A stretch of 62,925 bases of DNA, the filler included, from Collodictyon triciliatum (lineage: Eukaryota): the NCBI GenBank assembly GCA_043381765.1. It is 7 parts of 7 records of this genome, joined end to end, with 100 filler letters (N's around TTAATTAATTAA, not from the genome) between each part and the next. Parts side by side here need not be neighbours in the genome. Positions count along the whole stretch, not along the records: positions 59,220 to 62,925 come from JBHJMP010000114.1; 6 more parts are not named here. One strand, 5' to 3'. Positions 1 to 62,925 of the stretch are shown here, in pieces (position 1 is the stretch's first letter; the number at the start of each line of letters is the position of its first letter). The position numbers and the translations under genes are program-made. The notes below the pieces were generated by a model. It searched no databases. It saw nothing but the letters and a program-made list of their open reading frames with translations, and was not told the origin of the DNA.

Positions 1-19690: not shown

Positions 19691-20679
19691 GATTGAGAAA
19701 ACCTATAGTTTTTTTTNNNNNNNNNNNNNNNNNNNNNNNNNNNNNNNNNNNNNNNNNNNNTTAATTAATTAANNNNNNNNNNNNNNNNNNNNNNNNNNNN
19801 NNNNNNNNNNNNNNNNTTTTTTTTTTTTATTTTTTTTTTTTATGTTTTTTTTTATGCTTTTTTTTTATGCTTTTTAAGGCGGTGAGATCAAGAGTCGTTG
19901 GAAAGCGACGAGTGACTTGTGGTTTGCGGCAGGGTTTGTCTTGATCTGTGGCAGGATCAAAAGTGTGGTGTTTTCAGAATGATTTGACCTATATGATCCA
20001 CGTCACAGATGCGATCACTCGCAAGTTCAGCTGTCGCGTTTTGACCGCACTAATATGTTGTTTTAAATTCGGTAGGTAGCTGTCTTATTATGGACACTTT
20101 ATGACTTACTGACAGAAATTGGCACCTATATTGCGTCAAAAGTTAAGCATTTTTAATTTCCGTGAATAGTAATGTCCAGAATTGCTCATGATTTAATATG
20201 CGAACGCCGCCACCGATGGACAAAATGAATCGACCGCCGATGTTCGCGGTATCAGCCAACCATTCAGAGAATCGAGAACCCATTCCCTGACCATCCCAGA
20301 TGCTTAACTATGCCCATGTGGCTTTGATAATTCATATACACTATCTGAATACTTTTTAAAATATATTTACTCATCAAACGCTTTTTCAAACTAAATGCTC
20401 CGGAACAGAATCAACACAGGTCATTTTTCGATATTTAGGAATAACATCCAAGAATGGAATCGTCGTTGCAGATAATTCAATCATGACCATTACAGATAAA
20501 AATTTTATAATCTAAATAATTATCTAAATTAGGCGAAGTCATTCTATTCAACGGCGCCGAAAGGGAGCGGAAATAATCCGCCTGTGGGGAAACGAAGATC
20601 GGTCGCTGTCAACGCCGCAGAGGACAACCCAAGCGCAGGTCAGAGAAAAGCGCAGGCCAGAACATCTTTTCAAGCCGCG

Positions 20680-20700
20680 CTTTGAATCGAATAAAGAGAA
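20680..20700 (+). mobile_element. Truncated copy of the ultra-short element upstream of the GBP start
   Basis: 17-nt exact match CTTTGAATCGAATAAAG to the core. The flanks share only partial similarity (CAGAACA...CAAGCC). Confidence 0.55.
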
Positions 20701-20837
20701 GAGACAGAACAAAATGCGTCTTCAACAAGCCACGCGACTTGCAAGATGAGTTGCTTTTTAACTGCGAATAACTCGAACCGATGCACTTGCACACAAGAGA
20801 CAGACAAACAGACAGGACAAGAGACAATCAGACAGAA

Positions 20838-23800
20838 ATGTCGAAGCCGCAAAGTGGGCCGCTGCCGTTCATCACCCTGGAGGAAGATCCTGCGACCAAG
20901 CAGCCAACTTTTGTTCTTCACAAGGAGGCGTGCGATCAGATACGGGCTGTGAAGGAGCCTCTTTATGTATGTCCTATGTCTGCACGTATGCAAAGAAAAC
21001 TAAAATATACGCGTAGTATAATCATGGACCTTCACGCTTCATTTTCCCAATATATTTCCTCAAGCTCTTTTCTTGGCCGAATATGCATATTTGTTTCGTT
21101 TCTTCAAACAATCAGGTTGTGACGATCGCAGGGCTTTACCGGACAGGAAAGAGTTTCGTGATGAACCAAATGGCCGGATACACAACTGGGTTTGATATCG
21201 GTTACACTGTTGGTGAGATTTATGTAGTATCAAACAAACTTCACTTTTTCCCAAAAGTCGTAGTCAAAGACTGAAGCCTTTTCCATGTTTTGTAAATTCT
21301 AATTCACCTCAAAAAACTGAATGGTTTTTTTCTTCTTGACCTTTAGAGCCTTGCACCCAGGTTTCCTCCCTGAACACTCTTTCAACCCTCTATGCGATGC
21401 ATGTTTACAATATAAAGAACCTACCCCACAGCACAAATATATCATCAATTTTGATTATGATATATCATTCGGTCTATATGAATAATGATATGCGTTTGTT
21501 TTTAAATGATTTGCACGCGCTAAACATGGATCACTCAGGGTATTTGGATGTGGCTTGTTGACAGCGTGAAAGAGGATGACCAAAATCCCGCTTTGAGCAA
21601 GAAGATAAAGCTCCTCTTGTTAGACACGGAGGTGGGAATACCATCTCTATTTATTCGCATTCCCTTAATTTCAATTACAGAAGCCAGGTTGTAAACACTA
21701 TGACCCTGTATGAAGACATATACTAAGATATTAGGATATGAATTATGGAATCATGAATCAAGTAATTCGTAATTTCTAAAATTCATTCATTCATGTTAAC
21801 AACACTTTATTATTTTCTTTTGAAACCATTTAGGGTCTTGGTTCATATACAAAGACAGAGACGTATGATGTTCAGATTTTTTCATTCAGCTTGTTGCTTT
21901 GCTCCTATTTCGTGTATAACAGTCTCGGCAGCATCGATGAAACAGCATTGGATAGGCTCTCGTAAGTACTTTTTATATAATCCAACAAAGACTATTCCGA
22001 TACGACGCACATTTACTTGTTTCTTTTTCTTTTGGTCAAAGCTATTTGACGAATCGGGCCCTTCAAATAGACTGCATGTCTTGAATAATCTTGCTTTCTC
22101 TTTTCTTCTGAGATTGGTTTAAATTAACAAACAAATATCGAATAAAGGAAAAAAATTAACAAACAAATAAACATATATGTACAGACTCGTTATCGAGCTA
22201 AGTCGACATATTCAGGCTGAGGTCCACAGCGAAGGGGATGGAAACCGTGATGCCTTCAATCTAAGAGTATTCTTCCCAGGTTTTTTTCTTTATTATTTTT
22301 AGGAGCTTCAGATGCTATTGGATAGTTTATATCTTATTGTCTTTCATTTTTAATCTGTTTCCTGCTTTATTGTTTTGTTATAATTCCCCCTTTATTCGAT
22401 TCAAAATGTTTTATACCATCTTAGAATTCCTGTGGCTGGTCAGAGATTTCACTCTAGAGCTCTCATCTGGAGGGAAGCCGATCAGCTCCAACCAGTATTT
22501 GGAGAATGCACTAAGGCCTCATCCTGTCCGTGACATTTTTGGCATTTTTTTTTTCCGCTCTTTAATTGTTTTGTCTCAATACAACACTTTTGATACTTAC
22601 AGGGCGAATCAGCTGCAATTCAAGGCAAAAACTCCATTCGCAAAGCACTTGTTGAATTCTTTCCTGTTAGAGATTGCTTCACGATGAAAAGGCCCGTTGA
22701 TGCAGAGGAAAAGGTAATACACATTTGCACAATGCAAGCTGAAATATAAATGAGAAGGGAAAATATTTTAATAAGTATTTTATGATTCAGTATTCGTATC
22801 TGTCATTCGGAAACCTGTGCATTCCATAGGGACAAATAGTCAAGTTATTGAATGCATCACTGAATCCAATCCTGTAAATAGCTGCATCGACTAGCTACTT
22901 TGCCACGAAGCGAGTTTCGACCGGAGTACTTGGCCCAAATGGAGCAGTTGAGAAGGCATATTTTAGTGGGGTTTAGTCTATCACTCCAACCATAGCTATT
23001 ACATCAAGATTTCCACTCACTTTCAAGTAAATATTTTTTGTTGTTGGAATAATCGAATAATAGCTCGTTCTTTTTTCTCTTTCATTTTTTTTTTATACAG
23101 AAACGTGTCAAGCCAAAAACGCTATTCAATTATGAAGTCAATGGGCCAAGTAAGACTCTTTTGAAAAAGTCTTGAATCAGTTAATATATGACTCTTCTAC
23201 CACAAGATATATCCTGTCGTAACCCCCCCCCCCCCCCCCCCAAAAAAAAACAATAATTTTTTATTTTTTTTTAAATTTTTTTTTTTTTTTCATATATANN
23301 NNNNNNNNNNNNNNNNNNNNNNNNNNNNNNNNNNNNNNNNNNNNNNNNNNNNNNNNNNNNNNNNNNNNNNNNNNNNNNNNNNNNNNNNNNNNNNNNNNCA
23401 CCCCCCCCCCCCAAAAAAAAAAAAAACCCAACCCCCCCCCCCCCCCCCCCCCCCTAAAAAAAAAAAAAAAAAGGGTATCTTTTCAATTAATTTCAACTAA
23501 TTTTTGTGCAATCGTTCACAATAATTACCCACTGAAGTGTTCATTGGCCTTGCTGAAAGCTACGTGCATGCTATCAACAATGGAGGTGTTCCTGTCATTC
23601 GTACAGCCTGGGAAAATGTGTCAGAATCGCAAGTAACTCTACTCCTCATACGCACGATTATATTGCCATAGTTTAAATATATTATATACTCATGTCGGTT
23701 TCTTTTAAGTATAAAAACACGTTTTTCTTTTCTTTTCAAGACCAGGGAAGCATTTGAGGCAGCCCGCAAACACTACTCAACAACGTGAGTTTCCTTCAAT

Positions 23801-25360
23801 TTACACTTTCGTTCTTTAGGTGCATTCTACCGTACATGAGCGAATATTACAATAATATCAAAGTAGTTTTCTTCGAATTTTGACTCATAGCAATTTTTTA
23901 AATATAGGATGAAGGAATTTATTGCCTCCAAGCAAGTATAATTATTTTTCTTTATATATTTTTGATTGATTGATTCCAATGAAATTTCCCAACCATACAC
24001 TCTTATACTCACCCTTTTTTGTATAAGCAGATACTAGAGCACGAAGAAATCGAGTTGAAACACCACGAGGTCTTCCAGAAATCCATCGCCGTCTTTCGCA
24101 AGTCTGCTGTAGGGGATATTATGAAAGAATTCCAAGACAAACTTGAAGTATGGTTTCATACCATGACACATTCGGTTGACTGGTTCTTTAGAGGGGTTCC
24201 CTATTTTTCTTATCATTGTACGTTTGTCTGTTTCCATCCAGACGTCCTTGTGGGAGGCGTACCTAGATCTGCAGAAGGACAATAAATACAAGTCCTTGGA
24301 GGAGTGTCAACAGGCATCGGAGGAATGCATCGCTGCAGTGTCTACTGCCGTTTCATCAGGAGCGCTTACATCTGTGGACCAGCTCCAAGAGCAAATCCGC
24401 GTAAGAGAATCAGACTGCTAATTTTTTTCTTTTTGCTTTTCGCTTTTTGCTTTTTGCTTTTTGCTTTTTGCTTTTTGCTTTTTGCTTTTTGCTTTTTGCT
24501 TTGCTCAAATGCACATTATCCGCTAGTTTCGCCCGAAGACTTTATTATACGGTTCTATGCATTTCGAAGTATTGCCTGTTGAAACTACTCCTCTGGGCAC
24601 CATCACAAAATCATTTATTTACGCCCTCTCTCTTTCTCTCACTCATCGCTAGATTTCTGTCTCCCGCTATGAAAGAAGTGCCCGTGGAACTCACAAGTAT
24701 AAAGCGCTCTCGGAGTCACTCAAATCCAAGCCTCTGGACATGGCAGAGAAGGTTGTATGCACCATTTTATCAATCCACCATTCCCAACCGTATCACTAAA
24801 GTAAAGTCGGGGTTCAGATTTGTAATCGCCAAGTCGAGGCTGCGTCGACAAAAGTCCGCGAAGAGATGAAGCGTGCGATAGACCAGGCAGACCGCGAGTA
24901 CCAGGTTTTGATTTGCAGTCTTTACATATTAGTATATCTCTCTGCTTTCACGAAAACAGGCGCATGAAAACGCATCCCAACATATATGAACATGTCGAAA
25001 AAGAAAAAGAAAAAGAAAAAGAAAAAGAAAAAGAAAAAGAAAAAGAAAAAGAAAAAGAAAAAGAAAAAGAAAAAGAAAAAGAAAAAGAAAAAGAAAAAGA
25101 AAAAGAAAAGAAAAAGAAAAAGAAAACTTTTTTCCAATCAGCCGCCATACATCCAAGCTCTGTTCTACTCGGTTGATTTCTTCTCGATTTGTGACCTTGG
25201 ACTCATCCTTTTCATCCCAAACGTATGTAAAAAGCGCCTGCATACACTTTACAACAACATCGATATGGAGTACCGTCGTGCTCAAGCATCGCTCCGTGAA
25301 CTAGAGAGAGACAGACAGCATCTCTTTTTGCAGTTGACGAGGGCATCCGAATGGATGTAA
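20838..25360 (+). CDS. Guanylate-binding protein (GBP/atlastin-like large GTPase); multi-exon
   Basis: G1 GLYRTGKS, G2 PCTQGIWMW, G3 LLDTEGL, FVYNSLGSID, G4 FLWLVRDF, RDCFTMKRP, SYVHAINNGGVP, then a helical C-terminus. ATG at 20838; TAA at 25358-25360 is the probable stop. Confidence 0.92.
22138..22155 (+). mobile_element. Severely 5'-truncated copy of the ultra-short element in a GBP intron
   Basis: TCGAATAAAGG+A7 between perfect repeats AAATTAACAAACAAATA (22121-22137 and 22153-22169). Confidence 0.8.
22386..22405 (-). mobile_element. Truncated copy of the ultra-short element in a GBP intron
   Basis: CCTTTATTCGATTCAAA is an exact 17-nt match to the core. The tail is eroded and any TSD is weak. 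Confidence 0.55.
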
Positions 25361-25598
25361 AATACACACAGGCATACAAAGACACACAAACACACACAAA
25401 AAAAAAAAAAAAACTGGCCACTTTTTTTTCTCTCTCTCTCTCTCCCTTTTTATAATCATTATTTATTCCGTTGCTTGTGGCAGTTCTTTTGTCCTCATGG
25501 CTTCTTTCATTACCAAGTCGGAGATTCCAAAGCCTTTTTTCTCTTTCTCTTTCTCAACTTTTCTTTTTTCGAGTCATCCGTGCCTTGGCCTATTTGCC

Positions 25599-26359
25599 TT
25601 ATGCCTCCAGCTTTTTTGTCAACTCAACCGCAGACGATGGTGTCATTGTCGGAAAGTAGTTTTCACACAAATCCTCCTTTGGCACAAAGCCGCGGTTCTT
25701 GTAGAAACTCAAAGCTGCCTGATTCTCGCTTTGCACACGCACAACCAGCGTATCGAGTCCCTTCTGCTTAGCGTAATCTGACGCAGCCTTGAGCATCTCA
25801 GACCCTGTGTAGCAGAGTTTAGCAACCAGGGAGTTTGCGTTTTTCGTTTCCTTGCTTCTTGTGGCTGTTGTGAGTCATGTTGTAGAGAAAGAGCGAACAA
25901 AATAATCAAGAACAAAANNNNNNNNNNNNNNNNNNNNNNNNNNNNNNNNNNNNNNNNNNNNNNNNNNNNNNNNNNNNNNNNNNNNNNNNNNNNNNNNNNN
26001 NNNNNAAAAAAAGCAAGACCAACAAATGACAATTGAAAACGAAATGGAAACAGACCAAATCCAAAGCGACGATAGGCCGGGAGAACGCAGAGATGCCTCA
26101 GTGCAAGTCTTTTCTTCTCTTTGCTCTCATTCTGAAGGAAAAGTACACCCACAAGGATTTCGCTGTGATAGCACAGTCGAACTGTCTCTGGTGTCTTCAC
26201 CCACTCCAGCAGCGTTTTTTCGTCCACTTCGCGGCTTTCACACAAGCGAAGAACGATCTTTGCTTGGCGCTTGTTCTTGTCCGTCAAGTCGCCAAACTCA
26301 AAGGCGAAGCGTTTCTTTGTGTCTGCGCTGCTTCCTTCCATCACGTGCGACCTAACCAT
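25599..26359 (-). CDS. GNAT acetyltransferase, Naa50/San-like; two exons
   Basis: FGDLTDKN, LCVLPAYRRFGF|GSEML (acetyl-CoA motif A), VRVQSENQAALSFYKNRGF, NYF. Exons are about 26359-26057 and 25804-25599. Confidence 0.82.
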
Positions 26360-26923
26360 AGTTGTTTCTGTCTTACACGCGTGTAATTCACACGGGAAAG
26401 TCTGGCTCTAAACCCTCTTTCTCGGCGTTGGCTGGCGCTGATCAATGGGAGGCTCGGTTGTAATGATGCAAAGGTTCTTGAGCAGTGAATTACGCTGTAA
26501 TTTCCAGAATAGGTTTTCTATTGCGGAAAAGGGTGCAGCGCAGCCATCAAGATATATATCCTTTCTTTTGTTTGTCTGGCTTGTTGGCTCGTCAGGGTTT
26601 ATGGGTTTCTCCAGAAGGTGTGGCAATCACCATCGACAGATTTCATGCCTTTTTTTCAGAGGATATAATGGGTAATTAATATTTCTAAAGGGTGTGTTTC
26701 TTTGGTTAACTGCGATGGGAGACGTGAGATGAAGAAAGTAGAGCGCGGTGGGCACATCTTAAGGTAGTTGGGCAATTAGGGAGTGCGGTTGAAAGTGACG
26801 GACTCTTCGACAGCTCGCGGCGCAGTGTATCCTGCCTCGTTGGCTCGAGAAAATCGATCAGCCTTGGGGATGTGTCGAAATATAAAGCATCAGTGAATAC
26901 ATTTCTTCTAGTAACATTTTATT

Positions 26924-29900
26924 TTAAATGAAGTGAATGTGGGCTCTGAAAACCTGATGACAGATGGACATAATGATAGTTTTCCACAGCCAAAGCGGGA
27001 AAGAAAGAAAAATAGAAAATGACAAGTAGGTAATGATAAAGAACAGAACAGAAAAGACCTCTTCACGACCTTCTTCGAGGCTGATTCTGCTCAGCAAAAA
27101 AAGAGGTATGATAAAGAATGCAGCCAACGCAAAGAATCCCCACCTCATATTTCCTGTTACTGAGAAACAGAAAGTAAAATCACAAAAGAAACCAGAAGTT
27201 AAGTGTGAGGTGAGCAATAATTCAGAATAGTCTGATTATAGTTTAAGCAATGAAGATATTATTGCAACCATTGCAGATTATGAATAGCGATACAAAGGTA
27301 GGTATTTTCTGAGTTATGAGAATGTTTTCCTTCAATGAAATTATCATCAAGCAGTAAACATATACATTGCAATATTAAGCTGACAACCAAAGGCCCAATC
27401 CATGAGCTTCCTTTGTCAGTAATCTATGAAAGACCAATCATTTATCTCATGCATCGGGGAAAAAAACGAGGAATTACAAATGGAAAAAAGCATGTCAGAT
27501 TTTGGACGGTTTTCTATCATATGGCGAACCTCGTAGAGTCCAAAGAATTCAGATTCGTAGCCGCGTGGAATCAGATCTGAAAAGATTGTCCTGGAATAAG
27601 ATTGCACACTGCCAATGTTGAATCCATAAATGAAGCTGAACACGTATAATTCCTCGACCATAACGAGACCTTTTATGAAGGCGAGCAGAGGTTTTTTTTT
27701 TTTTGAGACTGATGTTTCAACTAGAAAAAAATGCAGGAAAATGGTGGTCTTGGTTTTTTTTTTTATTCACTCAAAAAAAGAAACGAATGTATGTTCCAAC
27801 AAACCAAATGGAGCCACAAAACCAAGGAGGCCGTAAAGAGGAAGCGTAAGCAAGAAGATCAGATGAAACTGAATGAGCTTCTTGGAACTCCAACCCAGTC
27901 GGCGTTGCATCCACAGGAAGAAAAAGTTTCCTTGAATAGAATACATAATTTATGATAGAAAATACGAAGCTCATTTGACATTGAATTTCTGATATTTTTC
28001 TTAAGATCAGATATTCTCGTCATGCACATATATATGAGACCAAAATAGACGACAAATGAAGAATGCCTGTGCGAATATTTCTTCAGAACTATACGATACC
28101 TATCAGCGCTGATATCGGGACAATAAATGCGATGATAATGAGTCCAGTGTCGCTTAGATCGAGTTCCTCCGTTCCAAAAAGAATGCCGATAGCGCCAACC
28201 GTATTGTAACCATCAGAGAAAATAAAGTATGCAAACAAATACAGAAAGGTATTTGGCAATCTCTTGTAATTTTTGATGGTTTTCAAGACTAAGTATTAAA
28301 TAAAATAAATTTAGAAGAGTTCAGAAGCACAGGGAATAATAATTAAAAAAAGAAAAATACCAGCTAATTTTTTTTTTTGTGATATGCATCTTTCCTAACA
28401 TTTAAATTCAAAAAAAAAACTACCCTTCTTTGCATACCTCTTTTCCATCCAAAGGTGAGAAACGACGATCCTTCTGGCAACTTATCACCGGGTCTTGGAT
28501 GAACAAAAAACATAAAAGGCAACGTAAAGAGAAACCACCAAACGCCTGCGATGAAGAGACATACACGATATCCAAGGTTGGATGAATCAGAGAGCAGGAT
28601 GCCAGAGCAGATGCCAAGCAGAATTAGTGGCGATACGTATCTGTTAATGGAAAATATTAACTTGGAAATAATTATCTTCTTAAAATATGCAAGTTTTTTT
28701 TTAATGCTTATTTTCTGGGACTGTGGGTAAACGAACGTAATCTGGTGTCTAATAAAACTGGATTAAAAAGTCATCACAATTTACGGACAAAAAACTGGGA
28801 CCATGTCACCTTACCCACTGGCAAAGCCGCGTGTTGATACATCGTTTGATACGCGTTCTTCGACTCGGACATAATTATCGGGACTTGCAGCAAGAACTTC
28901 AGGATGATTCTTTACCAAGAGTGGCAAGTAAGCGTTGTAGAAGACAACAGCACATCCAAAGAAAACGTTGCTCAGGACAGTAAGTACACCAGCAAGCCAC
29001 CAAACACCTTTATTATGTGGGGAAAAATATGAATATGATGAGGGAATGAAACATCAACGTCGTGGTTTTAACAAAAAAATGCAATATTCTTAAGACAGTT
29101 CATCTGGTGCATTTTTTCCCTTTCTCACCAGTGGTCAAAAAGATGAGCCTGATGTGTCATGAGGACAGTTGGGGAACTTACTTCCATCGACAACAACAAT
29201 AAACAGCATTGTGGAGATAGCACCAGCGTAAGCAAATCCAAGCATCATTTGCTTCCGAAGATTTCCATAGTCAGCGATTGGCGCAATGGTGATGAAACAA
29301 AGCGCCTATTTTAAATGATTTCAATATGTATACTGCATAAAAAATGAGACAAGCTAATACGATTATGCAGTGCAGTAAAAAAAAATAAAATAATTAGATC
29401 GATATGTGAGGGTCTACTTCAATTTACCTGCAAAAAGACAGAAACTGTGATAGCATAAAAGGCAAAAGCAGATGGAACGATTCCAATGCCCGCAAAGTTA
29501 ACCTTTTTGTCACAGTCCTCATCATCATCTTCGTCGTCTTCGGAACACCCGGCAGCCTCTTTTGCTATCTCCACAAGAAATACTGGGCTAAATTGAGGTA
29601 AACCATAATGAATGGCCTAAATAAATCAAACAAAATCAAACAAAATCAAACAAAATCAAACAAAAAGACAAAAGACAAAAAACAAACACAAAACAAACAC
29701 AAAACAAACAAAAAACAAACAAAAAACAAACAAAAAGACAAAAAACATACAAAAAAACATACAAAAAAACATACAAAAAACATACAAAAAAACATACAAA
29801 AAACATACAAAAAACATACAAAAAAACATACAAAAAACATACAAAAAACATACAAAAAACATACAAAAAACATACAAAAAACATACAAAAAACATACAAA

Positions 29901-30201
29901 AAACATACAAAAAACATACAAAAAACATACAAAAAACATACAAAAAACATACAAAAAACATACAAAAAACATACAAAAAAAAGACAAAAGACATTAAAAG
30001 AGGTAAATACTATTTTTGTGGAGGGAGCATGCAATAATATCGATGTACTCACATGAAAATACCTATGGAAGTGTTGTTATAGACGGAGTTGGCCCAGTCG
30101 TAACAATACCAAGCGTACAACTCACGTTTGCTTGTGATAGGCTCGGCTTCTTTGGTCTGCAGTGGATCGTCTCCAATCAGCCTTGACTGCTCTGACTCCA
30201 T
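26924..30201 (-). CDS. Atg22/UMF1-like major facilitator transporter; multi-exon
   Basis: RELYAWYCYDWANS, APIADYGNLRKQ, VFYNAYLPLL, NDVSTRGFA, YLFAYFIFSDGYNT, GSVQSYSRTIFSDLIPRGYESEFFGLY. ATG at 30201, stop at 26924. Confidence 0.88.
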
Positions 30202-30603
30202 GCGTTCGGACGAAGCACAAACCTGTCTCGGCCTATTCAGGGTTTTTTTTTTTCGAAAGTCACACTTCGGGTTGACAGCTGAGTCGCAAGTGGTTTTGAT
30301 TTGGAGACATCGGCCGACGCAATCCCGATTTCATTTGATTTTTTTTTTTTAAAGAAAAAAGCGATAATTTTTTGTGCTTGCGTATTTTGTTGTGCGCTTT
30401 TTTTAATTGGGAAAATCTTTTTTATCATCGCGTGCGTTTAATATTCCTCTTCGATTAGAATTGCAACCCAGGAAAACGCTTTTATCTTTTCAAGGTCTTC
30501 ATCTGAATCAGCTTTTCTTTAATTGTTTGGTTACAGAAGGAAGGGACAACACAAATGGTGGGATAAAGTAGAGGACTCTGGTTGATTTGAATCTTTTGAC
30601 AAA

Positions 30604-30635
<32 letters not shown>

Positions 30636-31115
30636 CAAAACAAAACAAAACAAAACAAAACAAAACAAAACAAAACAAAACAAAACAAAACAAAACAAAA
30701 CNNNNNNNNNNNNNNNNNNNNNNNNNNNNNNNNNNNNNNNNNNNNTTAATTAATTAANNNNNNNNNNNNNNNNNNNNNNNNNNNNNNNNNNNNNNNNNNN
30801 NAGAAAAAAGAAAGAAAAAAGAAAGAAAAAAGAAAGAAAAAAGAAAGAAAAAAGAAAGAAAAAAGAAAGAAAAAAGAAAGAAAAAAGAAAGAAAAAAGAA
30901 AGAAAAACAGAAAAACAGAAAAACAGAAAAACAGAAAAACAGAAAAACAGTCACGAAATAGCGATCGAGGCGATGCTTTCCCCCAAGAAGATCCTGTTTT
31001 GCCCGTTTAGTCTTCCTGTTGTCTCTACTGTTGCTTGCTTGTGATGAAAATGAGCACTCAAAACCTTTTTAAAATCACATTCCTGTGTTTCAGAAATTCC
31101 CGGGCGATCTCGACT

Positions 31116-41985
<10,870 letters not shown>

Positions 41986-42329
41986 CGGAGCCGCCGCCAC
42001 TCTTAACCACTGAACCCTTTTCTTTCCTTTGCCGTCTCGCTTTCCCTGTCAAAATAAAAAAATACGAGAAACGAAGGGAGAAAAAAAAACCAAAGATAAA
42101 TGCTCCAATCGAATACAAACGAACGCGTTTCTTTGACACTGTTTGACTCGCGCGTTGACACACGTTCCTTTCATACCCTTTTGCCAAGTATCTTCAGCAG
42201 ACGCACACGGTCCCTTCACTAGAAAAAAAGAAAAGAAAAGAAAAGAAAAAGAAACAAACGAAACAAACGAAAACAAAAGAAACAAACAAACAAACAAACA
42301 AAAAATAAAAAAAACCAGAGGCCAAGCCG

Positions 42330-45300
42330 ATGGAATCCAACACACGCCTGCGCATCACCTCCACAAGCTCGTCCACGGCGTCCATGGAACTCGGACAGGC
42401 TCTCGGGCTGGACTCACAGACGGATCGGACGGCCTACAAACACTCGCTTCCCCGCGGGTTTGCGCTTTCGCCCACACGGGGCGGCACAAACGCGCTCTTT
42501 GCCACCGCTTCGGCGCCAAACGTCCTTTCCGAGCCGACCGTAACAAAGCCAACATCCGCAGCAAAGACAAAGACAAATACAAAGACACAGACACCAACAC
42601 AGACACTGCCGGCTTCAGCAACGAGCGACCCGCACAGCGCAGCCGCCTCGCCCGAGTCGCAGAGGCCCGTTGCTGCGTTGGCTCGCCTGCGCAAAACTCT
42701 GTCGCCGACCCGCTCGCTCAACTCAGTGATTCCCGCCCAGACAACCTCAGAATCCGCCGCCTCCTCAAACCGCCGATCGGCCGGGCACGCAAGTGCGGGT
42801 CTGCAGTCAACGCCGGTCGGTGCGCCTGCTGCAAAGGCTTCGGCTCTGCTTCTGCAAAAGGGCCCGTTTGCTCTCGAGTGTGCGCAGCTTTGCGTCACAG
42901 GCGGTGCTTTCCTCCATGGCAGAGTTCATCTGCGCTCGGCTCGTGGTTTCCTCGCTCACAAAGTTTCTCTGCGTGTCTACGGTTTGTTCCTATCTGTATT
43001 TTATTGGATATGTTTGTGATTTTTTTTTTGTGTGTGTTTGTAATTATGATTGAGATTATGGTTCTGGTTCTGGTTCTGTTTTGTTTTTATTGACTGTTAC
43101 TACATTCATGTCTCCTCTGATATGGCGCTCATCGTTGTATAGACAACGCATCCGATACTGCTGCACATGTCCAGCACGAAGTTGACCTTTACAGCAGCGG
43201 TCATCCGGAGCGAGAGATAGCTATTGCACCTGGGATATATGCCTTTCCTTTCAGGGTTGCTGTATGATACCTCTCTTACATCTTTTCTTCGTATCTATTA
43301 TCCGTTATTTTCTTTACATTTTTGCTGCATGGATTCATTCATAAATAGTTTCGAATTGAATGACCTAATTCTTTTCATACTACGAATCATTTGTAATCAT
43401 TCTATTTGATTTGATTTTACAACTTCGTTTTCGCTGGGCCATTTACATTCCTTTACTAATCGCTACATTGTTGTTTTTTTTCTTTTCATTATCTCGTAAC
43501 TATTGTAATCAAATAAAATAAAAACATCTAGTTCCCTCCAAATATACCCCCTTCGTTTCATCACTCTGGAATAGGAAAGTAGAAATTCATAGATCTATTT
43601 TATTATGTATATACCAAATATATGCACACAGTGTAATCATTAAAGCATCTATACAGCTTTTTTTTTATTTGTATGTACCAATTCTATCCGATCTATCTCT
43701 TCCTATGTCTCTTATTTTGATAATCATGGCGATAGGGACGCTCAATTCCGGTCTCTAGCTCGCTGCATATATACTGCAGAAGCAATAATGACAAGATTAG
43801 ATGGCACAATTGTTCATTCGAGGTACGCTATAATATGTGAAACTATATCCCGCAATATGTAATGCTTTCATGCGAGTGATACCTTCAGGGTCCAAAAAGT
43901 CTCCATTCACATTCATATCTCTCACTATTTTGTTTATTCGGCTTTTGTTATATGCTTTCATTTTCACGAAAGCTCAAGCAACGTCGTCTGTATTGGAGAG
44001 CTTCTTGATTCAAACAATTTAGCGCTAAAGTCATCTCCGTCTTTCACATTCAAACAAGATATCCAAGCACCCTTCACTGTTGATGCCACCATATTCGACG
44101 TAACTTTTTAATTGCATCTTTTCTCCAAATCTTTGTTATGAGTACATTTCTCTATTTTATTTGTATTGTCAAAACCAATTGTAAGATTGAATCTTACAAC
44201 CTTCTTTTATTTATAAAATATTGATATTTTCTTTTATTATTACCTTACACATAATTTTATGCACTACATTGTGCAGCGAGCTGGCTATACTTGGGATGGG
44301 AATCCTCAATATGGGTTATGTTGTCGGGTAGCCGATGAGATCTCTGTACGTTTTCGGGTCAGTAACTTTCCTTGGGAGACTGTCGAAACCCAACAGCAAC
44401 AACAAAGTCAGCAAGATGTAAACTCTGTTAAAGTGTGTATTAGTTCTCTCGCTTTTATAAAAATTTTAACTTTTTTTTTTCGAAAAATCAAAATCTATAA
44501 TTTGAATTTCTTTTGCATTTTTTCAATTGTTTTAACAAATAAATAAAGTAAAAAAATAAAAATAAAAAAGGCTATAATAGCTTGTCCATGAAATTATTTT
44601 GTATAGATTATCTTCTCTGTATCCTTGGAGCGTACTGTTTCAGTTGAATCATCGGAAACATCAACAACCGAGAAGTGTACTGCTATAGATATTGTGAGTT
44701 CAAAAGAATCCGGTAAGATATATATTTTTCTACCTCCATTTAATGACTGCGAAGGATTCATACAAGTTATCCATACTTTAACCACCCAATAACATATTGT
44801 TCTTTCTTCAGGCCTCACACCAGTTTTTGTACTTTTTTTTAATGCACAACTTCCAATCAATTTAGTTATGCACGCTTTATGTCGAGATGACAGCATGCAA
44901 CAAGACATAAGTTTCTTTATCGGAGACTGTGTAATAAAGTCAAAAAGTGATTTGGAGTGTGAAAATCCAAGTAATCACATATTCACACCCACTGTCCAAC
45001 AAAGTTCGAATTTTAAAGTGTCATATTCACTTGTTGCAACTGCAAAATGGGGCGACAAATTTTATCGTGGAACTTTCCCTGTGACTATATTTCAATCAGA
45101 GTTTTATCGCAGTCTCGTGGAGTTGGTAGACTTTTTTTTTAACCCATTATCTCATTCATCGATAGTTATTTATTTGTTAATTCATTAAAAATGCGTCGAT
45201 ACCTGTACGAGCAATCTACTGGAATACTTTTTATGTGTTTGTCTTTTTCTTTTCTTTTCTTTTCTTTTCTTTTCTTTTCTTTTCTTTTCTTTTCTNNNNN

Positions 45301-45506
45301 NNNNNNNNNNNNNNNNNNNNNNNNNNNNNNNNNNNNNNNNNNNNNNNNNNNNNNNNNNNNNNNNNNNNNNNNNNNNNNNNNNNNNNNNNNNNNNNNNNNN
45401 NNNNNNNNNNNCTTTTCTTTTCTTTTCTTTTCTAGGAAAAATGATTATATTTAGTTTGTAGCAGTACACAAAACCTTACTCGATTTCTTGGGTCAGCATC
45501 TTCTGA
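42330..45506 (+). CDS. Arrestin-fold (alpha-arrestin-like) protein with a Ser/Thr-rich N-terminal extension; multi-exon
   Basis: GGAFLHGRVHL, IAPGIYAFPF, PPNIPPSF, CIYTAEA, and C-terminal PTVQQSSNFKVSYSL...FPVTI match arrestin N- and C-domain patterns. The final exon is tentative. Confidence 0.62.
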
Positions 45507-46098
45507 GGGGGACAATATCCTCTTCTTTTTGCTTTTCAAGCTGAACACAGTTCTGCGTTAAGTTTACTCGCCTAATCGAACATTTGTTCATGAGTTAAGG
45601 AGTTTGGGACTAGAAAAAAAAATGATGAGATGGATAGGTATTGCCGGAGGCCTCCTTCTTGCGTGCGTTCAGTCTAACAAAATACCAAGGAGCCACTGCT
45701 GATTGATGGAATGAGTGACAAATACCAACAGGAAAACGGGAGGTCTCTTTATGAACCGACAGCGAATGTCTTCAAATAAGCAGAACAAAAGGACGTGTGT
45801 ATGAATGGTTACGACGGCAGGAGGAAGTGTGCAAGGAGTCAGGTGGGAAGGGAAGAGACTCAGCTGCTTGTCTATGCATCTGTGTTACTCTTCACGAAAC
45901 GGTGTGCTTTCACAAGCAGCGAGATGAACTTCATAGAGCCCACCCGTCCACAAGCCTGTTTTTTCTTTTTTTATTTCTTTTTTTTTTTTTGAAAAGGGTG
46001 CTGTGGGCGCACAGTCGAAAGTACAGATTTTGTTACAAATTTATATACTTTATTTGAAATTAAAAATAAATTTCTTTATTTAGTTACACATATTTTAT

Positions 46099-46760
46099 TT
46101 AGTTAAACTTTTCCAGAGGGAAAAATATATGTTTTTGTCCAGATTTAATGCATATACCTATGTCGGGTTCGTCGCACGAGGCACGGCTTTCCAGCCTGGC
46201 TACATTTATTTCTCGTTCGGGTGACTCATTAGAGCGAGAGAATGCACGCACACTCCATAAGAACCACACCATATGTCCCCTTGTGACTGTCCGGAGTATT
46301 CTAGAGTCGTGGGTCATTTGGTATTGTGGGCCAAACAGGATGTCAGACACGCTGAGTCGGTTGGGAGGATAATCAAGCTCAGAGAGCATCTAGTGGGTAG
46401 ATTCTGTCACTTTTTAAGCAAGGGAGCACTTCACAAATGTGTGCTCGATAGAGTCATCTCCACTGTGGCACATGGTGCATTCTGTAGATGTCATTGCTGC
46501 ATGGACTACGCGCGCACCTATCCACAGCTCTCTGTTGGAGATATTGAGGAGTAGGGCGCGGTGTTTCGGGAGTAACTGAGGAATACGGGCTTGCTTCCAG
46601 CTTTTGACTATCGGCGGGTCTATAATGCCTATAGTTTCGGCCCAACGACTCATCTTCTCTGGTTTGTAGGGATTCGGGCTGATGATTTTACATCGAAACA
46701 GCTTGGAATAGCCATGGCCATCGAGAATTGTAGGGTCAGGTGCTTGCAATCTTGTCTTAC
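46099..46760 (-). mobile_element. Decayed 3' fragment of a non-LTR retrotransposon ORF2 (L1/Tx1-like zf-RVT region)
   Basis: Intronless frame W..ARIPQLLPKHRALL...CTMCHSGDDSIEHTFVKC, continuing in frame past two stops (TAA, TAG) to ILFG...VWFLWSVR. An AT-rich tail with AATAAA follows. Confidence 0.75.
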
Positions 46761-47449
46761 CCTTCGTCTTCCAGCTTTAGCTGAGAGGTAAATCAAACAA
46801 TGAAAAAATCTATTTTTAGTAAATTAGTCATACAAAATATAAATATGTTCAGCGGATTTCAAACTAACTTACAGACAACAACCCGTTTTCTAGTCGTTGT
46901 ATGGTAGATGACGTGGAAATTCCAGAATAGTAGCTTCATTCGGAGGTGGCACATTGTTTATTTGACGCACGCGCGGCCAAGGGGCAGGTGTGACGAAAGG
47001 CAGGTGCGCAGGTTGGGGATGACGTTGGGTCCTGTTTCGATTAATGACACAGATTGATGACAGAGTATGGCGAGGTAGTGTGATGATGAAAATGACACGA
47101 CATAGGAGCGCACTCGGAGAAAGGCAGTGTACTACGGAGGAGTTTATAAATCTCCAACTTTTCTCGTGGGTATCTCAGTACCAAGACTAATGACCCATGA
47201 AGGTATCCTTGGTGGCAAAGATGGTATGTGGATACCAGTAGAATCACGAAAATATCTTTGGATTGCTGGATTGCGTGAATAAATGAAAAAAGGAAGGACA
47301 GACAGTTTTCCACTTTTTTTTATATGCTACCTCCAATTAAGATAACTTTCCATTATTATTTTAACATGGTATCCTGCCAAACATTTCTATCTGATTATCC
47401 AATTTCTTTTAAAAAAAAGTTTTGAAACCACTTCCATGCATCATCCAAG

Positions 47450-48333
47450 TTCTACGATATCTTCCTGGTCTTTACAAGTTTCTGGAAGATGAGGCCTATC
47501 GCTACACTAGTAACTCCCCTCCTTCGGTCAAGCCTCCAACTGAAGTCCCGTTATTATTCAACATCGCGTTATTTTACCACGTCTATCCGAGAGAAGCAAA
47601 AAGTAAGTCCAATCGTCGCGCCCGATCCTGTTTTTACCGATTTGATAGATAGATACAAGCAAATGAATACCTCGGATTTCCATCTTCCCTCAACTTTCAA
47701 TATTACGAGTTATCCTCACAGACAACTTTAACTCCTATTTTTTCTAATGGATGCACCAAAGTTCTACCAACTTTCAGTGGACGCATACAGACTTCAGACC
47801 GATGAGGCTTACAAGTTTCAAGGGCGACAAGAAGGCATATATGCCTGGCTAGCTTCTCCTTGTGTAAGTCCCTTTGTCATCTCCAACTGTCTTCACACCT
47901 TTCTTTGCTTCGCACTTTGAGACGGCTATTCATATGCCCCGATGCAGCGCAAGGCCGATGATGCCAACAATCCTGTAAATCATTTTGCGAGCTTTCTCAA
48001 CTCGTTGAAGCATCGAAATGTTCTCCCGTCATGGTGGACTAGCTCAGACGACACCGAAATTTCTGAATACGCTAAGGTTCTCAATTTTTTCTTCTGTTAT
48101 ATTGCTCCTTTCAGTTTGGGTAAATGGTGAGGTTTTGGCTTAGGTTTGCCGGCGTTCGTTTGCTTAAAATCTCAAGTTTAACAAATATTTTTACCTAATA
48201 TTCCCAAAACTCGACATTCCCTCAAAGCCCATGGTACTTTATGCGCTGGAGCGCTCAGACCTGATGGACGTTGATGGGAATCAGACGGAGCGCTTTGTGT
48301 CTGTCAAATCGTTTATGGAGGCACTGAGGTAGA
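47450..48333 (+). CDS. Spliced gene or gene remnant of unknown function; 5' end unresolved
   Basis: Exon-like open segments with GT donors: YLPGLYKFLEDEAY...YPREAK, FYQLSVDAYRLQTDEAYKF, FLNSLKHRNVLPSWW...YAK and LYALERSDL...EALR*. Confidence 0.4.
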
Positions 48334-48869
48334 GGGTTTCTGTGTCTCTGCCTNNNNNNNNNNNNNNNNNNNNNNNNNNNNNNNNNNNNNNNNNNNNNNN
48401 NNNNNNNNNNNNNNNNNNNNNNNNNNNNNNNNNNNNNNNNNNNNNNNNNNNNNNNNNNNNNNNNNNNNNNNNNNNNNNNNNNNNNNNNNNNNNNNNNNNN
48501 NNNNNNNNNNNNNNNNNNNNNNNNNNNNNNNNNNNNNNNNNNNNNNNNNNNNNNNNNNNNNNNNNNNNNNNNNNNNNNNNNNNNNNNNNNNNNNNNNNNN
48601 NNNNNNNNNNNNNNNNNNNNNNNNNNNNNNNNNNNNNNNNNNNNNNNNNNNNNNNNNNNNNNNNNNNNNNNNNNNNNNNNNNNNNNNNNNNNNNNNNNNN
48701 NNNNNNNNNNNNNNNNNNNNNNNNNNNNNNNNNNNNNNNNNNNNNNNNNNNNNNNNNNNNNNNNNNNNNNNNNNNNNNNNNNNNNNNNNNNNNNNNNNNN
48801 NNNNNNNNNNNNNNNNNNNNNNNNNNNNNNNNNNNNNNNNNNNNNNNNNNNNNNNNNNNNNNNNNNNNT

Positions 48870-51007
48870 TCACATCAATTGTTCCCTTCCTTGAGGAGCA
48901 AAACTAGTTTTGTTGGTTTGTTGACTTTAAAGGAAATCTCAAAAACTTGGTTCATGAGAATTGGAATAAAAAAATGAAACGAAGCAATTTTTTACCACCA
49001 GCGAGGGCTTTCCATTATTGTGTTCCAGGATGATATCCAAAACTTTATAGTTTAAATTCTTATCAAACATATAGTAATTTTTGGCAGAGCTGATATCATA
49101 CCCGATTACTTTGTGAGTAAGTTTTACTGGTCTGTAGTTCTCTCCAAATCTGATATTTTAATGTTATATTCAAGAATTGTGTAAATCTCAAAAAAAAAAA
49201 ACACAAAATATACTTTTTTGTTGCAACTGTAGGTGCTCCAATCCAAGTGGCAATATCATCGATGTTTGGAATTGTTGCCGATAAAGCTACAAATCTTAGA
49301 GAAGATATAGGTAATCCATGGTCCACATGTGCCATTTTCATCGATTTTAGTCTTCCTATTACGACCTTTGAAATATTTGCGTTTTTTTTAAAAAAAAAAA
49401 ATCTCTCGAACTAAAATATTTTTATTTAAAACAAATAAACCTCTAAAGTCGAGCCTCTCGTGTCTTGTTTTAAGAAATATATAAGTCGAATATTAAAAAT
49501 TTTAAAGTGAGGCGATATTTTTTTCGTTTTTTTATTTTGAAAAAAATCTATAGATACCAGTTAGCATGTGAACTTCATCAATGCATACAAGACCCACTGA
49601 ACATAAAACTGAATAACGTTGGTGATTATTCGACTTTCGTGTAGTTACATCTAACTTCTCAGGAGTTGTTACTCTACATAAGAAACCCCATAGGAGTAAA
49701 ATCAGAAAAGTAGAAAAAAAATTAGGGATATCATTGATTAAAATACATTATATCAGCATCTCTCAAACTCGAAAAATCCTTGACAGAACTGTCTTGGTCA
49801 CTGGTAAGCTCTTGGCCTATGAAACACGCAAATTCAAATCTCATTACTCATTACAAAAAAAAAAAAAAAAGAAAAAAAAAGGGAAGTATGTAATGTATCT
49901 TTAATGCATTTATATGTCAAATTTTACATTTCACGCCAAGTTTGTAGAATTTTTCTCTCCACTCAACCAACTTCTGCTGACATAGAGCCTAGTTTAATAG
50001 ATTTTGATCATGAAATCAAATATTAATTGGTTTAAATATTTAGGCTTTAATCTACCTTGATTGGTGCGAGATATATGACTTTGATATTTTGTCTTGTTCT
50101 ATTCCGATGTTCAAGGATTCGTAGTATAGCTAACTCGAATATCACTGGAATGTATAATAATGAATTTCCCAAAGTTATTGGATTAATCACCTGCTTTTCT
50201 AGGCATACTTATCGTATTATTTTCATATATGATAGGATATCCTTTCAGTAGTATGGATTTAATGCATGTGTTAAGGAAAGAGTTATTTACCTGTCTTCCC
50301 ACTTCCTGTTGGAGCTTTTTTTTTTTTTGAAAGAGGAGGGGGAGGCATTTAGATCGTTAATAATTTATAATTTGTTCATTTTTTTTCTTTGCTCCAATTA
50401 CCAATATTGTCAATTCCCGACGATATAGGCTGATCGGAATTGTTGTATAGTTACCTGAAACGACGACATTGCAATCATCTTGGTATACCATATTTGCGCA
50501 CTCACTCTGCATGCGATTAAAATATTCGAAAGAAAATACGGTAGCATTTTCATGGATGACAGAATCAACCCTCACTAACTCCCTGGAGTGTGCACCAATA
50601 TCTACTGCACTCCTAATTTCGGCTGTCACGTGTGTCTTCCCCAGAACACTCGGGAAAGATGTACTATTCGTTCTCTGTGGAGGCGATGAGTTTGAAACAA
50701 AGAAATTTCCCATCTCTTCGTCTGACGATTCTGAATCAAAAATCAACTTTTCTTGTACCAAATCATCGTCTGATAGGAAGTTCTCTGTGTTCTGAGACTC
50801 TTGGAAAAAATTGTGAGTCGTTGACAATCCTATGTCCTTTCTCTGATAGGTATCATGTACATTGAAGGGATGCACCCGATTCTGGGTGTGAGGATAGCTC
50901 AGTATATCGGTCACCCCTCCATTTTGGGTTTGCGTCAGCCAAGGAAGCAGCAAACTATACAAAGTAGGGCCCACGTGGCATTTATTGCATAAGTAAACGA
51001 CTGCCAT
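48870..51007 (-). CDS. HFM1: HFM1/MER3 meiotic DExH helicase, N-terminal part; start uncertain, runs into an N gap
   Basis: FNRMQS, APTGSGKT, IFELAILR, YLAPIKALC, TTPEKLD, IDEVHML, RFVALSATIPN, FGENYRPVKL, MFDKNLNYK and GKPSLV follow the Mer3 subfamily pattern. Confidence 0.88.
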
Positions 51008-51796
51008 ACAATCGTTGAATTTAATTTGCTCTCAATTATAGCATCGTATTACCGGCAGAAATACATATGTGAGAAACATAGAAGGAATCATATCTACCTA
51101 TCCACTTTTTGGTTCATTACCCGCCCTTGGTCTGTGAAGAGATGCCTGGAAGTCATGGTTTCTAAAATTAAATGCGTTTGTCTTGATAGGATTGATTTCT
51201 CAGCTTGCTGGGCGGGTTATCGAGAAGGTATGTGTATCGATGTAAGAGATGATATTTGAGACAATGCGTTCATTATCTTGCGGCCAGCGTGTCTTTATAT
51301 CTGCGGTGAGTGGGAAAAAAAAAATGTAGAAAAATCTGCATGAGATGCTTCGCATTCCACGTGGCGACTTTTCCTCAGAAAAAGAAAGCACATTTCCATT
51401 TCGTATACTAAGTACCGTACGATTATTGGAGCTATCTCCAAAAGCGGATATGATACCGCCAAATAATTTACATGGGATTAAGCTGGATTTTTTCCGCTAT
51501 ACCAATCCTTTTCTATTTTCTCTTCTCATTTTTCTTTTCCTTTCTCTTTTCATTTTTCTTTTCATTTTTATTCTCTTTTTATTCTCTTTTCATTTTTCTT
51601 TTCATTTTCTTTTCATTTTCTTTTCATTTTCTTTTCATTTTCTTTTCATTTTCTTTTCATTTTCTTTTCATTTTCTTTTCATTTTCTTTTCATTTTNNNN
51701 NNNNNNNNNNNNNNNNNNNNNNNNNNNNNNNNNNNNNNNNTTAATTAATTAANNNNNNNNNNNNNNNNNNNNNNNNNNNNNNNNNNNNNNNNNNNN

Positions 51797-51891
<95 letters not shown>

Positions 51892-51984
51892 AAAAAAACA
51901 ACAGAGATAAAAGGAAGATAAGGAGAAGGGAAACCCCCATCGTGTGTAATTCCCAGTGGCACTGAGCCTTTTGATTGCTTTTCG

Positions 51985-54900
51985 AAGGAATTCTCTCGAC
52001 TCAGGCGCCAAACAGGTGGACATCAAGTTGGACGGCAGTGGCCTTCGCATGATTGAGGTTTTAAGCTCCTTTCATCCAAAGTACACGCAAGAGACAACAC
52101 CTAATCTTGACACTTTCATTTTAATTGGCATTTGAAAAGCCGAGCGGTGTTACCCATGTCTATTTGTTTTGGTGAATTATTTTCTTTCAACACACTTTCC
52201 AAACTATCACAACTGCTTAGGTCCGCGACGACGGTCCAGGGATTGACAAATCAGAACGGCACAAATGCGCACTCAGATATACCACATCCAAGCTTGAAAC
52301 GTTTGACGACTTGGACCGATTGGCTACGATAGGCTTCCGTGGAGAGGGTGTACCTTTTTCGTTTCAATTGCATTTCCTCTCTCTCCCTATTTTTTTTTTA
52401 ATAATATGCACTGTTGTTGTTTTTGTTATTGTTATTTAACCTTTTCATCTCACCGTGGTCGAGCATTTGATGGGTCTCAATACGGAATAATAGTTGAACT
52501 CTGTATGTTCTGTTGCTGAAGTGGCGCTGACTACAAGAACGAAAGGTGATACAATAGGGGAGACACTGTTCTTTGATGGACAAGGAAAAGTACAAGCGTG
52601 AGTAGACACTAAATAAATTATCTTTTTACTAGCTATAGTTTTATTGGAAAAAATAACCTCGTCCAACGTGTGTGCTTCGTATTTACCAAAATACTACCTC
52701 ATGTATTTTTCGAATATTTAGAATTGGTCCTGATTTTACAACTGGTTAGATAAGAAAAAAAAACATGTCTATAGGTCTCAAAACTCACCATGCCAAGTTG
52801 GAACCACGGTCAGAGTATCGAAGGCATTCCATAATCTCCCGGTTCGGCTGCAAGTATGAATATTGCTTTCACTCAACTTAAATTCTGTTCTAAGGGCATA
52901 TTCTGCTTTCACTATGTTCAATTTGCTTTTTCATTTTTAATATGAAAATACTCTTATTGATCATTTTTTGTAATAATATTGTTCAAAAAATGTAGGTCAT
53001 GAAAGGAGACTTGAAAAATCAAGTAAAATATATACACGAAACAATCGTTGCTTATTCTCTATGTCGCCCGTCAGTCAGATTTGTATATAAAGCACCGCCG
53101 GCCAAGGATTTGATTAAGCCGACGTTGTCTACAGTCGCGGTATATTCTAGAAATTTCATCCTGAAAATCGTTATATTTTTTTAATTGTCCATCATGATTA
53201 CATGTAAATAATAATCTGCTTGGTTTAAACTCTTTGGTAGGATGCCATAATTTCGCTGTTTGGTCCAGCACTATATAAAGAACTGCATCCTTTTCGGATT
53301 GATATGACCGAAACATACGACTTCTGTATCGAGGGATATGTTCCCAAGCAAGGCTCCGGTAAGAGTCTGTTTTTTCCTATTTCTCCTTTTTTTTAAAAAA
53401 AAAAAACGGTTTTTTATATAGGAATTCCTATTTTTCACATGAGAAGAGTATGATTTGGCTCCTAATTATTATTATTATTTTTTTTTTGTTTGTTTGTTTC
53501 ATTTAATCGGCTTTTTAGGTTTTGTTAAGACTGGCATATCATTAACTTACCATAAACAACAGACTTATCACAATCAACTCGTTCTTCCAATGAACGATGC
53601 TACATATCCATCAACGAACGGCCTGTAGACCTGCCAGTAATATCCAAGCTAATCACATCGATGTTCAGGCAGTCAGGAGACGATTGTACGGAATAGCGTG
53701 TATATATATATATATATATATGTGTGTGTTCCTAGATACAATATTCTACGATTTTAATATATTTGCCCAAGAATGTTTTCTCTATTGCAAAATCTAGTGT
53801 TTATGAACCTAACATATTTATGCGTATGATATAGTGGAGAAAAAGTTCCCCTTCATCATCGTTAACATCAAAATTGCACCTCATCTGGTCGATTGTATGA
53901 TTTATTATTTTGTAATATCCACAAGATTTATTGCATATAAATCGCTAGTTAACAAATAATTGGATTGTTTTCCGATCAAAGACAGTCTTAAAAGAATACA
54001 AATTTAATATAATACGCAATAATGCATATATTAGTATAGCTAAACATAATTATGTAAACAGTCAATATATCACCTAACAAGCGGACAGTCATGCTATCTT
54101 CTGACATTTCGGACCACTTAAATCGGGCCTTGCAAGACCAGCTCGCCCAAATTTATCATGTTCCTATTTTTAAACTTTCCGATAGTTCATCAGACGGATT
54201 TCTATCACAAATAAGTCCCCAGGTATCAGATTCACCCACCGCAGCAGAACGGTCAAAAGCAGCACTGAATAGAACCTCAGCACAAACGCTGGAGCAAAAC
54301 ATTCCGCCTGTTCATAAGAAGACATTGCTTTCGTCCAAAAAGACTGGGGCGACCATGGTATCGGAGCTGCATGACAGTAATGATGGCGAGCAACGTTTGA
54401 CACTGAACAATACTGAGACGCATCGCCAGCCACATTCTAGTCCACGGTATACCCCAGTGGTCGTTGAGGGTGGACTCCCTGTCGATTCGCTTTCATCAGC
54501 GACAAAGTCAAAGACAGTACCCCTGAAGCAATCGGCTTTGCCAGAAACAATCCTTGATACAAATGGCACACATCAATTAAAGAAGAGCATTATGGCTGAC
54601 GACATTATCGATGATTTTGAAGAGGACCGCGTGCGTTTTACGATCCCATCAAAATCTGTCAATTTATTCGGTGGTACAAAGGGCAGCGCCGATACGACCA
54701 CACAACCCAAGAATATCAATCCTAAAGTACTTTCTCATGAAAAAATCATCCCAACCTTTTTTATTCTCTTTTCTTTTCTCTTTTCTTTTCTCTTTTCTTT
54801 TCTCTTTTCTTTTCTCTTTTCTTTTCTCTTTTCTTTTCTCTTTTCTTTTCTCTTTTCTTTTCTCTTTTNNNNNNNNNNNNNNNNNNNNNNNNNNNNNNNN

Positions 54901-57180
54901 NNNNNNNNNNNNNNNNNNNNNNNNNNNNNNNNNNNNNNNNNNNNNNNNNNNNNNNNNNNNNNNNNNNNTTTTCTTTTCTTTTCTTTTCTTTTCTTTTCTT
55001 TTCTTTTCTTTTCTTTTCTTTTCTTTTCTTTTCTTTTCTTTTCTTTTCTTTTCTTTTCTTTTTTTTTGGTGGTTAATATTTTGCTTTTTCTTTGTCTATA
55101 TGTTTCTTCCGCTTGTGTATCTCATTCATTTGATATAGGCTCACCACCAAACAACACAGGAAGGTGACGAAGTTTCCACACAACCATACTTCGCACGAAC
55201 TAGGATGGATAACCCACAGGGCAAACCCTTATTGAATGATGATGAATTAGTTGCAAATCGTATTAGAGATATAATGGATGGAATACACGAAGACCCAATA
55301 TTGGGTTTGTTAAAAAGTAACTCCCGACCGAATAGCCAGTCAGCACACCACGAGCCTCCGGTTAATGTACCCAAGGGGGATGTACGAGCCTCAATCCTTC
55401 TTTCTTTCTTTTTTTCTTTTTTTCATTTTTTCATTTTCTTTTTATTTATTTTTGTTATTTTCCTTTACAAGAAAAAAACATCAAGAAGAGAAAAACAGAT
55501 CATGATTAAGAACATTTATATTATGAACTCAGTTGCGCATTTACACACTATGATATATACACAAAGTTGTATTATACAGTTTTTTTTACTGAGCTACAAT
55601 ACGCTACTAGAACCAAGCATCACTAAAAACATCAAAAAATGACGAGAGGATACTTTCTCCTGCCAAGGAAATAAACTCATCAACCAACTCACAGAAGTTG
55701 CACAAAAATGCAGCAACAGTAGCACATGCCCATTCAAGAGACCCGATGGTGGACGATTTCTTCGATGCAGAGTTTGAAAGTCCGCCAAGAAAAGAATCTC
55801 GCGACAAATCCTTGGACTCCTGTTTGGAATCACATTCCAAGGGAGCTGTAACAAAGTTTATCGACGAACCAACCCAACGATACGAGCAAACAAATATTCC
55901 CAAGGTTTTATTCTTTCCTTTTCCTTTTCTTTTCTTTTTTCTATTTTCATGATATTTATAAGAGCAAGGAAGAAAAGAAAACGGACATCATCAGGTGGGT
56001 ATCTCATGTGTGTAATATAAGAATATCCTTACATCAAAATGAGTAGAGTGACAGATTTTCAAGCATAGAAACTCATCACCACACCATCCAGAACCCAGAG
56101 GCCAGACACGACCAAACCCTGCATTACAATGTCCAAGAGATACAGCAGCGAACACTGGACTCAGCCAGGCAGCTTAAAAGCGAAGGGATTGGGCAAAGCC
56201 AGAGAGAATTCCGGTCGCTGCGAAGCTCGCAGCAAAACCCGAGCGCACCGCGACGAGCTAAAAAGCGCAAGGTGTCTGCAACATGCTTCGACCTTGCATC
56301 TGTGGATATGTACGCGTATGTCCCACTGGCCGAGAATCTTTGGGGGAGTCTGAACGAGGACGGACACGGGCAGGAATGTGAGAGCGGCGCAGCAGAGCCG
56401 AGAGCCCAGCGACAATCGCACATTCAGGACGTTCGTGTGGTTGGGCGCCTCGATTCCCCAGACGTTTTCATCGTGCAGCTCCTCTCCAGAGACGGCGCCC
56501 TTCTGTGCTGCGTGAATGTCTGCCGAATCCACGAGCGGCAGGTCTTTGCCTCGTACGCCACACGACTGCCTACGGCTCTGCAGCCCTTGCGCCCTGCACT
56601 TGTGCTGGACAGAGAAGTCTGCGGGTTGCAGGGCCCGGACTCGCTCGGATGGATAACACGATGGGCGTGGCTATGGGCCGCACACGGGTTCGACCTGCAA
56701 GTCAGCCACAGCCACAGCCACAGCCACAGCCATAGCCATAGCCACAGCCACAGCCACATTGCCGGTGAAGATGCAGATGCAGACGAGGCAACTGTCGCAG
56801 TCTCGAAGCTGGCCACAGACGTCAAGGGCTACGGGCTTCAGCAGGTCGCACAGGTTTTGCAGAGGGTCTGGCATCTCGTGCGCCAGGACTCCCGCCTCCT
56901 CGCAGCTGACTCGCTGGACGCTGCCCAAAGAGCGTCTCTGGTGCTGAGCACTCGCCCGCAGATGCTGGACTCGTATCTCCGCGCAAAGGCCAGGGATGAA
57001 GCGCAAACGCAGCGCTCACACACGCATGAGCAGGTCCGCGACTTGGTGCTGGCTTTTGTTCGGCAGGCCGATGGTGCGGCAGCCTCGGACTTGGCCGGAA
57101 TGATGTGTCTCCACGGCCACCACGTCTTCCGCCCGCTGTGCAGCCTTCAGTTTGCATCCAACCAGCCCTCTGATTTGTAG
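51985..57180 (+). CDS. PMS1: MutL homologue of the PMS1/Mlh2 (non-endonuclease) type; first exon(s) missing
   Basis: NSLDSGA, VRDDGPGI, TSKL, GFRGEAL, GTTV..F.NLPVR, INERPV and DVNISPNKR. The C-terminal domain lacks DQHA(X)2E(X)4E (NVCRIHERQVF) and ends in CLHGHHVF. Confidence 0.75.
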
Positions 57181-57502
57181 CTTGTTTCGCACCTTTCTGG
57201 TGCTCTGGGTGTGGCTTCTGTCTTTGGAGGTGTTTGTATGCATTTTTTTTGTCTTTGTTTTTTTTTCTTGCTTTGTCTTATTTATTTTACTACTTTATCG
57301 TTTGGTTTACTTGTTTTGCTTGTTGTTATTATTTTCATAAATAAGATGCGTTTGACTGCCCCTTTGTGCGCTGATACAGGCTCTGCATTCCAAATGCCCA
57401 TTTTGCCTTGTTTCAGATGAATATGTTTTGTTCTTTTAATCGGTTGTTTTTTTGTTCTTCCCCTACCTTTATTCATGTTAGAGCCTGCAGCATTTGTGCG
57501 GT

Positions 57503-58979
57503 TTATTTGGACGTAAACTTTTTCATAACAGACTGCAGAATGCGTGCATCATTTCCAATGCTGTTTGCCAACACAGAAATGCTGTCGGAGCCTGTCAGGA
57601 CTTCGATTGTTTGTGTGTATGGGTTGTATCGCACGGAAAACGGGCGGTTGAGGGTCTCGCCAAATTGAATCATTTGCTCCTACAGCAATATTTGTGTNNN
57701 NNNNNNNNNNNNNNNNNNNNNNNNNNNNNNNNNNNNNNNNNNNNNNNNNNNNNNNNNNNNNNNNNNNNNNNNNNNNNNNNNNNNNNNNNNNNNNNNNNNN
57801 NNNNNNNNNNNNNNNNNNNNNNNNNNNNNNNNNNNNNNNNNNNNNNNNNNNNNNNNNNNNNNNNNNNNNNNNNNNNNNNNNNNNNNNNNNNNNNNNNNNN
57901 NNNNNNNNNNNNNNNNNNNNNNNNNNNNNNNNNNNNNNNNNNNNNNNNNNNNNNNNNNNNNNNNNNNNNNNNNNNNNNNNNNNNNNNNNNNNNNNNNNNN
58001 NNNNNNNNNNNNNNNNNNNNNNNNNNNNNNNNNNNNNNNNNNNNNNNNNNNNNNNNNNNNNNNNNNNNNNNNNNNNNNNNNNNNNNNNNNNNNNNNNNNN
58101 NNNGAAGCTTTCTGCCACAAAGTAGATGGGCTGGTAGGTGGTGATGGGATACGGCTGAGTTCCCGTCACAAACGGATCAAAAGGCTTCAGAACCGGCTCC
58201 TTTGACTGGCAATACTGCAAAGCGGCGGGCAACACAGTGTCAGCAAGTGCATCGCACCCCACAGGGCAAAGGACTGGGCACTGTGAAAGCAAAGTAAAAC
58301 CACAAGGGAAACAATACCTCCAGCTCTCCAAAGCTCGACAACAGCCCGGCGCCGTAAGCCCGCAACTGGTTCTCCTGCTTGCACAGCCCAAACTCAACGG
58401 TGAACCAGTAGCACTGCCGGCAGATATGGACATGCATACACACAAATGGTTGGTTAGCTGCATCCATGGGATGGTGGCAAGACGGCATGAAATATAATTG
58501 TAGCGTCTCAAGGTCTTCTACTTCTTTTTTTCTTTGGTTGGTGGGTTGAGCGAATGATTAGTGCGGTAAAAAGAGAGAAAATAAGCGGGGACGCACAGTG
58601 GCCAGCTTGTTGATGTCCTCGTCACTGACGCCCAGAGATGCCAATCCAATGGCCTGGCTGAAGTCGGCAAAGTCAGGGTCGGCATAGAGTGGCACATGAC
58701 CGAGAAGTTCGTGGCAGATATCACTGTAGAGTGGGCAGAGTTTGTTTCCATCACGTGAGAAGAAATAATTAGCGTGAAAGAAAAAAAAGTTAGAGGAAAG
58801 AATATATTTCATCGGTGCGATGGCTTTGGTAATGGATATTCACGGTTCAGGTGTGTAGAGCGGGGTGGAGTGGTGGCGGATGTACTGCGTGGAGTGGAAG
58901 ACCCGGAAAGCTAGTCCGTTCAGAAAGTCACGAGAGGAGAGGAGTCCGGCAACTGGGCGAATGGTAAATCCTGTGGATT
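57503..58979 (-). CDS. PAH: Aromatic amino-acid hydroxylase, most likely phenylalanine-4-hydroxylase; 3' part only
   Basis: [76 protein letters not shown] and [17 protein letters not shown]. Stop at 57503. Confidence 0.92.
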
Positions 58980-59344
58980 CTGAAAAAGGTCTTTGTTACT
59001 TGGATAAATGGATGAATGGATGAATGGATGAATGGATGAATGGATGAATGGATGAATGGATGAATGGATGAATGGATGAATGGATGAATGGATGAATGGA
59101 TGAATGGATAAATGGATGANNNNNNNNNNNNNNNNNNNNNNNNNNNNNNNNNNNNNNNNNNNNTTAATTAATTAANNNNNNNNNNNNNNNNNNNNNNNNN
59201 NNNNNNNNNNNNNNNNNNNTTTTGGTTTTTTGGTTTTTTGGTTTTTTGGTTTTTTGGTTTTTTGGTTTTTTGGTTTTTTTGGTTTTTTGGTTTTTTTGGT
59301 TTTTTGGTTTTTTGATAGGCGAGGTGGCTAGTGGGGCGTGTCTA

Positions 59345-61007
59345 CCATATTTTTTTCTTTGGGCTCCTCATAAGGGTCGGTGCAGAATCGACCCATCCCT
59401 TCTTTGTAGAGAAATATTTTCAAGGGCTCACAAGACATGATAAGAGCATATATTCGCATATCAAACTTGTATCCATCGATCAACAAAGGCTTTCTGACGT
59501 ATTCTTGGGCCACTGCACTCATGAAGACACCACTTTCAGGGATATTCAGGTCGTCAAACTAGGTCGTAATTTTTAATGACTTGAATTGGGTTTGTTATTC
59601 TATTTAATTTTATTTGGTAATGTATGATTACCCTTCTTCGCTGAAGCCTTTTTTTATAACATGAATAGAATAAAACATCACCTATTTTCATAGGAAAATA
59701 CAAATATAACAAAACTGAAAAAAAAAACCGGAATATAAATGTGACGAATCTGAAATATTAGTATCCTACCTTTCTCACGAGATAGATTCCTCTTCCTTGT
59801 GAACCTGCGTCAGGTTTTACAATATATACCCTTTTCTTCTTTCCACAAAGAACTTTTTTGAACTGTTGCAACCTGAATCAACACCACAAATGAAAGAATG
59901 TATTGACTATCTTGTATGGGTAGTATCTAGTTCATGTTTGGAATATAATAATAATGATAATAATAATAATAATTAGGGAAAATTATACTCTTGTGGAAGC
60001 AACCATGTCTTCGGTGTTATATTGTAATCATGGGGAAAAACTTTTTCCATTCTACGCAAGTTTCTTGCCATGTTCACTTTTCTGGAGATTTCAATTGTGC
60101 CGGGAAAATGATTGATTTTCTAAACAACAATCAGTGACACGTGATTGGGGGAAATGATGTAATGAGACATACTGTCCAGGAAAAGGAGTGAAAAGGAAAA
60201 GTATTTACAAGAAAAAGACATAAGAATATAATAACGTATGAATTATGACAATATGTTCATATAATGAATTATTGCAAAGATTGGAATATAGAGTAAATAG
60301 AAAAAAAGGAATGTATTCGCAAAGAAAAGTAATCAAACTAGAGAAGATGAGCATCTTGAATAACATATAAGGGGAGAGAGAGAGAGAGAGGAGAAAGGAG
60401 TACCTGATATCTTTTCAAATTCATCACTCTTTCAGTTGAAACAGATGTATCAGTCCAATAAAGTACCCAGTCCTCGTCGTCTCCTACTTCCTTCCAACCC
60501 ATTGCCGCTATACTACGACGTACTGCAAATAGTGTAAAAAAAATGTAGCTTCATCAATACCAGATGTAAAATATAGATTATTTTGGCATAAATATCGAGA
60601 CCACAGCTATACTATATCACACTCTATACTATTTGATACGATTAAAAAAAATGATGAAAAACTAGAGCTGTACTAAAAAAAGTATGAGGGATTTAGATCC
60701 ACCTTATAATATAATAGTAAGATTCCATCTAAAGCTGGACATAAAAATAACAAACCCCCCCCCCCCCCCCCCCCCCCCCCCCTCACCTGAAATCGCCACG
60801 AATCTGAGATTAATCGCCAGGTAAGAAAGCGATGCCACCTGCTGGATACACCACGCGGGAATGCGGGAAGCCGTGCTCTTTTTATTAGACTCTTGCGAAT
60901 ACACGANNNNNNNNNNNNNNNNNNNNNNNNNNNNNNNNNNNNNNNNNNNNNNNNNNNNNNNNNNNNNNNNNNNNNNNNNNNNNNNNNNNNNNNNNNNNNN
61001 NNNNNNA

Positions 61008-61095
<88 letters not shown>

Positions 61096-62164
61096 AAAGA
61101 AAAGAAAAAATAGAAGGGAAAAAGAAGGAAAAGGAAGGAGAAAAGAAGGGGAAAAGAAGGGGAAAAGAAGGGGAAAAGAAGGGGAAAAGAAGGGGAAAAG
61201 AAGGGAAAAAGAAGGGAAAAAGAAGGGAAAAAGAAGGGAAAAAGAAGGGAAAAAGAAGGGAAAAAGAAGGGAAAAAGAAGGGGAAAGGAAGGGAAAAGGA
61301 AGGGAAAAGGAAGGGAAAAGGAAGGGAAAAGGAAGGGGAAAAAGAAGGGGAAAAAGAAGGGGAAAAAGAAGGGGGAAAAGAAGGGGAAAAGAAGGGGAAA
61401 AGAAGGGGAAAAGATGGGGAAAAGATGGGGAAAAGAAGGGGAAAAGAAGGGGAAAAGAAGGGGAAAAGAAGGGAAAAAGAAGGGGAAAAGAAGGGAAAAA
61501 GAAGGGAAAAAGAAGGGAAAAAGAAGGGAAAAAGAAGGGGAAAAGAAGGGGGAAAGAAGGGAAAAAGAAGGGGAAAAGAAGGGGGAAAGAAGGGGAAAAG
61601 AAGGGGAAAAGAAGAAAAAAAGAATAGAAGGGAAAGAAGGAAAAGAAGAAGAATAAAAAGAAAAGCTGGAGCCAGCGCTGCACTGACCCTCTTGGGCCCC
61701 GCATCTGCCTTTGGGATCAGACGGAGGGACTTTGACTTTGCCACGCGAGCGAGTGCCGGCTCGTCCCCACGGACCTCGTCGTCCTCGTTGCTGTTATCGT
61801 TGTCGCCTTCCTCGTCCGCCTCCGCCTCGTCCGCCTCGTCCGCCTCCTCATCGCCCTCTGCGCCGCCACCGATGCTGCTGCAGACGCGACGGCCCCCGGG
61901 CGGGCGGACAAACGGGGTGATGAGCGACTGCGTGTTGGGCGGCGCGCGGGGCAGCGGCCGGGGCACCAGCTTCCGGGCCCCCGTCTGGGATCCGCTGTCC
62001 GAGCGCCCCGATCCGCTGTCCGAGCCTGCCTCGCTGCCGGAGTCGCTGCCCGGCCCCGCTCTCTCCGCCCTGCCGCTCGATGCCATCGGCCGCTGCGCTC
62101 CTCTCTGCTTCCCTGCGCTTGCTTTGCGTGAGACTCTTGCGCTCGCCCGCGCGTGTTGATTCAT
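59345..62164 (-). CDS. Tubulin polyglutamylase, TTLL6/TTLL13-like; 3' end truncated
   Basis: WVLYWTD, KINHFPG, PKTWLLP, YIVKPDAGSQGRGI and QEYVRKPLLIDGYKFDMRIYAL...LYKEGMGRFCT. Probable ATG at 62164 opens a GC-rich first exon. Confidence 0.9.
61007..61660 (+). repeat. Near-pure polypurine tract: (AAAG)n followed by (AAGGGGAAAAG)-like repeats, in the first TTLL intron
   Basis: About 650 bp that is almost entirely A/G. Confidence 0.9.
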
Positions 62165-62189
62165 CTCTGGCAGACACAACGCGCTCTCT

Positions 62190-62345
62190 AATGGTCTTTG
62201 GCGCATCAGTGTCAAACTATTTAAATTCACCAGAAGGGGTATCCCAATCTTTCGACTGGTAAACCTGGTGTGCTAGTCTCCAAGGTCTCACCACTTCTTT
62301 CGTAAAGACTGTGTAGTGGTGAACGCTGCCAGGAAAGACCCAACA
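62190..62345 (-). ncRNA. Putative Fanzor omegaRNA scaffold and transposon 3' end
   Basis: Directly 3' of the Fanzor ORF. Minus-strand stems: UCACCACU/AGUGGUGA (62322-62288) with inner UCUUU/AAAGA; CACCAG/CUGGUG (62270-62228) enclosing CCAGUC-GAAA-GAUUGG; GGUCUUU (62340-62334) can pair with AAAGACC (62199-62193). Confidence 0.6.
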
Positions 62346-62353
62346 GCCTGTTT

Positions 62354-62826
62354 TTAAAAGAAAGGTGTATGCATTATTGAAAGGATTAAAAGAGCTTTGC
62401 TGAGTATATCATTATCGCTGTTTAAGTTCCTTGTCAAGAATACACTTTGTTTGCTTTCTGAGCGATTGCATTCTTTACATATGAGATTTCTATACACCTC
62501 TTTTGAATTTCCTTTCTGTTTTATATATTCCAGTTCCTTTTCGCAGTTGCAGCACATCTTGGAAGTTTTCAATTCATTTACACGTACTGTTTCAATTCGT
62601 TTGAATAGTATATTTTTCGTTATCCTCTTCCGGTTGTTGGCATAAAATGGTTCATCTGAGAATTTTTGCTCCAGTCTCCATACGCCAGTACAACGTCCTT
62701 GCCGAATGTCTTTTCGATTTAGCCCATAAACAATCGCTTCACTTCTTTTTGTATTAGCATACTGCCTCCATCTCATCTTTCGAAAAGTTACTTGTTTATA
62801 AAATCTGGAAAATTCTATGTGGTATC
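62354..62826 (-). pseudogene. Fanzor1-type (TnpB-derived) RNA-guided nuclease, C-terminal RuvC/zinc-finger fragment; frameshifted and 5'-truncated
   Basis: FYKQVTFRKMRWRQY...RSE, then a shifted frame IEKTFGKDVVLAYGDWSKNSQMNHFMPTTGRG*RK, then VNELKTSKMCCNC...LICKEC...TRNLNS (RuvC-II Glu, Cys4 finger, RuvC-III Asp changed to Asn). Intronless. Confidence 0.85.
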
Positions 62827-62871
62827 TTTTTTTTTCCTTTATTCGATTCAAAGTGTAGCGAGGTTATGCCA
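62827..62871 (-). mobile_element. Ultra-short retroposon-like element, full-length copy abutting the Fanzor fragment
   Basis: Exact 36-nt core plus A9 on the minus strand. No flanking TSD found. Confidence 0.85.
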
Positions 62872-62925
62872 TACAAAGGGGCGGGATGGGAGCGCATGGG
62901 AGAGAGCAAACGCGAGTAGGAGAAG

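What the first reader, a model, noticed from the sequence alone, without database searches (positions are those of the whole stretch)
62354..62826. Fanzor1-type RNA-guided nuclease relic
Seen: an intronless fragment with the YGDWS...MPT.G.G motif hidden in a frame the ORF track misses, followed by VNE..TSK.C..C and C..C...R(N).N. Established: these motifs match eukaryotic TnpB-derived Fanzor proteins. This copy is dead (two frameshifts, an internal stop, RuvC-III Asp to Asn, no N-terminus). Inference: the genome hosts or hosted a Fanzor family, and intact members may exist elsewhere in it.
Basis: partly seen in the sequence, partly recalled or inferred. Interest (0 to 1): 0.78.

Follow-up and report, generated by a model that had tools for sequence, protein, structure and literature searches.

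The report
Dead Fanzor1 nuclease gene fragment
This is the broken last quarter of a Fanzor1 gene, a transposon-borne RNA-guided DNA cutter found in eukaryotes and giant viruses; it is real but dead, and it belongs to a family that is already well described.

Summary
On the minus strand, 62291-62826 encodes, in two alternating frames, the C-terminal ~177 of ~648 residues of a Fanzor1 protein. It maps onto residues 472-642 of the intact relative P0086 with 108 of 171 aligned positions identical. P0086, P0002 and a family profile hit only the three Fanzor1 entries among solved structures. The repositioned RuvC-II glutamate and both CxxC pairs are kept. The RuvC-III Asp is Asn. There are two frameshifts and three in-frame TAA stops, not one.

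The copy breaks off at 62827, against the poly(A) end of an unrelated high-copy repeat. The window ends 98 bases further on, so a lost N-terminus cannot be told from a displaced one.

Freshwater and subsurface metagenome contigs 85-95% identical to the relic lack at least four of its lesions.

More distant intact relatives sit in 3.3-kb Tc1/mariner-type elements, many of them in giant-virus contigs.

No transposase, inverted repeat or guide-RNA structure is detectable here. The host genome is not held, so whether intact copies exist in it is untested.

Verdict: an ordinary pseudogene of a known family, of low interest.

The parts
62827..62925 (-). Unrelated high-copy repeat. Read on the minus strand it ends in AATAAAGG plus an A-run that directly abuts the relic. 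It marks the 5' break of the Fanzor copy and runs off the window end.
   Evidence: contigs in runs X1 and X11 match 62827-62917/62925 with 0 differences, at much higher summed depth than the relic. One is a 319-nt metatranscriptome contig that runs past the window end; its last 45 nt recur at 10893-10937, 12303-12347, 32554-32589 and 14163-14190 with unrelated flanks.
62741..62826 (-). Relic piece A (frame -3), the helical stretch before RuvC-II. It corresponds to P0086 residues 472-500.
   Evidence: 20 of 29 identical to P0086 and 22 of 29 to P0085; related contigs follow the window down to 62826-62828 and then continue with unlike sequence.
62735..62740 (-). Frameshift 1: one extra base in the window, moving the reading from frame -3 to frame -1.
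   Evidence: Searches show the frame change between pieces A and B. table 4: related contigs lack 1 nt at 62737 (X3 3 contigs, X6 1 contig) or at 62735 (X3 1 contig).
62719..62721 (-). In-frame TAA stop 1. The closest relatives have Lys at this position.
   Evidence: table 3: related contigs differ at 62720 and 62721 (X3 3 and 2 contigs, X6 2 and 2), so they carry no TAA there.
62623..62739 (-). Relic piece B (frame -1): the strand carrying YGDWS (62668-62682), the canonical RuvC-II position that holds Gly in Fanzors, and MPTTGRG (62623-62643). It corresponds to P0086 residues 501-542.
   Evidence: 60% identity to P0002 over 40 aa in frame -1; 26 of 42 identical to P0086.
62620..62622 (-). In-frame TAA stop 2. 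Relatives have Leu here.
   Evidence: table 3: 62621 T>A in X3 (1 contig) and X6 (1 contig), which gives a Leu codon on the minus strand.
62596..62616 (-). Frameshift 2, from frame -1 back to frame -3, near an A5 run. Its exact place is not resolved.
   Evidence: The single related contig across it (X3) differs by two 2-nt gaps, which does not give one frame either (table 4).
62291..62614 (-). Relic piece C (frame -3). It holds the alternative RuvC-II Glu (GAA, 62573-62575), the zinc finger CCNC (62543-62554) and CKEC (62468-62479), RuvC-III with Asn in place of Asp (AAC, 62426-62428), premature TAA stop 3 (62354-62356) and the C-terminal tail. It corresponds to P0086 residues 543-642.
   Evidence: 62 of 100 identical to P0086. 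table 3: all 12 listed contigs covering 62428 (X1 2, X3 2, X6 8) carry C on the plus strand, which gives an Asp codon.
62288..62290 (-). Stop codon at the position of the ancestral stop.
   Evidence: P0086 (648 aa) aligns to residue 642 at 62312, and the frame closes at 62288-62290.
62232..62287 (-). 3' non-coding tail, running to the probable right end of the former element (inferred).
   Evidence: table 8: X1 record 1 (151 nt) matches 62232-62348 and then goes on unlike; summed depth starts in the 62212-62237 bin. In the intact elements L001, L002 and L011 the shared sequence ends about 48 nt after the stop. No inverted repeat or RNA structure was recognised here.

Best explanation
This is a non-functional pseudogene fragment: the last ~27% of a Fanzor1 gene.

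The ancestral protein was a ~650-residue nuclease guided by an RNA (the omegaRNA) transcribed from the transposon's own right end. It had a single RuvC active site built from three parts: Asp in a DPG motif, a repositioned Glu six residues before a CxxC...CxxC zinc finger, and Asp in an RD motif. It probably rode in a cut-and-paste DNA transposon, as its more distant intact relatives do in Tc1/mariner-type elements.

The copy in the window cannot make a nuclease:

- it lacks everything upstream of residue ~472, meaning the WED and REC domains and RuvC-I;
- it carries two frameshifts and three stop codons;
- it has Asn at the RuvC-III Asp.

The anatomy, the homology and the lesions are shown. 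The RNA-guided mechanism of the ancestor is taken from the published family. The transposon carrier, and the reading that a poly(A)-ended repeat inserted into the gene, are inferred.
For: Homology:
- The 169-aa frame finds 71 proteins at E<=1e-3, the best at 9.9e-25. Full-length relatives of 590-705 aa align at their residues ~445-600.
- P0085 matches at E 1.7e-39.
- The three relic pieces map contiguously onto P0086 residues 472-500, 501-542 and 543-642, with 108 of 171 positions identical.

Family:
- P0002 hits 8gkh (SpuFz1) at 9.2e-37, 9cf0 (PpFz1) at 7.2e-34 and 9cer (GtFz1) at 7e-16, and nothing else at E<=1.
- P0086 hits 9cer at 2.1e-28, 9cf0 at 2.7e-24 and 8gkh at 3.7e-23; the next hit is a myoglobin at 0.38.
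- Profile A2, whose first row is the relic's piece C, hits 8gkh at 6.4e-64, 9cf0 at 6.3e-59 and 9cer at 3.7e-45; the next hit is at 0.26.

Motifs: E-x6-CxxC is present in the window. This is the Fanzor-type RuvC-II arrangement described in PMC10711439 (passages read) and PMC10530073 (passages read).

Lesions. Asp is present in 19 of 20 aligned relatives.

Lesions private to this copy: related metagenome contigs carry an Asp codon at 62426-62428 (12 of 12 listed contigs), no TAA at 62719-62721, a Leu codon at 62620-62622, and one base fewer at 62735-62737.

Carrier: L001, L002 and L011 share a 3.3-kb element with ~29-nt terminal inverted repeats, a DDE_3 transposase (E 1.3e-13) and a 634-aa Fanzor. 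Of the 80 metagenome loci, 12 have a related transposase.
Against: - Direct family evidence from the window alone is weak. Pfam PF07282 scores 21 bits, below its 26.3-bit cut-off. The single frame finds no Fanzor in the PDB. Membership therefore rests on relatives.
- No transposase remnant (best E 0.02) and no inverted-repeat match (score 15, equal to the shuffle mean) tie this copy to a Tc1/mariner carrier.
- The elements with a known carrier are only ~40-50% identical to the relic.
- No sequencing run held half or more of the stretch's words (0 of 20 holding rows), so the lesions could not be checked against the source's own reads.
- The N-terminus may lie beyond the window end.
Confidence: 0.9

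Rival explanations
1. The fragment is Fanzor1-derived but reached the genome from a giant virus (Nucleocytoviricota), by viral integration or virus-to-host transfer of a virus-borne transposon. It would then not come from a long-resident eukaryotic transposon family.
For: - The nearest Atlas clusters to P0086 are 92-100% viral, most commonly Nucleocytoviricota.
- 346 of 513 candidate stretches in IMG/VR encode relatives, many of them in giant-virus MAG records.
- L002 lies in a 254,533-nt contig that IMG/VR also holds as a giant-virus MAG (L081), next to RNR small subunit and DUF5755 genes.
- Bao and Jurka 2013 (PMC3627910; abstract and passages read) described Mariner-borne Fanzor1 in algal giant viruses and proposed that viruses spread Fanzors.
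Against: - The window shows no viral hallmark gene in the ORFs scanned (11 ORFs). It looks like ordinary eukaryotic chromosome: a KDM5-like gene and a Kelch-motif ORF.
- The closest relatives, P0085 and P0086, sit on 1.2-2.6-kb contigs of unknown origin.
- An exact-peptide search with P0086 found nothing in IMG/VR.
- The same element family also occurs beside a mitochondrial-carrier gene in L001.
Confidence: 0.25
2. The gene is intact in the organism, and the frameshifts and stops are assembly or sequencing errors or unrecognised introns.
For: The assembly is a draft with many N gaps at microsatellites. Frameshift 2 lies near an A5 run.
Against: - There are three separate TAA codons where relatives have Lys, Leu and Lys.
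- There is a missense change at a catalytic Asp.
- Frameshift 1 does not lie in a homopolymer.
- All homology is lost upstream of 62827, where an unrelated repeat begins.
- 16 of the 22 relatives' loci examined carry one uninterrupted ORF of 619-700 aa, so introns are not expected.
Confidence: 0.03
3. The relic has been exapted, for example as promoter or 5'-UTR sequence of the GC-rich gene that starts about 200 bases downstream on the same strand, or as a non-coding RNA derived from the former guide-RNA region.
For: It lies directly upstream of, and in the same orientation as, an ORF beginning near 62086. The 3' tail at 62232-62350 is more GC-rich than the coding part.
Against: - Rfam gave no match.
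- The RNA fold of 62200-62420 has a z-score of only -0.84.
- The lesions fit neutral decay.
Confidence: 0.04

Closest known systems
Fanzor1 RNA-guided endonucleases with solved structures: Spizellomyces punctatus Fz1 (PDB 8gkh), Parasitella parasitica Fz1 (9cf0) and Guillardia theta Fz1 (9cer)
   Same: The relic's full-length relatives align with these proteins over nearly their whole length. The relic keeps the Gly at the canonical RuvC-II position (YGDWS), the alternative Glu six residues before the first CxxC, and the C4 zinc finger.
   Different: Only the last ~177 codons remain. The reading frame is broken five times. The RuvC-III Asp is Asn. No guide-RNA structure can be recognised.
Mariner/Tc1-borne Fanzor1 elements, including those inside algal giant viruses (PGv-1 and relatives; Bao and Jurka 2013, PMC3627910)
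   Same: Relatives at 40-50% identity (L001, L002, L011) have exactly this layout: a DDE_3 transposase and a Fanzor1 gene between ~29-nt inverted repeats, one of them in a giant-virus MAG contig.
   Different: The window copy has no detectable transposase, inverted repeat or target-site duplication. Its own subfamily's carrier is unknown.
Pfam PF26935 (DUF8286) proteins, mostly annotated 'transposase' in Nucleocytoviricota
   Same: All 120 listed long relatives of P0085 carry this precomputed domain. The nearest Atlas clusters carry it in 74-95% of members.
   Different: The Pfam copy searched here did not report this family for P0002 or for the L002 Fanzor. Which part of the protein it covers, and whether the relic retains any of it, was not tested.
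Fanzor2 and prokaryotic TnpB (IS607 and IS200/IS605)
   Same: They share the RuvC plus zinc-ribbon core. Pfam PF07282 (Cas12f1-like TNB) gives a sub-threshold match to the relic.
   Different: No Fanzor2, TnpB or Cas12 structure was hit at E<=1 by P0002, P0086 or the profile. Relatives are ~620-700 aa, far longer than TnpB as I recall it (about 400 aa; recalled, not from a call here).

Membership tests
Fanzor1 | Sequence homology to experimentally characterised Fanzor1 proteins, to the exclusion of Fanzor2, TnpB and Cas12 | tested here: met
   The link is transitive: window to P0085 at E 1.7e-39, and P0085 to P0086 at 84% identity. P0086, P0002 and profile A2 hit only the three Fanzor1 entries in the PDB. 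The window frame alone hits none.
Fanzor1 | RuvC-I catalytic Asp in a DPG motif (PMC10711439) | tested here: not met
   The region is absent from the window. No match to relatives' residues 1-440 was found anywhere in the window. The motif is present in relatives: P0086 at position 364, and 16 of 22 loci examined have a single DPG.
Fanzor1 | Canonical RuvC-II Glu replaced, with an alternative Glu six residues before the first CxxC (PMC10711439, PMC10530073) | tested here: met
   Gly occupies the canonical site in YGDWS (62668-62682). GAA at 62573-62575 is followed by six residues and then CCNC. Glu is present in 20 of 20 aligned relatives.
Fanzor1 | C4 zinc finger (CxxC...CxxC) preceded by [TS][TS]xx (Bao and Jurka 2013 motif, PMC3627910) | tested here: met
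   TSKM-CCNC lies at 62543-62566 and CKEC at 62468-62479. PF07282 gives E 3.7e-4, below its cut-off.
Fanzor1 | RuvC-III catalytic Asp in an RD motif | tested here: not met
   The window has RN: AAC at 62426-62428. Of 20 aligned relatives, 19 have RD; P0007 also has RN.
Fanzor1 | Complete open reading frame of about 600-700 residues | tested here: not met
   About 177 codons remain, with two frameshifts and three TAA stops.
Fanzor1 | Guide (omega) RNA encoded at the 3' end of the gene and the right end of the element | tested here: inconclusive
   There is no Rfam match. The fold of 62200-62420 has a z-score of -0.84. No RNA data from the organism were available.
Tc1/mariner-type Fanzor1 carrier element | DDE transposase, terminal inverted repeats and a TA duplication around the nuclease gene | tested here: not met
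   The transposase of L002 finds nothing in the window better than E 0.02. The right inverted repeat of L001, L002 and L011 matches no better than shuffles, with 147-178 of 300 shuffles reaching the score. The upstream side lies outside the window.

The most novel reading that the evidence does not exclude
The relic would be the footprint of a Fanzor1 lineage still active in this organism or in giant viruses that infect it. Copies 85-95% identical that lack its lesions circulate in freshwater communities, and the wider subfamily (DUF8286) is mostly borne by Nucleocytoviricota. The locus would then record virus-to-host transfer of an RNA-guided nuclease, and would point to intact, untested Fanzor1 enzymes such as P0086.
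Probability: 0.2. Interest if true: 0.45.

Novelty: new member of a known kind. Interest (0 to 1): 0.18.

Why it matters
The relic shows that a Fanzor1-bearing mobile element once entered this eukaryote's genome. It also leads to an intact close relative (P0086, 648 aa) and to a large, mostly giant-virus-borne Fanzor1 subfamily. The relic itself has no activity. Fanzor1 in Mariner-type elements and in giant viruses has been in print since 2013, so the finding adds one locus rather than a principle.

Tried and rejected
- Direct Pfam scan of the two frames: only PF07282, below its cut-off; nothing for the 32-aa frame.
- NCBIfam: only chance-level matches far below their cut-offs.
- PDB search with the 169-aa frame alone: 4 chance hits at E 0.45-4.5, no nuclease.
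- Own-genome search: no genome is held.
- Earlier findings of this scan, by place and by sequence: nothing.
- Rfam on 62100-62925: 0 matches at E<=1.
- RNA fold of the 3' region: z-score -0.84, with 45 of 200 shuffles folding as well.
- Inverted repeat of the L001-type element against the window's 3' flank: no better than shuffles.
- Transposase remnant in the window: none.
- Direct blastn of the relic against the 80 metagenome loci: only two coding matches at ~65% identity, so no DNA-level relative with flanks was obtained.
- P0086 exact-peptide scan of IMG/VR: 36 stretches matched a pattern, none a relative.
- The 36-nt repeat motif in IMG/VR: 0 matches.
- Sequencing runs: 0 of 20 holding rows held half or more of the words, best share 0.15. 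The source's own reads were therefore not examined.
- The one metatranscriptome run laid (X11) covered only 62827-62925 and not the relic. This says nothing either way about transcription.
- Host lineage: the KDM5-like ORF gave only 'Eukaryota' with mixed phyla in the Atlas and a single 27%-identical long relative. It stays unresolved.
- Frameshift 2 could not be judged from the related contigs. The one contig across it has two 2-nt gaps, which do not give a single frame.

Full report
**1. What is in the sequence**

On the minus strand of 62288-62863 the stop-to-stop table shows a 169-aa open frame (62354-62863) and, in another frame, a 32-aa stretch (62620-62718).

- YGDWS...MPTTGRG in frame -1;
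- VNELKTSKMCCNC, CKEC and TRNLNS in frame -3.

The region is AT-rich. It lies about 200 bases upstream of, and in the same orientation as, a GC-rich ORF that begins near 62086.

**2. Is it more than chance?**

By itself the fragment is only weakly recognisable. Pfam PF07282 (Cas12f1-like TNB domain) scores 21 bits against a 26.3-bit cut-off, E 3.7e-4. NCBIfam gives nothing meaningful. A search of solved structures with the single frame gives four chance hits.

An exhaustive HMMER search of 1.84 billion representatives is decisive. It finds 71 proteins at E<=1e-3, 12 at E<=1e-10 and none at E<=1e-30. The best are P0001 (9.9e-25) and P0002 (4.5e-19). The full-length hits, of 590-705 aa, align at their residues ~445-600.

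In the reverse direction, 70 of the 71 proteins give tblastn matches in the window (P0062 gave none). All 120 matches fall within 62303-62854. They always show the same pattern: frame -3, then frame -1 between 62730 and 62611, then frame -3 again. Nothing else in the 62.9 kb resembles these proteins.

**3. Which family**

- P0002 (634 aa) matches Spizellomyces punctatus Fanzor1 (8gkh) at 9.2e-37 over almost its whole length. It also matches Parasitella parasitica Fanzor1 (9cf0) at 7.2e-34 and Guillardia theta Fanzor1 (9cer) at 7e-16, and nothing else at E<=1.
- A word-indexed search found a much closer in-frame relative, P0085 (223 aa, E 1.7e-39). Through it came the full-length P0086 (648 aa, 84% identical to P0085).
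- P0086 has a single DPG at position 364 and the string E-x6-CxxC...CxxC...RD. It again hits only the three Fanzor1 entries: 9cer 2.1e-28, 9cf0 2.7e-24 and 8gkh 3.7e-23, with the next hit a myoglobin at 0.38.
- A profile whose first row is the relic's last piece gives 8gkh 6.4e-64, 9cf0 6.3e-59 and 9cer 3.7e-45, with the next hit at 0.26.
- No Fanzor2, TnpB or Cas12 chain appears in any of these searches.

The relic's three pieces map contiguously onto P0086 residues 472-500, 501-542 and 543-642. In total 108 of 171 aligned positions are identical (63%). Against P0085 the figure is 108 of 162 (67%).

The published criteria are a DPG motif at RuvC-I and a glutamate moved to six residues before the first CxxC (PMC10711439, passages read; PMC10530073, passages read). 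There is also the older motif [TS][TS]xx-C4 finger-RD (PMC3627910, abstract and passages read). The relic meets these where it still has sequence:

- Gly at the canonical RuvC-II site;
- Glu at 62573-62575, six residues before CCNC;
- both CxxC pairs present.

**4. How it is broken**

Relative to P0085 and P0086 and to a 20-protein alignment:

- (a) Everything upstream of residue ~472 is missing from the window.
- (b) One extra base near 62735-62740 shifts the frame.
- (c) TAA at 62719-62721 stands where relatives have Lys.
- (d) TAA at 62620-62622 stands where relatives have Leu.
- (e) A second shift between 62596 and 62616 returns to the first frame.
- (f) AAC (Asn) at 62426-62428 replaces the RuvC-III Asp. 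Of the 20 aligned relatives, 19 have Asp; P0007 also has Asn.
- (g) TAA at 62354-62356 stands where P0085 and P0086 have Lys. Recognisable coding sequence continues to a stop at 62288-62290, which matches the end of P0086.

**5. Evidence from public runs**

No run held half or more of the stretch's sampled words; the best share was 0.15 (0 of 20 holding rows). The source's own reads could not be examined. Laying the contigs of four runs at 85% likeness or better gave two results.

First, short contigs from subsurface, freshwater and lake metagenomes match 62232-62828 at roughly 85-95% identity. These are other copies of the same element family. Where they are listed:

- all 12 contigs covering 62428 carry the base that gives an Asp codon;
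- contigs covering 62720 and 62721 differ there, so they have no TAA (X3 3 and 2 contigs, X6 2 and 2);
- contigs covering 62621 give a Leu codon (X3 1, X6 1);
- several contigs lack one base at 62737 or 62735 (X3 3 and 1, X6 1).

At least four of the lesions are thus private to the window's copy. The one contig across frameshift 2 has two 2-nt gaps, which do not yield a single frame, so that lesion cannot be judged.

Second, these contigs follow the window up to 62826-62828 and then continue with different sequence. Read by eye in the relic's frame, that continuation stays open and resembles P0085 just upstream of the point where the window's homology stops.

**6. What abuts the break**

From 62827 to the window end the sequence is something else. 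Read on the minus strand it ends in AATAAAGG plus nine A, directly against the Fanzor remnant.

- Contigs in X1 (91 nt) and in the metatranscriptome run X11 (319 nt, running beyond the window end) match it with no difference. Its summed depth is many times that of the relic.
- Its last 45 nt recur at 10893-10937, 12303-12347, 32554-32589 and 14163-14190 with unrelated flanks.
- It has no Rfam match and no exact match in IMG/VR.

The simplest reading is that a poly(A)-ended interspersed repeat, possibly a retroposon, is inserted into or replaces the upstream part of the gene. That is an inference. The window stops 98 bases further on, so a displaced N-terminus cannot be told from a lost one.

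**7. Relatives and their carriers**

Of 22 loci examined, 16 have one uninterrupted ORF of 619-700 aa with a single DPG. The other six are short or cut.

L001, L002 and L011 share a 3.3-kb element at 73-80% identity, bounded by ~29-nt terminal inverted repeats. It carries a divergently oriented 346-aa DDE_3 transposase (PF13358, E 1.3e-13, with an HTH_28 domain) and a 634-aa Fanzor. The shared sequence ends about 48 nt after the stop. Of the 80 loci, 12 contain a related transposase.

L002 lies in a 254,533-nt contig that IMG/VR also holds as a giant-virus MAG (L081). It sits beside a ribonucleotide reductase small subunit and a DUF5755 gene. L001 lies beside a mitochondrial-carrier gene, and its transposase is split into pieces.

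In IMG/VR, 346 of 513 candidate stretches encode relatives. The Atlas clusters nearest to P0086 are 92-100% viral, most commonly Nucleocytoviricota. They are annotated 'transposase' and carry PF26935 (DUF8286), as do all 120 listed long relatives of P0085.

This layout is in print. Bao and Jurka 2013 described Mariner-borne Fanzor1 in eukaryotes and in algal giant viruses. Jiang et al. 2023 list Mariner/Tc1 among the Fanzor1 carriers.

**8. What the window lacks**

- The L002 transposase finds nothing better than E 0.02 in the window.
- The L001-type inverted repeat matches the 3' flank no better than shuffles do: 147-178 of 300 shuffles reach the score.
- The 3' region folds no better than shuffles, z -0.84.
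- Eleven other ORFs of the window show no viral hallmark. The window otherwise looks like a microsatellite-rich eukaryotic chromosome, with a KDM5-like gene and a Kelch-motif ORF.
- The host lineage could not be resolved.

The probable right end of the former element is near 62232. There one related contig stops matching and depth begins. That is about 56 nt after the ancestral stop, similar to the 48 nt in the intact elements. This rests on very little.

**9. Mechanism**

The ancestral gene encoded an RNA-guided double-strand DNA endonuclease. Its guide RNA comes from the element's right end, and it has a single RuvC site with the repositioned glutamate. This is taken from the published work on the family and was not tested here.

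The copy in the window is non-functional. It has no RuvC-I, WED or REC domains, no continuous frame, and Asn at RuvC-III. Confidence that it is a Fanzor1 pseudogene fragment is 0.9.

Open questions:

- whether it came from a resident transposon or from a giant virus (0.25 for the latter);
- whether the N-terminus survives beyond the window;
- whether intact copies exist in the same genome.

**10. Verdict**

The object is an ordinary decayed copy of a known family, so interest is low (0.18). Its main use is as a pointer to an intact close relative (P0086) and to a large, mostly virus-borne Fanzor1 subfamily.

Noticed in passing
window 62827-62925; also 10893-10937, 12303-12347, 32554-32589, 14163-14190: A short interspersed repeat. 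It is a 36-nt core followed by an A-run, with AATAAA just before the A-run, and its flanks are unrelated at every copy. The copy next to the relic extends at least 99 nt. It is identical to abundant contigs in lake and subsurface metagenomes and to a 319-nt metatranscriptome contig. It has no Rfam match and no match in IMG/VR. It may be a retroposon 3' end; its nature is unresolved.
   Followed up: partly
L001 174-3503, L002 1092-4407, L011 1086-4406: A 3.3-kb Tc1/mariner-type element with ~29-nt terminal inverted repeats, a DDE_3 transposase and a 634-aa Fanzor1. It is present at 73-80% identity both in a 254-kb giant-virus MAG contig and beside a mitochondrial-carrier gene. In L001 the transposase is split into pieces while the Fanzor ORF is intact.
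   Followed up: partly
protein P0007 (cluster of 4 members): Another relative also has Asn instead of Asp at the RuvC-III position (TRNLNS). The same substitution therefore occurs independently, or that copy too is decayed.
   Followed up: no
protein P0001 (136 aa, from a 582-nt contig of an NCBI-held assembly): The closest representative hit is itself a gene call on a frame-shifted copy. Its first ~35 residues match the window's frame -2 and not the Fanzor frame, while its last ~100 residues are 62-65% identical to the relic. At least one other decayed copy therefore exists in a deposited assembly.
   Followed up: partly
window 9557-9653 and 10255-10351: A 97-nt direct repeat at 75% identity lies inside two neighbouring minus-strand ORFs that encode similar peptides. 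This looks like a tandemly duplicated exon or gene.
   Followed up: no
window, many places (e.g. 3971-4320, 9680-9900, 35816-36120, 48330-48870, 57690-58130, 60890-61620): Long microsatellite and low-complexity arrays are interrupted by runs of N. Overall GC is about 35%, with GC-rich islands of 58-63% (1001-2000, 42001-43000, 56001-57000). This is a draft eukaryotic assembly with gaps at repeats.
   Followed up: no
window 61682-62086 (-): A GC-rich ORF begins about 200 bases downstream of the relic on the same strand. It has only a sub-threshold match to the PCNA-associated factor domain (E 0.0025, 19 bits against a 23.4-bit cut-off).
   Followed up: no
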